Assembly: GCA_020536535.1 (NCBI GenBank)
Contig: JAHLWZ010000127.1
Coordinates: 1-64,000, forward strand
Direction: 5' to 3'
Length of the DNA: 64,000 bases
Origin: Pelomyxa schiedti
Taxonomy: Eukaryota > Protista > Evosea
Part shown: one piece after another, positions 1 through 64,000 of the stretch
How positions within the stretch are numbered: position 1 is the stretch's first letter
Layout of the letters: each line of letters starts with the position of its first letter
Made by a program: the position numbers and the translations under genes
The notes under the pieces: model-generated
Seen by the model: only the letters and a program-made list of their open reading frames with translations
The model's database searches: none
Told to the model about the DNA's origin: nothing

Positions 1-599
1 CTTCAAGTAGTAGTATCTCACAGTGGTGTGCAATGAAACTATTCTACTATTCTCCCAATAATCGAATGTAGTAAATCAGGTTATAAAGAGGTAAAAGACC
101 AATACCGCAAGCCCAAGAGATAAACAGGAATGAAGACAGCAATTTCTCGCACAGTCGTACGGTGTGATAGTATTCCCAACAATACTCTAAACAATGATAG
201 AACAATGAGGAAAGAGATACTGTACTAGACGCAATCAAGTATGCAAGACTGTGTAATGAAAATACATGCGAGTGTTTTGTAAACGCTGTAAGTATTTAAC
301 CTAAGGAAAAACAAAGAAACCCACCAACTCGTGAAGAAAAAAACTCACGAAAACGAAACCCGAAAACGCTACGCACCCACGTGACACCCACATAAAACAA
401 TTGATAGGAGGGAATTAACCTGGGCTTGATGGTGTTGTTGATGGTGACGTTGCTCGAGTGGATTTGCTTTGTTTAGTATGTTTTTTGCTCTTATTTGCGC
501 TTTAAATGTTTTTCCCGAAGAAAAATTTCGAAATTTTTGCAACTGGGCCAGTAGCACAAAGGGGAAAAAAAAATGAAAAAGTACAAACAGGTACACTCA

Positions 600-2082
600 G
601 GGGTAGGTTCTCAGGGAGAACGGTCGAGTGTCCAATACGGGGCAGTGAAAGGGTAGTCACTCTCGGTGGTGGTTTTGCAGGAAAAATGGAGGCTGTTGTG
701 GTACGCTCTAGGGATGTTGGTCAACGGAATCGGGTCGAACAATAATTATAGGTTCTCTGGGTACCTCTCATTCCTTGTCGAAGTAGATGACAGGAGAGCA
801 TGTTTTGTTCCATTTTTCCTTCAAACAAGTCTGGGGTTGTAGTCACTAAGATGGATTCCTCTATGCCTGTGATGATTGTGGAAGTAATGACTGTTAGGCA
901 CACAGGAAACGCCAATGGGAGAAGGATCCTCCCTCATCACCTGTGTCTCACCCAACAGACACTCTGAGGATGCCCATATGTTGAGGAGCCCCTGTGATGT
1001 CACACTCCCGGGATGAACAACTGACACGTGACAGCACTGCTTACAGCTTCTACCTGCTTCCTTGAATCAAAACCTGTCATGTGAGGGTAGGATTCTTCTT
1101 GTTGTCTCGCCATTTCACAAACCTTGTGAAAAAAAAAAAAGAACGCCATTGTAGAATTCTTCATGAGTAGCACTTTTTTCTCAAAAAAGAGGGTATCCTG
1201 TGGTCCACCTTCTTCACCTGTGTCAATACTGCAACGGGGAAGTCCATAGGACCACAAATCGTCCCATATCGAACCATGAACCTATGAATATCGGCAAATG
1301 TTCATTGATTCCGATATAAGACGTGTGTAAAGGAAACCTATTGAGTGTACATGCTTAGACTGTCCCCAGAGGGGATGCTTAAGAGTCTCCCAGGAAGATA
1401 AAGCCAGATACTGTGGGTAAATACACAGGGAGGAGCATTACACTTCAAGAAGATTCATGTAATTCTTGCTCACGACAAGAACATGGCCATTCTATCCAAT
1501 TTGCAGGTAATTGTTGCTGTTGAATTGTATCCTTGTGGGAGTGAATTGAATTACTTCAATTGTGTCACTTTTTCTGCTACTAGCAGCCTTGCTAATTGTT
1601 TGCATTACTCGTTTGATGATGACTTCCATCTCAGTAGCCATATCCTTGAAAGTGCCTCTGATAAATACCCTCAGGCAGCAGTTCCCAACGAAGGAGTGTC
1701 TGTATGAGCACTCCTTCCTTTCCACTGAGTCGTTCAGCACGCGAGCGGGACTGTAGGAGTGGAATATTCACGAATTGGGCCTTTCACTGGTGGTTGATAA
1801 TTAGTGACGTTTCGACAAGCCGCTGTACCGAGTACCAACTTAGTTCGTAGCTTAACTTTCTTGTTCCTACACTAAGGTCACAAAATATTCCTTTCGAAGA
1901 ATTCCTTTCAACATAACCGAACGAAACTGGGCGTGTTGAGGCACTATCGTAATTCTCGTGCGTGTGTCGGCCGCCCGTCGTCTTATCGACTGCCGTGGCG
2001 TCAATTCTCGCGGGACTGTTTTTCTGCGGCTCTCGACGTATGAGAACCAGCGGTGAGGTAGCCTACTTTCTCGTGTAGACAC
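600..2082 (-). CDS. Uncharacterised multi-exon protein (boundaries approximate)
   Basis: Minus-strand ORF fragments (1867-2082, 1492-1740, 1000-1257, 821-1027, 721-915) can be joined across GT-AG introns, e.g. ...KSDTIE|NGHVLVVSKNYMNLLE|YLALSSWETLKHPLWGQSKH|VHGSIWDDLWSYGLPRCSIDTGEEGG. No family recognised. Confidence 0.45.
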
Positions 2083-2364
2083 AAGTTCAATTATGGGAGA
2101 CCCAAACTGAAACCACTCGCTCAGCCCTTGGCCCTATTGGGCTCTACGTTTGGTCACACCCTCCGTCATCATCAAATGAGGCCACGGCTCTGGAGCCATG
2201 CGGACTGGGCCACGATTTGCACTAATGGGATTACGTCGCCCTCTGTCTCCAGGTGCCAGTGTGTCAGTGTGGAAATCTCCAGCCTTAAACTAAAACCCCG
2301 GCACACTTGCCAATCAAGATCCAGATGGATGCCAAATCACAAATAAAACAAAACCCAAGACAAG

Positions 2365-2968
2365 ATGATGATGCCATACTCGTGGGTATATGTGGACGGA
2401 CTAGTGGACGGCACGACAAAGGAAACGATAGAGAATGCCATGACAGCGGTGAAAGAACGCCTGCAGTCTGAACACAACGTCTCACTTGGGTATCGGGCCG
2501 TTTTTTTTTTCCCTCCCACCTTGGTTTCAGTAATAAACCTAACACCACCACAGCCCTTATCTGATAAAAGACGTCATAAAGCCCCGAAGACGACGAACCG
2601 CTCATAAACACGTCTGGGTTGGATTCGTGAGAAACTCGGACGCCCAGTGTTTGATTACCCTCGGGACCCTTCCTTACCATGTACTGGACAATACAACAAA
2701 TCCGCCGTGCCAGAATGAGCTATTAGCCAATGTCATTGAGAAGGACAGCCCACCAGCCGACATGTTCGTGGTTCATGCCTCAGAGCCTCCCAGCGATGCG
2801 CTGTCGCCCTCTCCCTCGCCAATTGCTGCTATGCATGAGCCCATAACAACACCAGTTCTCCCCGTTCCTGGGACCATGACTGGGGCAACTGCAACAACAA
2901 CAAGCAGCAGCACCACTAGTTGCACTTCCTACACAGTAGACGAGAATGGCGTTATTACCATTGACTGA
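2365..2968 (+). CDS. Small divergent RRM-like protein with Pro/Thr-rich tail
   Basis: Two exons (ORF 2365 spliced into ORF 2627..2968 frame) give YSWVYVDGLVDGTTKETIENAM...LGPYLIKDVIKPRRRRTAHKHVWVGFVRNSDAQCLI. VYVDGL resembles RNP2 and HVWVGF resembles RNP1. Confidence 0.5.
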
Positions 2969-3142
2969 TTCTCGTTGCACAACTGAAAACAACACCCGGG
3001 TTTTTTTGAGTTCGCCTTTCCGCACGCCAGTGTTCAATCGCGAGATGGGAATCTTGGAAAGATGTTCAAGAAACCCCGGATGGGCGCACGTGTCCGATCG
3101 GCTTTTACAAGTCAAGAACAAACGAAAAAAAGAAAGGAAAAA

Positions 3143-4902
3143 ATGGAACGCCTTTCGTCGCTGGTGGGAACAACCAAGGGGAAGATCCTCGTCACAGTAG
3201 TGTCCGTGGCAGCAGTATCCATCTTCCTTGTTCTCGTTGTAGTGGTGCCCGCCGCTGTCGTAACTGCCAACAAAAACGACGGCGACGGCAGCAACACCAT
3301 CAGATCTGACGACCCTCCAGACGACGGCACTACTACGAGAAAGTTGGGCGTATCTGGCACCGGGCTGGTTTGGCCCACAAATGACGGCGATGGAGACGAT
3401 GCAGTTTTTCTGAGCGGGCTCAATCAAGCATGGCTCGACTACGGTAATGATTTTGGGAACAACCAGCAAATATCGACTTACTGCAGGCAGAAACAGACGC
3501 TGTCAAATCTGTCTGTACGTGATACTCATTATCTTATATGTCTGTTTCATGAAGTACGTTAATTACCAACACAAACTACAGAGAGTGGGTGGGAACTCTC
3601 TTAGATACTGGCTCTTTGTGGAGGGATATTACATTCCAGAGTTCGACTCGAATGGCTATGTAACTGGAACAGATTCGGCTGATTCCCTCATTTCCGGCAA
3701 GTTCCACAGAACAGACTTTGTGTCCTTCCTAAAATTTCACAGATTTGAGGAGGTATATATGGGCTGCTCAGGAACAGGGCATAGTTATCAACTTTTGTTT
3801 GTGGAATGGTGCAGTTCTGAGCAACCAGAAGGCTATCAATTTATTTTGGGATACTGACAAGTACTGTCACGGCAGGGTGGGAGGGGTCAATAAACGACAA
3901 CATCTTAACAACCCAGGCTTCAATCATTCATCGATAATGCTCTGATTCCCATTGTTACTGCCCTCTCGAATGAAACCGCGATAATGGCCTGGGAGATAAT
4001 TAATGAGCCTGAGGGATCAGTTCAAATTGGATCTGATTCCGAAGCCTGTTTTGATACTACCCCGTTATCGGTATTTTCCTTTCATCACTTCTTAAAAGAG
4101 ATCATGCTCTTATAAATGTCAGGGTAGTGGTGCTGGGTGGACAGGAGTGAATCTGCCAATGAGGAACATACTTCAGTTCATCAGCATGCAAGCATCTGCC
4201 ATTCACACTGCAGACCCAAAGGCCCTGGTTACTGTAGGTTTGTGCCTTACAGTTCTTTTTTTTTTTTCTCACCGAGTTTACCAGGCACGTGGTCAGAAAA
4301 GTCTGCAACAGATAACTGGGGATACCGAAACTACTACAAGGATGAGTGCTTGAATAGATTTGGACTGTCTGACTCCACTATCGACTTCTATCAAATCCAT
4401 ACTTATGACTGGGGCGGGCAATGGAACGCACATTCACCATTTGTTCACAACAAGGAAGACTTCGCAGTACGAGCTTGGTGCTAATACTTTTGTCTAATAT
4501 CTTCACAGCTTGATAAACCACTCGTAATCGGAGAATTTGACGAGGAGAATGGTGTGTACCCGAAACCTTTCATTTGAGTCTCACGCGTACTCAGGCGGGG
4601 GAATGACAATTGAATCCTTGTATGACTATGCCTTACAACACGGATACGATGGGGCCTGGGCCTGGACAGCAGAAGAACCACAAAACTTTGATGGCGTTGG
4701 CGCACTGGCGGGAGAGCCAACAGTGGATGCCATCAGCATGCAGCCCATCACAGTGCAAGAAGACTGCAGCCAGACTTGCAGTGATGTTCCGCCTTCCACA
4801 GACTACACATGTGCACAACAAGCCTCTTGGGAGAAATGTGACGAATCGTGGATGCAGGGTTACTGTTGTTTTTCATGTGAAGCTTGCCAAGGTTGCACCT
4901 AA
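3143..4902 (+). CDS. GH5 endo-beta-1,4-mannanase (subfamily 10-like) with N-terminal signal anchor and C-terminal Cys-rich module
   Basis: Motifs FLSGLNQAWLDYGNDFGNN, GGNSLRYWLFVEG..PEFDSNGYVTG, FCLWNGA, WEIINEPEG (acid/base Glu, ~3990-4018), GSGAGW, FYQIHTYDW and KPLVIGEF (nucleophile) match mollusc-type GH5_10 mannanases. Hydrophobic ILVTVVSVAAVSIFLVLVVVVPAAVV near the N-terminus. C-terminus CSDVPPSTDYTCAQQASWEKCDESWMQGYCCFSCEACQGC. Confidence 0.92.
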
Positions 4903-4986
4903 CACCCAGCAACTTTTACTCCCAAAAAATGAGAAACAAAAAATGGGTAAAAATAAGGCTTCTTTTGTTACAAAATGACTTCCGGG

Positions 4987-7499
4987 TTAAACAATCTGTA
5001 GCTGGACTGCTACATAGTTGCTGTAGCCTTGGTCAGACTCTGCAACCAAAATGAGGTTGGCCACTGTTCCTTGTGGTGATTCATGGGTGCTAACACTTAA
5101 GTCAAACTCCACAACTTTGCCAGGGCACGTCAACTGACATGGAGTAACGAGCTCCGCGGTTATTGTGGGCTCAGTGATTGTGGCTGTAAGGCACACGGTG
5201 CCGCAATTTGCACTATCCGAGACTGATACAAATGAGGGAATGATCTTTGCAGACTTTGTTGGTGCAAGAACGTAGTAGGAGCCATAGACGGCTATGTTCA
5301 TCATCTGTGGGAATCCTGCCCATATGAAGACCCGGGAGAAGGGCGCGGAATCCACTTCTCCATAGACATCGAACACGAAGGGTTCGGCTGGGAAGGTGGC
5401 ATTCACCTATGTTGGTTGTTAGCGATTGGTTACGGAAATGTGTAGAGCCCACATAGTATTCAGTGCCATCTGATGTCAGCGGGAGCTCCATACGCGAATC
5501 GTCCTGGAATTGGAGAGAGCACAGCAAAGAATCCAAAATACTTGTCTGCGCAGAGTGGAGTCTCATGATGGCATAGTACTGGCTATAGCCATACAGAGGC
5601 TCACCATTAATTACAGCATAGCCAGGATGGGCTGGTGATAAATTGTCCAGGGCAAACTCGAAGAAAACCCCAAGACTTGATATTCCTTCTGCTATCAGGG
5701 ACACAGGGCAATCTGAGTTAAGTGCTATTTTCCACTGCCCAGGGTCTGGGTTTGATAGCTGTACCAATGTCCACCCATCGCTCACGTGGTATGTGCCAGC
5801 CGGATTTCCCCGTGGGTCGTATACAGTAATGGATTGGTTAGCTGATGCGCACTCACTTAAAGGAGTAACAGTAACGCTGGCTTCAGTGAGAGTAGGATCG
5901 ACAGTAAACGTATAATTGTGCGAACCAACGGATAAGTTAGGCTCATATAAAAGCATGCAAGTGTTTGCTGAAGTTGCAGAACTCATTACAATTTCCTTGA
6001 ACATAGAAACTGTCACTGCTCGAGAACAAAGGCTTGTGCCACCACTGGCAGTGGAGAGCTTCGACCAAATGCCGTTAGATGCGCCAGGAGCAAAAATGAA
6101 TAGTCGTTGCAGCTTCGAAGTGGTGGAGTACATGAGAGGCTTCAGTAGTTCGGCGTCTGTAGGCTCCGAATCAGTGAACAAGAACAGAGATGAACTTCGT
6201 GGTGCCCTTGACGATGCTGCAAAGAGGGCAGCAACAGAGGCCTTTGAGGGCTCCTCAGAGGTTGTAATCCTTGAAAGTTCTTCCAGGAAAATTGAAACTG
6301 ACGGCGTCCTGTAGAATGTAAGACATATAGTTGGAGTGTGAAGAAAATCGCACGAGAGTTGAAGCTTCACTGAGTCACTAAAAGTTATTAGAACAAAAAG
6401 ACTGAATCGTCTCTCCTGTGCTAAAACTTGTATCTCGTGTTTGACTGTTTGATTGTTTAGTGGAACAAAATCGTAAATTATTCAGTACTTGTTTCAATCA
6501 TCTCCGCCATGTGTTTAGAAGTGTCAATAGCAACAGCAAGCGTAGTTTCTACCCCCAGTAATGCGCCAAAAGCTTCGTCGCCAACTTCTGACCGAATTTC
6601 TTCTAGAAATTTCACTGAGGCATCTGCTGCAATGTCTGCTGCGAGAAGGTGCAGAGTAAGGTGAGGTGAAAAACTATCCCAGAGCGAATCTTTGTTTATT
6701 CCGCCCTGGTAATGCGCAATACAATAAATTAGTCGTAGTGGAAAGAAGTACAGAAACTTGCCTTGGGTACGATATCGGCACTTTTATCGGTGGATCCCCC
6801 ATGACTGCATTTCACACCTTCAGTCTTTACTTTGTCCTCTCCAGAATAATATCCGGTTGTAACGTGATCTGTCACCAAATTTCCCTCACAACCAGATGCA
6901 TCAGCACAGTCACTGTTTTAATGGAATAAGAATTCCCGAAAGAACGAACTAAAATAAAGAGACACGAACCTGCAAGTGATTTCATCTGCAGCGGCGCCCA
7001 AGTCGCCCAAATCGCAGCCATCAACACCCAGGCAGTCACACGGCGTAGAGTGATCTAGCTCCACCCAGTTTGAATGAGCATAAAAGTCCTGCAGTGTGTG
7101 CAAGGCAGCACCCACCGGCACACGCGCATCGCTGCCGGCAAGAAGATCACAAATGGCAGCGTGCTTGTATGACAGAATGAGGTGCTGTGCTTCATCTAAC
7201 GCCTCTCCGTCCACATGCAGACGCGCTGTTGTCTGATCACCGTCAACCTCGGTGTTTGCATCACAAATCTCACCCAGGGCATCCTTTTGCGAGCGTCCTA
7301 GGTTGGAAATACCGAAGTAAGACTCCAGAACTTGCAGGATAGCCGTCTCAGTAATAGCGTAGTGGGTCTCTGACCCCGACGTGTATTGCCAGTTTGGCCA
7401 AAATGCGGCCGCCCTGTGCATGCATACGCAGATGCATAACAATGTTACTAGACCAAGCGAAGATCCAGCTGTACTCAACAGTGAGCCACACCGCACCAT
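4987..7499 (-). CDS. VWA7-like secreted protein (Het-C/Zn-phospholipase C-like domain + vWA + Ig-like C-terminus)
   Basis: Signal peptide, then THYAITE, LHVDGE and LHTLQDFYAHSNWVEL (VWA7/Het-C signature). vWA strands LAVAIDTSKHM (~6500-6550) and SSLFLFTDSEPTD. Beta-rich C-terminal region. Confidence 0.85.
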
Positions 7500-7756
7500 T
7501 GATAGTCGATTTAATTTAAATAAAAGAAATGATTGACACCTTAACTATTTCAAACGGCCGTTTGTGCTGCCCGTTTGCGGTTGGCAACTTTTTTTTTGTT
7601 CGACTAGCACGAAACGAGATCTTTGGCATTGTGCGTTTTTTTTGTTGTTTCTTGCCGCGATACGAGAAAAACTCTTTCAGGAAAAGAAAAGTCTTCTGAA
7701 CGTGGGGAATTAGTGGGGTTCCATTATTGGTTGTTCAACAAAGGGATGGCCACCCC

Positions 7757-10179
7757 TCACTCTTTCTCTGACTCTGGGAACTTGGCAACAAATGGTCCTG
7801 AGGGCTGGTGGTAAGTGCTAATTTTTTTTTTGGTTGTAAAAGTGGCCTGTTTCAAACCTTCTGGATAGAACTCGGCATTTATCATTTTGCCAGCAAACCA
7901 CCTGTGGTTAAGTGCGGATATGGCTTTGTGTGCCGCGGATATCTCTGCGAACCTCACATAGACATGCCCTTGTGATTGTTTATCGACGTGAATGTACCGC
8001 ACTGTTCCACATTTGCCGCACTCTTCCATAACATCCTCCCGTATTTCCTGGTCAAAATCAGGCGCGTCTTCCCTGTGTTGACGGGGTCAGGGTACATCAA
8101 AAATCAAAAAAAGGCTCAAGAAATACCTTGCTGGGTCAAACATGTTCTTCAACAAAATGCAGGGAGAGGGAGTTGTAGCAGCAAGTCCAGCGGTTGCTGT
8201 AACAGTTGGACCAATTGGGAGGTTCGCGGGGATTGTGGGAGGAACACCTGGAAGTCCACCCGAAAACTGTATTTTTGATATCAGTGAGTGTGGTCAGATA
8301 AGGAATTGTTCAAAGATGTTTACAGGAGTTGGAATTTGAAGGCCATCAGGTTCTCCTCTCTGGAGTTTCAGCATCAAGAGTGCTCTTGATTGTGCATTCA
8401 GTGCAAGACCTCCACCGTCTAGAGATCATAAAGGAGAAGGGGAGTAAAAGGTCGATTTATTGATGTCACACGGGGTTAGTGTGAAGAAATAATCATCTGT
8501 GGTGATTTGTGTGACTTGGTTTTTTGTTTGATTGGTTTTATATAAGCTTATCAAGAAAATTAGTTATAGTCAAGTTTGTGCCCTCCCAGCTTTATTTCTG
8601 TGTTTACTTATTTCTATTGTTGTTCGAGTGTGCAGTGGTATAAAAACGAGTTACCATCATCATCAAGTTCCCCCAGCATGCCCATGGTTTGCCCGGAGCT
8701 CTCATTAACAAGCCCAACTTTGAGGGGTCGTCCAGCCAACTCGAGTCCATTAATATTTTGAAGTGCTTTCTTGGCATCTTCTCCACGTTTGTACCTGAAC
8801 ATAGCAAGAAATTGAGGGAAAAGTATTAAGGTGTGGTTGAGGAAAAAAGGTGTATGAGGTTTGTCCATAGCAATGTGAAACAACGTACTGTACAAAAGCA
8901 AAACCCTTAGATCTGTTGGTCTCGGGGTCAATATGCAAATTGATAAAATCTATCTCACCAAAAGGGGCGAAAATCATCCTCAAGTCTTCCTCAGATATGT
9001 TGTAGTGCAGTGAGCCAACATACAGCCTTGTTGGACCACTGAATGCTGTAGTTGTTGTTGTGGTGGTACTTGGATGTGTTAGCGCAATTGAGAGCTACAT
9101 TTACTCACGTGGCCATTTTATTTTTTTCTGATTGAGTGATTTGGACAATAACTGGTTGACCTTTAAGAGGTTGCCCTGACAAAGATAGTGCTGCAGGAAT
9201 CGAATCCGTTGTATCATATTCTACATATCCGAAGCTTGGAAGTAACATAATTGAGTTGGTAATAGCTAATATCCACCCTGAAATGAAAGCTTACCCTTTG
9301 GACTTTCGTGAGTTCCTATCAGATATTAATTGTAAATCCACGACTTTCCCAGCCTTCTCAAAGAAGGCCCATATCTCCTTCTCAGAAGCTCTTATAGGTA
9401 AGTTACCAGCAAAAACCGTTCTGGCGTCCCTTTCAGCATCACGTAATTCCCTTTCTATGAAGATCTAAGAAAGTTCTCATATTCTGAGGAGAGTACCTCT
9501 TCTTTCAGCTTCAGTTTCTGGTTTCTCCGGGTCCTTTGGCTTGTTTCTATCTCGAAATCTAGCACCATAACTGTCCCTTTCTGGCCCGGACCTATCTCGG
9601 CCCCTCTCCCTGTCCCTATCCCTCTCTCGTTCACGGTCAACCCTCTCCCTTTTGTCGCGATCTTTATCCAGGGTGTCCTTTAAAACTGGAGTGCCTGTAG
9701 CAGCTGCATTATCGGAGGTACTACGGTAAAACCAATCGTTAATGGAAATAAGCAAGGACTCCGAAGTGGGAGGGGACTGTACATTGGTTTCCCAGGAGAG
9801 TGTGAACGTTTGCTTCTTGGAGAGTGTGACTTTGACCTGCTCTTTGATCTTCCACAGAGTGAGAAACAAGACTATAACAACAACAACAACAACAACAAAA
9901 AAAAAAAAAAAAAAAAAAAGCGAACCTGCGGTGATGCCTATGACTCCTCCTATCCCTATCTCTATCCCTATCCCTGTCCCTGTCCCTGTCCCTCCTATCG
10001 CGATCGTGCTCCCTATCTCTGTCCCTTCGGCCTCGCTCGTGGGCGGCCGCCTCCTCGGTCCTGCCTGGCGCCGGGCCCGACGCCGACGTAGCGCTCGTTA
10101 TCGTCGGGGCTTGCGCGGCCGCGGGCTGTTGCGGGTGTTGCAGCGCCGAGTCGAGGAGCTTCTCCACGTCGTCTTCCAT
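7757..10179 (-). CDS. RBM39: RBM39/CAPER-like splicing factor (RD/RS region + 3 RRMs, last one UHM)
   Basis: MEDDVEKLLDSAL start and RD/RS repeats. RRM1 RTVFAGNLPIRASEKEIWAFFEKAGKV. RRM2 IFAPFGEIDFINLHIDPETNRSKGFAFVQY. UHM EECGKCGTVRYIHVDKQSQGHVYVRF...ALNHRWFAGKMINAEF. Confidence 0.9.
9876..9918. repeat. Intronic (AAC)n microsatellite followed by poly-A (poly-T on the coding strand)
   Basis: aacaacaacaac... followed by an A run, inside the first intron of the RBM39-like gene. Confidence 0.85.
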
Positions 10180-10329
10180 CTGTCCCACAAACCTTGAGGC
10201 GAAAAAAATAATCAAAGATCTACTCGAATCACGAACGACGAAAAAAAAAAGGAGGGGAAAGAAAAATGTGGACAAAAGCAACTGCGGGGCTATGTTTTGG
10301 CTTGTGTTACAGTTATTCCTGCCTGCTCA

Positions 10330-13300
10330 CTAGTGCATTTCCTCAACGTAGTTGGCTGGAACCCAGCTGTGTTGCGTAATTAGAGAGTAACTGGGTGTAA
10401 AAAGTAGTTTTCTCATACCCTCTTTTGTTGTTCATTTCACCTTCCCACCAGCCGCCTTCATCTTTTTGAACAATGAAGATTATATCACCCTCTCTGATGG
10501 TGAGCTCATCCTATACAAAAGGGTTACGCTCTCGGAAAAAAGGACAGGCCTACACACGGGAGTGGTGGCATCGTAGTCATACAGGACCCTTGCTTTGGGT
10601 TTTGTTGTCTTAGGAGGAGGTTTGGGCATCTGCCTGGCTGGCATAGCTGGTGCGGTTGCGGCTGCTGGCGTGGCTGTTGCTTGGGGAGTTGCAGTTGGTG
10701 TTTTGGTTGTGGTGGTTGTTGTGGCAGCTGGTGTGGTTGCAGCCTTGACTGATGCTGTTGGAGTAGCAGTTACTGCGTGTGCTGTAGCAGCGGGTGTGAC
10801 TGCGGTAGCTGCGCCGGGTCCGCGCCTCTGCACGATGTCAGGAATAAAAAAAAATTCGGAAACTGCATACCGAAGCCTCGACCTGCATGTGGTAGCCTTT
10901 GGGTGTTGTGTCTAGGTGTGGGTGAATAAAAAATCGAGTTTCTGAAAGAACGAAGGGCACACCAGTATCTCTTTGGAGACCTGATTGAACACCAATCTTC
11001 AGAATCAAGTTGGTTCCCACCACATTTTTGAAGAAGCCAAGCTGAAAGAATTGTAAGATTGAATTGAATGTGAAGTTTGGAAGCATACCGCTTTCTCTTT
11101 CTTTTGTTCCTGCAGTTGCACAAGAGGGATAGCAGCTTCATCACGTATAAACTGAAGGACGTGGTCTTTTTCCCCAGCCTTTGCTTTGTACGTAATGCTA
11201 AGTAAAGTCAGTGATAGATAATAAATAGAAACTGCACACTTGTCGGAGAAGATAACGTTAAGTTCCCGCTTTACAGCCTCTTTGAAAGATTCCCTCATAA
11301 GCATTATCATCTCAGTTTTTTTGTCACACTCAATTACACAGTCATGTTCCGAGGGCATATGCAACACAACATAATTATCGGCCATCGTGCTTACAGAAAT
11401 TTGCTAAATAACATTAGGAGGTAAGTTTAGATGGGGATTTTGAGCTACAGAAAGATTTTTAAGTTCTCCCCTGCGTGTGATTTGCCATATACCCTGCTTG
11501 TTCTTCACCACACGACAGATAAGGTAGAAGCCCGTTTCAGTCAAAAGGAGAACACGTTTCTCTAACCGCGAGCGAGAACTGAGGAGCAAAACGTTGTCAG
11601 CGAACGTTACCATTTCCTCCTCTGCAAAACAAAGTTAGGGTGCAAGAAAGGCAAAAAAGTCACTTACTATAAGGTTCCATGACATCCTGTAACTCAAAGT
11701 TTTCTTCGTAGTTGACGTAATCACCAAGCCACTTTCTTTCACCACTGTTCCTTTGTCTTTCTTTTTTACCCTAATTGAAATCACCTTAAAAACCCAAAGG
11801 GAGAAAAAGAACCCTTAGAAGATCAGCAGCTTCAGCGCGTTGTTCCAAAGCCTTTCTCCGAGCTCTCCATACTCTCCAAGCTTTTTGAATTTTCACTGTG
11901 CAGTCGAAGTCAATTCTCTCCAACTTCTCTTCAATGTGGAAGACCTATTAAAAAGTGAATGGGAATAGGAGGAAGGAGACTGCTTACAGATTCGGGGTGC
12001 CTAATGAAAATTTTGGTCTTTCCAAACTGCCATTGCCCTGCCTCTAATGTAGTAAGTCCTTCAAGGATCACTCTGCATCCTTCCTGGGGGTCGCCATTCC
12101 ATTCTCCCCACATACCCCATGTTTTTGGACTGAGTTTCTTATACCTAAAAAAAAAAAACGAAAAGTTAGAAGAAGAATATGTGGTAGGAAGAAGGTCGAC
12201 CTGACGAGGAATCTGTCAAACGGAGATCGGAACGCAAATCCAGCACGGCGTACCTTCACATTTTCTAATAGACCAAGATACTGCACTTGATGTCGAACAC
12301 GTTCTTGTTCCCAGACTACAGGAGTCAAAAAAAAAAAAGGCAAGTCAGAAGATGAGAACCTCCAGCTTTTTTCACATCGTTGGGTTTAATGCAGCGAATA
12401 TAATGAGGAGAACACTGAGAAAGGGTGGCCATGAGTGCATTTGCAGATGTTTTGATTTTGAACCCAGCCGTCGTTGGCCTTCTTTTAGCGGCAGTGGGGG
12501 CTTGTTCTTCCGGGGTGATGGGGAAAAGTTTCTTAACACTTGTCACGTGAAGAAATTGTTATGATCATAAGATACCACAATAAAAGGGTTCTTGCTCACT
12601 CGCATGCAATCGACGCATTCTTGATATAGAGTATCCTTATTTTTATCACAAAACCCATCGACTTCATATGTCACCTCACCGGCATAGTGCTTGACAGCAA
12701 AAGCCCCAGTGAACGACCTAGTATTTCATTAAATGAAGAAAAAAAGAAACAAGAAAAACCTGTAGTGTTGATTTGAACTTTGCACCGCATCAACTTTCTG
12801 AAGGAATTTGGCATCAGTGCCTTCGGACATGGCGTGAATTGTAGCACAGACATCGTCAAGTAAAGAAAAAATTCCGGGAGGTGTCTATTTCTGATTAATG
12901 AATTCCAAAACGACACAAAACGCACCCTTCCTTCAATTAGATCACAGACAATCTTGTTGTTGAAGTATTTGATAGGCGACCATTGAATTCCTTCAGCTAT
13001 GTATTCTTCCTGCTCTGCTTTCAGTGTCAGCTCAATGAAGTACTGTTGCAACTGAGAGCCAGTGAATACAATTAGTTATGGGAAATAAGACAACTTTTTC
13101 ATTGACGTAATTGATACAGAATTGTTCAAAGCCATTATGCTGCAAGAAAGTGAGAAGGAAAGGGAAAAAAGAGGTGTTGCACTCACATTGAAAATCTCAA
13201 AACCGAAAATGTCCAAAATTCCAATACAACATTGGTGGGGCAAATTCCATCTGGAGAGGGCCTGATTCACCTTTTTTTATCGTAAGAAAAACTTAGGGGA

Positions 13301-15083
13301 CAAACTTTGGTACCTTCTCCACCAGCCAAGTAAACAGCCTGTCATACAACTCCCTGGCAAGAGCATCCCTAGCACCCACAGCCTAGGATAAGGTTTTTAA
13401 GGATGGTTTTTCCCTCCTTGTTTAAAAAACCTGAACTGGATTCAGAGCTACTTCAAAAGTTTCTGCACGTCCACCAGAACCAGATGTAATTTGCCTTGGA
13501 ACATCAGAGTTGATTACAACTGGTGGCAAAATACCTGAAAAGAAGGGCGTACTCCAAATTTTCAACCGGAACTTGGAGCATATCAGCAGCCAGTGAGAGA
13601 ACTGGGAAATTTTAAAAAGGGGGACTGGAAACTCGACCTTTACCATTTCTATCAGTAATGGCACCATTTCCCTTGTTGTCCTCTTGGAATGCTATGTTTC
13701 CAAGATGAAGAATGCCTGCGATAATTCTCAAACTGGCATCAATGTCTTCCTGGTTCATTCCCATAGTGCGCATAGATTTCTGTGATTTCACGGTTATCCA
13801 AATTTCGAGAACTCAGAAAATAAACCAGTGTTTCTTGAAACTCTGCTGTGTCATCTACTCCTTCCACATCCAGGCAACCACTTTGGTTCATATAGTGAAA
13901 ATTCTCAGCAGTATAAAGTTGTAATTTTTCTGCACTATATTAAAAGAGACAAGTAAGATGCAGTTTCTCCATACGTGCTAGGGTATCATCTGCACCATTA
14001 ACAAGTTGGTAAAAGATATGGAAATTTCTTTCTCCATTTTGTTGGTAGACCACACGAGACTATGCATCTACATGAGAAGGAAAAACTTAATGAAGTCTGT
14101 ACCTTTTCAAGTAGATCTATTGGGATGGTAATTGGTAAAAAAAATTATAGAAGAAACTGGAAACGCACAATTTGTGATTTTTCCACCAATTGGGTCACCC
14201 TTGGTATCAAAATGAATTTCAAAGTATTTTCCCTATACCTGTGTGAGAGGTTGTTACAATGGAGGTAACATACAAAACGACTGGAGTTATTGTTGCGAAG
14301 GGTTTTAGCATTACCAAAAGCTTCCAATAGAGGGTTCGAATCTAACCAGTGTAGGTGGAATGAAATTAAACGGAAGTCCTACCCAAAATTACATTCTTGA
14401 TATACTCTACTTTTTCAGATCTCCCAGAAACAGCAGCTATGTATTGCATAATTTGTTTGGCGGCAACGGTTTTCCCAGCACCACTCTCACCACTGTTCCA
14501 GTTGAGTTTTCAGTGAAAGGAAACTTGATTATGTGACCTGATAATTACACATTGATCAGTTTTTTCACTTTTCATGTTTCGGTAAGTTTCCTCTGCTAGA
14601 GCAAAAACGTGTGGTGGCAGTTCATGTCGGAATTTTCCTCTGTACAATCGGACGTATTCGTCGGTTGTAAGACCAAGGTCTTTGTAAGGATTGACTACGA
14701 TGAGCACAGGGCCGATGTTGGTCTTTTCAATTGAAAGAAAAATTGGATGATGAAGAAAAGTTAAGGAGACTTTACGTAGATGGCGTCATTTGTAAAGCGC
14801 TTTTTGATGTTATCCACGATCTCTTGCTCGGTAATTTTGGGCAACATGACAAGGTCGTCGACACCCTTTTGCGTGAACCCCTGAAAGTGCCATTAGCACC
14901 TTCGATCAATTTTGCTTGTGCGGTTTGCGTTACCTTTTTACTCTTGAACTCCGCGACCTCCTCAGCGGGGTTTCTTGCTCGGCGTCTGAAACCCGAAGAC
15001 TATAATAACCAAGATCAACCCACATCACGTTAGTATGCAGTAATGTCGCTTTGGTTGTTTGGTTGTTTTGTTTGACGCACCAT
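10330..15083 (-). CDS. MYO1: Long-tailed class I myosin (motor, IQ, TH1, low-complexity TH2, SH3)
   Basis: [32 protein letters not shown]-loop GESGAGKT (~14468-14491), [54 protein letters not shown]1 tail. C-terminal SH3 [21 protein letters not shown]...[23 protein letters not shown]. Confidence 0.95.
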
Positions 15084-15289
15084 TTTTCGCGGTCAGACAA
15101 CACCACCGGGTTTTTGATTTTTGTGTTTTTTGGTTCCTTTGTTTTGTTTGTTTTCATGTTCTTTCAGTTCCTTCGGCAAAAATAGATTTACAAGAAACGG
15201 GAATTGGCTTTTGAGCCAGACAGAAAAAGAAAAAGCCGAAAAACACTGATGAAGAGGCGCGGCTCATTTGGGTGTGAGGCCAGGACACA

Positions 15290-17728
15290 TCAGTGACCAG
15301 TCCTTGATGTGTCTTGCGAGCCTGTTGGTTGTGCTCTAGTGTTGGACGTGTTGTTGTTGTTGGTGGTGGTTGTTGCGGGGGGTGCTATGGAGCTAGGTGC
15401 TGTTGTTGTGTGTGTGGTGCCGGTCAAGAAGTTGTGCTGAATGTCCTTGATCATCTTCTTGACGCTGGTGACGCCGCTCTCCAGCATTTCGTTCACGCTG
15501 ATGCAGGCGTCGGGCTCGCACTGGTCGAGGAAAAACGCGTCGTGGAGGCATGACGAGCACATCCTGACGGGGTCTTCAAGTATCTGTGTGTTGAGGTGGG
15601 ATATTACTTGGGAGGCTGGGAGAAGAGTGGTGGGTGGGGAATGCTTACGCCGGCGAATAGTCTCTCACATAGGTTTATAAGCAACCCACTACAGCGGCGC
15701 AGAATAAGCCATCCCTCAATGCAGATTCTTATGAACCTAAAAAACGAGTGTTACATTAAACAAAAAGGATTAGTGGTACTGCACCTTTCCCAAGCCTTGC
15801 GTTCAATCAGTTTCGCTTTGAATTCAGAGGCAAATGCCAATCTGTTAGCATCGAACCACGGCTTCATATTGAATACTGCAGACACAAAATTAAAGAGTGA
15901 AGATGAGAAGTATGAAGAAAGAGGAATTGCAACAACCATATCTGCAGAATTGTTAGAGGCTCTTTTTAAAACTTTTTCAAACTGGGTAACTTACCCAAAA
16001 TCGATTTGGAAGAAAATGTTGTTATTTTTAATCAGCATGTTATCTCTGTGTCGATCTCTGATTCCAAGTACAAAACTAAGAATATTAGAACAATTTGTCA
16101 ACCAAGAAAATAGCCTAAGAAACTTACACAGCAACATAACCACCTGCAGCCGTTGCAATAAGTCTGTCCAAGTCTTGTTCTGACAAAGTAGAGATATTTT
16201 CCCACACGAACTTGGTTACAGGCACTGAGTTTTCAATGAATTCTATCAATCCTCGGTTCGGACCAGTGGGAACAACGTAGTAAGTGAAGGCATGAGGTTT
16301 TATGGTGAGGCCACTACAATCCCACAAGGAATTGAACACCTCAAACATGACTTCCACCTGCAGGTGTTTTTGTTGTGACTGTTTTCCTATTCTCTAGATC
16401 TCACATACAGCAAGGTCTTTGCGTAAGTCGTCACCAGTTTTATAAATAAACGTCTTAGGGGGCATCAGGGTGGAGAAACTGATACTCATAAGGCACGGTT
16501 TTGCTTGAGAGTCGAAGACTTTTATAACTACATAGGTTCAGAAAAAAAGAGAAAGAAAAAGGAGGAAAAGCAACTTGCCTTCAATTTTATCTATGGGTAT
16601 AACGGCTCCGAATAATGGGTCGTACACGCGTTTTGGACGCCACACTAAGTCATCAACTCCAACTTTAGGGGGTGTTGTACTACATTGGTCAAAGAAGGTG
16701 GCCAGTTGTCTATGACTTGCTTGCAGTATAGGAACTGTTTTAAGGATACGATTGCGTTTTGCTTCTAGTTCTGCTGCTGAAGTTTCTGCTGGTGAACTTG
16801 TTGATGAAGTGGTAGGAACTGGTACGTGTGCAGTGGCATTCTTGATGGAGGGAGATGGTGGGGGAGGGGTTCTCATGCTCATGGCAGATGCTGTTAGGGT
16901 TGCTTGAATTGATTCCTGGTTGGTCTTTAAACCCTAAAAACGTCACCAACTCTGATGTCATACCACAGAGGGAGGAGTCATTGCAGCCTCAGGGAGGATA
17001 CCTGCTCGGTTCAACCAAAATGCAAACATAGATAAGCTCACTACTTGCCTATTCCCCCATACGGCTGAAGAAATGGCAGTTTCCCACTCACTCCTTGTTG
17101 GAACCTGTGACCCTGGTGCCTCTTTTTTTTTTTTTTTTTGTTGTTGTTGTTATTATTGTTGTAAATATTGATGGTTCAGACTGAAATTAAAGAATTATGG
17201 AACCAAAATAACAGTCTCAAAAAAGGCGGGGAAATAGAACCACGCACTAGATGTAGGAGCCTTGGTCACCAAGTTGGCAAGAATGGGAAGGAACGTGTAG
17301 AGTTGCTCGGGAGTCAGGCGGAGCAGGTGACTTGGCCTCAGGGACTCGAGCGCCACGTGCTGCAGCCACTTCACGTCCCTCCACGCCTCCTTGGCCCTCT
17401 CTGGTCTCTCCCAGTCTTCCGCCCCAGGCCCACCCCCCTCCCCGCCTCCTCCACCCCCTCCGGCCCCGCCCACGCTTCCGCTTCCGCTTCCACTTCCCTC
17501 CGCCGTCGCTGTGCTGGTTGCAGCCACTACTGCCGTTGTATTTACAGTCGCGGGGGCATCGGTGGCGGCGGTGCCACTGCTGGTGCTCACAACGACCACG
17601 GGGGCGTGGGGTTTGGCGGGGGAGGAAGCAGCGGTGTTGGTGCTGGGGGCTGTGGTCTGTGCTGCCGCTGCTGCAGCACCACGAGAGCCCAGCCCAAACA
17701 AAGGCGCGAACCGCGATGGTGATGACAT
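15290..17728 (-). CDS. Minimal PI3/PI4-kinase-family protein (short helical segment + catalytic domain)
   Basis: FDSQAKP, FIYKTGDDLRKDLA, YYVVPTGPNRGLIEFIENS, catalytic FVLGIRDRHRDNMLI and IDFG (~15990-16070). N-terminus is Ala/Thr/Gly-rich followed by a short helical region. Confidence 0.85.
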
Positions 17729-17970
17729 TGAGTCAGTGCCGCAGTGAGGTTTTTTTTTTTGTTTTGGTTGTTGTGTTTTCGCGTGAATCATGCCGGCTGT
17801 GGAGGATCAAGGTACCAAACAGCCGCACGAGAAAGAAAAGCTGGAGAGGAGATGCCGGGCACTTGAGACTGGGACAAGATCAGATGTTCTCGGCAGGCAA
17901 CCCTGAGGAGGCGAGTGAGAGATCTCTTATTTCGTTTTTTTGTTGTAACGGCACCGCGACACGGGCGAAG

Positions 17971-20900
17971 ATGTCGATTTTGTCCCTTGGACTGGAGATT
18001 GTGAGGGAGGCAGTGTCATTAGATAACAGGGGGATGTACGTTCAGGCGTGTGAAGCTTATGGGAAGGGAATTGCTGCACTCAATGTTGCCTACAACCGTG
18101 TGTAGGTTTTTAAAAAAAATTTTGTTGGCTTTTGCATATGAGACTCATTTCCTGTTTTTTTTCTTTCTTGTTCTTGTTCCTACACACTGTTTTGGGTTTC
18201 ACAAACTTTCTTCAGAGGAAGGTGACCCAGGAATGAAAAACACCATTTGTGAAAATGCAAGAAAGTACCAAGAGCGCAGAAACGCACTTTTGCAGCAAAT
18301 TTCAACTTCACAACCACTGCAACCACCCTCACAAGCAGCACAAATATCCCAATCCTGTTTTCAGCCAAATATAGCACCCACTATTTGTAGTACACCTCCT
18401 GCAGTGTACACACCACCTCCATCATTGGTGCAGTCTGTCCCTGTCAGTTCCACTAACCCTTCCTTAGTCAATAATTCTGTGATCAATTCAGAGCAATTGA
18501 CACCACAAACTCAAGGACGACTGACACAGGTTTTGTTTTGTTGAGTTTCGTTTTACTTTACTTTTTTGTTTTATTTTGTTTTACCAATTTATGTATATAC
18601 AGGGGGCTGAGGACATCACCAACTTCAGAATATTTCCTGATAGAAAGTCTTTGATAGAATTTATGAAGCATCTTGATATTGAATACCCTTTGTCTGGTGG
18701 TTCAATGTAAAGTTCTTTTAGGTGGTCAATACTAACTGGCACACAGTGCTCATGAATGTGCAGTTAAACTCTGTGACGCTGGTGTTAAGGCACAACGAGC
18801 CCAAGACCTTTTAGAGGCCTATAAATGTTTTCAAGCTGCTTTACAATGTTTCCAAGCATCGTTTGAAGGTAGTGATGCAAATTCCTTGTTCTTTTTCACT
18901 CGCTTTTAGGGTCTCCTCCCTTACCATTTGGTGTTCATGCAACTGTAAAAGAGAAAATGAATAGATGCGCCGCTCATACCTCAGAGCTTAAGCAGTGGGC
19001 TTTCATTACCTTCAGTTCTGAGGTTGATGAAACTAACCGGTATTAGGCACATAATCCCTCAACTTGAGGCCCTAGCTATTCAAAGCAGGTCTCTGGCGGA
19101 TCAACAAGCTGCCTCAAAGAAGTTGGAGGACGAAATGGCAATATGGCGGAAGCAGCAGGATGAAGAGGGTAAATTACGTCAATTGGAAGAAAGCGGGCGA
19201 GAAGGGAATTGGATCGTTGTGCAACCACAAGTTAATGTGCAGCCAAGTCAACTACCCCAAGACCGCCCAGAACCGAAGCGTACTAAGCACGGGAAAATGG
19301 CCCTCCTCAGTCACACTCTAAAATCGAAATCTGTATGCCCCATCCCCCAGATTCAAAGAAGATTAATACCACAATAGCTTCTTCTTGGCAAAGCCACCTT
19401 TAAATCTGAGCCGGTCAAGAGTCAAGACTTGACTAAGCAGTTCGATTATTCCAGTACACCCACTTCTGAACTGGTTGAGGTTGTGGTTTGTTTTGGCAGT
19501 ACATTCCAAGTTAACCAATGTAGCTTTTTGATACACTGAAGGGACAGATAGCTGACATCGAAATGAAGGTAGGCGGTGACCCACATGCCCAAGGGATCGC
19601 AGATGTACATTCACGTATGCGGCAGCAACAGGCAGCTATCCGCGAAGGTTTTTAGCAATTATTTTTCCCTTCTCATGTTCCAAAGAATTAAGGAAGAGGA
19701 ACACTTCAGGAGACCAGATGATTGCATCTGTTCTTCTTCCAAAGAACCAAGAACAAATTCGGGAACCGTCACCACCCAGTCCAAGATCTCTCAACATAGA
19801 ACCTGATTCACCTCATCAACAAGAGCTCATCATGTTATACAGGTTTCTGGTTGCTCAATTGTTCTTCTTTTTTAAGGAACCCAGTATTTTAGATAATTGG
19901 CTGACTTCTACGGATCTCTCTATATTGATGATTTTTCTTCAAAATATCCACACTACATTTCCGCACCTCACACCCTTTGAGATTTTCGATCACCTAGTTA
20001 AAAGGTATAATTGCACAAAAAAACCTAACTTATATCGTTAGGTATAATGAACCCTTCTCCCCATTGGCTACACCAAGCCATCCCGTTATATTTGAGGAGG
20101 ATAAAAAAAATTTGCAGCACCTGGTGTGCAATGCGGTCTCAAGATGGATCGCTCTTCATCCAAAAGATTTCATACAAGGAAGTGATATGTGTAAGTCGGC
20201 CATTGAGTTGGCACATCTGGCAGCTCAAGATGGACTGTCTGTGGTCTCTAACAAAATTCTAAGTGCACTGACCCCACAAGAGACACTTTCAGTGGTACAA
20301 CAAGAAATTGTTGAACCAGATGAAGAAGCACCTCTTGCGCCTGATGGTGATGCATTTAAGATACCTCTACCACCCCCTCCAATCCCGCAGGTTTTGGATT
20401 CTACTCCACCACCTGTTCAATTCCCCCCTACAGTCCAGTCTGCAATCACTTCAAGTGTGCGTATTAGCAAGCTTCTGTCTTCAAATCCGTCATCCATTGT
20501 CAGCACTCTCAAGTCCATTGATGCCCTCCTCTGGGAGAGTGTTCCAGCCAACAGCTTCCTTGATACTGAAGGTCTCTGCAGCCCATTGGTTGCACTACAA
20601 GACCGTGAACGAAAACTCTTCCAGTGGGTCACACGTTTCCTGCAACTTACCGAGCAAAATCCTGTCAATTTCTCCGCTGTTCTGCAACAGTTCGTGTGCA
20701 TTGCCGCTTTGCTTCAGCAGCAACGGGACTTTTCAGCTTTTGTTGGCGTTGTCACTGCCCTGAATCTGCCATACACCACCCATATTATTGAAAGCCGGCA
20801 GGATATACCCCCCGAGACCAAATTCCTCATCAGCACGCTGAGTTCCCTTTGCGTGGCAGGCAAGTTCGACCCTCCTCTCCCACATTCTCAACCCCTTCAC

Positions 20901-21150
20901 AGACGGCACCACCGGGATTCCGCCTATCGGCACTGACATGGCTTCCGGGCCTTGCACTCCACATGTACCCACACTCCTGGCCCTAGTGGAACAAACCCGG
21001 CAAAACGCCGCGAGCATGAACGCAACAGACACCAACAGCAGAGTAACACAGCTTGTTCAGGCAATGCAAGGCACCACCAGCACTCCCATGTCTGACTTTG
21101 GCCTTCCACCAGAGCTACTTGCAGAGCTCAGGTTACTTCCCCAGCACTGA
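17971..21150 (+). CDS. MIT-MIT-REM-RasGEF(CDC25)-like multidomain protein
   Basis: MIT1 LGLEIVREAVSLDNRGMYVQACEAYGKGIAAL...DPGMKNTICENARKYQERR. MIT2 AVKLCDAGVKAQRAQDLLEAYKCFQAAL. REM LTPFEIFDHLVKRY and VCNAVSRWIALHPKDF. CDC25-like LFQWVTRFL...VLQQFVCIAALLQQQRDFSAFVGVVTALN. Confidence 0.75.
20860..20902 (+). other. Probable GC-AG intron
   Basis: G|GCAAGT...TTCACAG| joins the frame of ORF 20064..20936 to the frame of ORF 20938..21150 with phases matching. Confidence 0.6.
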
Positions 21151-21229
21151 TTGAATCACTTCCTACTCTGGATTGTATTTTGATTTTTTTATGATGAAAA
21201 AGGAAAAACTAAATTTCTTTTGGTTTATT

Positions 21230-23666
21230 CATAAAGACCCACTGTACTTCTGCATGCGTTGCAACACGTTTATCTCTCTCTGTGGAGGTAGTCTCAGCCG
21301 TGGCTGATATGAGAACAAAGTACATACTTGCAATTGTGTTTCGGGGTTAGAGGGTGGTAAAATGAACTCAGATTCTCCTTGTGAGTCTACCCAACCTTTT
21401 TTTTTTGGGTGGGAAAAGAAATAGAGGCACTAACCATCAATGCTACCAGTGCCAAATGCCCTCTGTTCAATGGCATTCTGTTCACGGAGATACTGATCAT
21501 GCAATTCCTTCCCCCTCTCTTTGCTGAGGGAAATGCAATGTGGAACAGGAGGAACAGAAATACTGACGATTTCGAAATTGTTTTGGCTTTTAGTTAAACA
21601 ATGGAAAAACTTACCTGTGTGGGAGAGCCTTGAAAACCTCATAAATCATTTCCATTAGAAAAACATGTGAAGGAGTTGGAATCTACTTGCTGTTGTCTGA
21701 CTGGTGAAGGAGATGAACGGAGACCTCTCTCACACTGCTCGGAATCCCTCATCCTGCGGCTTTTCAATAATGTAAAGCAAATGATATGAAACAACACCAG
21801 TTTCCTGTGTGGGTTTAGAAGTAAGATAAATACACACCAAACCGAACTATTCTGTGCACATGCACATCACCTGGGTCAGAAACTCCGTGCATCACTTTTA
21901 TGGAAATAAGGGCGTCATAGAGGGCGTCAGAGAGGCGTGCAATAAGAGCATTTTGACACTGAGCTAATGGCTGGTCCTGCTGTGGCGTTAGGTTAATAAG
22001 GACATGTATAGATGACGTTCCTGGAACAAAAAAATAATATCTGTGAGGGTTTGTTCTAATTCTTTATCACCTATATTGAGATAAGAACAGATAATAATAC
22101 ACACTATCGAGATCAACTGGCAATTAGTGGCATCTGAGAGAGAACTCTGACCATTTGTTTGCAATGAGAACGAGTGGCAATTTGATTAGGATCTTTGGAG
22201 ATCATGTAATCCAGAAATGCACTAAATTTGTATATTATCACCTTGGTAACAATATACAAATTGGGGAATAAGGAAAGGGGTGTGTGATTCAGGAAGATAC
22301 TTCATTTGCCATGATTTCCCTGTTATATTCCTGTGCAATAACATCCATTTGCTCAGTTGTGATGTCTGAAGTAGGGAAAAGCGGACTGGGGCACTCGTCT
22401 TCCTGCATAAAATGAGAACTGTAGAGTGTTAAGCATTCACCTGTGGCTCTACTTGTGTATCCCGGTGAAGCCTACAGAAAGTTGACAAAAATCGGGTAAA
22501 TACTTGTTTCCCTGACCTGGGTAAAACTGGGAGAGCATTTAAAATCCCCTGACATGTGCAGGTCAATTGAGAATCTCCATGATGATAAGTATTTTAGTTG
22601 AACTTATCAATAATACCATTAAGTGCATGTAACTTCTTCAACAGAGGCAACAGAAAACCAGCATATTGAGAAGAAGACACACTTGGAGTTTCATGAGAAA
22701 GGAATTCATCAAGTTGGGCCAGCTCAGAACGAATTAATGAGGACTCCAATGTTCTAGTGGAACTACCAGGTAACTCCAGAGTTGGAGCAAAGTGGTCGCT
22801 CCCTACTGTTTCAGCAGAGCTAAGAATAAAGATAAGCCCAAAAGTGACAGGAAAAACCTGAATGGTTTGTGTACTTGTTGTGTACATGGTGAGCTCCTTT
22901 TCGTTTGCTCTTTGGTAGAATTTCTGAAAAGCCTATTTTCTTACTTTTTTGACAATTAGAAGACATGAAGGAGTTTGAGCATGCCAAACGTGCTTTCGAG
23001 TGGATGCATGTTGGTGGAGTTTCTTTTTGCAAGGGCAAGGCTGATTCCTTCTCCATATTAAAAAAAAAATTAGCTATTTACCAGAATTTTGGGGAACAAC
23101 GACTTCAGTGATACTTTTCCTGGCTGGCTCTGCGGAGTGCCGTCCAATATTGCACTGTGTGCGGTAAATCTATCCTGGGAAGTTTTTCTTCAGAAAACAG
23201 TTCTATCAAAATAGATAGCTGTGCCTTTTGGGGGTCTTTGTACAAAGGATTTGTTAGGTCCGTCTCCTCAGAACAGATGTCATCAATCCTGCCACCTGAC
23301 AGCAACGGAGAAGTGAACTCAGTATCTTGCACACGACTCCCCGTTGTCACCTTTATTTTTCGTTTTTACTTTTCTCCCCCCCGTTACTACATACAAGGCA
23401 CAACAACCACAGCTACAATTAACATGTCCCACGGTAATCGAAAATCATGGGTGGGGCGGGCGTCCCGAGTTGACATACAACACAGGAATCAGGGAGATGG
23501 CACGCACGCCAAAACGCGGGGCCGCTGGTTCACACAGCGAGTCGTGGGTTCCTCTTGTGTCCGAGTCTCCCTCGAGCCAACTTCTCAACGCCTCACGGCT
23601 GCTTTCATCGTTGCACCCGCCGTTGCATAACGACTCGAGGTAGGTTTGCGCACACGACGACGCCAT
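21230..23666 (-). CDS. Uncharacterised multi-exon protein (boundaries approximate)
   Basis: Minus-strand exon-like ORFs 23445-23666 (MASSCAQTYLESL...), 23105-23350, 22594-22887 (VTFGLIFILSS...LDEFLSH...LKKLH) and 21430-21642, with intervening GT-AG introns. Only a weak, unverified resemblance to FNIP/DENN-type motifs. Confidence 0.5.
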
Positions 23667-23931
23667 CGACCGCTGGGTGCCACTCTCTCTAAAGCGGAAT
23701 TCAACCTGGTGTCTGTCGAAGGGGCACCTCGCCGTTCCCAGTTGTCTTCCCAATTCCTTAGGCCCCAATCTCGGTGGGGTACAGAATCTAGGTGACAGGA
23801 GTATGAGAGGAACTTGAGGACTCAGCCTGGACTTGATTAGAGGAGATCTGAATTCCGTGCATCAGACGAAACTGATTTTGGTGAACGTTGGGGGGGTTTC
23901 TTGAAGACTGAGTTACTGCGGGATTGTCGAA

Positions 23932-25019
23932 ATGGGAGATACCAACAAGCACCAATATGTACCCATTACTATTCACGAAACGTGTGCTGCATGCAAGTAT
24001 GTGTAATCCTTTTTTTTTTTTTGGAAAAGACATTGTCACACTAAAATCCTTCTTCCACTTCTTTTGTTCTTTTGGAAAATTTTGATAGGAAGGTCATTCA
24101 CAGGGTTAAAAAAGGTTCTAGCTGCTGTTACTGTTGAGAGACCTAACTTTTTTTTTTTTTTTGAAACAACTAGCAAGACAATGTTCTGGTTGGCTCCCCT
24201 TTGTTTCTCCCTGTTTTGTTTATTTGTGCAATTTGTCTTATGCCTTTCAGTATGCAAGAAAATAGTACACAAGTCGTGTGTTGATGATAACGAGCCTTGC
24301 AGCCAGACAAAGGAAGTAATTACAGGTACTTCTTTGTAATTAATTCTGTAACTGACGAGAACTTTAGATGTCGATATTTTAGCTGCTGTGCAATCCGGAT
24401 CAGGTTTTGTTTTAGTTTCATATGTACTGAGTTCTTACAACGCCAGCGTCTGTCGCCAATGCACTTTTCAGCCAAGTCGAATTTCAAAGAGGTATGTCTC
24501 TGGGAAGTTGTACACGATAACCCATAAACTTGTGTGCCTAGACGTACTTGCTGCTGCTTCGTATTCCCCTCCAACTGACATTGAATTGACCATTCATGAG
24601 AATGAGGTCCTGACAGCGTGCGGGGATCCCGACGGGGTACATTGCTTATCTAAACTCACGCACCTTCCTAACCTTGATCAAAGTTCTGGGTGTGGTGCAT
24701 CAACGCTTCCGGAAAAGAGGGCTGGGTTGATGTGGACTACATCAAAGAACTCAACTCCCCCTCACAGCCTCCTCACCAGCCACAACAAGAAAGCCAGCCA
24801 CACCAATCCGAACCCACCCCACAAACATCAACCAAGGCACACGCCACCCCATCCACAGCTCCACAACCACCACCACTACTACACCAGCCTGCCTTCCTTG
24901 CCATCCCACCCCTCCACTCTCCCCAACAGCAATCACACAACACCACAAATGATGAGCCTAGTAAGTCAACAGGGGGTGCCTCCAGTGCAGCCCCTCCTCC
25001 CTTACCACCAAGAAGCTAG
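23932..25019 (+). CDS. Small C1-SH3 adaptor with Pro-rich tail (STAC-like architecture)
   Basis: Spliced C1 domain HQYVPITIHETCAACK|KVIHRVKKGSSCCY|xCKKIVHKSCVDDNEPC. SH3 AAASYSPPTDIELTIHENEVL...WVWCINASGKEGWVDVDYIKEL. Ends PPPLPPRS*. Confidence 0.8.
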
Positions 25020-25158
25020 ATACTTTTTGTTGTGCTGTACAATCCCGAAACACAACTCTTCATTTTGACAACAAAAAAAAGACATTATTTTTATTTTCCT
25101 TCTACCACTGGGGCATTACAGTAGTGAAGGGAAAATACATCTATCTCACTGGTTATTT

Positions 25159-28100
25159 CTACTCCACCCAGACATGGAGGTTATGCTCTTGCAGTGTTGC
25201 CTGTAGGGCTGGCACTGCACCAGGGGGAAGCTTCGATCCTGTGGGCATTACCCAAGTCCTTTTGCTTGCACCATCAAATGATGAGAGGCGGGGGTACTTG
25301 GAGGCACCAAGAGAGTGGAACGGCAGTATTCGGACGTGCTTGACACCTGCTGCAGAAATGGTGGTGGCCAGTAATTCCATCTCATCGAGGGAAGTATTGA
25401 ACCCTGGAATCAATGGTATGGATACCACAAATCTTTCTGGGCCTACTGCAGATACGGCGTGAGGGAGGTTTGAGAGTATTGTCTAATGAAGGGGCAAGGT
25501 GAGTTTGGATTATGTCATGATTGATATCAAACCTTGTTGGATATGCCAGTGAATTGTTTGTGTGTTGCTTCAGTGACGCACTTGACATCAAAGTACACAA
25601 AGTCTAGTAGAGAAAATATCTCCGATACCTTGTTGTGTGGTTGGTTTCATCAAAGTGGTATGGGAGTGCATTTACTTTTCCCCACTCCACACAACCGCTA
25701 GTCTCCATTCCAACAGAAATCCCCCTCGACTTCAAACCCCGCACAACATCCAGTACAAAGCCTTTGTTGTGGAGAAATCAGTGGAAAAAAAGACTTCGTA
25801 TAGAAGTCAAAAACCTGCTTGCATGAGTGGCTCGCCACCACTCAAAGTGACCCCTCCATTCACCCCATAGAATTCATGTCTTTCCTCAGCCAACTGAATA
25901 ATCTGTACTGCGTGAGTCTTTTGACAGAGAGGTGCAATAATACCTCCATGGCTTTGATCGGTTTGCCAACTGTAGTGGCGGCGTCTGTTGGCACCGCCGG
26001 CACCATCTCTTCCACGTCAGGAAGTTGACCTTCCGGGTTGCAACACCACTTACAACGAAGGGGACACCCTTTCAGGAAAACTGTTGTGCGATTACCTGGA
26101 CCGTCTTGAACTGTATAGTCCTCAATGTTGAATATTGTGCCAGTGGAAGAGGGACTGAATATTGAGGCCTGTGCATGACTCTGGAGATGGTCAAAAAAAA
26201 AAAAAAAATTACATGAAAAAAACCTTTGGAGGCGGGAGTAGAAACACGTCACCTTGTGGAAAAGCTGTTACCTTTCTCTCTGGGATTGTTGCTGTAACGT
26301 CACTGAGGTTGTGTTCAGTTCTTTGGATGACTTCATCTTGTATTGATCTGGAACCAGGGTAATTTACCTAAAAAATGACTTGGACTTATACCGAGCAAGT
26401 TCAACAAAAAAGGCAGAAAAGCCAGCAACGCGAACTATCAAGTGGCGATAACTTGGTCGAAGATTAGTGAGTCTTATTTTTAAAAATAAGATACATACTT
26501 CTCTGGATGTAGCTGAGCCTCCCTGCACCTCTGATTAGTCTTTCATGTGAAGAGAGAAAGAAAAACTTTAGAACCTGAGCAGCTTGGAATCTACAACATT
26601 GAACTGAAGCTGGAATCCATTTCGCTGAAAGTATGTCCTTATGAGATCAAGCAACTTACGCGACCCTTGTGGCCCACTCAAGGCTGATGGATGGAATTTC
26701 ATGTTATGAAGTCCACCTCTTGTGTTGGTTGTTGGTTTTGTTTTAAGAACCCAAGCAATGATAAGGAATAAAACCTTATTTGCGTATGGTCTACTTTTGC
26801 AGCAGAGAGCAACACAGCATATGGCCCTAGACTATGTTAGTCCTCTACATTTTAGTGCCAATTATCAACCACAGGCATCCGTTCCAGGCGCTGGGCTGGT
26901 AACCCCATCACATAGGATATCACCAGATTTGCGCCCATCGGGTGTTGCAAGGCAAGCTTTCCCAAATGGTGCATGTGTACTAATGGCTGAGAGACGGTGA
27001 GGTAGAAAGAGTTATGGAACCCATATTACCAAGCATAGACGGGTCATAACGCTCCCCAAGAAAGTTTACCCCTTGAGAGACAATACTGCAATAGGCCGAA
27101 AAGAGCTCAGTAAAAAGACTATCGACACTGTTGTTATTATTACCCCACTTTGGAGCTCTTTTGCACTCTAGAGGTGATAAGGTTTTCATCATTGAGGTAT
27201 GCACATACCCTCGAGTAAGTCTTCATACCCCTTCCAGTTTGCCATCAAAGCATTTCTAAGTGTTTCCATCGAATCAAGCTGCTTATTTATTAGATTCCAG
27301 GTAACCATAGTTATTCTCAACCTTGGAACCAAGCAGGAATTTGATTGCGGCAAGGGAGTTCACAACGTTGACCATACCAGATGACAAAGTAGTTGGAGTT
27401 CCATTCCAAAGTGCACCACCATCATCAAGGGATAACCCTGTGTGAAGATTATCCTTTGTTATGAAGAGATCACAGGGTTGTACCGCGCCCAATACAATCT
27501 CTAGTCAATACAGAACAAAATACTAAATTGCAAGTTTGCCTATGTGCTGCCATTACGTAGTTCCAATACTTTTGCCAGTTCCCAATTGCTGTCAATAATG
27601 AGCACGAAATTGGCACCAGACATTTGGGCAGGCACCATCTGTCATATGTTTAACATAAGCTGCCATAAGTTCCTCCAAAGTCCGCGGTACCGGGGTCTGA
27701 GTAAATTCGATTCCTTTTTTTTTCCGCATCCTTCAGAGAAAAAGAACGCGGGTGGTAATGTACCTGTACGTGGGTCCTTTCCACCATATAGAGCAAGTTC
27801 AAACAATTTCATGTGATTAACGAACCCTGGCTGTACAATGCCGTAACTCATTCCCCCAAGGGTTGGTTCGGTGCATCCCCCTATGTTCAATTAGGGGGAG
27901 AGGAAAAGGTGCCTTGCCGCTTACCCATGGAGGCATATTTTCGGATCACTTGAAGGGGTTGCTTACTTCTTTCCAATTCGTGTTGTATGTATACCTTGCC
28001 AAGAAGTGAGTTGTCAATAATAGAAATACGGTTCTACAGGCAGGTTGAAGAATGCAGGAAAGCCTACGCCAGTTTTCACACACTCAACAGCTTTCATTAA

Positions 28101-29919
28101 GAACCTATGTTGTAGTTGAGGTGTATACCTATGAAAAAGTTAGGAGAAGATAGAGATTAGCAGAGTCCGCACCACAAGGACAGCGTTGGCTGAGTTGTTC
28201 TACAGTTTATTGCCGATTGAATCACCAGCATGGAGAGTTCACTGTCCGCTGGGCTAAAGCAGCAGAAAATTAATGATAGTGGAGTACAATAAAAAGTATT
28301 GGGAACCTTCCATCCTCGTCGACACCACCAAGCATCATATTCTGGAATAAATTTCCACTTCCTAGACCCTCCCAAGAAAATGAGGCAACATATTCTACCA
28401 TTGTCATCTTCATTCGCAGTGCCTCAAGTAATTCCAGTGCACATTCTTCGGTCAATGAGCCGCTCTCCCACTCGGGCATGAAGTAGGGATACATATCTGT
28501 GGGACACCACAATTAGCTATTGTCACTATCTTTGGGTAGTAAAATACAATAATCAAAACGCCCAGGACTATATCCGAGGTGTGCACCCTCCAAGTGACCA
28601 GCCAAGTACACGAACCAGAATGACTGGACTGAGAGGATATTACAAGAAAGGGAAAAAAAAAACGGAAAGAAAGTACCAGCTTCGTGGAAATTACGAGGCG
28701 GATTTGCCGGAACCCAAGAACACCTTTCAGCAATGGCTGTTAGCATTTCTGCCAATCTGGGATCCTCGGTTACGGAGGCCAATCGTTGTGCTTCGCGTTG
28801 GTAATTGGATACCCATGAGAGAACTCCTCTTAGAACTCGTATTCCTGCCCGCCAGAAATAGACCTAATAAATTAAGAAATGTTGTTTAAACTGGTGATAG
28901 TACCTGCTCCATACTTCTGCAGCCAGTTGGTATGAAATTCTGTGACGCACTTAAGGCAGAGAAGGAATAACGGTAAAAAGTACTGCGATTTTGTCTTCCA
29001 TCTCAGCAATAATTGCATTGAAGCCTTTTCTTAAAGCCGTCTCGTAGTCAAGAACAAATCTACCCTCTGGTGCGGGGTCATGAGCTGCGGTGTAGAGTAC
29101 AGCTTTCCATCCATTAGTTATATACGCCGCTTTCTGGTGAAAGATGGAAAAAAGATAAAAGAGTAAGCAGTCGATATGGGAAAATAAGGGGACACACAGG
29201 GAAACACGTCATCCAAATTTTGTCCCCCAAGCTTTGCATGCATTTGTCTGAAAAGTATTGGGCAGTCTCCTTCAAGGCATCCACATCTTTCACAGGGAGC
29301 AAGAATTTCTTTCCAAACATGACGTACTGCGAGGAGGAGGAGAGGTCTTTGCTGATTTGTATGCCACCACCGCTTCCCACCTCTGTAACTTCATCTTGAC
29401 TTTCTGCCACAACTTGTAGGGAACCCAGCTCCCTACCGTCGTAAATTACAACTCAATGCGCACGAAATAGAACCTTAAAATATAGCTCGAAGCGTAGTTG
29501 CAATAAGGTACAGCACCACGTGGGTAGCGTGTTTTCTGCCCCACAATCGGCTCCCCTGTAGAGGGTTTTAGAGGGAAAAAAAAAATTCTGAGCCCATTTA
29601 CCCAAATTGATCACTGGAGTGAGATGTTCCATGGCGTAGGCGTGGCATTCCGCTCTGCTTGGGGGTGGTCAGAGAACGAATGAATTAGCATAGCTCCGCA
29701 GAAATTTCTTTACCATTCAATCGGAGACAAGGTCCCACACACAGCCTTGTGTGCGGCCATGTAGTTTGTGATGTACTCCACGTCAACAACCAACGGAGAA
29801 CTGACGTACCTGCCAAACATCTCCCTTATCGCCGCCGTAGATCCAGTAGCGATCTCCTGTGTGCTCACACATCTCGCCTTCCTCCCAGTTCCACGTGTAA
29901 CGTCACTCGTGTCTGCCAT
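25159..29919 (-). CDS. Glycyl-radical enzyme (HPAD/arylacetate decarboxylase clade) fused in frame to its radical-SAM activating enzyme
   Basis: GRE part: [64 protein letters not shown] (Cys 27873-27875), [30 protein letters not shown] (Gly 26421-26423), [11 protein letters not shown]. After a phase-0 intron (26181-26271) it continues into activase [48 protein letters not shown] and IPLIPGFN...[12 protein letters not shown]. Confidence 0.9.
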
Positions 29920-30182
29920 CGATGTAGTTTTTATTTTTTTTAGTGTTTTTGGTTTCAGCTCGTTTAACTTGTTGGATCTCTCACCGGAATGGACAAAAAG
30001 AAAAGGTCCCTCGATTTTTGAGGTTCCAGACAGTTCCACCAACCTTTTTGGGGTGTATTTGTGCTGAATAATAATGCAACAGCAGATAAATGTTTGAACA
30101 TCAACGTTGTATTCCAGTAACAGAACTGGCGAAACATCACCTGGTTGGTGACTATGTTGCAGTAGCCATCACGATAGTGCTC

Positions 30183-32564
30183 CTATCCTCTGGAAATGTG
30201 CCTGCCTGGGAAGTCCAATGGGGACAATAAGCCTATCACAGTGTGTAACAGTGTGGCTGGTAGTGATCCAAGAGTGGAGGTCACCAGTCTATCTTTTTCT
30301 ACCAGTGCAGAAACAGGTGTTTGCTCAGTCCTGGCCAATCGATTCCAGCACAGAATTACGGTTTTGAGAACGACCAGGAACCACTTGGGGAAAAACTGCC
30401 TATCAGCAGGGCTCCATGTGGCTGGACTTGTGAGGTGATGCAGGCATTTTGGCAAAATAAGAAAATCCTGGGGCAGTGTGGCGCCATGACACCAAAGCAA
30501 CTTGACCACTTTGGAATTGCCTGCAGACAGAGCCTCTATTAGTGTGTCCTTGTCAAATTGTGCCCCAAATTCAAGAAGAAGGGATATGGCCTGGAAGGAG
30601 TCAGTGGTTCTGACAAAGTACTTCAGCAATGGTAAGGAAACTGGGAGGTTTGGGTCAGCACCCATTTCCAGCAGCATTCGGGCACAAGGTAAACTATGTT
30701 GACTTCTACAGCACAGGCCAAGTGGGGTGAAATAGTCTCTTGTATCAAATGACTGAGAGCCTTCATTTAACTGACAGTCAAGGGTCAACCCATGATTGGC
30801 AAGGAGTTCCCCCACAAGAGGCTTGTTTCCAGCTTTAAGAGCATATTGGAACAGCCTGGTTTTATTGTTCACATCCACGGAAATGAAAAAGTCAACCAAA
30901 GAGTTATTGCTCAAATCAGAGAGTTCAATCAACCGATGGTGGATTTCTGAGTGGTTCTGGAGCATTGGAAGCAAGATGGACGTGAGCTCACCCCTCTTAC
31001 TTGAGATCAGTGCAGTGGATATCATAACCGAGATAAGCTCATACAAAGATATATCACTGTCACAAGCTTGTGTTATTGTGTACTCTTGGCCGCCCCTGTT
31101 TTGGTTGACCTTCTTCCATGTGATCGTTTTGGGTGCCTCCTTCCAAGTTTCGTGGTATTTGGCGGAAATAAACTCATAGAAGCTCGCCATTGCAGATGAG
31201 TCAGCCAAAGTGAATGAGGATAACTTGAGGAGGGATCCAAGCAAATATAAAATATGAATACTGTGTGGTGCACCAAAAAGAAATCTTAGGGCTTGGTGGA
31301 AGAGTTCGTCCAAGGGGGAATGGTTCAAAATCTTGTTGAAGGGAAATGGAAAAAAAGCGCGGGATAGAATCTGAAATGTGGGGCTTTCAAAGTTGGAGAA
31401 AAACCCAAGAGCCTTCAAAAGCAGATTTTCAGGGATACTGGTATTTGTAAGGCTCAGAGGTATAAGTACCAATGCGGCGCAACCAGGATGCTGGGTATCT
31501 CTGAGGCCAAATTCTACCAACTTATCTTTTGTAGAACCATCCACAATACAGAAATCTGTGAGAACACTCAAAAAGATTTTAAATAGCTCGTGGTCCATCT
31601 TAGAGAACTCGGGAAGTCTTGGTAGTAATGATTCCACCAGTCTTGCAGTGAGACTGAGGGCAACTGTGCCCTTGCCCTCTAGGGTAGACCAGAACTTAAC
31701 GGTTTGTAGGATGTATAAATTTGAAGTCCCAATGAGATTCACGACCCAGTCCGTAGCTGTTGCGGTTAGTAGCGGCAGTTCCGCACTTGTTTGCATAATG
31801 GTGGTACACAGCCCTACGCATGGGACATAGTATTCTGAACACATAGGAAGTAGCCTCTGTACAATCTCGGTGAGAGCCGTTTCGTACGGGACTAGGAATT
31901 TCCGGAAGTTTGAAAACCACAGCATGGCCCAGAAGGAGGTAAGTTGTGGTCCCCTGAAAATTGCTCCAGATGCAGAAAGGATATGAATATCAGTCACCCA
32001 GGTGTCACAAATCACCTTCCTCCACGAATCGGGAAAGTTCCTTGTGAATATATCAGGCATAAAATCATCAGCCATAAGTAGAATCGTAGGAGTCAAGTCA
32101 ATAGAGAGAGCACCCAGCAGCTCAGTATCAAAATACCCACGCTCTGACAACTGAAGCACAAATTCCAACACGAACCTGGTAGCTGAAGTACCTGAATAAG
32201 ACAGGACAGCATCACGTGCCAGCAAAGCCAATTTCCTGGAATCATCCCCCTTTCTGCTATTAGTGCCTCCAGTCTTATTTACAATTATCCACTTTTCCAC
32301 ATCCACAACAATTCTCTCTCCATTGCTGATTCCACAATCATCATCAGGAGCAGAACAACAACAAATACTACTGGGACTCAGTTTTTCAAGTGCATGAAGA
32401 TAATTGGTCATAGTTTCGGTATAAATTGACCTCAGAAGGGCCGGGAGTGCCCGCATTGTGGGATGAGCGCGCCCCACAGCATCCAGAGCCTCGAATGCAG
32501 TTGGACATTTGATTTGGTCAAGGGCTCGTAAAAGTGTTCTTCTATGAGCAGGCTCCATCTCCAA
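30183..32564 (-). CDS. Intronless 793-aa protein with helical N-terminal region, ankyrin repeats and a C-terminal F-box/SOCS-like motif
   Basis: Single uninterrupted ORF. Ankyrin-like LFQYALKAGNKPLVGELLANHG, FTPLGLCC...CARMLLEMGADPN and TLIEALSAGNSKVVKLLWCHGA. C-terminus TWSPADRQFFPKWF...LGSLPATLLHTVIGLL. Confidence 0.8.
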   Translation of the reverse strand: MEMEPAHRRTLLRALDQIKCPTAFEALDAVGRAHPTMRALPALLRSIYTETMTNYLHALEKLSPSSICCCSAPDDDCGISNGERIVVDVEKWIIVNKTGGTNSRKGDDSRKLALLARDAVLSYSGTSATRFVLEFVLQLSERGYFDTELLGALSIDLTPTILLMADDFMPDIFTRNFPDSWRKVICDTWVTDIHILSASGAIFRGPQLTSFWAMLWFSNFRKFLVPYETALTEIVQRLLPMCSEYYVPCVGLCTTIMQTSAELPLLTATATDWVVNLIGTSNLYILQTVKFWSTLEGKGTVALSLTARLVESLLPRLPEFSKMDHELFKIFLSVLTDFCIVDGSTKDKLVEFGLRDTQHPGCAALVLIPLSLTNTSIPENLLLKALGFFSNFESPTFQILSRAFFPFPFNKILNHSPLDELFHQALRFLFGAPHSIHILYLLGSLLKLSSFTLADSSAMASFYEFISAKYHETWKEAPKTITWKKVNQNRGGQEYTITQACDSDISLYELISVMISTALISSKRGELTSILLPMLQNHSEIHHRLIELSDLSNNSLVDFFISVDVNNKTRLFQYALKAGNKPLVGELLANHGLTLDCQLNEGSQSFDTRDYFTPLGLCCRSQHSLPCARMLLEMGADPNLPVSLPLLKYFVRTTDSFQAISLLLEFGAQFDKDTLIEALSAGNSKVVKLLWCHGATLPQDFLILPKCLHHLTSPATWSPADRQFFPKWFLVVLKTVILCWNRLARTEQTPVSALVEKDRLVTSTLGSLPATLLHTVIGLLSPLDFPGRHISRG

Positions 32565-32968
32565 ACAACAAACGCCGCACTTCCAACTTGGATGACTGAA
32601 GTAGCGAGCGGACTGTCAGGTTTTTATCTGGGCCACTTGGGTAGGTGCTCGTATGTGTAAGAATAGAAGAGGAGCACACTCGCCTGGAGAGTGCCACTGA
32701 GCGATGGTGATGAATGACTTTTCTTGGACTGTGTTTGAAGTCTGTTCGCCATCTTCAACTGTTCTTCCCCGAATGTGATTTGTCTGCTCGTTTTCCGTTA
32801 TGCTTTTGTGCGCTTCCCAAGGAAAGGACCAAGGGCGGCATCGCGGAATGGAAAACACAAGAAGCGCGGCCACTTTTTCGTTTGTTACTGTTTGCTTGTA
32901 CAACAGGGCGTGCCGTGTCTTCGTGGGCCAGTTGAGAAGTGAGGCCTCTTTTGCGGAAGGTTTGGTTG

Positions 32969-35900
32969 ATGATGAGTTTGAGGATCCATGTCTTGCGTGG
33001 TGTGGTTTTGGTAGGGTTGTTTCTGAATTGTGGGATCCTGAGAGGCTGTGAGGCTGGAGGTGTTGTTGGGGGCCAATGGGGCATTTGTACACTGGAGGGT
33101 CTGTTGTCTTTGGCAAAGCAAACTGTGGCTGAAATACAGCCCCCTTTTGTGCTCATGGAAAATGTGCTCCTTTTTTTTTTTTTTTTTTCCCTTTTTTTAC
33201 TGTAATATGTGTTAATACATTTCTTTCTTGTTTAGTACCTGAATGTGGCTGCTTCGATGTTTTTATTCATTGATGAAAACGCGGACACTGTGGAAGTTGA
33301 CCTGCAGAAACGATACTTGTACGACCACATCACAATCATGCCTAATAGCAGCCAAATTGCTGGAAGCGGTGTGGATCAAACCAATGATCGAACCCTTGAG
33401 GTTTTAATCACTTTTACCTGTTACTGCTTCCTAACTCAATGCAGAGTTTCGTCAGGCGAAGTGCTCTTGCTGCGGTACCAGTGAATAGGTCCGCACCCTG
33501 TGAGTGCAACCCCTATTGGTTAATGTTTCTGGAGAAGTACTACACAGGTTCCGTAATTGATTACTTTGCTCTTCTATCTTCCATTAATTTATCATAGATG
33601 AACTTCTAGGAGTTCCCTGCGAGAGTTATTGCTCTACAAGTAAGATGTTGGCTCTTGGGCGGCATTTTGGGGGAATTTATATTCCAGTATCAGTGTCAAT
33701 TGATGAGGCATTAAGAATGTGGGGAATTTCAAATGGGGATTCCATTACGTATTTTTCCAATGCTACTTGTACACACTAATCGACATTAGGACAACTGTGT
33801 ATCCCTGGAAATTGTGGAGATCCTTGGGCACTACAATTGGTGACTATATCAAGCAGCCGGATTACCAACCGCCATTCTGGCCCATGTTTACACAAGAAGC
33901 AAATCCCACAAACAAGATCATGTGGACTGATCCGTACTACAATGCACTGGGTACGGTTTTTTTTTTTTTCTTCATTTTCTCTGTTCCATCTCATACCATA
34001 CAGAACTGATGATTCAAGTTGGGAAACAGATTTATGGAAAGAATAACACATTCATTGGTGCGTCTGGAATCACTCTCTCAATGCAAAAAACTACTGCACT
34101 GATGACCAGTGTAGTGTCAACACCAGGAGGTAGTTCCCACTAAACCTAACAAATAATCGTTGACTTCAATAACGTTTCGAGGTTTTGCAATGCTTGTATC
34201 AGACAGTGGCTATGTAATCTCCTCTGACCTTTGGGCCTTTCCTTTGCTGTTTGGTTCATCTTTTAACTTCTCGGCTCGGACTATTCCATCTCTTACACAA
34301 GCACAAGCGAATTTCACTGCAGTACTTTCTTTACCCTTCCTACAAGTGCTAACCGTAAATATAGCTCATAAATGATTTGAAGGTGTATGGTTATAATGAA
34401 ATACTTTTCAATGGGACAATGTGGCTCTTTGCACACCATCCTCTTGAGTTACTTCCCTGGACTGTTGTTGTTGCTGTTCCCTCCTCTGAAATCCTTTCTG
34501 GTTTGTGCTACTTGTTTTCCATCATGAGGTGATGAAAAAAAAGGAGTGATGTTTACTGTGAACCCCACAACTGTGCAACTATCTTCCAGTGGATCAGTTG
34601 TGTTCACCATTTCACTGAATAATACGGGTGTTATCCCCGTTTATGTCACATTTGAAAATCCCTCTTTGATTTTACCAAGTAAAAGAACCCACCAAATACA
34701 TAAAATGGGACTATCTAACCACTCCAAAACAGGCAACTTTTCTGAAGATATTCTACTCCAGGGCGGGGAGAGTGTCACTCTTACCTTTCACTTCGATGGG
34801 GACCTCCCTTATTCGAATAGGTTATGGTTTCAAGTTAGAGATGCTGTCACTGCTTTCAGCTTGTGCTTTAACTCACGGTATTCTGTTCTTGTTTCTATTA
34901 CAGGTGCGTTTCTACTTGCCAAATGAAAAAATTCACTCCTAACAGCAGATTCAATGGTACTCATTGCAAGTATCTCTGTTGGGGGTGCAGTTGCATTTCT
35001 TTTCTTTGTCACAATAGTTGTACTTTTACTTGTGATTCGTCATTTCAAACGCCAGGTCTTTCCAATTTTTAAAACTGGTTTCTAAACAAATGTCTGGATG
35101 TCTCGCAGGTAGCTGTTCTTTCTCAGCCCCTTACAAGTGCCCAACTGTTCAAAACTCCAGCTGAAGCTGCAATAAAGAAACTCACTGCAATCATGAACAA
35201 AAAATCCAGTTAGTATCCTCCAAACTTAGAAGTAAACCAATATGATCTTTTTCCCCAGAGCTCGAAGCCGATGACAAACTTTCCATTGAGAAAATAATCC
35301 AGTTGATTGCCACCAATGGGCTGCACAGAGTTGATTACATTGCCCAGAAGAAAGCTTGCCTTGCAAGTCTGTGGACATTTTCTCACCTTCATCAGTTCAT
35401 GTTCAATGTCAGATTTTGATTCTGAAGTCAATGCCTACTTGATGGAACAGCTTATTTCTCCTCAAATGAAACCTGAAGACAGTGAAGAAGATTTAAAAGC
35501 ACTGTTATATGCAGGGTGTGTGCATTGGCAAGTTGCTTATAATAATTGTCTCAGAGATAACGCTTCAATTGAACCAGTGATCACCAGTAGTGTTGATGAA
35601 TGGGACTTCTCTGCCTTCGAATATTCTCCTGGTACGCCTGTTTAACTTCTCTTACATTTTTCTAATTATCACAACAAGATCAAATTCTGGGCAAGATAGT
35701 GCCCCCTATTTTCCAGAGGCACGGGTTGTTTGCCAAGTTTAACATTGAGGAAAGCACTCTGATGTCATGGTTGGATGGAGTCACACGAGGGTTCACCTCT
35801 TGATAATCTAAGCAATGAATTTTATGCTACACAGATACCTCAGCAACCCCTATCACAATGTTATTCATGCTGCTGATGTATTACAAGCCTGTCACGTTAT

Positions 35901-37323
35901 GTTGCTTAACTTGGTTAATCACGAACTCCTTTCCCCTGTGGCTGTTTTGAGTGTCTTGTTTAGCGCCATTATCCATGACTTGGCACACCCTGGAGTAAAG
36001 TATGCCCTATCTCCAGAATCTCTTCTTTTCTTTTACATTGACTGACTCGCCCAGTAATAATTTTCTTTACCGTATTCTTGATCCCTTGGCACTGACATAC
36101 AATGGAATTTCAGTACTCTTTCCAAAACTGAGTGTGCCTTGCTTAGTTTATACAGATTTTGGAAAACATGCATGTACACGAAGCTTTTGAATTAACACTT
36201 CACGGTGGCTCCAATTGGCTTTCCTTTTTTTCCCCAGTAAGGAGCTGAGGAGAAAGATTTTAGTTCATTGACCTTCAAAAAAGGACGAATTCCTGGACTT
36301 CCACAAGCAAGTAACGAGCTTGGTCCTTACCACTGAGTACCTCTATTTACCTTCTCCAAGGTAATTTATGGCATTCATTCTTTTTCCCAGTATGTCAAAA
36401 CACGTGGAGCTACTGAGTTTTTTCAAGACCAGGCAGTCTGTTGACGGCTTCAATTTATCAAACAAAGTATGTCCTCGTACTACATAATGGCCGGTGTAAG
36501 CCGACTCTGCATAGAGTGATACAAACAGTGTGCTTCAAATGATTCTCAAAATGTCCGATATTTGCAACCAAACGCGGGCGTGGAGCACTGCCTCGAGATG
36601 GACAACCCTCGTTGTTGAAGAGTGCTTTCAGCAAGGTGATCAAGAAGAAAAATACAACCTCCCCAAGTCCCCATTCATGGATAGAGACGCGCCGCACATA
36701 GCCAAATGCCAGTGCACATTTATCCAGTATGCCAAACATTCCCAACGTCCCCCCCACCCCCATCAGAACCCATTATGGGCCCACTCACCCCAAACCCCAA
36801 CAGGTTCGTTGTCTCGCCACTCCTGGAAAGCGTTTCCAAGGTAATCGACCCACGACTATCCGCCGCGATGAAGAGCAACCTGTCGTCCAACCTCACGCAC
36901 TGGCAGTCCCAGCAAAGCCAGGCGCCCACGCCCTCGCACTCGCGGCCGCACTCGCCCCCGTCGTCGTCGTCGGCGCACAACGCTCTGGCGGCCGCCACCC
37001 CGACGCACACCAACCCCGGCAGCAGCCGCACGACCCACTCGCACTCGACGACCCCCACGCACACCAGGGGGACAGTCACGCCGGCCGCGGCAGCCACGTC
37101 CCCTGCTACTTCCGCGAGGGCGGGGGCTGTGCCGATGGCATTGCAGGCGAACGCCCACAACGCCGCGAGTGCGGCTACTCTGCTGCCGGAATCGGCTGTG
37201 GCTGCCTCTGGTGTGAGTGGGAGGATTGGGACTGGGACCGGGACACACAAGAACAACAACAGCAGTGGTGGTGTACTGTCACGTGGCGCCAGTTATCTCA
37301 CCTCTGGTTCTGGGAAACACTAG
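32969..37323 (+). CDS. Receptor-like class I cyclic-nucleotide phosphodiesterase (signal peptide, dCache sensor, Ig-like domain, TM helix, PDEase_I)
   Basis: Signal peptide MMSLRIHVLRGVVLVGLFLNCGILRGCEA. Cache-like IMWTDPYYNALG|ELMIQVGKQIYGKNNTFIGASGITL...FAMLVSDSGYVIS. TM ASISVGGAVAFLFFVTIVVLLLVI. PDE motifs YHNVIHAADV, SAIIHDLAHPG, LKMSDICNQTR, EECFQQGDQE and PFMDR...CQCTFI. Confidence 0.85.
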
Positions 37324-37549
37324 ATATTGGTTCGAACTAATACCGCGGCACTAGAAGAAGCAAGCTTGAAGCAATGCCAAGGGCAAATGCTCAATTTGAA
37401 CCATTCCTCTGATATTCCATTACAAACCCATAGAGAAAATTGTATTAACAAAAAAAAGAAGAGGATTGTTGGGTTCTGTTTTGCTGAGCTCAAACCCAAA
37501 CTGTTGGACTTCTCAATCGTAGCGAAGCTGATTCCAAGAAATCAGAAGA

Positions 37550-38734
37550 ATGGCGTCGACGAGCACAGTGGACGCGACCAACTTGGTCAATCAGGGAGCA
37601 GAGGCGGTTGTGCCCTGTTTCGTTTATTCGTATTATTATGGGTTTTCTTTGTTTTTTTGCTTTCGTTTAACGAGGTGTAAACGCAGAGGGTGTACCGTAT
37701 AAGACAAGACGAAAAAAATGTCATCGTTAAGGAGAGATTCTCGAAGAAATACAGACACCCAACTTTAGATGCTTTGTTGACAAGGAAACGCATCAATTCG
37801 GTTTGCTTCTTATATTATTTTAAAATTTCGCGCCATAACAACCCAATCGTTAACACATAGCATAACACCACTCACCAATATGGGATTTAAAGGAAGCCAA
37901 GTGTATGGCACGAGCGAAAGGGGCTGGTGTGGACACACCCACAATTTTCCGCGTGGACAAACACACGTCCCGTTTGTATATGGAAGACATTGGAACTCTC
38001 TCAGTGAAGCTGTTCTTATGGGCCAACTGCTCCACACCCAATCCACTTGCCAGAGCCACCGCTGCTACAAGTTCCTCGGTTTGTAGTACTGGCAACACCA
38101 CTTCATCTGCTGCTGTGACCCCAAACAATTCCGCCGCCACAAATTCTAATGCTACTTACAGCCCAGGTTTGCACACAACCTCACGCAAATTCCTTTTTCT
38201 CATTTTGCGTATTAGATTGCCTTCGGATATGCCAAGATATTGGACGTGCAATTGCCTTCATGCATACTGTTGACGTCGTGCACGGCGATTTAACAACATC
38301 TAACTTCTTACTGAGAACACCAGAAAACACAATTGTATTCGAGGCCTTTCATTCCTATATTCCAGCCTCACAATTACAATGTTCGTTTCATTTTGGTGAC
38401 AAGGTTGCAATTGATTTTGGTCTGAGCTATGTTTCATCATTGATTGAAGACAAAGCTGTAGACTTGTATGTTCTTGAGCGAGCCTTCCTGTGCACCCACC
38501 CTTCATCTGGACCACTTGTATGGCTCCGTTATCAATACATGTTAATTAACCTACTCTTCTTTGTTTCGCCAATAGTTTTCACAAGTACTTGAAACATATG
38601 CTAGTCAATACAAACAAGGCCCTGCAGTACTGCAGAGACTAGAACAGGGTATGTACTTTCAACGGTTCTCAAATACAATCTTACTCTCTGAAATAGTCCG
38701 TCTCAGAGGAAGGAAAAAACTTGCTTTTGGGTGA
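37550..38734 (+). CDS. BUD32: KEOPS complex kinase Bud32/TP53RK
   Basis: NQGAEA, VKERFSKKYRHPTLD, MARAKGAGVDTP, VVHGDLTTSNFLL, IDFGLS, EDKAVDLYVLERAFLCTHP, and C-terminal VRLRGRKKLAFG*. Confidence 0.93.
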
Positions 38735-39560
38735 TAGGTCGAGAATAAAAATCTTAAACAAAATTAGACAGTGTTTCACACTGCATTTGCAAAAAAGAGG
38801 GCATTGGCCAACTCACTGGCAAAAGCCTAAACCTGCTTTTTCCTTCAACTCTCCATGTCTCAGAACGGTGAGGGGAATTCCACCAGAAAAGAAAAAAACT
38901 AGAATACCCTCAGAGGGTGTCGGACCCACTCATTGTGTTTGGTATCATTTTCGGCTTGATTCCACTTTGGTGCATCAGTGTCTCCCCTTTTGAAGAGGAG
39001 TATCATACGAGTTACTCCAAAGTATCAATTCACAACGCCATCCGATGGTGAGGGTAATTTCTGAACCTGGGTCGTTCCCTTTTCCCGCAAAGAAATTCTC
39101 GTACAAAGTATTATGGGATGTGTGAGTACAAACACAAGCTGCTTGTTGATATGGTGTGGGGAGCATTCCCTCCCTTTGTCGGTCCCTTGGTGTTGTATTG
39201 GACACACTCCCCTTTGGTTTGGGGATCTATGATCGAGTCTGATAGGCCAATGTGGCGCTGTGGCACATTGAACTATCACTCTCCGCTTCGAAGGGACTCC
39301 TTTTCTTTTTCATTGGTTTGGGCATCCAATCGTGAGGCTTGTTGCCGCTTCTCACAACCCATAATGATCCGCGCCTGCCCGAGGGTGTAACCGAGGATCC
39401 CGAGCCCCCCACAATGGAAACACGCGGGCGGGTTGTGGTCACTCTTGTTCGTTGTTGCCGCGCTGAGTGTCGTTGAGGCACTATTGCCCAATATCTTTTC
39501 ATCGTTCCGCTGAGCGATCAGACACTCGTTCCCTTTTTCCAGAACAAACAAAAAATCAGG

Positions 39561-42500
39561 ATGGGGAACGATCAATCAGCGGGGGGTGGGGCTGGTCCAG
39601 GTGGCGGTGGTCCGGGCGTAAGTCCACAGACTTCATTGTACCTCGCGAATCGTAGACTAAGAGAGTATCTTTTTCTCTCTTTTTTTTCTCTGTCCCTTTA
39701 TTGTTAAATGCCTACCGACATTGCCCTCTTTTTTTTTTTTTTCCCTTGTTTTTTTCAGGGTACCAAAGGATGTGTACCAGCACGTTGCTACATTGAGCAC
39801 GCTCAGTTTGAGCTGCAACGAAATAACTTCATTGGTTGGAATTTCGAGATTGAAGTGTCTCACTTCCCTTGATGTCAGTGAAAACAAAATTCCGGAGCTC
39901 CCTTCTGAATTCTTCCAACTGAGGTGTCTGCATTTTCCATTTAAATACTTGTGCTAGCAACTTTATGTTACTGACTGTCCCCACAGAGATATCCAGTTCT
40001 TAAAATTATCTCGCAACATGTTGGCCACACTCGGTCCAATTGGGAGTTTCAAGCAACTTACAGAACTAAATGCAAGTAACAATACTATCATTTCTATTCC
40101 GGACTCCATCATTGCTTGTGAGCTACTTAAAATGCTCAATTTATCTTACAATCTGGTTTGCCTTCTTTTTACAGCCGTTTTGTTTTATTCACTGTGAAAA
40201 CTTTTTCCCCTCTACTCCCAGATCACACAAATTCCCGCTCAAATATGTTCACTGCCTTCTTTGACCCACCTGGTATTGAATAATAATGCAATTGAGAGAC
40301 TTCCTACTGAGATTGGTGTTCTGAGTGCCCTCACTCTTTTAAATCTTGCGGAGGTTGTTGAAATGAGTACAATATTGCCAATTACCTTACATGGCGTAGA
40401 ATGAACTCAGTGAGATACCTCCATCAATAGGAAAGCTGACTCTTCTTACCAAATTATACTTGGACAACAACAACCTTAATGTGATACCTTCTGAAATTGG
40501 AAGCTTGACTTCTCTTAAAGAAATTAATTTGAGGTCCAACCAGCTTGTTGCATTGCCAAGAAGTAATTTTCAAAAGTTTCTTTTTTAAACAGCTAATGAA
40601 ATTCTCTAGGTTTAACAAATCTCACCCGCCTAGAGGTTTGCGATCTTGCCGCCAATGATTGGTGTGATCCAGCTTACTTAAATGAAAATGTACTGGAGTT
40701 ATTTTCTTTTCTTCAGAGTAGGTCCAAAATTTCTCATTTTTCCCACCCTTGAGAGTATAGACAACAAGTCTTCTTACCATTTATTAGATCAAAGTGAAGT
40801 TCCTATCGTTCCCAACAAACCAAAATCGGTCGAGTTGAGGACAAAATTTTCCAGAAGAAAAGAAAGCCTTGCCTCTATTCAGACCACTGCTACGGAGATG
40901 TGATCCTCTTTTCCACAAGCTGAAATGTCTTACATCATGCAGAACAACCCCCCAAGACTTCCACATCGTGCAGCGCAAGAAGAGACTAATTCGCCTGAGA
41001 GGAGATAAAAAAATCATTCTTCACCATGTAAGTTCTGAAGTAAATAATCACTCTAGAAAAAAATGCTTATGCTCTCAGGTGGATCCAACTTACGAGTCAT
41101 TACACATTGGCAGTGTATTTATTCTGAACGTGGGATTCAAGATATTCATTTGGATTGGAGCACAATCTCCTGTCCGACAGAGAATGAAAGCGAATTACTT
41201 TGCTCAGCAGCTGGCTGCAGAAATATCCCCAAAGACCACGATTTCTACAATCGGTACTGAGTTACACAACTTCATATCTCATCGGAAATCTCAAAAAAAG
41301 ATAACACCAAGAGAGGAGTTGATGACGCTGAATTTTGGAGTGAACTTGGAACCAAAGGGCCAATCAATGATGTGGCTGAAGATGAAGAAGAAATTCTCTA
41401 TGATCTTACTTCACAGACCAAGCTTTTTACGTATTTATGTTAGTATTGTTCTACCTTCTCAACAACCCTCAGTTTCCAGGAACGTGATGACAGGCTTGAA
41501 ATCACAGCAGTGATTGGTCAAGATTTTTCGAAAGATATTTTACGCTCTGATTGTTGCTTTGTTCTTGATGATTGCATTGACGTGTACGTGTGGGCTGGTA
41601 TGTTTGCTTCTCGATCTGAACGCTCTTGGGCAATGCTGAAAGCAGAAGTAACATCCCAGTTTTTCTCCTGTTTCTTCATATTTCTTTAGGAGTTACTTGA
41701 ACATGGCAAACGTCCTCAATGTGCAGAAATCTATCTGATTATTGATGGAGATGAAGGTGAACATCTTATGTTCAAGGAACACTTCTTTGACTGGGTTGAT
41801 AACACCTGGGAGTTGACAAGTTTTCTTTCTTTTTGAAAAATTCTGGTCTAACACTACACAGAGAAAGAACTTGAAAAATTGAAGAAAGAGCAAGAGGCAC
41901 AGCAAAAAGCTTTACAAGCCCAGGTAGATGCTGTGAATAGCTTGCGTCAACCAGAGCCCCCAATGAAAACATCTCCCCGGATCTCTGTTGCAAAAGTTTA
42001 CTTCCCTACAACAAAAAGTAATGTCACTTCTAAGATTCCCTAACCCTAAAAATAATAGACCCCTGAAGCACTAGCTGTTTCTTCTCCAGTGTGTACTTCC
42101 CAAAAACGTGAGGCCTAACTCTAACTCCTTTGCTAAAAGAGTATTGAGGAAGGCACCAAGCCTACTCCATCATCATCCCAAAGCTCCAACAAGCACATAG
42201 CACCTTCAACATCACCTCCATCAGTTCCGCATCAAAGTGTATCACCATCTCCAGAACCGGCCTTCCAGCGCAACATAAGACCAGCAATTTCCCCTCCAAT
42301 TAGTTCACCTAGCCCCCCTTCCTCCTTTTATCACTCCGCAAGTTCACTTCCTCCACCACAGAGGCCTGTGCCTACCTTTGATGAAGACGATGCGTCAACA
42401 GAATCCAGTGATGTTGAGCTATCATCTGACGACTCTCTTGAAGCAGAATCGACAATAGTGCCCTCCTTTCCCTCTTTTCTTTTCTCAATAATTTTTTGTA

Positions 42501-45500
42501 AGCAGGAGTCTTCTGGGGAGGACTCCGAACCTGATTCAGCACACAGATCTCGGGTATCCGATCAATCTCTGGCGTGGCTAAAAGAGCGAGAAGCTAAACG
42601 GCTCAGAGAGGAAGAAGAAAGGAAAAAAATAGAACTTGAAGAAACTCAACTCGAAAGTGCCATCCTGTTACAACAGAAAGCAGCCGGTGTGTTTATTCAG
42701 AAGCTGGCTGAACACCCACATGAACCAGTTGCACCAGTTAAATTAAATACCACGTCTCAAGGACCCGCTTCCACTTCAACTCCCACCAGAACAGAAGACC
42801 TTACCAGCAGGGCAGAGCGACAAATGCAAGAAGTACTACGGGAAGCTCAAGCTGCAGCAGAAGCAGCAAAAAAAGCATCAGAGGAAAAGATGGAAGAGGA
42901 AAGACTGAAGCGTTTGGAGTTGCAACAAAAGCAGAAACAGGAATTTGACGACCTGCGAAAAAGGCAGATGGCAGATTTGGAGAGGCAACAGCGCAGCAAG
43001 AGGGAAATACTTGAACGACAAAGGCAAAAGCTCGATGCTGTTGACGCAGCAGTTATGAATGCAGCCTCAACCAAGAGTGGCAAAGCCGAGAGCGGCAGTA
43101 AAGTGGGTTCAACCACTGCCACTAAAGTGACAGAGACGGCGCTCCTGTTGGCAGAACAAGAAAAAAGAGATACCGAGGCCAGAGAGCAAGCAATGGAGAA
43201 GGAAAGGCAAGCCCTCATGAAAAAACACCAACAGGAGGAAGTTGAAATGCAACAAAAACGTGAAGCTCAACGAAAACAGGATGAAATGGAACAGCAAAGG
43301 CGCAAAGAGGAACTTCAACACAAAATAGAGGAGTTAGATTCACAAATCCTGGAAGAAGAAGCACGGATCAAACGTGAGAGGGAAGAACGGGCCAAACAGG
43401 CAGCACAAAAACTCAAGGAATTGGAGCGTATTCAAAATGAACAGTGGAGTGCACAACAGTTGCGGGAAAACCGAGAACTTGCTGAGGCAGAGCAGAAAGC
43501 TAAATTACTTGAAGAACAGCGTCAATCCTTAGTTCACCAAAATCAGCAAGACAGGGAAAGGATAAGTGCAGAAGCCAGAGTACAAATTGAAAAAACGGAG
43601 GCAGAAGCAGGGAAGCTACAGAAAGAAATAACTGCGGAGCAAAAGACTAAGGCGGATGCGCTATGGGCCAATGTCATGCAACGAATACAAACAGACAAAC
43701 TCCGTCAGGAAGAATTGGAACAAAAAGAAAAGCTTGTTTTGGAACAAAGAATTCAGAGTGAGCAAGAGCAAGCACAACTCCTGCAACACCAGTTAGAAGA
43801 AGAGAAACAGAGGTTGAAACAAAGGGAGCTTGAACTTGCACAAAAGAAGGAAACTGACAGGGTTCAAGTTGAGGAACACAACAAAAGACGCCTAATGGAG
43901 AAGAAAAAGCGAGAACAGGAAGCTCGCCAGAGAGCTGAAGAAAGGAAAGCAGCAACACTCAAGGAAATTGAAGCCCAAGAACAACTTATCACAGATAAAA
44001 ATGAGAAAGAAAAGTTGAAATTGGTAGCAGATCTCAAATTGCAACAAGAAGTAGAATTGAAGAGGTTACTTGATGAGCAGACAGCTATGGCGAAGGCACT
44101 ACAAGAAAAAGCTGATGCCGAACTAAGAACACAACAAGGAAAAGCAAGTGCAGAACTTGCTGAAAAGCAACTTCAACAAGCAAATCAACTCAAAGCAAAG
44201 CAAGAAGAAGACGCCAGAAGACTAAAGAGGAAGCAAGATTTAGAGGCGCAAGCACTACTGCGCGAGCAAGAAGAAAGAATTAACCGTGAAAAAATTGAAC
44301 GGGACCGTGCTCGCTCATTGATGGACCAAGAAAGCAGGGAAGCCGAAGAAAGAGAGAAAGAGCTAGTTGCAACGCGAGCACGAATAGCTGCAAAGGCAGC
44401 CTCTGGTTCACACTCACGGAGAACAGGAGGTTCGGTGAATAAACAAGGAATGGAAGAAAAGTTTGCAGCACTCAGGAATGTAAATATTTCCATCTCTGAC
44501 ATTTGACAGCAGTTCTAAAATTGTTTGCCTAGAAACCCACTACATCTGCTACCCCAACGTCACTTCCAACAGCAGAAAACAATCCAGTACCTAATCCAAC
44601 CGTTTCCGATTCGAGTGTTCTCTCTGGCGTCACCGCAGTCAAGTCCGATTATAAGTTAGCATCTTCAACAAAAGCGAGACCTCGTGGTCCATCCAAACGT
44701 TCTGCCCCCACACACAAGCCTGCCCGTGAGGTAATTCTTTTCTCCGCGTTGCTGACTTTCACATGTGCAACTAACAGCACCATAATGATGAAGTGGGATC
44801 AACTTCTCAAGATGTCTCTACTCCATCGCGTTCCGCCCCAAGGTCTGCTGCTAGTGCTCAGCTGCTTGGGGCTTATGGAATACTTTACAGTTTGAAGGCC
44901 GGTGATTCTCTTTTCCAAAAAGTGTGTTCCTTTCTTCAGTCTTTTCTTTTTGATTATTTTACAGCGTAAAACGAATTCTGAGGCACCAAAACTACCTGAA
45001 CTTGCAAATTTACTGGTAGAAGCTGTTTTCCATAGCTTTCTTCTAAATGGATTTTTTAGCCAAAAGATCTTGCAAGGTTGATACAAATCAAGGGCAAGAG
45101 GAGGCCCTTTGCCCGTCAAGTTGAATTGACATGGCACAGCCTTAATAGTGGGGACTGCTTCATTCTTGATAGCGGGAAGTATGCTAAAGTGTGTACAAAA
45201 TCCATAACTCCTCTGTTTCCCCCCTACTCTGCATTAATTGATTGGCAATGCTCAGGTATTATACCAATGGAATGGAAAAGACTCCAACCGTATGGAGAAA
45301 GGGAAAGCAATGGACCTTGCAAAGAATATCAAGGATAAAGAACGGTTTGGTGCCACTTTGTGTGTTGTTGAGGAGGGCCGTGAACCTCCTGAATTTTGGG
45401 AAATTCTAGGTGGTGCTCCAAATGGCCCCATCACTTCAGCCCTGGCTGGTGGTGATGACATCGAGGCTGAACAGAACATTTCTCAATATATAATATTGTA

Positions 45501-48018
45501 CAGGTGAGTCTTCCTCTCCAATATCCACTCTTTTTCTTTAACGTACCAACAGAGTTTGTTTTGGGGATGGTGATAGTATCGCATTGGAGCGTGTATCTTC
45601 AAGCAGTGCTCCAATCACAAAATCGATGATTCAACCAACACAGAATTATCTCCTGGACTGCCTTTCTGGTACTATTTCCTTCAAACCATCATTTAACAAA
45701 TAATAACAGAAATTTTTGTGTGGACGAATCTTAAAACCCCAACGAAAGTAAAAAAGCAAATACAGACATTTGCTGAAGTACCTCCCTTTTAAGTTTTATC
45801 AACAATTGCCATTTACGTTTTAAAGAAAATGCACACGGAAAGAAGTGCAAGCCTTTGGGTTGCACCTATTCACAATGAATGGGCAGGTTCCGAGCAGGTA
45901 TGCTAGACTCAACTCAGCTCTTCCTTGTTTATGCAAATTTATACTTTCAAGGTTATGTTCAAAGAACGTTTTTACGACTGGCTCTCTGTTTCTATACAAG
46001 GGGCAACAGTAACACCTGGAAATGTCGCAGGTTTTTTTTTGTTGATAACTATTGCAATCAAAATAGTAACTATTTTTTTTTTAGTTTCACATAGCATTGA
46101 CAACAGAATCGATGTGATGAAAATGTACCAGCGTAAAATGGAAAGGGAGCAAGTTATGATTGACGACGGGTCTGGCAAAGTCAAAGTGCGTTCTCAACTA
46201 CTGTTGGCATAATCCCACTTTTCCCGTAACAAATGTTCAAGGTATGGAGAATTGAGGAATTCAAGCAAGTGGAAATACCAATAGAAAGGCACGGAGAGTT
46301 TTATAGTGCTGAGAGCTATGTCATATTGTACACTTACATTTGGAAGAATAAAGACTGCTTCTTGATTTATTTTTGGTATGCACACTTCCTTCCCACAAAC
46401 ACATGTAACAACAATAACAAAAAAAAAAAAAAAGGCAAGGAAGAAATAGTTCTATTGTGCGTTTTTAAATGTTTTCTTCTCTCTTCACCATATTCCTTAA
46501 AATACAGTTGGGAAAAGGGACATCAGCCTACATGGCGGTGGAGTTGGACGACAGGCTTAAAGCTAAAGGAATGGGCATGACAAAAGAAGTTCGTGTTGTG
46601 CAAGGCAAAGAACCCAAACACTTTTTGCTCGTATTTTCGGGAAAGCTCATAGTACATCAAGTACGAAATAAATGCAACATTTCCCAGTAACTACCCTTTT
46701 TTTCAGGGAAAGGACCCAGATGCAAAAGAAGAGGAAAGCCACCAAACACAGCTAATGTCAGTTCGATCAGGACGGATGAAGATGCAGAAGTCTTCTATGG
46801 GAGCTACTCTGTACCATGTTCAAGGTGTAGCGCCTCCATATATTACTGCCATTCAGACAGCACCCGTATCTTTCCCTTTTTGCACATTGTTGCACGTTTG
46901 CCTTTCTTGCATTGTTCCACTAATTCACAGTAGTGCGCAGCTTCTCTAAACAGCGGCAGTGTAGTCATGGTTGTCACAGATAGTACTTGTTTCATATGGT
47001 CCGTTCCTTGTTTGTTGTTCTTGATAGTGATATTTACTGCCTTTTTTTTGAAGGAAAGGCCGCTTTTCAAATACCCATGAGCAGACCTTCGCTACAAACG
47101 TCGCCACTTCAGGGGCCCTTAATAGAGCCGTAAGTAGAAGGAAGTGCATCAACACTATTTATTACTCATTCCATGCACCAGAGCATCGTAGAGGTTCAAG
47201 AAGGAGAAGAGCAAGCGTCTTTCTGGGCAGCCATAGATGGAAAATCACGATACCCCACAGAATCACACACAAGAAGAATCGATTCCCGTCTCTTCCAGTG
47301 CTCCATTGGGTCTGGAAACTTTACTGTTGTTTCCATAATTTTTAATACGTCTAATGCATATCCAAGGTGGATGAAATACTGCAATTTTCACAAGATGATC
47401 TTGTCCGAGATGACGTTATGATTTTAGATGCAATCAACACTGTATTTTTGTGGATAGGAAAAGAGAGCCACCACACCGAGCAAAAGCTTTCAGGCGAACT
47501 TGCAATGGTATAGTTTTCTCGCCAGCAATTTTTTTTTTACGCAATGTAGGAATATACCAGTGTCACTGCCAAATTGGCTAAACGAGCTCCTGGAACTCCT
47601 GTACTTCGCGTACTCGACGGCAAGGAGCCATTCGTATTCACAACTTATTTTCATGGGTTTTCCTCCACCTAATTTTATCTCCACACTCATCAAATTCTAC
47701 CAACAAACTCTACAGATGGGATGCGCGAGACACCCAAAGTTATGATGGCAGTCTTGCCTCAGTTGAAGCAATTCTCCAGGAATATCACCGGTCCTACACC
47801 TATGAGGAACTCTCTACTAAGAAATTCCCTAAGGGCCTCGACGAGTCGAAACTAGAGGTATCATTCCCACAGCATCCGAGTTCTCCAAATAACTGGTATC
47901 ACAGCAATATCTTTCCGAGGAGGAGTTCCTGCAGTACCTCACTGTACCCCGTTCTGAATGGGAGAAAGTTCCAGTTTGGAAAAAGGAGAAGCTGAAGAAG
48001 GAAGCAGGACTGTTCTAA
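39561..48018 (+). CDS. Giant LRR-gelsolin-coiled-coil-gelsolin-villin-headpiece protein (flightless/supervillin-like chimera)
   Basis: MGNDQS start, then LRRs (LSTLSLSCNEITSL, LTSLDVSENKIPELP). Gelsolin repeats at ~40970-41810 (SVFILNVGFKIFIWIG, CFVLDDCIDVYVWAG). Pro-rich linker, then a ~650-aa E/K/Q/R-rich coiled coil (ORF 42368..44506). Second gelsolin block (LNSGDCFILD, LYQWNGKDSNRMEKGKA, VWRIEEFK...FYSAESYVILYTY). Headpiece YTYEEL...LDESKLE..YLSEEEF...WKKEKLKKEAGLF*. Confidence 0.88.
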
Positions 48019-48408
48019 TGTAAAATTGTGAAAATAATGAGATACAAGTCCAATAGTTTATGTATTCGAGCACAAGTAACAAAGAAATCCCCTCACTACA
48101 ATAATGCCCAACAAAGAAGAGATTTTGTGATTGGCGAACCGGCTCCTTTAGATCCTTCACGCCAAAACTCGAGATGGCCTCTTTAGCATAATTTCTTGCC
48201 GATCAAAGTAAAAACTTGTGAAAACAGAAGGGGAAAAAAACAAAAAAACACCAAACAGTAAAGAAATTCTCGTAGACAGTGAGTGCGGTGTTTGCCCTCT
48301 CGAGATCTTCACACCGTCCGTAACCATAAGACCTATAACCGTATGTCATATGACCTTTAACGTCGTCTTGGTTGCATAGTTTATTTACAACAAAAAACAC
48401 CCAAAAGG

Positions 48409-51400
48409 ATGAAAGGGGTGGGAGAAGAGCGTTGGTGGGAGTGCGCTGACAACCCCATTTTCACGAAATGTCGTCGTATGCCTGACGTGCCTACCCCTGA
48501 GGTTACTACTCAACCGTTTTTTCCCCTCTGCAAACTAACTCCACTCTACAGTGGCGTGAATTCACTACTGCAATGCTATTTCCAAATAGCAAGCCAGGCC
48601 AGCCTCCAATTCCTGATCACAAGCGTCTTAGAGAGCACCTGTTGCACGAGGGCCGGTACTGACTCTTTCACTTCACCCTCAGTTCTTACTTTGGCACAGA
48701 CTGTCTCTTGATGCCGTACAGAAATTGCTGGGACTTGTGAGGACGATGTTGCGAGCTGAACCCAATGTTCTAACACTGACTTCACCATTGAAAGGTGACT
48801 TATCCCGTTCTCTTGTAGTGGCTCACTGTCCTTAAGTTCTTGGGGATGTCCATGGTCAATTCCATGACATGTGCCGAGTGTTAGATACTGAGACTCCCCA
48901 GGGAATTGATGGTGACCAGCTGCTATTTTTAGGGGATTACGTGGACAGAGGAATGTTTGGCGTGGAGGTCTGTTTGTATTTGTTCTCTCTCAAACTGGCT
49001 TACCCGAAGAGGTTTGTTCGTATTATTGCATTTTTGTTTAATTTGAAATTTGATCAGTATGTAATATTGCCATTGCAGGGTGTGGTTATTGCGAGGCAAT
49101 CATGAATGCCGGCTGGTTACCCAGCATTTCAACTTCCGAATTGAATGTATTCCCTTGAGATAGGTTCTATAGTGTGCTTACCGTTTATCTCCATTAGGTC
49201 TGAAAAAATATGGAAATACTGGTGTATATGAAGATGTAATGACAGTTTTCGATAGCCTACCCCTTGCTGCCACAGTATCAACTCCATGTGGCTTGAATTT
49301 TCTGTGCCTGCATGGCGGACTATCACCGACATTAACTTCGGTTACCTTTCATTCTCGTCGTTTAGTATTTAGTTTCCGCGTTTGCGTTGTGCTTTCTCAA
49401 CTTTATTATTTCCATTGGAGTACGAATCTCAAGGTTTCAGGTTGCAGGTTCGAGACATTGCAAATATAAATCGATTTGGAGAACCCCCGAAAGACGGGAT
49501 CTTCTGGTATGTTCACCCACTGTTCTACTCCGTTCTGTAACGCTGTTGCTTTCCTAGTGATGTGCTCTGGTCTGATCCACTTTATGACGAGAGCGCCTAT
49601 AATCTACAAGAAGAAGATATGAAGCGATGGTGGGCTGTGGAATACCTGCCAAACTCCACGCGAGGATGCGGATTCTTCTTTGGCGAAAAGGCTGTAAAGA
49701 CATTCTTGTACAATAATAATTTAGCGGCTATTATTAGGTCCGTTACATGGAAACAGTATTTTTTTTCTTTCTGACCCAAAATAGAGGCCACGAGGCACAA
49801 AAAAATGGATACTTCATGCATCAATTCTTGCATGGGCCCCAATCCCCACCAAGGGTCATTACACTGTTTAGTGCTCCAAATTATTGTGGGAGTTATCACA
49901 ACGTTGCAGCTGTACTGTGCATCCGTTGTGTAAATCGTGGTTCTACTGGATTATGTGGCTGCTCTGCTTTGGCCGCAAGCACCTCACCTACGACTTGCAC
50001 TTCTCCTGCTACTTCGCCACCCAATATTCCCGTTATTTTGGGTGCTCCGACAGTCAACCTCTCTGCGTCACCTCCAATTTCCCTGGAACCCACCATGTCA
50101 GCATCACCAGATGCCTTTGAATTTCATACATACAAAGAGTGTTTCGCTCCGTATTGCCTCCCCAACTTTGCTGATTGTTTCACCTACAGTTTACCTCGAC
50201 TCATTGAAATCAGTGTGTCAATCATTCTTTCTTCATTAACTCTGACGATTCTCTCTTCACTCTGACAGTTTCAACGACTCTAAAAATTCTAAAGCCAGCA
50301 AAACCTGCCTTCATTCAAAAAACAGCTCCACCAGTGCGAACGCACCGTTCCACACGCCCACCGCAGTCTCGTGCACATCATGGAAGGCACATCCATCACC
50401 ATAAGACGCCCGAAGTCACCTCACCACTTGTTATTTTACCAGTGTTCGGCACACCACCGTCAGACACGTCACAAACACAAATTCCGTCCTCTGTAGCCAC
50501 CACCCCTCCCGGTGACAAACCCACCGTTCCAGCAACCCAACTTGCACCACAACAAACCATCGACATAGCCACACCTCAGGACTCCTCAATGCAAACACAG
50601 ACAACACCCCAGCAGGAAACAACAACCTCCACCAGCACTGCCACGGCGAAACCTATCCACCCCTTTAGTCCACCACCTGTGGATCCACTTGTTGACCAAG
50701 CCACTCTTGAACAAGCCACAGTGATAACACCTCTCACCAGTTGTCAGCCTCCTCTCCTCTTTGCCACTCCAATAACTCTGGATTCCGGCTTTGAATCTGA
50801 GTCAGGTTCTGAGTCCGAGTCTGGCTCTGGCTCAGAATCTGGATCAGAATCCGAGTCTGGCGGATCTGGTTCCGAGTCTGGATCAGAGTCCGGCTCGGAG
50901 GGCGATATGTCGGCCGTAATGTCCGCTGCATTACCTTCTGTTGGCTCTTCTGAACAGCCACAGATTCCTACATCACAAACCTCAACAACACCTGGAGATG
51001 CAACCCAGAGTTGTGCAGCTGTAAATATGGAACTTGTACAGGTAAAACCTTCTCCTTTCTTTCGAAAACTGATTGACTCCACTTTAGCCAGTTGGAAGAA
51101 GAAGGCAGTCCGTGCACAAAATTGGAGAGATAGAACCCGGCATTGTAAGCAAATGCAAGGACTGGTACCTGCAAAAGGCAACGGCCGAGTTTCTTTCCAG
51201 GTCATCTTCACGGATATGACTCAGATATAAAACTCATCCATACCACCAAACAACAAAACAGACCCAGAGAGTTCCCGCAAGAAATGGTTGGTGTATTTGC
51301 ACGTGCACGTGGAATGTGGCTTGAAAAAGGTAAGAACCTTCTTTCAGCAGTTACCAGCTTGTATTCACATGGACTTAGCCACAGGGGAATTTGAACGTGC

Positions 51401-51491
51401 GAAACTCATTGACCTACCAAATGAAATGAGACCACCCTTTGAAATGTTTGAATCCACCAGGACCTTCTGGCTAAAACTTGTGTCATCCTAA
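48409..51491 (+). CDS. CNA1: Calcineurin A-like Ser/Thr phosphatase (PP2B catalytic subunit); start approximate
   Basis: [57 protein letters not shown]. CnB-binding [15 protein letters not shown]. Autoinhibitory-domain-like [16 protein letters not shown] near the C-terminus. Confidence 0.88.
50793..50900 (+). repeat. Degenerate coding repeat encoding (ESGS/ESES)n
   Basis: [36 protein letters not shown] within ORF 50334..51230, with synonymous codon variation between units. Confidence 0.85.
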
Positions 51492-51678
51492 CAAGGACAC
51501 CATTGTCATCGTCTGTAGTGGTTGTTGTGAAATTTATTCTCTTCTCTGACTGCAGGAGAGAACTTTCTTTTTCTCTTTCTTTTTTCATAGAACAATTTTG
51601 CTCGATCCTTGTGTCACCGTAACGGCAAAATTTAATAAACCCAAAGCACAATTTTTTTACAGAATTATTTTTTTGCAT

Positions 51679-54600
51679 TTACAGCTTTGCCCTTGATTTC
51701 TGCATAGGTGATTGTGATTGGGTGCTGACTTGTTGCCTTGAGGGGGACAGTGGTGGAAGTTCAAACATTGGTTCTGGACCAGCCCTGAGCTTGGCCAAAG
51801 TAGCTTTTTTCTCACTTATTTGAACCGCTTGTTGTCTAACTTGTTCTGATAATCTCCTGAAAGCCAAAGTGTGAGAACCGAATCACTTTTGTTTGAACTT
51901 GTACTTGTTGCGTAAAAAGAGCTGAAAAGTATCTACTTGCGCTGTAGTGGCACTTGGGTGCTCTGCCAGACGTTTTTATTGTGCTGCTAGGGAATAGAAT
52001 TTTGGCTTACGTTGCAAAAGGAGCTTCTTCTTTTCGGCTACTGCAACAGTTCTTTTCTCAATATCCTCAGAAACTGATTGGTTCTCCTTTGCCTTTACCT
52101 TTTACTCTGTTAGTCATTTGTTGGAGATAGTTTGTGTCGGGAGTAAATACAAGGGTTCCAGCTTTGAGCCGGGAAAGTTTTAGTTTAATATCTTCAACTT
52201 GGGCCTGATACCTCTGAGGTATTTAAGAGATAGAGCGAAATAAGATTGTATTTTAAACAGACCTTCTTGCCATTTTCTGCTCGTCTCTCCAATGCTGCAG
52301 TCGCCTGTTGCTGGGAATTTGTGCTGTCCCTCTCTTTTTCAGCGCAACCAGGTTTTAGAATCTCTTGGAGGTTCTTGGTCACTCTCTGATAAAAAGTAAG
52401 CACCCCAGTGGGAGATCGAAGGAAAGTTCACCAGTAACTGAAAGAACTTGATCTGTTCCTGAAATTCCTCGATTCGCATTTCCAGTCCTTGAAGTTCCCT
52501 TTGGAGAAGCCAATTTCAGAAAAATGAAATGCCAACGGTACGCACCATTTCAAAGTCGCAATGTTATGTTTGACCCCCATGAATTTTGTCAAAAGCTTAA
52601 CTTTTTTGCTTGATAGAGTCCGAATATGTTGGTTTAGATCAGAAATTGGAGACATGTCCATAAGGAGGTAATCATCAAAATTTCCGCAGACATTGCTGTC
52701 GTCCACCTCCACCTTTCCTGCAAGTTGACAATGCAGGTTGAGATTGTTTGCAAGGTACCTGGCCCTGCCTCAGTGAGAGTATCATCTCAGTATTTTCAGT
52801 ACTCCACAGGGATTGTTTCTTGAATTTGAGCATTTCGGAAAGTGTGCAGTCCAATGTTTGTTTAATTTGGTTGTTTTTTATCTCGGCTGCAGCAAGAGAT
52901 TCTTCTGCTTGTTTCAGGGTTCCAACTGCCTGAGCCAGCTTTTTTTGAGTTGCGATGAGTTCTTTTGTTGTGGAGGATTTTCTCGAGCTTATGATAGACC
53001 TCAATTTCGGACTTTATTTTCTTATCACGAAGCGATAACAGCTCTTGCCAAGACTCATTATCCATAGAATCAGGCTTATCTAAGGGGTGAGTGAGCACAG
53101 ATACTTCTCATCTTGTGATCGGAACAACCAACATCTTCCAAGTATAATTCTTCAATAGGTGGTATAACTTTGAGAATACCACTCACAGCAAGAGATGTTT
53201 TCACATCATAAAAGTAAGGACCACGAGAATTACTGTTTACCTGCAGACAACAATTTGTGTCGAAAAAAAAATGTGAAGGGACCTTTTTCCTGTCTTGGAA
53301 TACTTTCAGAAGGAAAGGAGCCAGTTCCCTAATCTCAGCTTACAGAATAAGAATCTCTGCAAAATACAAAAAGAAGGAAACCTCGCTTCCCAAGAAACTT
53401 TTGGAAGCTTAGGTCTAGGGAACTGTTATCTTCTTGTTTCGTTGAAACCTCTCCGTTGATAGACTCCACGATACCCTTGTGGGATTTAACAAAATGGAAA
53501 AAGGGTTCTCCCATAAACACCTTCAATTCTTGCACTCGTGCCTGAGATTTGGTCTTTTTCTTTTTGAGAACCTCTAGCTGTTCAGTTAATCTTGATTCCT
53601 GATTTAAATAACTACAACAAGAAGAGAACATATTTTCAGAGAGAAATACTTGTAAAGAAATTTCTTCAATTATTGACATTCTCATGCAGAGTTTGACTAT
53701 TTCCAACTCATCCTCAAAAATAAGTTGGTCTGTCTAAATGAAGTATGGGGGTCACTGAAGGCAAGGGAAAAGATGACTTACAGTGACTCGTTTTTTACGC
53801 AAAATGTCCAGCCTCTGATCAAAATTATTGAATGCTTCTAAAACTGCCTTTTCAATTGTTTTCAATTCATTCTCAAGTTCCTCTGTGTGCTTTTTTTTTT
53901 CAGCCTGCAGAGAAGTTAAGTTGCTCCACTTTCTGAATGAATTCAAACTTGGTACGTCTGCTGCCGGTCTTCATGTTCCATTAACAACCTGGCTTCTTCT
54001 TCGGTCAGTGACAGTCCCTTATCTTTTTTTGTGAGGCACTCCGTAAGTAGGGGGCCCATTTCTACAGTTCGGCGGGCCTCCCTATTTGAGTAGCCAGGCA
54101 GCGTTGGAAAAGGAGTAAAATAGTATATTACTTTATGTCAGGAGTTCCTCGCATCATCTCCTCCAATGCTCTTGCAAGTGATTGGGATTCCTGAGGGGAT
54201 GCCACAGGTTCATGGTTTCTGGCAGCTGTATCCTCTTCCTATTCCCCTATGTTACTGATATTATGCTTTTTTTTTTTGTTACCACATTGGGCTGCCCTGG
54301 ATTGAATATACATTCTGGAGTCTCACTATCAGATAACTTGGGAACAGAAAAAGAGGGAGCTATCTGGAATAAATAAGTGGTAATGACGAGGTAGCAAGAA
54401 TTACATTCAGTTCACTGGAAAGTTTATGGAGGCGGGTAACTTTAGACCCAAGAGCACTAATCACATCCCTCTTACATTTGAGGAGTTCCCCAACTTCAAT
54501 ATTGAAATCCCTCTTTGTAAATAGATGAGTTTGCGCAATTTGTAAAAAAGGGTCAAGTGGAATACCAACTTTCAAATCGTAGATCAAGCACTGCAGAAGT

Positions 54601-57600
54601 TGGATTTGCGTATGAATTCGATAGGGGGTGTTCAAGTCAAAGGGGTGATACAACAATCTTCTGAGAAGTGGCTCAGTGTCACCCTCAATTGTTGTGCAAG
54701 TTTCACCACTTTGCTCTTCTTCAGCCGGGTGATCAGTATGAAGAATCGGAGGAATAAGTGTAGCAGCTTTCTCGTTCATAACTGATTTCCATCTCAAAGA
54801 ACCAGTAAAGAGGCCTCCTTTTTTTTTGTAGCTTACAAGTGGTTCTCCCTGACGCAGGGTCAGCAGTAGGCTATGTACAAACCAATTTGCAAATACGAGA
54901 GTTTTCATTTCAGATTGCCTAAGAGTGACAATTTGCCGTCTTCTATCAATCTCTAATGGAGACAGAAATTGCAGAGGGTAATTGGCTACTTGGTGCTTTC
55001 CACCTTCTCCCAGTGAACTCACAACCAAGTCATGTTCTTGTTCAGATTCCCAGTATAGTTTCTTGGAATATAAGTGTTGAGGCGGGAGTGTGAGATAAAC
55101 TTTTATCCTTTCGATTAGATATTTTTTCTTTGCCAGTTCGTTTTGTAGGTTGCTTATAGCTGTTTCCATCCGTTCCCGAGCTTTCTTTTGATGATTGAGT
55201 GGACAGTTAACGAAATGGTAAAGATGGAAAGAACACACAGACCAGTTGTAAGATTTCCCTTTCTTTAATATTAAGGCACAACTGAGTTGAATTCAATTGC
55301 TGTTCAGTGGGTAGTTCACTGTTACACAACACCAAAGAGTGGTACTGTTCGACGAGATGGACTCCTTCTTTAAACAAAGATTCACTCACTTCCTAACACC
55401 AAGTAAAAGAAGGTTTGGAATCATGTAATAGAACTTTCAAGGAAGCAGAATCGCCGGATTTAGTAGCAGTTTGGGTTGGCTCAAGGCAGTGGTCTGCAGC
55501 ATTTTTCAGAGTATTCTGTACTATTTCCTGACCCCCATAAGGTGAGATTTTTATAACGCTGGCTGTTCACCTCTAACTGACTGTGATCAAATAGATCTGG
55601 AGTGTTGTTGACTAACGATGGCCTTTTTTCTGATGATGGTGCTTGTACGGTATGGCACCAAATCACTGATCCTCCTTTTAGCCGTGAACGAAAAGAACAC
55701 ATGTATCAAACTCACCTGAAAAAAGAAGGTATTGCCCATCAAAACTGAATGCAAGGTGAGCAATTCCTTGGGATCCAATGGAATCACAGCCATGCAGAAC
55801 AGTAGATTGCTGTAGTTGAGTTAATGACGTACGATGCCGAAACATATTCAAAGTATTTGGCACCTTAAGTGAATCCAAACTTCTCAAGAGCACTACTCCA
55901 TCAGCACCTCCTGTGGCAACCATGTTCGCCTGCTGAGATGTTGAAACACACATGGTTACCTTGTCATGACACTTGTACTATAAATTTTACTGAGCAGGCA
56001 GTTTGCCAAAGTTGATTACCTCTTCCCTTGGCTCAGTGACTGAACTCTCAGAATTTTGGTCTGGGTCATGCATTGCTGTGGGGATGAGGTATCTCACCAG
56101 TTTTTTGTCAGTTGTTGCGAAGATACACTGCTTGTCTTGATTAATTCTAGAGTATACAGGTCAACAGGTGTTGTAAAATAAATGGTCAAGTGCCTTGGGT
56201 CACAAATGATGAAAAGGGCGCTATACATGGTTCTAATCAGTCTTTTCTGAGGCAAGATTATGAAATGGTGTTGGTAAAGTGAAAATAAGTACTTGAATAT
56301 CCGAATTGGAAAGAATCATGCTTGTGCCGGGCACATTAGGTGCTCTAACTTGAAAAATGTTTCCTCCTCCCTTTGTACATAGAAATACCTTTTGATAGAT
56401 GGTAAGTTCTTTCTACGCGAAACGTGATAGTACATGATCATCAAAAGCTGACCAAGACAGAGATGAAACTGGTTGCTTCATATCGTTAAATCCCATGACC
56501 TTTCAGGCCGAAGTCAAGTTTTTTTCGCCAGTATGTAGATGTTATTCATACTTTAAATGAAGGTCTAGATGCATCTAAGAAGCATATGCATCCAGATTCT
56601 GATGCAACAACAAGGAATTTACCATCTTTTCGAAATGCTGCCTTTGAAACGTAGGTAGATTAATAACTTAGACAAAAATACTAACATGTGAGATTGCAGA
56701 CTTGAATACATGAGCTTGAAAGAACACTTTCATGATTGAATTTGCGTTAGTTGTAGTTTCAGGGGAAACTGATATCACTCGAAGAACACCTGGCAGCTAA
56801 GTTAAGATGGGGCTGCCAACAAGGTTTCTCTTCCACACCACTTTTTGAACCAACTGCAACAACGCAAGAATTGGGACAAGAAGCTATGCATGTAAGGGGC
56901 TCATTGAAGATTCTTTTATAAGATGATGGTAGACAAGTTTGGGTGTAGCTCCAAATCAGAAGTGTGCCATCTAAAGCACATGAGACAGCAACATGCCGTT
57001 TTCCTAAGGAACACAGTCCAGAAATGGCCACAGTATCTGTGTTATGAAAAGCACACACCTTAACAGACAAGGTAAGAAAGAGGAGAGGTGGCGATGGGTG
57101 GTGTGGTCTAACCCTCAAACTACTTGGAGGATCCACTGCTGAAGGTGCAGGGGAAACCATATGCAATCCTGTAGTAGTTCCAACAAGCTGAAGCGAGTTG
57201 GTTTGGTTGAGTTTTGTGTTCATTGTGTAAATAAGTTGAGGGAGCACCATTTTGGAGCTGTCGTCATATGTGCTGAGTGAAGTGATGTCCGAATCCATGG
57301 AGATCTGCGTTTTAACTCTATTGTCATCGTGGGACACCCAAGCAAGGCTTCCATTCTGGAATACAATTCAATCTGTCAGTACTCATGCACCGCTAGTGTT
57401 CTATGCACCAACCTCGTATCCAACAATTATGTACAGCTTGTTTGATAGCAGTTTAACAACAGCAGAAGGGATCCCAGGTCTTATCTCCTGGGCTGCCTCA
57501 CAAGCTAGAGGGGCACACAAATAAAGTGAGGATTCAGAGTCAACAACATTGCTGCTGTGAGACGGTGGATTTGTGCAACAAATTACATGGTGGCTGCCAT

Positions 57601-58762
57601 CCCAACAATGAAATCCAAAATGTTGTTCTTGAGAGTTACCTTCAGAAAGTCTGTAACTACTTAGATGTGCACAGAAATATGTTCGTACATTGAACCAGGA
57701 AGTGGTTTAATTTTAGCTCGGCTTCCTTTGGAATTAATCTTCAGGAACACAAGTCCATAAAAGCCAGTGGCGCAGAGCATGGTATCGTCCAAAGGATCAA
57801 AGGATACATGAATGTAGCTGACAGACATTGTCACCTGGGCAATTATTTCCCCTGACATAACACCCCATACAGCAATCTAAAGGCAGTGTGGGAGTTTTTT
57901 TTTTATGTGAGGTGCCCAAGTACCTTATGATCTGGTTCAGAAGAATGTGTTACGATGTAGTTACCACTGTTTGAAAACTGAATACAGGAAAACTTCAGTG
58001 ATGCCCCTCCTTATAGCTTGTCAGAGGAAAAAGAAGTTAATAGGAGAACAAACCTCTCAAGGTTGAAATAGGAACAAGAGAAGGATAAGATAGAATAACC
58101 ACATTTGGGTTCAAGCCGATTTCTCCAAAAGCAACAAACTTTCCTTTGCCTTTCACAGGTTAACCACTAAAGAGACTTTAGAAGAAACTGACAAGTTGCA
58201 ATTGGTCCAACAGCAAAAAGTGGGTGTGTACACCAAAAATGGCGTGTGGACCCAGTAGTTATGTCACAAAACCTGGGGAAGTAAAATCAATTTCACAGGA
58301 CCCACAATGCATTGTAGGAGGCCACGGCTTATACTATACACCGCTCCATACATACGTGAGTTTTGTGCCACATCCAGCCACAAACACGTGATCATCCACC
58401 ATCACAGCAGGGCAAGTCACCCCAAGTGACACACATTCATATCCCACACCAACACCAATCCCATAAGTTGTTCCCATTCCCATGCCCGTTCCAGTTCCAG
58501 AGAACATTCCGAATGCTGGGCCAGGGCCAGGACCGGCACCTCCTCCTCCCGAAGACCGCAACCACCCACCCTTACGCCCATCAGCGGAACCCATAAGCCG
58601 GTTGTTGTCAACCACAAGAGCCCCCAGGATCGACGGGGCGGAAGTGGAAGTGGCTGAGGCCCCCAGGGGCCTCAAAGGGGGTGGCACGGGCAAGGATATT
58701 GCTGGCGCTACGAGGCCCCCTGTTGCCGCTGCTCCTGTGACTTGCGTCGCAATTGGGTCCAT
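51679..58762 (-). CDS. CFAP43: Cilia- and flagella-associated protein 43 (WDR96)-like: WD40 N-half + coiled-coil C-half
   Basis: N-terminal PAVMVDDHVFVAGCGTKL and WD repeats (VSCALDGTLLIWS, VATGGADGVVLLR, LAFSFDGQYL). LLYHPFDLNTPYRIHTQIQLLQCLIYDLK, ESWQELLSLRDKKIKSEIE and ILSLRQGQV.EVDD..FDDYLLMDMSPISDLNQHIRTLSSKKV match recalled CFAP43 C-terminal blocks. Confidence 0.8.
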
Positions 58763-59067
58763 TTGATTGTTCAGTGTTACTAGAACGGTTTCTCGCCAAG
58801 GCTGAATACTTCAGGGGCGCAAGCCATATGGGTTCCCGAGTATGAACACAAGATGTGCCTCTGAGGAATACCGACTTTCAGCAAGCTGGATCTGGAGAGT
58901 AATTTTTGTTTCTTCCTCAGAAGGAAGAGGGGAAAAAAATGACAACGTGGGCGCTTCGTTGTTACGGGTGCACCTTTTATCGCCGTGTTGGAAAAAGACA
59001 AAACTAATAAGTAAACAGCAACAACAAACAAAGAACAAAGACAGCCATCTACCGAAGCAAAATATAA

Positions 59068-59683
<616 letters not shown>

Positions 59684-59910
59684 CCGGAATCATCCACATG
59701 CACACTTAATAGTATTGTCAGCTCATGTATATTATTGTTCTCACTAGTGTGGGACCAATGTAATTAAAAAAAGAAAAGTCTTTTCCCCACTTGGTATTAC
59801 ACAAAGCATGCTTTGCCATTCATTATTTGTCCAACAGGTTTGTAAGCGAAAAAAATTTACACTCTTGGATTTTATTCACAAATTGGGTACAAACAAAAGT
59901 GTGCAGTACC

Positions 59911-61840
59911 TCACAACTTCGATGTTGAGCTTGTTGGTGGAGAAGAATCTGGGAAGAATGCTTCCATGTAGGCATGGAATGATTCTGTGACATCCTGCTT
60001 GGTCAGACCATACATTTCAAGGGTGGCTGCAGCACGGCCGTGCTTTCCTTGTGGGTTGTCAACAAGGTACTGCTTCATGGCATCCCGCGATTCAGCACTG
60101 AAAAAGCGGGAGAGTTAGTGCAGAAACACCCAGAGGCAGGTCTTACGTGAACGGAATGCGGAAGTGAGAATAGATTCTCTGCACTGCAGCAATGGGGTCG
60201 GCCATCAACTCTAATTGAAATATGTCAGTGGGCTTACTTGTGTGATTGTATTGTGGCACTGGGGGCTCTGTAGATAAGAAGAGGTACCTTGATAGTTCAA
60301 GTTGAAATATTTCTCTGCTGGTGTGTTGTGCTGCCATTCCGCTATCTTTCCAAATGCATGGCTCCACAGCTCCAAGCTAGAGCGGCCGACTTTCGCGCGG
60401 TTGAAGGTGTTTGGGTACCAGTTGATTGAAGTGTATGCCTCGACTAAAGCACACCAACTTGCAATCACTTGTGTGGGGTCCCGGTGCATGAAAATAACTC
60501 CAGCATCCTGAAAAACCCTTGAGAGGGAGTTCAGGTAGAGTGAATGGAAGGGGCACTTGAGCACCCAAGCTTCTGTTGGTGCCCATCCCTGAATGTGAGG
60601 TGAGTGGGAGTTTTTCATGAGGTCTGCTCATACAGAATTTTCCATTGTAAGAAACGAGCACAACCAATGGTACAGATAGTCTTTATTTTCATCCAAAAGG
60701 AATTGTTTGTACTCGGGAGAACAATCCATCCACAGAGAAAAAGAAACGCCCAGTGTGCCTCTTTTGGATTTATGAGTTTCGTTTTGCAAAGAAAACATAG
60801 GAATTACAGGATAAACAGTTCCTCCTCTACCATCAATATTAGTCAAGACGGAATACGACAAAAAAAAAACATACCAACGCTCTCCGGTGAACTGAAGTGT
60901 GACCTATTTGCACGCTCCCTGATAATTTGGTGAACTCCGTGTAAAGAAAATGGAGGAAAGGTACCTGAAACCAGGAAAGAGAAGCTCAAGAGTTGCTGAA
61001 CTCGATGCTGTCTGAAAAATCGTGAGATTTTGTAGCTAGAAGGAGGAGATATTACTCTTGTAAGCCTGGGGTCTGTTTGCATAGACTGGCGCGAAGGAGC
61101 AGGTGGAACAGGGGAAACCATCTCGAAGGTATGGAGACAGCGATTGGCCAAATCCACATGCAGTAAACTGAATAAGGAAAAGGTTAGACGAAAAGGCAAT
61201 TGTCATTCAGTCAGTTACTTGTGAAGAAGAGTGGTTCCCGTTCTTGGAAGGCCAGTTATAAAAAGTACCTTCCTAGGCCTCATTTCTGGTGTTAGAGGGG
61301 TGGCTCTCAAATACTTGGCAGCCTTAAACTACTTAGTACTGTTTTCGCAGGTGGAAGGAGCCACACCTCAATAGCTGAACACACGCCAAGTTGAGACCTT
61401 ATCTGCCAAACAAATTTTGCTACCCTGGGCATATCTCGCCTTTCCACATCAGCCGCCCAGAGTTCCCATCCATCTACAACAGCGCTACAATCTCCCATCT
61501 CGGGAGGCGCAATGGATTCGAATTCTCGTGCCAACTTGTGGAATGGTAAGAGAAGGGAAACGAAAAAAACCCATTCACCACATACTGTACTAAAACGGGA
61601 TTTTGAGAAGGCCAAAGGGTCCATGTGAAGCCAGCTTAGTCCCCAAGATAAATAGTCCAGACCCCAAGATAGCCATGACAAAGGACCCTGGTCAGCAGGT
61701 ATGAAAAGTGGTTCTGCCTCAGGTGCATTTCCCTTTGGTGGTGTTGTAGCTGCATAAGAGACCCCGGACGACGTGCCTTTAGTAGCCGCAAGCGCCGCAG
61801 TTGCTACTGTTGGGCATAAGTCCTCGGTAGTGGTTTGCAT
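59911..61840 (-). CDS. PAPS-dependent sulfotransferase (Sulfotransfer_3-like)
   Basis: 5'-PSB loop LFITGLPRTGTTLLHK (~61215-61265), WVLKCPFHSLYL, VIFMHRDPTQVIASW, LMADPIAAVQRIYSHF, and C-terminal NPQGKHG...MYGLTKQDV. Confidence 0.85.
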
Positions 61841-62165
61841 CCCAATGTGCTTGCTGTCTTTACCCTTTGCTTTTTCTTTTTCCGTTTTCTCGTTCCTTGT
61901 GAGTTCGCTGATGATGGCTTCCACTTGTTCCGTACGCAGCAGTAACAGAAACGGTGTGTTTTTGTTTTTTGCCTTTTCCGTGATCGCCGGGGCACTTTCA
62001 CGTTCAATTACCCGTTTGGTGTTTGATGTCTCGCGGTGTTTGTTACTGTTTTTTCGCCTGATCACGGGCCCGCCATCCAAAACACTGATAAGGGAACGAA
62101 AGAAAGTTCAATGTGTTTGGTCTTTCGCAGGCGGGGAAGGTGATGTCACGGAAGTGGAGGAGGAC

Positions 62166-62432
62166 TTAACCCCTGCCGTCATCTTCATCGGCAGCGAGGT
62201 GACGGGCTGCGCCTGCTGTTCCCTTCCCAATCGTGTGTGCTTTGGGCTTCTTGGCAGCTGGTTTCTTGGTTGGGGTCGTTGGTGGCGGCTTGGCTGCCGC
62301 GGCCTTGGCGGCTGCTACTTCCTCGGGTGAAAGGAACGGGGAATAGAAACCAGCAGCCTCCGCTTGCTCTATAAACTGGTCCTCACGGTGATAGTGGCGC
62401 CTAAGAAACGCACGCGAGTTTAGTTGGTTGCT

Positions 62433-62464
<32 letters not shown>

Positions 62465-64000
62465 NNNNNNNNNNNNNNNNNNNNNNNNNNNNNNNNNNNN
62501 NNNNNNNNNNNNNNNNNNNNNNNNNNNNNNNNNNNNNNNNNNNNNNNNNNNNNNNNNNNNNNNNTTGAATCAAAATAGTTGTCAGTGAATACTGACACGG
62601 GTGAATTGCAAATAACAAAGAAAAGAGCATACTCCTGAACTCCACCCTGTGAAAGTAGCATCTCCCATCAAGGCATCCCAACCACCATTTTCAAGCATAT
62701 CGAGGCACACCCAACACCCGAAAACTGGAAATTGTTAACAGAAAAGTTGAGAGGGGAGGGGAAAAACCATTGGGATGGTAGAGTTTGGTGCAGATCTAGC
62801 GCTGAATGTTAGTGACCAATGAAAGAAAAGAGATAAGTTACATTCACTACGGGGGGTTTCCTTGGATACTTGATGGAAAATCTGTGAAATTGTTACATGA
62901 GAACTCTTGAAGGAAAAACGCACTTGATAACCAAATGGAACACAACATCCGCATAAGGAGTCTTAGGAGGTCCACCCTTAAGTTGCATTAACTTTAGGAA
63001 ATATCCTTGAGAACTACCATATTACAATGCCAAACAAAGATGTCACTTGAAAGAGGAACAGCAGACACGTTGTATATAACTGTTCGCTCTAGTTCCTTGA
63101 TGTCCCTCATTAATCTTTTTTCGGCAAACGCTTTACTCTCATCCGGGGTGAGCTTCCAAAGGTGAGGTGCTGAGGAAAAGGAAGGCACAGACTCACCTTG
63201 TGTGCTGCATCCAGTGCACTTGACTTGATTTTCGGAGGGTGAGATTGGTCTAGTTTTGCTGGGGCAGATGACGCAGTAATCTTTAGTGCTGCAGAATGCT
63301 CTTTCATGTATTTCGCATATTCATCAGGTGACATGTGGATAAGTTCTCCATTTCGTACTATCCACCCGTCTCGAAGAAACAGTTCCACAGTTGTGGGAAG
63401 CTCTTCAGTATCACCCATCTCGAGAGCAGCAGCACGTTCAGCAGCCTACTCTCAGTGAATTGGTTTTCTAAGAAAAGAGGAAGAGACCTTGCGCTGGACA
63501 AGAGTTTCAACTGGTTCTGCCGTCTCGAGAATACGTGTTCCAGTACGAGTGTTTGCACCATGGCAGTCTGCCTCTGTTACCCTACACCGAGCTGCTCTTA
63601 CAGCCTTGGCCATCGCATCATCAACTAGGTTGTAAGAGACCTTCTTTGCAGCTAAAGAGTGTTAGCTGGGGAGAGAACAGGATTCAGAAAAAAGTTACGT
63701 TTTGATGGTGGGGTCCGTTTCCAGTTCTTGTCATTATTACTGGAATAGAATTGGGGTTTTGAACCGTGGTCCTGCTTTATGTCCCACCATGGTTCCTGTA
63801 AATACTTGATTAGTGAAAGCTACTATCAAATAGTCTTTACAGTCAATGTACGAGGAGCCTGCTGAAACTGTAAATCGCTTGACATAGCAGAAAACATGTG
63901 ACGCAAAGACTCCTAGTTACCAAAAATAATATGAGTTTAAAACCGTAGTGGCTGTAACAAACCCTCATCTTCGCTGAAGATGACACCTCAGAGGCATATC
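62166..64000 (-). CDS. Multidomain ubiquitin-conjugating (UBC/E2) domain protein; 5' end probably outside the window, interrupted by an assembly gap
   Basis: Spliced UBC: KRLMRDIKEL...VPLSSDIFVWHCNM|GGPPKTPYADVVFHLVIK|FSIKYPRKPPVVN|ICTKLYHPN|VFGCWVCLDML...TGWSSG|YSLTTILIQ. HPN motif and catalytic Cys intact. 3' end beyond the gap is uncertain. Confidence 0.75.
62433..62564. other. 32-nt poly-G run followed by a 100-N scaffold gap
   Basis: G at 62433-62464 and N at 62465-62564, read directly. Confidence 0.98.

Follow-up and report, generated by a model that had tools for sequence, protein, structure and literature searches.

The characterised glycyl-radical enzyme (GRE) decarboxylases, IAD, HPAD (2Y8N), AAD (7E7L) and PAD, have glycine and cysteine loops in common with the Pelomyxa GRE described here, but their activases are separate proteins whereas that of Pelomyxa is fused to its enzyme. 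A fusion of HPAD with its activating enzyme was reportedly described by Nyvltova and colleagues in 2017 from Mastigamoeba balamuthi, for which p-cresol production is said to have been shown. That study (Environ Microbiol 19:1091) is referred to by PMC8136499 and PMC7762791. Both amoebae are anaerobic, free-living archamoebae; in Pelomyxa, and reportedly in M. balamuthi, a bacterial-type arylacetate-decarboxylase GRE precedes a radical-SAM activase in one ORF, and lateral transfer of an operon has been invoked for both fusions. The Pelomyxa gene contrasts with the M. balamuthi genome (60.7% GC, 3.4 introns per gene) in its 28 introns and in the 45% GC of its window. No M. balamuthi fusion sequence was identified among the matches to the Pelomyxa protein.

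The words 'fusion' and 'fused' are absent from a 2026 review of GREs (PMC13450708), p-cresol and HPAD are not mentioned in the Preaxostyla genomics paper, and the fused GRE-activase gene is not discussed in the Pelomyxa papers.

The window, the whole stretch of 64,000 nucleotides of Pelomyxa schiedti contig JAHLWZ010000127.1 that was analysed, carries on its minus strand a single polypeptide frame that encodes a GRE of the oxygen-sensitive bacterial type followed by its activase (AE), with splicing predicted. A sequence-only reading had proposed that the two form one polypeptide, and the unbroken frame, the order of the family domains on the exons and a public gene model all agree with it. That model, KAH3766596.1 (P0214, "formate acetyltransferase", 1124 aa), represents the same gene, also as one polypeptide, and was predicted by Augustus, PASA and EVM with transcript data. 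Very probably, this is a nuclear P. schiedti gene whose ancestor was a bacterial operon, acquired laterally, for a GRE of the arylacetate-decarboxylase type and its activase; today it is one ORF broken up by 28 spliceosomal introns, all very short.

Structure of the fused gene

The following features were assigned to the coding region and its two halves.

25159 to 29919, minus strand: fused GRE-activase coding region, from a spliced alignment guided by homology to the bacterial operon L002
26305 to 29919, minus strand: GRE half, residues 1-844, arylacetate-decarboxylase type, from Pfam PF02901 and PF01228
27864 to 27925, minus strand: catalytic Cys loop GGCTEP (thiyl-radical Cys and Glu), aligned to bacterial IGGCTEP
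26415 to 26432, minus strand: glycyl radical loop RVAGFS, from alignment and the Pfam Gly_radical match
25162 to 26144, minus strand: activase half, approximately 264 aa, short type, from NCBIfam TIGR02494 and alignment to bacterial activases of 256-258 aa
26180-25944, 25902-25815, 25761-25676, 25628-25533 and 25482-25162, minus strand: activase exons
26043 to 26066, minus strand: radical-SAM cluster motif CPLRCKWC (CX3CX2C), from Pfam Fer4_12 and Radical_SAM

The guided alignment resolved the gene into 29 exons and 28 GT-AG introns, from a start ATG at 29919 to a stop at 25161-25159. With a 43-nt intron at the junction of the two halves the predicted product is 1147 aa, and with a 91-nt intron 1131 aa; the frame is unbroken in either case. 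The other 27 introns are 40-64 nt long (median 46), and GC content is 38% in the accepted introns. In RNA run X1 a fraction of 0.37 of the sampled words was present, the ceiling for a fully spliced mRNA being approximately 0.52. Chaining exons so as to maximise ORF length had yielded a product of 1217 aa with too many exons called, and the homology-guided alignment was used instead. Three artefacts of the latter, a 7-nt linker exon, a misplaced boundary of AE exon 2 and a false intron called within the last exon (25271-25215), were dropped by reference to the stand-alone activases P0002, P0117 and P0014 and to the GenBank protein.

The GRE half is 59-66% identical to bacterial GREs. It belongs to the GRE superfamily by its RVxG loop near the C-terminus, its catalytic Cys loop and the PF02901 and PF01228 matches on its exons. 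The glycyl-radical Gly is residue 820 of the 1147-aa model, and the GGCTEP loop is interrupted by the intron at 27924-27881. This half terminates (...RTEHNL) at the point where its bacterial homologues stop. As had been noticed from the sequence, the frame continues past that point: the closest bacterial GRE ends ...RTLHEI and a stop codon, whereas the Pelomyxa frame adds 11 further residues to ...RTEHNL.

Along the exons, Pfam and NCBIfam models occur in the order PFL-like, Gly_radical, then Fer4_12/Radical_SAM and the GRE-activase models. No stop interrupts any of the five AE exons, and the DGPGxR, CX3CX2C, GGEP and C-terminal motifs are kept. The ferredoxin-like two-cluster insert is absent.

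Fused homologues and origin

The architecture had been thought rare, but the searches show it to be less so: about ten other fused homologues were found in Archamoebae, Fornicata and Preaxostyla, in addition to GenBank's own fused model of the Pelomyxa gene. They comprise a Trinity transcript product of 1103 aa from the archamoeba Rhizomastix libera (EP01107_P018612, P0394), CAL6084537.1 and three paralogues from Hexamita inflata (P0215), KAJ4461432.1 from Paratrimastix pyriformis (P0220), which is named 'HPAD-activating enzyme fusion protein', a partial fused protein from Kipferlia bialata (P0396), and P0216, P0217, P0221, P0229 and P0395. For L004-L007, Hexamita, Paratrimastix and Kipferlia the fusion was an uninterrupted ORF on genomic or transcript contigs. 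A region-restricted search for long AE-domain proteins contributed three new proteins, and in a protein search with AE exon 1 the best 150 matches were all stand-alone or fragmentary activases, with no fusion and no self-match among them.

The protist fusions have the GRE and the AE in the same order as Pelomyxa, are 51-66% identical to the window protein and, like it, place the Gly loop approximately 75-95 residues before CX3CX2C. Their linkers vary in length and composition, being mostly acidic in the homologues whereas that of Pelomyxa is rich in Pro, Ser, Thr and Ala. The AE of Paratrimastix and that of P0221 retain the ferredoxin-like insert that Pelomyxa lacks, and several of the protist fusions are intronless ORFs, unlike the Pelomyxa gene.

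The GRE tree united ten fusions and the GRE-only transcript P0218 in one clade of 11 eukaryotic sequences (support 91/85); with P0221 left out, the other ten were grouped at 99/97*. Pelomyxa paired with the Rhizomastix libera fusion (86/82). Among bacterial sequences, the GREs of L002 (P0151) and of Anoxybacter fermentans (P0152) stood closest to the eukaryotic fusion GREs in this tree. The AE tree was built with eight fusions, P0395 and P0396 being left out; the eight fused halves and the bacterial activases P0002 and P0117 formed one clade (97*), within which the pairs were those of the GRE tree. The Pelomyxa gene thus shares its ancestry with the other protist fusions. It had been left open whether it was a second archamoebal case or an independent one, and the trees of both halves favour the former by the pairing with Rhizomastix.

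Operon L002 encodes the GRE (P0151, 837 aa) and the activase (P0117, 258 aa) as separate genes. Derivation from a bacterial GRE-activase operon of two genes, as first suggested from the sequence, is in keeping with trees that place an operon of the L002 type nearest. Like the Pelomyxa activase, its AE belongs to the short type that lacks the ferredoxin insert. L002 has neither linker nor introns and is set in an operon for aromatic amino-acid fermentation, whereas the Pelomyxa gene has a linker and its 28 introns. Since both halves fall in a eukaryotic clade next to a bacterial operon of two genes, a single origin of the fusion is suggested. In L002 the end of the GRE gene and the start of the AE gene share 11 nt, read in different frames, an arrangement in which a frameshift of one base would fuse them. 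In a eukaryote, fusion would keep the second cistron translatable. The fusion itself was already known, and Pelomyxa adds one more case to an established protist family of GRE-activase fusions; a single fusion event is indicated, followed by spread or persistence across Archamoebae, Fornicata and Preaxostyla. The family offers an example of an operon that has survived transfer into a eukaryote.

The junction, its splicing and the public gene model

The two halves are joined by a linker of 27-43 residues, the length depending on the junction donor.

26224 to 26304, minus strand: linker part 1, of which 11 residues (26304-26272) are present in both models
26181 to 26223, minus strand: likelier form of the predicted junction intron (43 nt, phase 0), from length and donor statistics and the GenBank model
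26181 to 26271, minus strand: junction intron as first read from the sequence, 91 nt, phase 0, with GT at 26271 and AG at 26181
26145 to 26180, minus strand: linker part 2, 12 residues, from alignment with P0002, P0117 and other fusions

Linker part 2 directly precedes the first conserved AE residues. Both donors, 26271 and 26223, use the acceptor at 26181 and keep the frame, and the 16 residues at 26271-26224 are coding only under the 43-nt intron. The sequence-only reading had placed a phase-0 intron at 26271-26181 joining the GRE to SHAQASIF...CPLRCKWC. Both of its splice sites and the join exist, but the donor at 26223 fits better: it scores 8.1 against 6.9, and the shorter intron is likelier by comparison with the gene's other 27 introns. 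KAH3766596.1 also adopts the 43-nt version. The donor first proposed is thus probably 48 nt too far upstream, and we infer that 26223 is the one used. A search of the protein collection with residues 761-1000 of P0214 returned no near-identical transcript-derived Pelomyxa protein across the junction.

If the junction were left unspliced, the GRE frame would meet a stop at 26211-26209, 31 codons past the bacterial end point. Alternative splicing could then yield two products from one gene, a GRE alone where the intron is retained and, where it is removed, a fusion whose AE activates surplus GRE in trans and so escapes a fixed 1:1 ratio. Such an arrangement is possible but improbable. It draws on the in-frame stop and on Rhizomastix libera, for which Trinity gives a single gene in two isoforms, one of 826 aa (P0211) ending at the linker (...DTQ and a stop) and the fused one of 1103 aa; the former ending is precisely what retention of a phase-2 intron with GTAA at its start would produce. 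The same clade holds L009, a transcript that encodes the GRE alone and has a 3' UTR, and in characterised systems of the family activases are catalytic. Against this, the two Rhizomastix forms may represent alleles, paralogues or variants of the assembly, and L009 resembles a separate unfused gene more than a product of intron retention, because it ends at the bacterial stop position. That the junction intron acts as a switch, its splicing efficiency setting the ratio of GRE to activase, and that the device may be common to Rhizomastix, is a tentative suggestion and an unlikely one. A forced 1:1 stoichiometry of GRE and activase, which the fusion had been taken to impose, is doubtful given the GRE-only forms in relatives (P0211 in Rhizomastix and the transcript L009).

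It is far less probable that two proteins are made, with the GRE ending in the junction and the activase translated by itself, whether from a different transcript, with a mini-exon further upstream or from a start codon other than AUG. The bacterial homologues are separate genes and an unspliced junction does place an in-frame stop after the GRE. However, the early observation that no ATG precedes the cluster motif in the AE frame was borne out, the first lying at 26006, and that frame is closed by a stop at 26270-26268, 88 nt 5' of the AE exon. The approximately 30-90 nt between the halves are too few to accommodate a promoter. In about ten homologues the fused ORF is continuous, and the junction itself offers two in-frame donors of typical score and one strong acceptor. 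A single spliced frame remains the preferred reading.

The spliced model given here is identical to KAH3766596.1 except at two places. One of these lies within the activase.

26030 to 26095, minus strand: 66-nt segment cut out as an intron in the GenBank model, encoding 22 residues that include CX3CX2C

Judged by splice-site scores and conservation, GenBank wrongly splices this segment, which should be coding. Its acceptor scores 1.9, its donor scores 6.7, within the normal range, and its GC content is 50%, compared with 38% in the accepted introns. Of its 22 residues, 18 are identical in Rhizomastix, and the match to bacterial activases is close. If the GenBank splice were true the AE domain would be dead. 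That the activase half is indeed a decaying remnant, its cluster motif spliced out and an activase encoded elsewhere acting in its stead, is scarcely credible: the absence of the 22 residues from KAH3766596.1 and the normal donor speak for it, but the stop-free AE exons with all motifs intact, the conservation of the segment, its poor acceptor and its exon-like GC content speak against it.

Against TIGR02494 (cut-off 174.35 bits), P0214, without the motif segment, scored 146.8 bits over profile positions 87-266, and the motif exon of the window alone scored 72.1 bits over positions 1-39; the Rhizomastix orthologue scored 232. Since the two Pelomyxa matches do not overlap, the joined protein should exceed the cut-off. 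KAH3766596.1 is the only public model and lacks the motif, and the present analysis corrects the record both in the name of the protein and in the deleted iron-sulfur motif of its activase.

Substrate class and predicted activity

The highest-scoring NCBIfam model was IAD (NF033718) at 691.5 bits, followed by HPAD (NF033715) at 515.7 bits; these scores are far under the respective equivalog cut-offs of 1100 and 1150 and do not fix the substrate. The PFL models lay further off, with TIGR01255 at 94.5 bits (cut-off 994) and PRK09983 at 334.5 bits (cut-off 1109). On profile scores, the public name "formate acetyltransferase" is a generic mislabel. Among PDB entries, HPAD 2Y8N matched at 359 bits and rank 3, the two higher entries not being decarboxylases, and AAD 7E7L at 305 bits.

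The gene order of L002 is Trp/Tyr permease, GRE, AE, PTA, acetate kinase, amino-acid dehydrogenase and indolepyruvate-type oxidoreductase, a complement that is suited to the fermentation of aromatic amino acids and supports an arylacetate role. The HPAD small subunit (HpdC) is absent from this bacterial sister operon, and no such gene lies between its GRE and AE.

From what is known of the enzyme family, the AE domain would bind a [4Fe-4S] cluster through CPLRCKWC and cleave S-adenosylmethionine. It would then abstract a hydrogen atom from the Gly of RVAGFS, either in its own GRE domain or in that of a partner subunit, and the resulting glycyl radical would generate a thiyl radical on the Cys of GGCTEP. 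Decarboxylation of 4-hydroxyphenylacetate, indoleacetate or phenylacetate by the thiyl radical would yield p-cresol, skatole or toluene, respectively. Natural single-chain systems of this kind could be convenient for studies of how the glycyl radical is installed, in cis or in trans. Syntrophic bacteria and methanogens live together with P. schiedti, and p-cresol, skatole or toluene released by the host could, speculatively, matter to this consortium.

Structure of the fused gene

On the minus strand, all three frames carry short open stretches that translate as successive pieces of a glycyl radical enzyme (GRE) and then of a radical-SAM GRE activase (AE). Pfam searches with these pieces placed PF02901 (PFL-like), PF01228 (Gly_radical) and then Fer4_12/Radical_SAM in order along the gene. 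The GRE pieces were matched by the NCBIfam models for indoleacetate decarboxylase (IAD, rank 1) and the HPAD large subunit (rank 2), and the last pieces by GRE-activase models. A search of protein representatives with the first AE exon yielded stand-alone activases, among them P0117, which led to the bacterial operon contig L002. The GRE and AE of this operon guided a spliced alignment, and the AE part of the model was corrected by hand against three stand-alone activases (P0002, P0117 and P0014). The features of the model are as follows.

29919-25159, minus strand: fused gene, ATG at 29919, stop codon at 25161-25159, 29 exons
28939-28904, minus strand: exon of 36 nt
26522-26499, minus strand: exon of 24 nt

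All 28 introns are of the GT-AG type. The 27 introns other than that at the junction are 40-64 nt in length (median 46) and have a G+C content of 38%, against 47% in exons. The observation that GRE and AE lie in one frame was real and its interpretation essentially right.

The 28 spliceosomal introns of this bacterial-type, laterally acquired gene amount to approximately 8 per kb of coding sequence and far exceed the mean of 7.43 introns per gene in the published P. schiedti genome, which was obtained by single-cell genomics and transcriptomics with Augustus models improved by PASA and EVM. The window agrees with this description of the genome. It is eukaryotic, with a G+C content of 43-49%; Mastigamoeba balamuthi, whose genome has 60.7% G+C and 3.4 introns per gene, is excluded as its source. 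Its immediate upstream neighbour on the same strand is a single open frame of 793 aa (30183-32564, minus strand), separated from the start codon of the fusion by 263 nt. The Pelomyxa papers examined make no mention of the fused gene.

The junction and the deposited protein

The bacterial guide GRE ends in ...RTLHEI followed by a stop codon; the window protein reads ...RTEHNL at this position and continues. Two phase-0 donors, at 26271 and 26223, share the acceptor at 26181, yielding either a 91-nt intron with a linker of 27 residues or a 43-nt intron with a linker of 43 residues. Either donor gives an unbroken frame into the AE and its CPLRCKWC motif, and the fusion predicted from the sequence holds whichever is used. 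The sequence-only reading had joined the halves across 26271-26181; the in-frame joining stands, but the 43-nt version is the preferred prediction on intron lengths and donor scores. The 91-nt option is longer than every one of the other 27 introns, and the donors score 6.9 bits (91 nt) and 8.1 bits (43 nt), neither value falling outside the spread seen for the other donors. The AE frame has a stop codon at 26270-26268, and its first ATG, at 26006, lies past the CX3CX2C cluster motif (26066-26043). An independent AE start is therefore absent, in agreement with the earlier claim that the AE is not a separate gene. Of the words sampled from the 5-kb stretch, a share of 0.37 occurred in run X1 (single-cell RNA from the same study as the genome), the ceiling for a fully spliced mRNA being approximately 0.52; this share fits an expressed, largely spliced gene and is uninformative on the junction.

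A search with a bacterial GRE retrieved the gene as a fused model already deposited in GenBank (KAH3766596.1, "formate acetyltransferase [Pelomyxa schiedti]", 1124 aa). This protein is identical to our 43-nt model apart from two places. One is a single glutamine at a tandem acceptor (27279-27321, minus strand), where the AG at 27282 is followed by another 3 nt downstream. The other is the lack of 22 residues, caused by modelling 26095-26030 (minus strand, 66 nt) as an intron, which leaves the deposited protein without its radical-SAM motif CX3CX2C. This splice was rejected and is regarded as a probable annotation error because its acceptor is poor (score 1.9), the G+C content of the segment is exon-like and its product is conserved, with 18 of the 22 residues identical in the Rhizomastix protein and a close match to bacterial activases. 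The public model of the fused gene thus needs correcting.

Fused relatives and a probable common origin

A census using a bacterial GRE and follow-up searches recovered the following fused GRE-AE proteins.

Rhizomastix libera (P0394): 1103 aa
Hexamita inflata: four paralogues, 1096 aa
Paratrimastix pyriformis: 1169 aa, annotated as "HPAD-activating enzyme fusion protein"
Kipferlia bialata: partial
Five further sequences, three of them uninterrupted ORFs on their own contigs (L004-L007)

The architecture had been described as rare with one precedent; the precedent exists, but these fused homologues show the arrangement to be already established in anaerobic protists. Six fusions, that of Pelomyxa included, have a short AE without the ferredoxin-like insert, whereas the AEs of Paratrimastix and P0221 (one of the five further sequences) retain it.

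In a careful maximum likelihood tree of the GRE half, 11 eukaryotic sequences (ten fusions and the GRE-only transcript P0218) formed one clade with support of 91/85, rising to 99/97 without P0221, and Pelomyxa paired with Rhizomastix (86/82). This clade lay inside a group (96/96) that lacked internal resolution and otherwise consisted of bacterial GREs, including that of L002. The AE halves of eight fusions clustered with two bacterial activases, P0002 and P0117, in a single clade (97). Separate trees of the two halves, as the earlier reading had proposed, thus both cluster the eukaryotic fusions and repeat the same internal pairs; both halves therefore share a history. This congruence points to a single operon transfer and a single fusion rather than repeated inventions, and places Pelomyxa within the protist fusion family. 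The GRE and AE genes of L002 lie in different frames and share 11 nt where the first stops and the second starts, so that a one-base frameshift in such a bacterial pair would have been enough to produce a fused ORF; the linkers of 20-50 residues in protist fusions were probably added or remodelled later.

The L004 fusion (339-3818; GCA_003202625.1, QFZN01004875.1) is an intronless ORF of 1159 aa adjoining a PX-domain gene; within the fused clade it branches deepest, and the ferredoxin insert of its AE is degenerate. The ENA protein P0397 (1043 aa) shows the reverse order, with an N-terminal activase (CX3CX2C at residue 27), ferredoxin-type domains and the Gly loop at residue 1015. On L008, a bacterial-looking contig of 208 kb, a GRE is broken into several ORFs (4103-7245), and its C-terminal piece reads through without a frame change to an activase (P0271, 414 aa). 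The arrangement is either a fusion of GRE and AE in a bacterium or the result of indel errors in a long-read assembly.

Predicted activity and GRE-only products

The hallmarks RVAGFS, GGCTEP, DGPGNR, CX3CX2C and GGEP are all present. The top family models scored below their cut-offs (IAD 692 bits, cut-off 1100; HPAD 516 bits, cut-off 1150), and of the solved structures HPAD 2Y8N scored 359 bits and AAD 7E7L 305 bits. KAH3766596.1 is named formate acetyltransferase, yet pyruvate formate-lyase models scored far lower than IAD or HPAD. The L002 operon comprises, in order, a Trp/Tyr permease, an 837-aa GRE, the 258-aa AE P0117, PTA and acetate kinase, an amino-acid dehydrogenase and an indolepyruvate-type oxidoreductase. 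Decarboxylation of an arylacetate is most likely the activity, given the family and structure scores and the aromatic amino-acid fermentation context of this bacterial sister operon. The gene set at L002:637-10789 constitutes a complete route from aromatic amino acid to methyl-arene. Installation of the radical by the activase is known from GREs and their activases (PMC13450708; IAD preprint), and by analogy the same mechanism is presumed for the Pelomyxa fusion.

The suggestion that fusion forces a 1:1 stoichiometry is not secure, because relatives have GRE-only forms and the junction intron of Pelomyxa may be retained. Without splicing at the junction, the GRE frame runs to a stop codon at 26211-26209, and retention would yield a GRE-only protein. 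In Rhizomastix libera, one gene has two Trinity isoforms, the fused P0394 and the GRE-only P0211 (826 aa), whose end falls exactly in the linker; retention of an intron at the junction could account for such a pair. Control of GRE/AE stoichiometry by splicing is thus a testable idea, and the point of most interest here. The transcript-like contig L009 (38-2618) encodes a GRE alone. This protein belongs to the eukaryotic fused clade as sister to Rhizomastix and terminates where bacterial GREs do (...RTEFTLN and stop); an AT-rich 3' UTR, but no activase, comes after it.

Follow-up and report, generated by a model that had tools for sequence, protein, structure and literature searches.

A predicted glycyl radical enzyme-activase fusion of Pelomyxa schiedti belongs to a separate clade sister to IAD and HPAD

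A gene on the minus strand of the 64-kb stretch of Pelomyxa schiedti DNA that we analyzed (hereafter, the window) encodes a glycyl radical enzyme (GRE) that its gene model joins, through a linker, to a radical-SAM activase. Our favored reading, which we hold with somewhat more confidence than doubt, is that this functional nuclear gene of bacterial origin specifies a single polypeptide that decarboxylates an arylacetate, most likely converting 4-hydroxyphenylacetate to p-cresol. We infer the decarboxylase chemistry and the substrate by analogy; the structure, the clade, and the pocket are established by the comparisons below.

The whole gene occupies positions 25159-29919, and translation of its spliced exons exactly matches P0095, a 1124-aa protein that GenBank lists as "formate acetyltransferase [Pelomyxa schiedti]". 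This name is wrong. The GRE part, residues 1 to ~843, ends in RTEHNL and is encoded by exons 1-24 (26305-29919, minus strand, as for all features below). These exons match the Pfam PFL-like and Gly_radical domains (PF02901 and PF01228), identifying the product as a PFL-like GRE. The hallmarks of the superfamily are all present: a PFL-like barrel, a Gly-radical domain with the motif RVAG819F (26418-26432; radical site Gly819, identified from the sequence, Pfam, and alignment), and the Cys loop GGC491TE493P (27864-27880), the first codon of which is split by the preceding intron. In alignments, the thiyl-radical Cys491 and Glu493 are both invariant. A preliminary description of this DNA had placed the gene at 26980-29700. 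Although a GRE does lie there, that interval covers only ~residues 70-697 of a gene that runs from 29919 to 25159, and it leaves out both the RVAGF domain (26432-26418) and the fused activase.

An AlphaFold model of the GRE part (pLDDT 90.3) gave TM scores of at least 0.85 to many GREs. Using Foldseek, the nearest folds were OsIAD (TM 0.94, 34% identity) and HpdB/CsdB (TM 0.93, 30% identity), with a clear gap between these and all other GREs, dehydratases included. PFL itself was rejected as a candidate (TIGR01255, 94 bits versus a cut-off of 994; 17-18% identity; TM 0.66-0.71).

The best NCBIfam matches were the models for indoleacetate decarboxylase (IAD) and then 4-hydroxyphenylacetate decarboxylase (HPAD), the classic p-cresol enzyme, both aligned nearly end to end. 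The protein scored 691.5 bits against the IAD model NF033718, which has a cut-off of 1100 and gives 1187.7 for a true IAD (P0016), and 515.7 bits against the HPAD model NF033715, which has a cut-off of 1150 and gives 1725 for a true HPAD (P0022). In a tree obtained by a quick search, in which the reference branches are long, the family formed a separate clade with a support of 100; its sister was (IAD,(HPAD,P0030)), at 98, and the two were joined at 99. IAD proper was rejected on the basis of the subthreshold score and a position outside the IAD clade. The HPAD large subunit proper was ruled out by its score, the replacement of Ser344, His536, and Glu637 (CsdB numbering), and the tree. Membership in the HPAD clade had been proposed from motifs (QKTR..RG, GSGGG, PEGR, SGNxF, and GGCxE); all of these can be read in the minus-strand protein, but the tree puts the family outside that clade and the HPAD cut-off is missed. 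The sequence comparisons support placing the enzyme on the arylacetate-decarboxylase branch of GREs, where it is a typical representative of a large clade of its own, the sister group of IAD plus HPAD. Its nearest characterized relative is IAD. To our knowledge, no member of the clade has been characterized in vitro.

When we used a real HpdC, the [4Fe-4S] small subunit of HPAD (L008:6723-6986), as a tblastn query against the 64-kb window, only chance matches were obtained (best E 0.42), in agreement with the earlier statement that no gene for this small subunit is visible there. No HpdC gene was found in the bacterial family loci L005-L007, where the GRE is followed directly by the activase. 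These bacterial loci contain no conserved neighboring genes that hint at a pathway.

To number pocket residues, we aligned the protein with P0022, whose numbering is that of CsdB plus 7, an offset that was checked against PDB 2Y8N and is gap-free. The formal alignment bore out the substitutions that the preliminary description had suggested. CsdB Ser344, which is Val in IAD, corresponds to Leu335 (codon 28578-28576) in the segment HLGYS (28567-28581); the Ser of SPGR is retained. CsdB His536 corresponds to Gly507 in VQPGF (27836-27822), and Glu637 to Leu606 in TTLSSG (27393-27376; PMC6181972), equivalent to Leu616 of IAD. These three HPAD residues are lacking and the pocket is more hydrophobic, as had been proposed. 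The carboxylate and radical side is kept, also as described: Arg218 of PEGR (29059-29061; CsdB Arg223, IAD Arg226) is invariant in the family alignment, and Phe395, Cys491-x-Glu493, Phe508, and Gly819 are conserved. Within the segment 28345-28374, Trp386 aligns with the IAD gate residue Trp392, Gly390 with CsdB Leu400, and Phe395 with CsdB Phe405 and IAD Phe401. Gln505, in VQPGF, stands at the position of IAD His514.

The pocket was identical in all 140 family members examined, which comprised 129 bacterial proteins of ~830 aa and 11 long, mostly eukaryotic, GRE-activase fusions; the V, Q, G, and F of VQPGF were each found in 140 of 140. Most of these residues match those of IAD. The Arg, the Trp, NLF, CxE, the Phe, Leu606, Leu696, and Ile698 are common to the family and IAD, and of the OuIAD pocket set, Arg226, Trp392, Phe401, Phe517, and Leu616 are kept, as Leu730/Ile731 appear to be, and His514 is replaced by Gln505 (the equivalence of Leu696/Ile698 to Leu730/Ile731 was read through the relative P0016, not OuIAD). 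In IAD, Arg226 stacks on the aromatic ring and Trp392 is the gate (PMC13232127). Since all relatives in the family share it, the pocket differs from that of the classic p-cresol enzyme as a family trait rather than as a peculiarity of the Pelomyxa gene, and by alignment it looks nearer to IAD's than to HPAD's. The idea of an HPAD with a remodeled pocket thus gives way to that of a uniform family.

On the favored reading, the polypeptide would consist of a GRE of ~843 aa, a linker of ~40 aa, and the activase. By analogy with known enzymes, the activase would bind a [4Fe-4S] cluster via a CX3CX2C motif and cleave S-adenosylmethionine; the resulting radical would take a hydrogen from Gly819, and the Gly819 radical would move on to Cys491. 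The Cys491 thiyl radical could then oxidize the carboxylate of an arylacetate bound in a hydrophobic pocket predicted to consist of Arg218, Phe395, Phe508, Leu606, Leu696, and Ile698, with Gln505 as the sole polar contact. As CO2 departs, the benzylic radical would regain a hydrogen from Cys491, which may be reprotonated via Glu493. The clade would need no HpdC, and its two-gene GRE-activase operon of bacteria appears as a fusion in anaerobic protists.

The substrate is suggested by the amoeba Mastigamoeba balamuthi, which makes p-cresol with laterally acquired enzymes (PMC8136499); a Trepomonas homologue has been reassigned to HPAD on this basis (PMC7762791). All eukaryotic GRE-activase fusions that we retrieved share the pocket substitutions, including those of Paratrimastix and Hexamita, which are annotated as HPAD because of the Mastigamoeba work. 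The M. balamuthi p-cresol enzyme probably shares them too, which would argue against the new substrate that the preliminary description had proposed as possible from these substitutions. Support for p-cresol as the product comes from the phenotype of a single amoeba, M. balamuthi. The pocket lacks the Glu637/His536 pair with which HPAD binds and deprotonates the phenol, an observation against p-cresol, and to judge from the residues, the enzyme could possibly use a substrate other than 4-hydroxyphenylacetate.

Because the pocket resembles that of IAD, a different arylacetate, such as indoleacetate, has to be taken seriously as the substrate. It is conceivable, if rather unlikely, that the whole clade acts on such a compound, forming for example skatole from indole-3-acetate or toluene from phenylacetate, and that the protist 'HPAD' labels are wrong. 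The Arg, the Trp gate, Asn-Leu-Phe, Phe508, Leu606, Leu696, and Ile698 all match IAD, which ranks first among both the curated models and the structures compared; HPAD's Ser344, His536, and Glu637 are absent; and His514, the IAD residue that is Gln505 here, is not essential in IAD (PMC13232127). Against this reading, the score of 691 bits falls far short of the IAD cut-off of 1100, the protein lies outside the IAD clade, nine pocket-neighboring positions are unlike IAD, and a loop extension common to IAD and HPAD is lacking. A PhdB-type toluene enzyme would have Cys-x-Gln in place of the Cys-x-Glu found here. Moreover, p-cresol is the single organismal phenotype tied to such fusions, and AAD decarboxylates 4-hydroxyphenylacetate without HPAD's residues (PMC13450708). 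We tentatively entertain the idea that the bacterial GREs of ~830 aa and the protist fusions form a fifth, biochemically uncharacterized class of arylacetate decarboxylase, with an invariant IAD-like pocket carrying Gln for His and a substrate other than 4-hydroxyphenylacetate. In that case the volatile made by free-living anaerobic protists would be skatole, toluene, or some further compound, and 'HPAD' would be a misnomer in their genomes.

That the GRE performs some other chemistry, for example as a dehydratase or lyase, is improbable. Eliminases among the GREs typically have a Cys-x-Glu loop as well, glycerol dehydratase and CutC score about as high as HPAD in the PDB sequence comparison, and the neighboring genes do not point to a pathway. 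However, the family is the well-supported sister of two arylacetate decarboxylases, its N-terminal 200 residues are aligned by HPAD and IAD only, the ring-stacking Arg and the aromatic/aliphatic cage of IAD are conserved, and the structural gap to the dehydratases is clear.

The linker end and the activase domain (GTIFNIEDY...HVWVE) lie in six annotated exons at 25162-26180, with matches to Pfam Fer4_12 and Radical_SAM, NCBIfam TIGR02494, and the HPAD and IAD activase models. The domain aligns with orthologous and bacterial activases, in every one of which the cluster motif CX3CX2C (C-PLR-C-KW-C; 26043-26066) is conserved. In the GenBank model, the segment encoding this motif is spliced out as a 66-nt 'intron' (26030-26095) that is in frame and stop-free. 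With Paratrimastix P0092 as query, a tblastn alignment passes straight through 26030-26095 at 75% identity. From these alignments, the 'intron' is almost certainly a prediction artifact, and the true product would be ~1146 aa. Loss of the motif accounts for the score of the annotated activase against TIGR02494, only 146.8 bits versus a cut-off of 174.35; once the segment is put back, the whole domain can be aligned with its orthologues. The Pelomyxa activase lacks the ferredoxin-like insert of its bacterial partners, which counts against its presumed competence. An activase without this auxiliary-cluster insert is a natural experiment on the role of the extra clusters.

In the exact mapping of P0095, a predicted 43-nt intron (26181-26223) connects the activase exon with the GRE exon and its linker, and the gene model splices to one open reading frame (ORF), GRE first and radical-SAM activase second. 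If this intron is left unspliced, the GRE frame reaches a stop within a few codons. We infer that splicing occurs at this junction. That GRE and activase are instead two separate proteins, or that the activase is dead and the fusion an artifact of the model, is very improbable. The predicted intron lies inside a low-complexity tract, one or more introns of the same model are false, and the GenBank version lacks the cluster motif. On the other side, the GRE frame stays open for 41 codons past the normal C terminus, the activase frame has no ATG upstream of its motif, and the linker is of the same length as in Mastigella eilhardi, the fusion of which was read from an assembled transcript (P0172, 1109 aa) and is the nearest relative (74% identity to a partial Mastigella isoform, P0150). 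Contiguous fused ORFs or transcripts are also found in Rhizomastix libera, Paratrimastix, Hexamita, Kipferlia, and a ciliate; five or more other protists have the fusion as a contiguous ORF. Nyvltova et al. (2017) reportedly describe the Mastigamoeba HPAD as fused to its activase. This p-cresol "HPAD-AE" fusion is presumably of the same kind as that of Pelomyxa and would fall in the same clade; the Pelomyxa gene is best regarded as an orthologue of the protist 'HPAD-AE' fusions.

The gene has about 29 exons, free of frameshifts and stops, with introns of 40-64 nt (30 exons and introns of 40-66 nt, median 45 nt, in the annotated model), all GT-AG. As to expression, a single-cell RNA run from the same study contained 37% of the words sampled from the stretch. 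Although the family is mainly bacterial and both bacteria and archaea live in Pelomyxa as symbionts (PMC10579272), a pseudogene or contamination of the amoeba by a bacterial endosymbiont is effectively refuted by the intron structure, with 28-29 spliceosomal GT-AG introns; the published figure for this genome is 7.4 introns per gene (PMC8887013). Intact catalytic residues, uninterrupted exons, and adjoining genes of eukaryotic type, such as an ankyrin-repeat ORF, also speak against it. The gene is a nuclear, intron-rich gene of P. schiedti acquired from bacteria.

These results correct the public record, in which P0095 is named as a formate acetyltransferase and its model drops the activase Fe-S motif. 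Pelomyxa joins the anaerobic protists (Archamoebae, metamonads, and a ciliate) in which a bacterial GRE operon is fused into one gene, clearly illustrating a lateral transfer that turned an operon into a fusion. For enzymology, what matters is the clade as a whole: this large and very uniform family, the sister of HPAD and IAD, has IAD's hydrophobic cage and an invariant Gln, and appears to need no small subunit. Its substrate would tell which volatile (p-cresol, skatole, or toluene; bacteriostatic or odorous) these widespread sediment bacteria and protists release.

Among known systems, IAD (OsIAD, A0A100YXA1; OuIAD; NF033718) similarly lacks a small subunit, has its activase encoded beside the GRE, and shares the Cys-x-Glu loop, ring-stacking Arg, Trp gate, Phe401 and Phe517 equivalents, Leu616, and a Leu/Ile pair near 730. 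The Pelomyxa enzyme differs in having Gln505 for His514 and Leu335 for Val343, in five further positions (Ser398 to Gly390, Ala517 to Gly507, Ile616 to Thr605, Cys618 to Ser607, and Ala727 to Met695, in P0016 numbering, 0-2 off OuIAD), in lacking IAD loop extension 2 (residues 651-675), and in its fusion to the activase. Among solved structures, HpdBC/CsdBC (PDB 2Y8N/2YAJ) is the closest (TMq 0.91, 30% identity); the alignment extends from the N terminus to the Gly-radical domain, with CsdB Arg223, Phe405, Cys503, Glu505, Phe537, and the radical Gly kept. However, Ser344 and Glu637 are replaced by Leu, Leu400 by Gly, and His536 by Gly in a shortened loop; no HpdC was found in the window, and HPAD's insertions behind the Cys loop and around residue 660 are missing. 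Two further GREs, phenylacetate decarboxylase PhdB and arylacetate decarboxylase AAD (PDB 7E7L), likewise act on arylacetates and have no HpdC-type subunit. PhdB was rejected as an identity, as it needs Cys482-x-Gln484, its Q484E mutant being inactive, whereas the Pelomyxa loop is Cys491-Thr-Glu493. AAD scored lower (305 bits), aligned only from residue 222 on, and has an active site reported to be unlike HPAD's. PFL shares the superfamily fold and the glycyl radical motif. The closest counterparts are the fusions of Paratrimastix pyriformis (P0092), Hexamita inflata (P0096), M. eilhardi (P0172), R. libera (P0173), and Kipferlia bialata (P0011), which fall in the same clade (support 98) with the same GRE-linker-activase order and identical pocket residues. 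The metamonad and ciliate fusions are contiguous ORFs, in contrast to the far more numerous introns of Pelomyxa, and those of Paratrimastix and the ciliate keep the ferredoxin-like activase insert that Pelomyxa lacks.

Within positions 26980-29700, where the preliminary description had placed a decarboxylase of the 4-hydroxyphenylacetate decarboxylase (HPAD) clade, we found no long open reading frame (ORF). Short minus-strand ORFs at this locus matched the PFL-like and Gly_radical Pfam domains, the pattern of a eukaryotic gene split by many short introns. Single exons searched against the PDB gave weak matches or none. Using one 64-aa exon as a phmmer query against 1.8 billion representatives, we obtained an 832-aa bacterial relative with 70% identity, and this protein, used as a query in turn, retrieved the GenBank entry "formate acetyltransferase [Pelomyxa schiedti]" (P0095, 1124 aa). 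P0095 mapped to the window residue for residue in 30 exons on the minus strand (29919-25159), with introns of 40-66 nt (median 45 nt), all GT..AG. Because of this exact mapping and the uniform GT..AG borders, the locus is P. schiedti nuclear DNA. In agreement, the GC content of the window is ~44%, whereas that of Mastigamoeba balamuthi, rejected as a source on this ground, is 60.7% (PMC8136499); 7.4 introns per gene were reported for the P. schiedti genome (PMC8887013), and the sequencing runs containing this DNA are consistent with P. schiedti as well. The interval 26980-29700 covers residues 70 to 697, while the domain with the glycyl radical motif RVAGF (26432-26418, minus strand) and everything downstream lie outside it. 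Directly upstream of the gene is an uninterrupted 793-aa ankyrin-repeat ORF (30183-32564, minus strand), which stands out as intronless whereas the adjoining gene has ~28 introns.

The gene is predicted to encode a glycyl radical enzyme (GRE) and its activase as one chain, with a predicted splice at the junction. The usual GRE C terminus (…RTEHNL) is not followed by a stop; another 41 codons are read in frame before a 43-nt intron (26181-26223) is reached. The exon after this predicted intron carries the activase N-terminal signature and the radical-SAM CX3CX2C motif, and we found no ATG upstream of the signature in the activase frame. Local BLAST was run on the window with 26181-26223 masked. 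A search of the protein collection with residues 800-960 of P0095, which span the junction, recovered no Pelomyxa transcript fragments. The nearest relative is that of Mastigella eilhardi, with 74% identity to a partial isoform (P0150); its full-length isoform (P0172), from an assembled transcript, is a 1109-aa fusion whose linker is about as long as the Pelomyxa one. Uninterrupted fusions are also present in Rhizomastix libera, Paratrimastix pyriformis, Hexamita inflata, and Kipferlia bialata. One further fusion, P0118 (1159 aa), lies on a 3.9-kb molecule (Logan contig L004:1-3924) whose two ends both carry C4A4/G4T4 telomere repeats. This molecule is a gene-sized nanochromosome from a ciliate of the spirotrich type. 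The fusion therefore occurs in ciliates too, where it forms a separate clade in our tree.

The P0095 gene model removes 26030-26095 (minus strand) as an intron. These 66 nt, the longest "intron" of the gene and the sole coding-like one, are in frame, stop-free, and encode the CX3CX2C segment. In alignments this segment is kept nearly letter for letter in all orthologues and in bacterial activases, and in tblastn the Paratrimastix protein passes uninterrupted through it; the true product is therefore probably ~1146 aa. As judged from these comparisons, the GenBank protein probably lacks 22 aa and so resembles a dead activase. Because of this deletion, the annotated activase scores below the TIGR02494 cut-off. 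A ferredoxin-like insert of ~45 aa, with two auxiliary [4Fe-4S] clusters, is missing from the activases of Archamoebae and diplomonad fusions (window 25162-26180, minus strand; P0172; P0173 of R. libera; P0096 of H. inflata; and the transcript P0097). The insert is kept in P0092 of Paratrimastix, in the ciliate P0118, and in bacterial activases (L005:11533-12474 and L006:11481-12398). In the Archamoebae and diplomonad fusions, the auxiliary-cluster domain is thus naturally deleted. The Pelomyxa activase also has, in its C-terminal part, a seven-residue insertion (SSFDGAS; 25270-25290, minus strand) that is present in no orthologue or bacterial activase and is too short for an intron.

The pocket of the Pelomyxa enzyme is the one normally seen in protist GRE-activase fusions of its kind, which are already known and annotated. 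For numbering we used P0022. This protein is a genuine HPAD large subunit, scoring 1725 bits against the HPAD model NF033715, and over residues 315-673 its alignment to CsdB (PDB 2Y8N) is gap-free, at a constant offset of 7. By formal alignment, CsdB Ser344 corresponds to Leu335 (28578-28576), Leu400 to Gly390 (28362-28360), His536 to Gly507 in VQPGF (27827-27825), and Glu637 to Leu606 in TTLSSG (27387-27385), all on the minus strand. CsdB Arg223, Phe405, Cys503, Glu505, Phe537, and the radical Gly are kept. The replacements first noticed at Ser344, His536, and Glu637 are thus genuine, and their approximate coordinates were accurate. We then built an alignment of 140 members of the family, made up of 129 bacterial proteins (~830 aa), from Ignavibacteria, WOR-3, Cloacimonetes, Bacteroidetes, Aminicenantes, Thermotogota, Firmicutes, and Anoxybacter fermentans, and 11 long proteins (at least 950 aa), mostly eukaryotic GRE-activase fusions. 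Leu606, Gln505, Gly507, Phe508, Trp386, Leu696, and Ile698 were each present in all 140, Gly390 in 139, and Leu335 in 136. On this alignment, the substitutions read as a family signature, not as remodelling in the Pelomyxa gene. The pocket is indeed unlike that of HPAD, as first proposed, but the idea of an HPAD remodelled in Pelomyxa falls, since nearly all pocket positions are identical across the family and normal for protist fusions.

Placement in the HPAD clade did not hold either. Among NCBIfam models, that of indoleacetate decarboxylase (IAD; NF033718) was nearest (691.5 bits; cut-off 1100), followed by HPAD (515.7 bits; cut-off 1150), with the enzyme below both cut-offs. In a maximum-likelihood tree, from a quick search and with long reference branches, the family formed a separate clade (support 100), sister to (IAD,(HPAD,P0030)) (98) and joined to it at 99. 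The AlphaFold model (pLDDT 90.3) had HPAD as its best solved-structure match (TMq 0.91, 30% identity). Among Swiss-Prot models, OsIAD (TM 0.94, 34% identity) and HpdB/CsdB (TM 0.93, 30% identity) stood a clear gap above other GREs, which had lower TM and identity. Compared with HPAD and IAD, the Pelomyxa enzyme lacks loop extensions common to both. From the model scores, tree, and structure matches, "HPAD clade" is thus too narrow; the enzyme represents a third lineage within the HPAD/IAD branch, closer to IAD. Identity as a true PFL was rejected on the curated profile score and the structure match (TM 0.66-0.71, 17-18% identity).

In M. balamuthi, bactericidal p-cresol is made by laterally acquired enzymes (PMC8136499), and on that basis a Trepomonas homologue was moved from formate acetyltransferase to HPAD (PMC7762791). 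In the bacterial loci examined, the GRE gene is followed directly by an activase gene (~305-313 aa), an arrangement that fits operon transfer and later fusion. Beside this pair we found no small subunit, no other conserved neighbor, and no conserved pathway clue. In A. fermentans (CP016379; L005:7261-14942), the pair is flanked by genes for a PLP-dependent (PALP) enzyme and of 2-hydroxyacyl-CoA dehydratase type (BcrAD_BadFG activator, HGD-D). These neighbors hint at aromatic amino-acid fermentation, but neither of the two other loci examined shares the arrangement. The HPAD small subunit HpdC was sought in the window with a real HpdC (L008:6723-6986) as query, and the best E value of 0.42 bears out its absence there. 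Nyvltova and colleagues reportedly described, in 2017, a Mastigamoeba HPAD fused to its activase. Matches of our family searches included no Mastigamoeba-labelled sequence; two fusion transcripts, P0093 and P0097, are GC-rich (57-63%) and might be Mastigamoeba-like. Given the bacterial operon context, the p-cresol literature, and the reported Mastigamoeba fusion, the Pelomyxa fusion likely decarboxylates an arylacetate, with p-cresol as the leading candidate product.

In the substrate-bound structure of IAD, the indole sits in a cage of Phe401, Phe517, Leu616, Leu730, and Ile731, with Arg226 stacked on the ring and Trp392 as the channel gate; His514 hydrogen-bonds the N-H, yet is dispensable, and the mechanism is of the Kolbe type, with Glu502 serving Cys500 (PMC13232127). 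The Pelomyxa enzyme shares with IAD the Arg, the Trp, the two Phe residues, and Leu616, as well as, when read through the relative P0016, the Leu/Ile pair. Unlike IAD, it has Gln in place of His514, invariant in its family. Because the pocket is IAD-like, an arylacetate other than 4-hydroxyphenylacetate would be a real alternative substrate. Phenylacetate decarboxylase (PhdB) has an essential Gln in the Cys loop (PMC7079210), whereas the Pelomyxa loop carries Glu, and a PhdB-like assignment was rejected. In HPAD, Glu637 deprotonates the phenol (PMC13450708); the Pelomyxa enzyme, unlike HPAD, lacks this residue. Arylacetate decarboxylase (AAD), however, also acts on 4-hydroxyphenylacetate, although its active site is quite unlike that of HPAD and it has no small subunit (PMC13450708); the missing HPAD residues therefore do not exclude that substrate.

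Follow-up and report, generated by a model that had tools for sequence, protein, structure and literature searches.

The gene at positions 32969-37323 on the plus strand of a 64,000-nucleotide stretch of Pelomyxa schiedti DNA (contig JAHLWZ010000127.1, positions 1 to 64,000; referred to here as the window) belongs to a large, previously undescribed family of receptor phosphodiesterases (PDEs) of free-living Archamoebae. Its 22 exons form an open frame of 1098 aa, in which a putative dCache sensor is followed by a predicted transmembrane (TM) helix, a linker and a class I PDE domain. We propose, with a probability of about 0.6, that the product is a receptor-type class I PDE that would act as a homodimer, with ligand occupancy setting the rate of cAMP/cGMP breakdown.

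Gene structure, expression and family

The gene is spliced and expressed. It runs from an ATG at 32969 to a stop codon at 37321-37323, exactly the limits given in the initial annotation, and its 21 introns are 41-77 nt long and all GT..AG. RNA evidence exists for 16 of the 21, with 14 represented as spliced joints in RNA contigs and two by loose ends. The 14 joints come from two single-cell transcriptome runs; two further runs, for which no library type is recorded, contain none of these joints and carry the stretch unspliced, and may have been the source of the genome assembly. Introns seen in RNA include four among the dCache exons (33401-33444, 33749-33789, 34130-34181 and 34322-34364), one in a membrane-proximal beta-sandwich (34679-34732) and six in the PDE part (35791-35834, 36113-36155, 36237-36283, 36337-36390, 36467-36514 and 36727-36803). 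Five are predicted only (33164-33235, 33548-33597, 33951-34003, 35367-35412 and 36000-36054). Downstream of the PDE domain, a low-complexity tail (aa 950-1098, with the stop codon 36874-37323), whose translation is rich in Ser/Thr/Pro/Ala/His, is spanned by RNA contigs that continue to about 37486; one RNA run has a 12-nt in-frame insertion behind 37035.

A public NCBI protein, "Cyclic nucleotide phosphodiesterase [Pelomyxa schiedti]" (P0001 here), is identical to the 1098-aa model except for exon 1, which is not part of the public model, and 13 aa of exon 14, where an optional in-frame 39-nt intron (35516-35554) is spliced out in P0001. Exons, paralogous loci or P0001 served as queries in the homology, family, fold and complex searches, so that P0001 as a query lacked aa 1-72 and the 13 aa of exon 14. 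The spliced 1098-aa model was used for frame continuity, hydropathy, sequon and cysteine counts, and the comparison with P0001. Exon 1 (32969-33163) has no coverage in the RNA contigs and an ambiguous donor (33125, 33149 or 33164); its support is paralog conservation, with residues 25-65 conserved in nine paralogous copies (E down to 1e-17), including Cys40 within W-x-x-C-T-L-E-G.

The initial annotation treated ectodomain and PDE as parts of one gene. It is extremely improbable that the model is instead an artefact, either a merger of a Cache protein gene with a soluble PDE gene or a non-functional copy. In its favour, the interval 35337-35622 has no coverage in the RNA contigs and includes one intron that is predicted only. 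On the ectodomain side of this gap, RNA contig X1 (record 2) joins 34812-34899, 34942-35052, 35106-35208 and 35259-35336, linking the beta-sandwich, TM and linker exons in one contig and thus reaching from the ectodomain through the membrane helix into the linker. The frame stays open across the predicted intron, which at 46 nt is of typical size, and a loose end, though of 8 nt only, connects exon 14 to exon 15. Moreover, ten paralogous loci have all exons collinear and in identical order, and ectodomain, TM helix and PDE occur on single Trinity transcripts in Mastigella. On the bridging contig, the paralogs and the Mastigella transcripts, we reject two separate genes, in line with the single-gene claim. 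A pseudogene is rejected on the absence of stops and frameshifts and on the intact catalytic residues. The artefact reading is thus already largely refuted.

The P. schiedti genome contains at least 15 receptor-PDE genes of this build, and each E5-like ectodomain exon is followed, 2-3 kb downstream on the same strand, by a PDEase_I match. The combination of ectodomain, TM helix and PDE is also present in Mastigamoeba balamuthi models and Mastigella eilhardi Trinity transcripts, and the P. schiedti genome additionally encodes Cache-linked class III cyclases. A second Cache-PDE subfamily (L001-L007) showed no significant similarity to the window by tblastn, and its relation to the gene appeared at the profile level only; one member, L004, passes the MCP-like_PDC_1 cut-off (32.5 vs 27). 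A word-index search with the P0001 ectodomain recovered two paralogs only.

Domain folds and predicted topology

Exons 2-8 (33236-34500, aa 66-392) encode the candidate dCache ectodomain. The dCache_1 profile (PF02743) matched P0001 residues 190-311 over profile positions 129-239 of 240 with an E-value of 3.2e-8, but the score of 33.8 bits does not reach the curated cut-off of 45 bits; MCP-like_PDC_1 likewise fell short (E 4e-4; 21.1 bits vs a cut-off of 27). The dCache_1 call proposed in the initial annotation thus holds by E-value and fails by Pfam gathering score. Because the match is significant yet below the cut-off, the ectodomain is best filed as a divergent dCache of the Cache superfamily, as judged by profile and model, and not as a curated PF02743 member.

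The proposal of a Cache fold is well supported by more sensitive comparisons. When a 22-sequence family profile (A5) was compared with the PDB, the best 20 matches were all dCache sensors (among them 6iop at 3.5e-11, 3c8c at 8.9e-9, 5ave at 1e-8 and PctA at 4.8e-5), and bacterial dCache MCPs were matched at 3.8e-5 in a database of 5.8 billion sequences. An AF2 model of the ectodomain (pLDDT 84.5), built from a sequence that lacks the first 72 aa and with them part of the N-terminal helix, matched mmHK1S-Z2/Z3, PscC, PctA/C, Mlp24/37 and McpH in Foldseek with probability 1.00. Structural alignments to dCache domains gave Z-scores of 10.4-10.9 over 141-194 residues, and both modules were matched (PscC residues 45..320, 194 aligned, Z 10.8; mmHK1S-Z3, Z 10.9). 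TM-scores to solved dCache domains were moderate for this truncated AF2 model, at 0.43-0.49 by target. Conserved features include a W-T-D-P-Y / beta-strand / G-y-v-I-s core and the cysteine pairs C139/C141 and C162/C166.

Searches with smaller pieces recovered little of this signal. An exon-by-exon Pfam scan of the ectodomain gave one weak dCache_1 match (E 0.074, exon 8 piece), and two-exon read-through pieces of the paralogs gave no Pfam match. Among single-exon paralog profiles compared with the PDB, exon 6 found the DcuS PDC sensor at a sub-significant E of 0.3 and exon 5 found no match. When the whole genome was searched with the dCache_1 HMM, the ectodomain of the window's own gene was missed. 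The amino-acid-binding dCache_1AA family is defined by the motif Y121-x4-R126-x-W128 ... Y144 ... D173 in PctA numbering (PMC8915833). In a test of the pattern only, Y-x4-R-x-W was absent from the ectodomains of P0001 and eight relatives, and the motif therefore gives no pointer to a ligand.

Between the Cache part and the membrane, exons 9-10 (34544-34903, aa 393-495) encode a domain that in the AF2 model is a seven-to-eight-stranded Ig-like sandwich of PapD/MSP type. VIA-align with model residues 320-425 gave Z-scores of 11-13, with rmsd values of 1.9-3.0 A across 95-105 residues, against hydin-like ASH, MSP, VAP, FimC/SfaE/Caf1M and CEP192 ASH domains; at the sequence level, there was only a Pfam ASH match at E 0.06. 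The "Ig-like" domain of the initial annotation is thus present, although a PapD/MSP/ASH-type beta-sandwich describes it better. Among the relatives, it is restricted to the closest subfamily.

The single TM helix (aa 497-525; 34951-35037, in exon 11, 34946-35055) is the only strong internal hydrophobic segment, with a Kyte-Doolittle 19-residue maximum of 2.93, and is followed on the PDE side by the positive cluster RHFKRQ. Hydropathy and n-region charges predict a signal peptide from aa 1 to about 29 in exon 1, ahead of the start of the N-terminal ectodomain helix. Ahead of the TM helix there are eight N-x-S/T sequons and eight cysteines, six of the latter beyond the putative signal peptide. 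Together, these features suggest a type I membrane protein with the Cache part outside the cell and the PDE in the cytoplasm, in agreement with the signal peptide and single membrane span postulated earlier.

The reverse arrangement, in which the protein would be an ecto-phosphodiesterase degrading extracellular cAMP with its Cache-like part in the cytoplasm, is very unlikely. It has a precedent in Dictyostelium Pde4, a class I PDE whose catalytic domain is extracellular, and it would fit the lack of a signal peptide in P0001 and of RNA support for exon 1. Nevertheless, exon 1 is kept in the paralogs and orthologues have clear canonical signal peptides; the RHFKRQ cluster sits on the PDE side, sequons and conserved cysteines are concentrated ahead of the membrane, and dCache sensor domains in solved structures are extracytoplasmic. 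We rejected the ecto-PDE topology on the charge cluster, the sequon and cysteine placement and the conserved first exon.

The catalytic domain (exons 16-22, 35851-36873, aa 717-949) is a clear class I PDE, as the initial annotation had stated: PDEase_I (PF00233) matched P0001 over profile positions 1-236 of 238 with an E-value of 1.4e-69 (234.8 bits vs a cut-off of 24.8), and single exons gave E-values of 1.8e-14 and 1.2e-20 (54.5 and 74.7 bits). None of the His/Asp metal ligands is missing, and the invariant Gln is retained (His718, His722, His758, Asp759, His762, Asp870 and Gln921 in the 1098-aa model). The segments YHNVIHAADV, IIHDLAHPGV, MSDICN and KCQCTF can be matched residue by residue to solved PDE4, PDE1B and PDE7A, and exon-level alignments to the same three enzymes keep the YHNxxHAADV, HDxxHPG, SDICN and Q motifs. 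Across 26 relatives, these key positions vary little or not at all, and the AF2 model of the domain has pLDDT >93. Judged by its residues, the domain is probably a catalytically intact enzyme of the class I cAMP/cGMP type. Since the best solved matches span cAMP-specific (PDE7A, PDE4), dual (PDE1B, PDE3) and cGMP-specific (PDE9) enzymes, the substrate is not callable from them.

Linker, dimerisation and proposed regulation

The TM helix and the PDE are separated by a helical linker of about 190 aa (aa 526-711, exons 11-15, 35038-35790), recognised by conservation and AF2. It contains a conserved motif, TPAE..I..L..I..K..L...D...L..II.LIA.N (alignment A6), at about 35148-35347; the part encoded by exon 14 is a poorly conserved, low-confidence stretch. 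In an AF2 monomer model of the cytoplasmic part, the linker is helical with low pLDDT, partly disordered, and forms no continuous signalling helix. A homodimer model scored 0.79, against 0.00 for the best control; among eukaryotic proteins, 17 of 29 solved as homodimers and none of 30 solved as single chains score this high. At least 55% of contacts were common to the homodimer runs, with a partner pLDDT of at least 79, and the interface comprised linker residues 473-522 of P0001, with heptad-like spacing, together with the PDE domain. The prediction for the linker motif is thus a dimeric coiled coil, although the score may stem from solved PDE dimers that the predictor has memorised.

These features suggest the following mechanism. 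After signal peptide cleavage, the dCache sensor would be placed outside the cell on a protein acting as a homodimer, where the Cache module farther from the membrane could bind a small extracellular molecule. Binding would cause a displacement that travels through the TM helices into the parallel coiled-coil linker and in turn changes how the paired PDE active sites are shaped or how easily they are reached. The rate of cAMP and/or cGMP hydrolysis under the membrane would thereby depend directly on ligand occupancy. We infer this gating, which the initial annotation also proposed, including the direction of regulation, from the architecture.

An alternative that we regard as unlikely, though a serious competitor, is a constitutively active, membrane-anchored PDE that holds down cAMP/cGMP under the plasma or phagosomal membrane. 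Its ectodomain would then have no influence on catalysis and, like a degenerate Cache module, would be used for localisation or adhesion, for quality control or to bind a partner. The ectodomain is indeed divergent, below the Pfam cut-off and without the amino-acid motif, and the additional PapD/MSP-like domain is of a type that often serves protein-protein contacts. Moreover, we know of no case in which the Cache domains of animal alpha2delta proteins gate an enzyme. Against constitutive activity, ectodomain identity across the family is only 15-68%, yet the catalytic core and the linker motif are conserved, as would be expected of a receptor repertoire. Poor ordering of the linker in the monomer model would also fit an always-on enzyme, but against this stand the conservation of the motif between TM helix and PDE and its predicted coiled coil. 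Finally, the same genome couples Cache domains to cyclases, as bacteria do for regulated outputs. We therefore favour the ligand-gated receptor PDE.

The receptor PDEs, of which there are at least 15, the Cache-cyclases and the Mastigamoeba and Mastigella relatives suggest that free-living Archamoebae rely on a one-component chemosensory array of bacterial style, with cyclic-nucleotide levels as its direct output. A fuller version of this idea, which we offer only tentatively, is that dozens of single-pass receptors with rapidly diversifying dCache ectodomains, possibly derived from bacteria, switch class I PDEs or class III cyclases, so that extracellular metabolites would exert push-pull control over cAMP/cGMP without G proteins; the gene in the window would then encode the first class I PDE to be gated by a chemical. 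The metabolites might come, for example, from prey or from syntrophic partners.

Comparison with known sensor-enzyme systems

Cyclic-nucleotide signalling in eukaryotes usually combines receptor-regulated synthesis with intracellularly regulated breakdown. A surface chemoreceptor with cAMP/cGMP hydrolysis as its direct output would, if real, add a missing element to this logic. The receptor PDE family would also offer a tractable handle on sediment sensing by anaerobic, symbiont-bearing amoebae and, if gating is confirmed, modular, chemically switchable PDE tools that complement optogenetic ones. The novelty asserted in the initial annotation survives in part: our literature search found no paper on a Cache-class I PDE architecture, but rhodopsin-PDEs (Rh-PDEs) and bacterial dCache-PDEs precede it, and NCBI already labels the gene automatically as PF02743+PF00233.

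To our knowledge, the closest and only direct sensor-PDE precedent is the light-gated Rh-PDE. It is reported to consist of a rhodopsin, a 76-residue helical linker and a class I PDE active on cAMP and cGMP (10.1101/2020.04.14.040642). Rh-PDE of Salpingoeca rosetta and Choanoeca flexa and the Pelomyxa protein both place a membrane sensor, a helical linker and a C-terminal class I PDE in one protein, with linkers of 76 residues and about 190 aa, respectively. They differ in that the Rh-PDE sensor is a multi-pass microbial rhodopsin responding to light, whereas that of Pelomyxa is a dCache domain plus beta-sandwich on a predicted single-pass type I protein, presumably responding to a chemical. 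Lineage and origin also differ. Membership of the rhodopsin phosphodiesterases is rejected for the Pelomyxa protein, which has one internal TM helix and, in Pfam searches with P0001, no rhodopsin family match.

The proposed layout also resembles the GAF-regulated PDEs (PDE2/5/6/10/11) and the receptor guanylate cyclases, which are dimeric and combine an N-terminal small-molecule sensor, paired linker helices and a C-terminal cyclic-nucleotide enzyme. The sensors of GAF-regulated class I PDEs are intracellular, unlike the Pelomyxa ectodomain. Receptor guanylate cyclases are likewise built as single-pass type I receptors, but they synthesise cGMP and carry an ANF-receptor-type ectodomain and a kinase-homology domain.

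The ectodomain shares its fold and sequence family with bacterial dCache_1 receptors (the chemoreceptors PctA, Mlp24/37, Tlp3 and McpH, sensor kinases and cyclases). Bacteria routinely couple dCache domains to c-di-GMP phosphodiesterases and also have dCache-linked diguanylate and adenylate/guanylate cyclases (Gumerov et al. 2022), and in these enzymes, as proposed for Pelomyxa, an extracytoplasmic sensor signals through the membrane to a cytoplasmic second-messenger enzyme. In the bacterial proteins, two TM helices flank the sensor, in contrast to the predicted signal peptide and one TM helix in Pelomyxa, and nucleotide breakdown is carried out by EAL or HD-GYP domains with c-di-GMP as substrate rather than by a PDEase_I domain with presumed cAMP/cGMP substrates. 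The Pelomyxa gene further differs in its added PapD/MSP-like domain and its spliceosomal introns. Animal alpha2delta and CACHD1 proteins likewise have extracellular dCache_1 domains in a eukaryote, and alpha2delta-1 was among the profile and fold matches. A VWA insertion was reported in all eukaryotic dCache_1 proteins found, and the function of the alpha2delta Cache domain in eukaryotes was stated as unknown (Gumerov et al. 2022). The alpha2delta Cache region contains an inserted VWA domain and has no enzymatic output, whereas the Archamoebae proteins are enzyme-linked and had no VWA match in Pfam; the family would thus be an exception to the dCache_1-VWA generalisation for eukaryotes (Gumerov et al. 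2022).

Transcript and gene model

A six-frame reading gave a run of short open pieces on the + strand, with PDE signatures towards the 3' end; the published single-cell assembly of P. schiedti comprises 52.4 Mb in 5337 scaffolds, with 7.43 introns per gene (PMC8887013). Evidence for splicing came from comparing window positions 32700-37600 with contigs from two single-cell RNA runs and from two further runs for which the library type is not on record. The RNA contigs contain 14 joints, each bounded by GT..AG and skipping 41-77 nt, while the two further runs carry the same stretch unspliced. The locus is therefore transcribed and spliced. Loose ends of RNA contigs supplied two more junctions, 34501-34543 and 35632-35678, the latter with just 8 nt of upstream exon after the template-switch oligo, and five introns were positioned solely by reading frame and GT-AG. 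The resulting model has 22 exons and runs from the ATG at 32969 to the stop codon at 37321-37323 (+ strand), giving 3297 nt and 1098 aa with no internal stops. One contig from RNA run X1 (record 2; segments 34812-34899, 34942-35052, 35106-35208 and 35259-35336) joins in a single molecule the end of the ectodomain, the transmembrane (TM) exon and the first exons of the linker. No coverage of exon 1 or of 35337-35622 was found in the contigs of the two RNA runs.

RNA run X2 has a 12-nt in-frame insertion (CACTCGCACTCG) at window position 37035, in the low-complexity tail, and differs from the assembly at single bases at 33893, 35758, 35895, 36203 and 37122. These differences are probably allelic or cell-to-cell variation. 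The neighbouring genes are a 793-aa long open frame at 30183-32564 on the opposite (−) strand upstream and, downstream, a multi-exon gene at about 37850-38600 (+ strand) with a protein-kinase-like motif (VDVVHGDLTTSNFLL).

Queried by phmmer with exon 21, a set of 1.84 billion representative sequences yielded a public protein model that matches the locus, P0001 (1013 aa, 100% identity), which NCBI names “Cyclic nucleotide phosphodiesterase [Pelomyxa schiedti]”. P0001 is identical to the 1098-aa model except that it lacks residues 1-72 (all of exon 1 and the next 7 aa) and 13 aa of exon 14. Those 13 aa correspond to 35516-35554, 39 nt that can be read as an optional, in-frame intron. Because P0001 starts inside exon 2, the signal-peptide exon (32969-33163) is missing from the public model, and annotation of this receptor-PDE family probably under-calls signal peptides. 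P0001, without these two segments, served as the spliced-protein reference for searches.

Ectodomain and membrane topology

Pfam searches of individual exons gave a single, weak ectodomain match, to dCache_1 (E 0.074), and the best single-exon profile match was the DcuS PDC sensor at E 0.3. On P0001, dCache_1 reached E 3.2e-8 over profile positions 129-239, with 33.8 bits lying under the cut-off of 45, and MCP-like_PDC_1 reached 4e-4. Further evidence for a Cache fold came from a profile of 22 aligned Archamoebae ectodomains, with P0001 residues 1-425 as first sequence. Against solved structures this profile matched 6iop (3.5e-11), 3c8c (8.9e-9) and 5ave (1e-8), followed by 3lib, PctA, McpH and PctC; all of the best 20 matches were dCache sensors, and alpha2delta-1 came next at 0.2. 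A word search of 5.8 billion sequences with the same profile returned bacterial dCache-HAMP-MCP proteins at about 4e-5. In Foldseek, an AlphaFold model of the ectodomain (pLDDT 84.5, pTM 0.64) matched structures of dCache sensors at a probability of 1.00, with E from 1e-7 to 4e-5 and TM by target of 0.43-0.49; VIA-align gave Z scores of 10.4-10.9 over 141-194 residues. The initial annotation had placed an “Ig-like” domain after the sensor, and this was borne out: P0001 residues 320-425 form a separate beta-sandwich with PapD-like, MSP and ASH matches (VIA-align Z 11-13). The amino-acid motif of dCache_1AA, as defined in PMC8915833, was not found in the ectodomain by pattern.

The 1098-aa protein has an N-terminal hydrophobic stretch and a lone strong internal hydrophobic segment at residues 497-525, which is followed by RHFKRQ. 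Eight sequons and eight cysteines precede the TM segment. Six of these cysteines lie after the signal-peptide stretch, and at least five of the six fall within motifs that paralogs or relatives also conserve. Residues 25-65 of exon 1 are conserved in nine paralogous copies, and several relatives have canonical signal peptides. Taken together, these sequence features favour a predicted type I protein, with the Cache domain outside and the PDE inside.

Catalytic domain and linker

The PDEase_I match on P0001 is strong (E 1.4e-69; 234.8 bits vs a cut-off of 24.8). Aligned exon by exon with solved PDE4, PDE1B and PDE7A, the window protein keeps YHNxxHAADV, HDxxHPG, SDICN and the invariant Gln; in the numbering of the 1098-aa model, the metal and substrate residues are His718, His722, His758, Asp759, His762, Asp870 and Gln921. 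The catalytic His, Asp and Gln positions are invariant or nearly so across 26 relatives, and in an AF2 model of P0001 420-880 the whole catalytic domain exceeds pLDDT 93. The matches to solved PDEs do not indicate a preference for cAMP or cGMP.

About 190 residues link the TM segment to the catalytic domain and include a conserved motif, TPAE..I..L..I..K..L...D...L..II.LIA.N. The monomer model renders the linker as helical, though at low confidence, and the part encoded by exon 14 includes a disordered stretch. Prediction of P0001 420-880 as a homodimer scored 0.79, against 0.00 for the best control, and passed a mark reached by 17 of 29 eukaryotic proteins solved as homodimers and by none of 30 solved as single chains. 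Contacts agreed between runs at 55% or more, partner pLDDT was at least 79, and the predicted interface has heptad-like contacts along P0001 473-522 as well as contacts in the PDE domain. Since PDE dimers have already been solved, this pass may reflect memory of those structures.

Receptor phosphodiesterases and Cache-cyclases in Archamoebae

P. schiedti shows a very strong expansion of class I PDE genes: across 52,367,397 bases in 5337 contigs, of which C127 contains the window, PDEase_I matches at exon level number at least 155 and are spread over about 60 contigs, tandem arrays included, with three PDE copies at C463:14936-23794. Ectodomain exon E5 has 10 relatives in the genome, and for every one of them PDEase_I matches follow 2-3 kb downstream, on the same strand. 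Nine fetched loci, including a tandem receptor-PDE pair (L014, C612:39200-49199), have collinear counterparts to window-gene exons 1 to 22, and the closest paralog, on contig C812, is 56-97% identical per exon. A second receptor-PDE subfamily has dCache_1 upstream of the PDE and no beta-sandwich (L004 on C912, L005 on C918, L006 on C158 and L007 on C577). In L004 (C912:31013-34228, − strand), the Cache core and TM segment lie within one 306-aa exon, with MCP-like_PDC_1 at 32.5 bits, above the cut-off of 27, and PDEase_I (4e-31) about 0.5 kb downstream; the ectodomain profile picks up this exon at 3e-11. All relatives outside Pelomyxa with the window-type ectodomain come from Mastigamoeba balamuthi or Mastigella eilhardi, and those from Mastigella include single Trinity transcripts. 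The dCache-class I PDE combination is expanded in free-living Archamoebae.

Another PDE relative, P0002 (M. balamuthi, 1250 aa), has an N-terminal NMT1/THI5-like domain of the periplasmic-binding-protein type (3e-31) and a PDEase_I match split into three stretches; hydropathy found no TM segment. P0002 may represent a further sensor-PDE design, or else a gene model that merges separate genes. In the P. schiedti genome, L001 (C1162:13147-14897) is a 313-aa open frame that extends past the contig end. Its TM helix is N-terminal and precedes a dCache region (dCache_1 E 2.4e-6), a bacterial-like TM1-Cache layout instead of a signal peptide.

The P. schiedti genome has about 28 cyclase loci. Two further Cache genes, L002 (C751:61184-64537, − strand; dCache_1 E 1.9e-6) and L003 (C516:17699-20926, − strand), encode a Cache ectodomain, a TM helix and a terminal class III adenylate/guanylate cyclase (Guanylate_cyc 2.2e-8), and are the synthesis-side counterpart to the receptor PDEs.

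In the window protein, a type I receptor frame joins a bacterial-type dCache input to a eukaryotic class I PDE as its output. The Cache-TM-PDE architecture is very probably real (roughly 0.9), and gating of the PDE by ligand is well motivated and somewhat favoured. Literature searches on Cache or dCache domains and phosphodiesterases in amoebae or eukaryotes turned up no account of a receptor that joins Cache to a class I PDE. According to Gumerov et al. (2022), every eukaryotic dCache_1 protein in their survey carries a VWA insertion; a Pfam scan of P0001 gave no VWA match. The closest known direct sensor-PDE to the window protein is rhodopsin-PDE.
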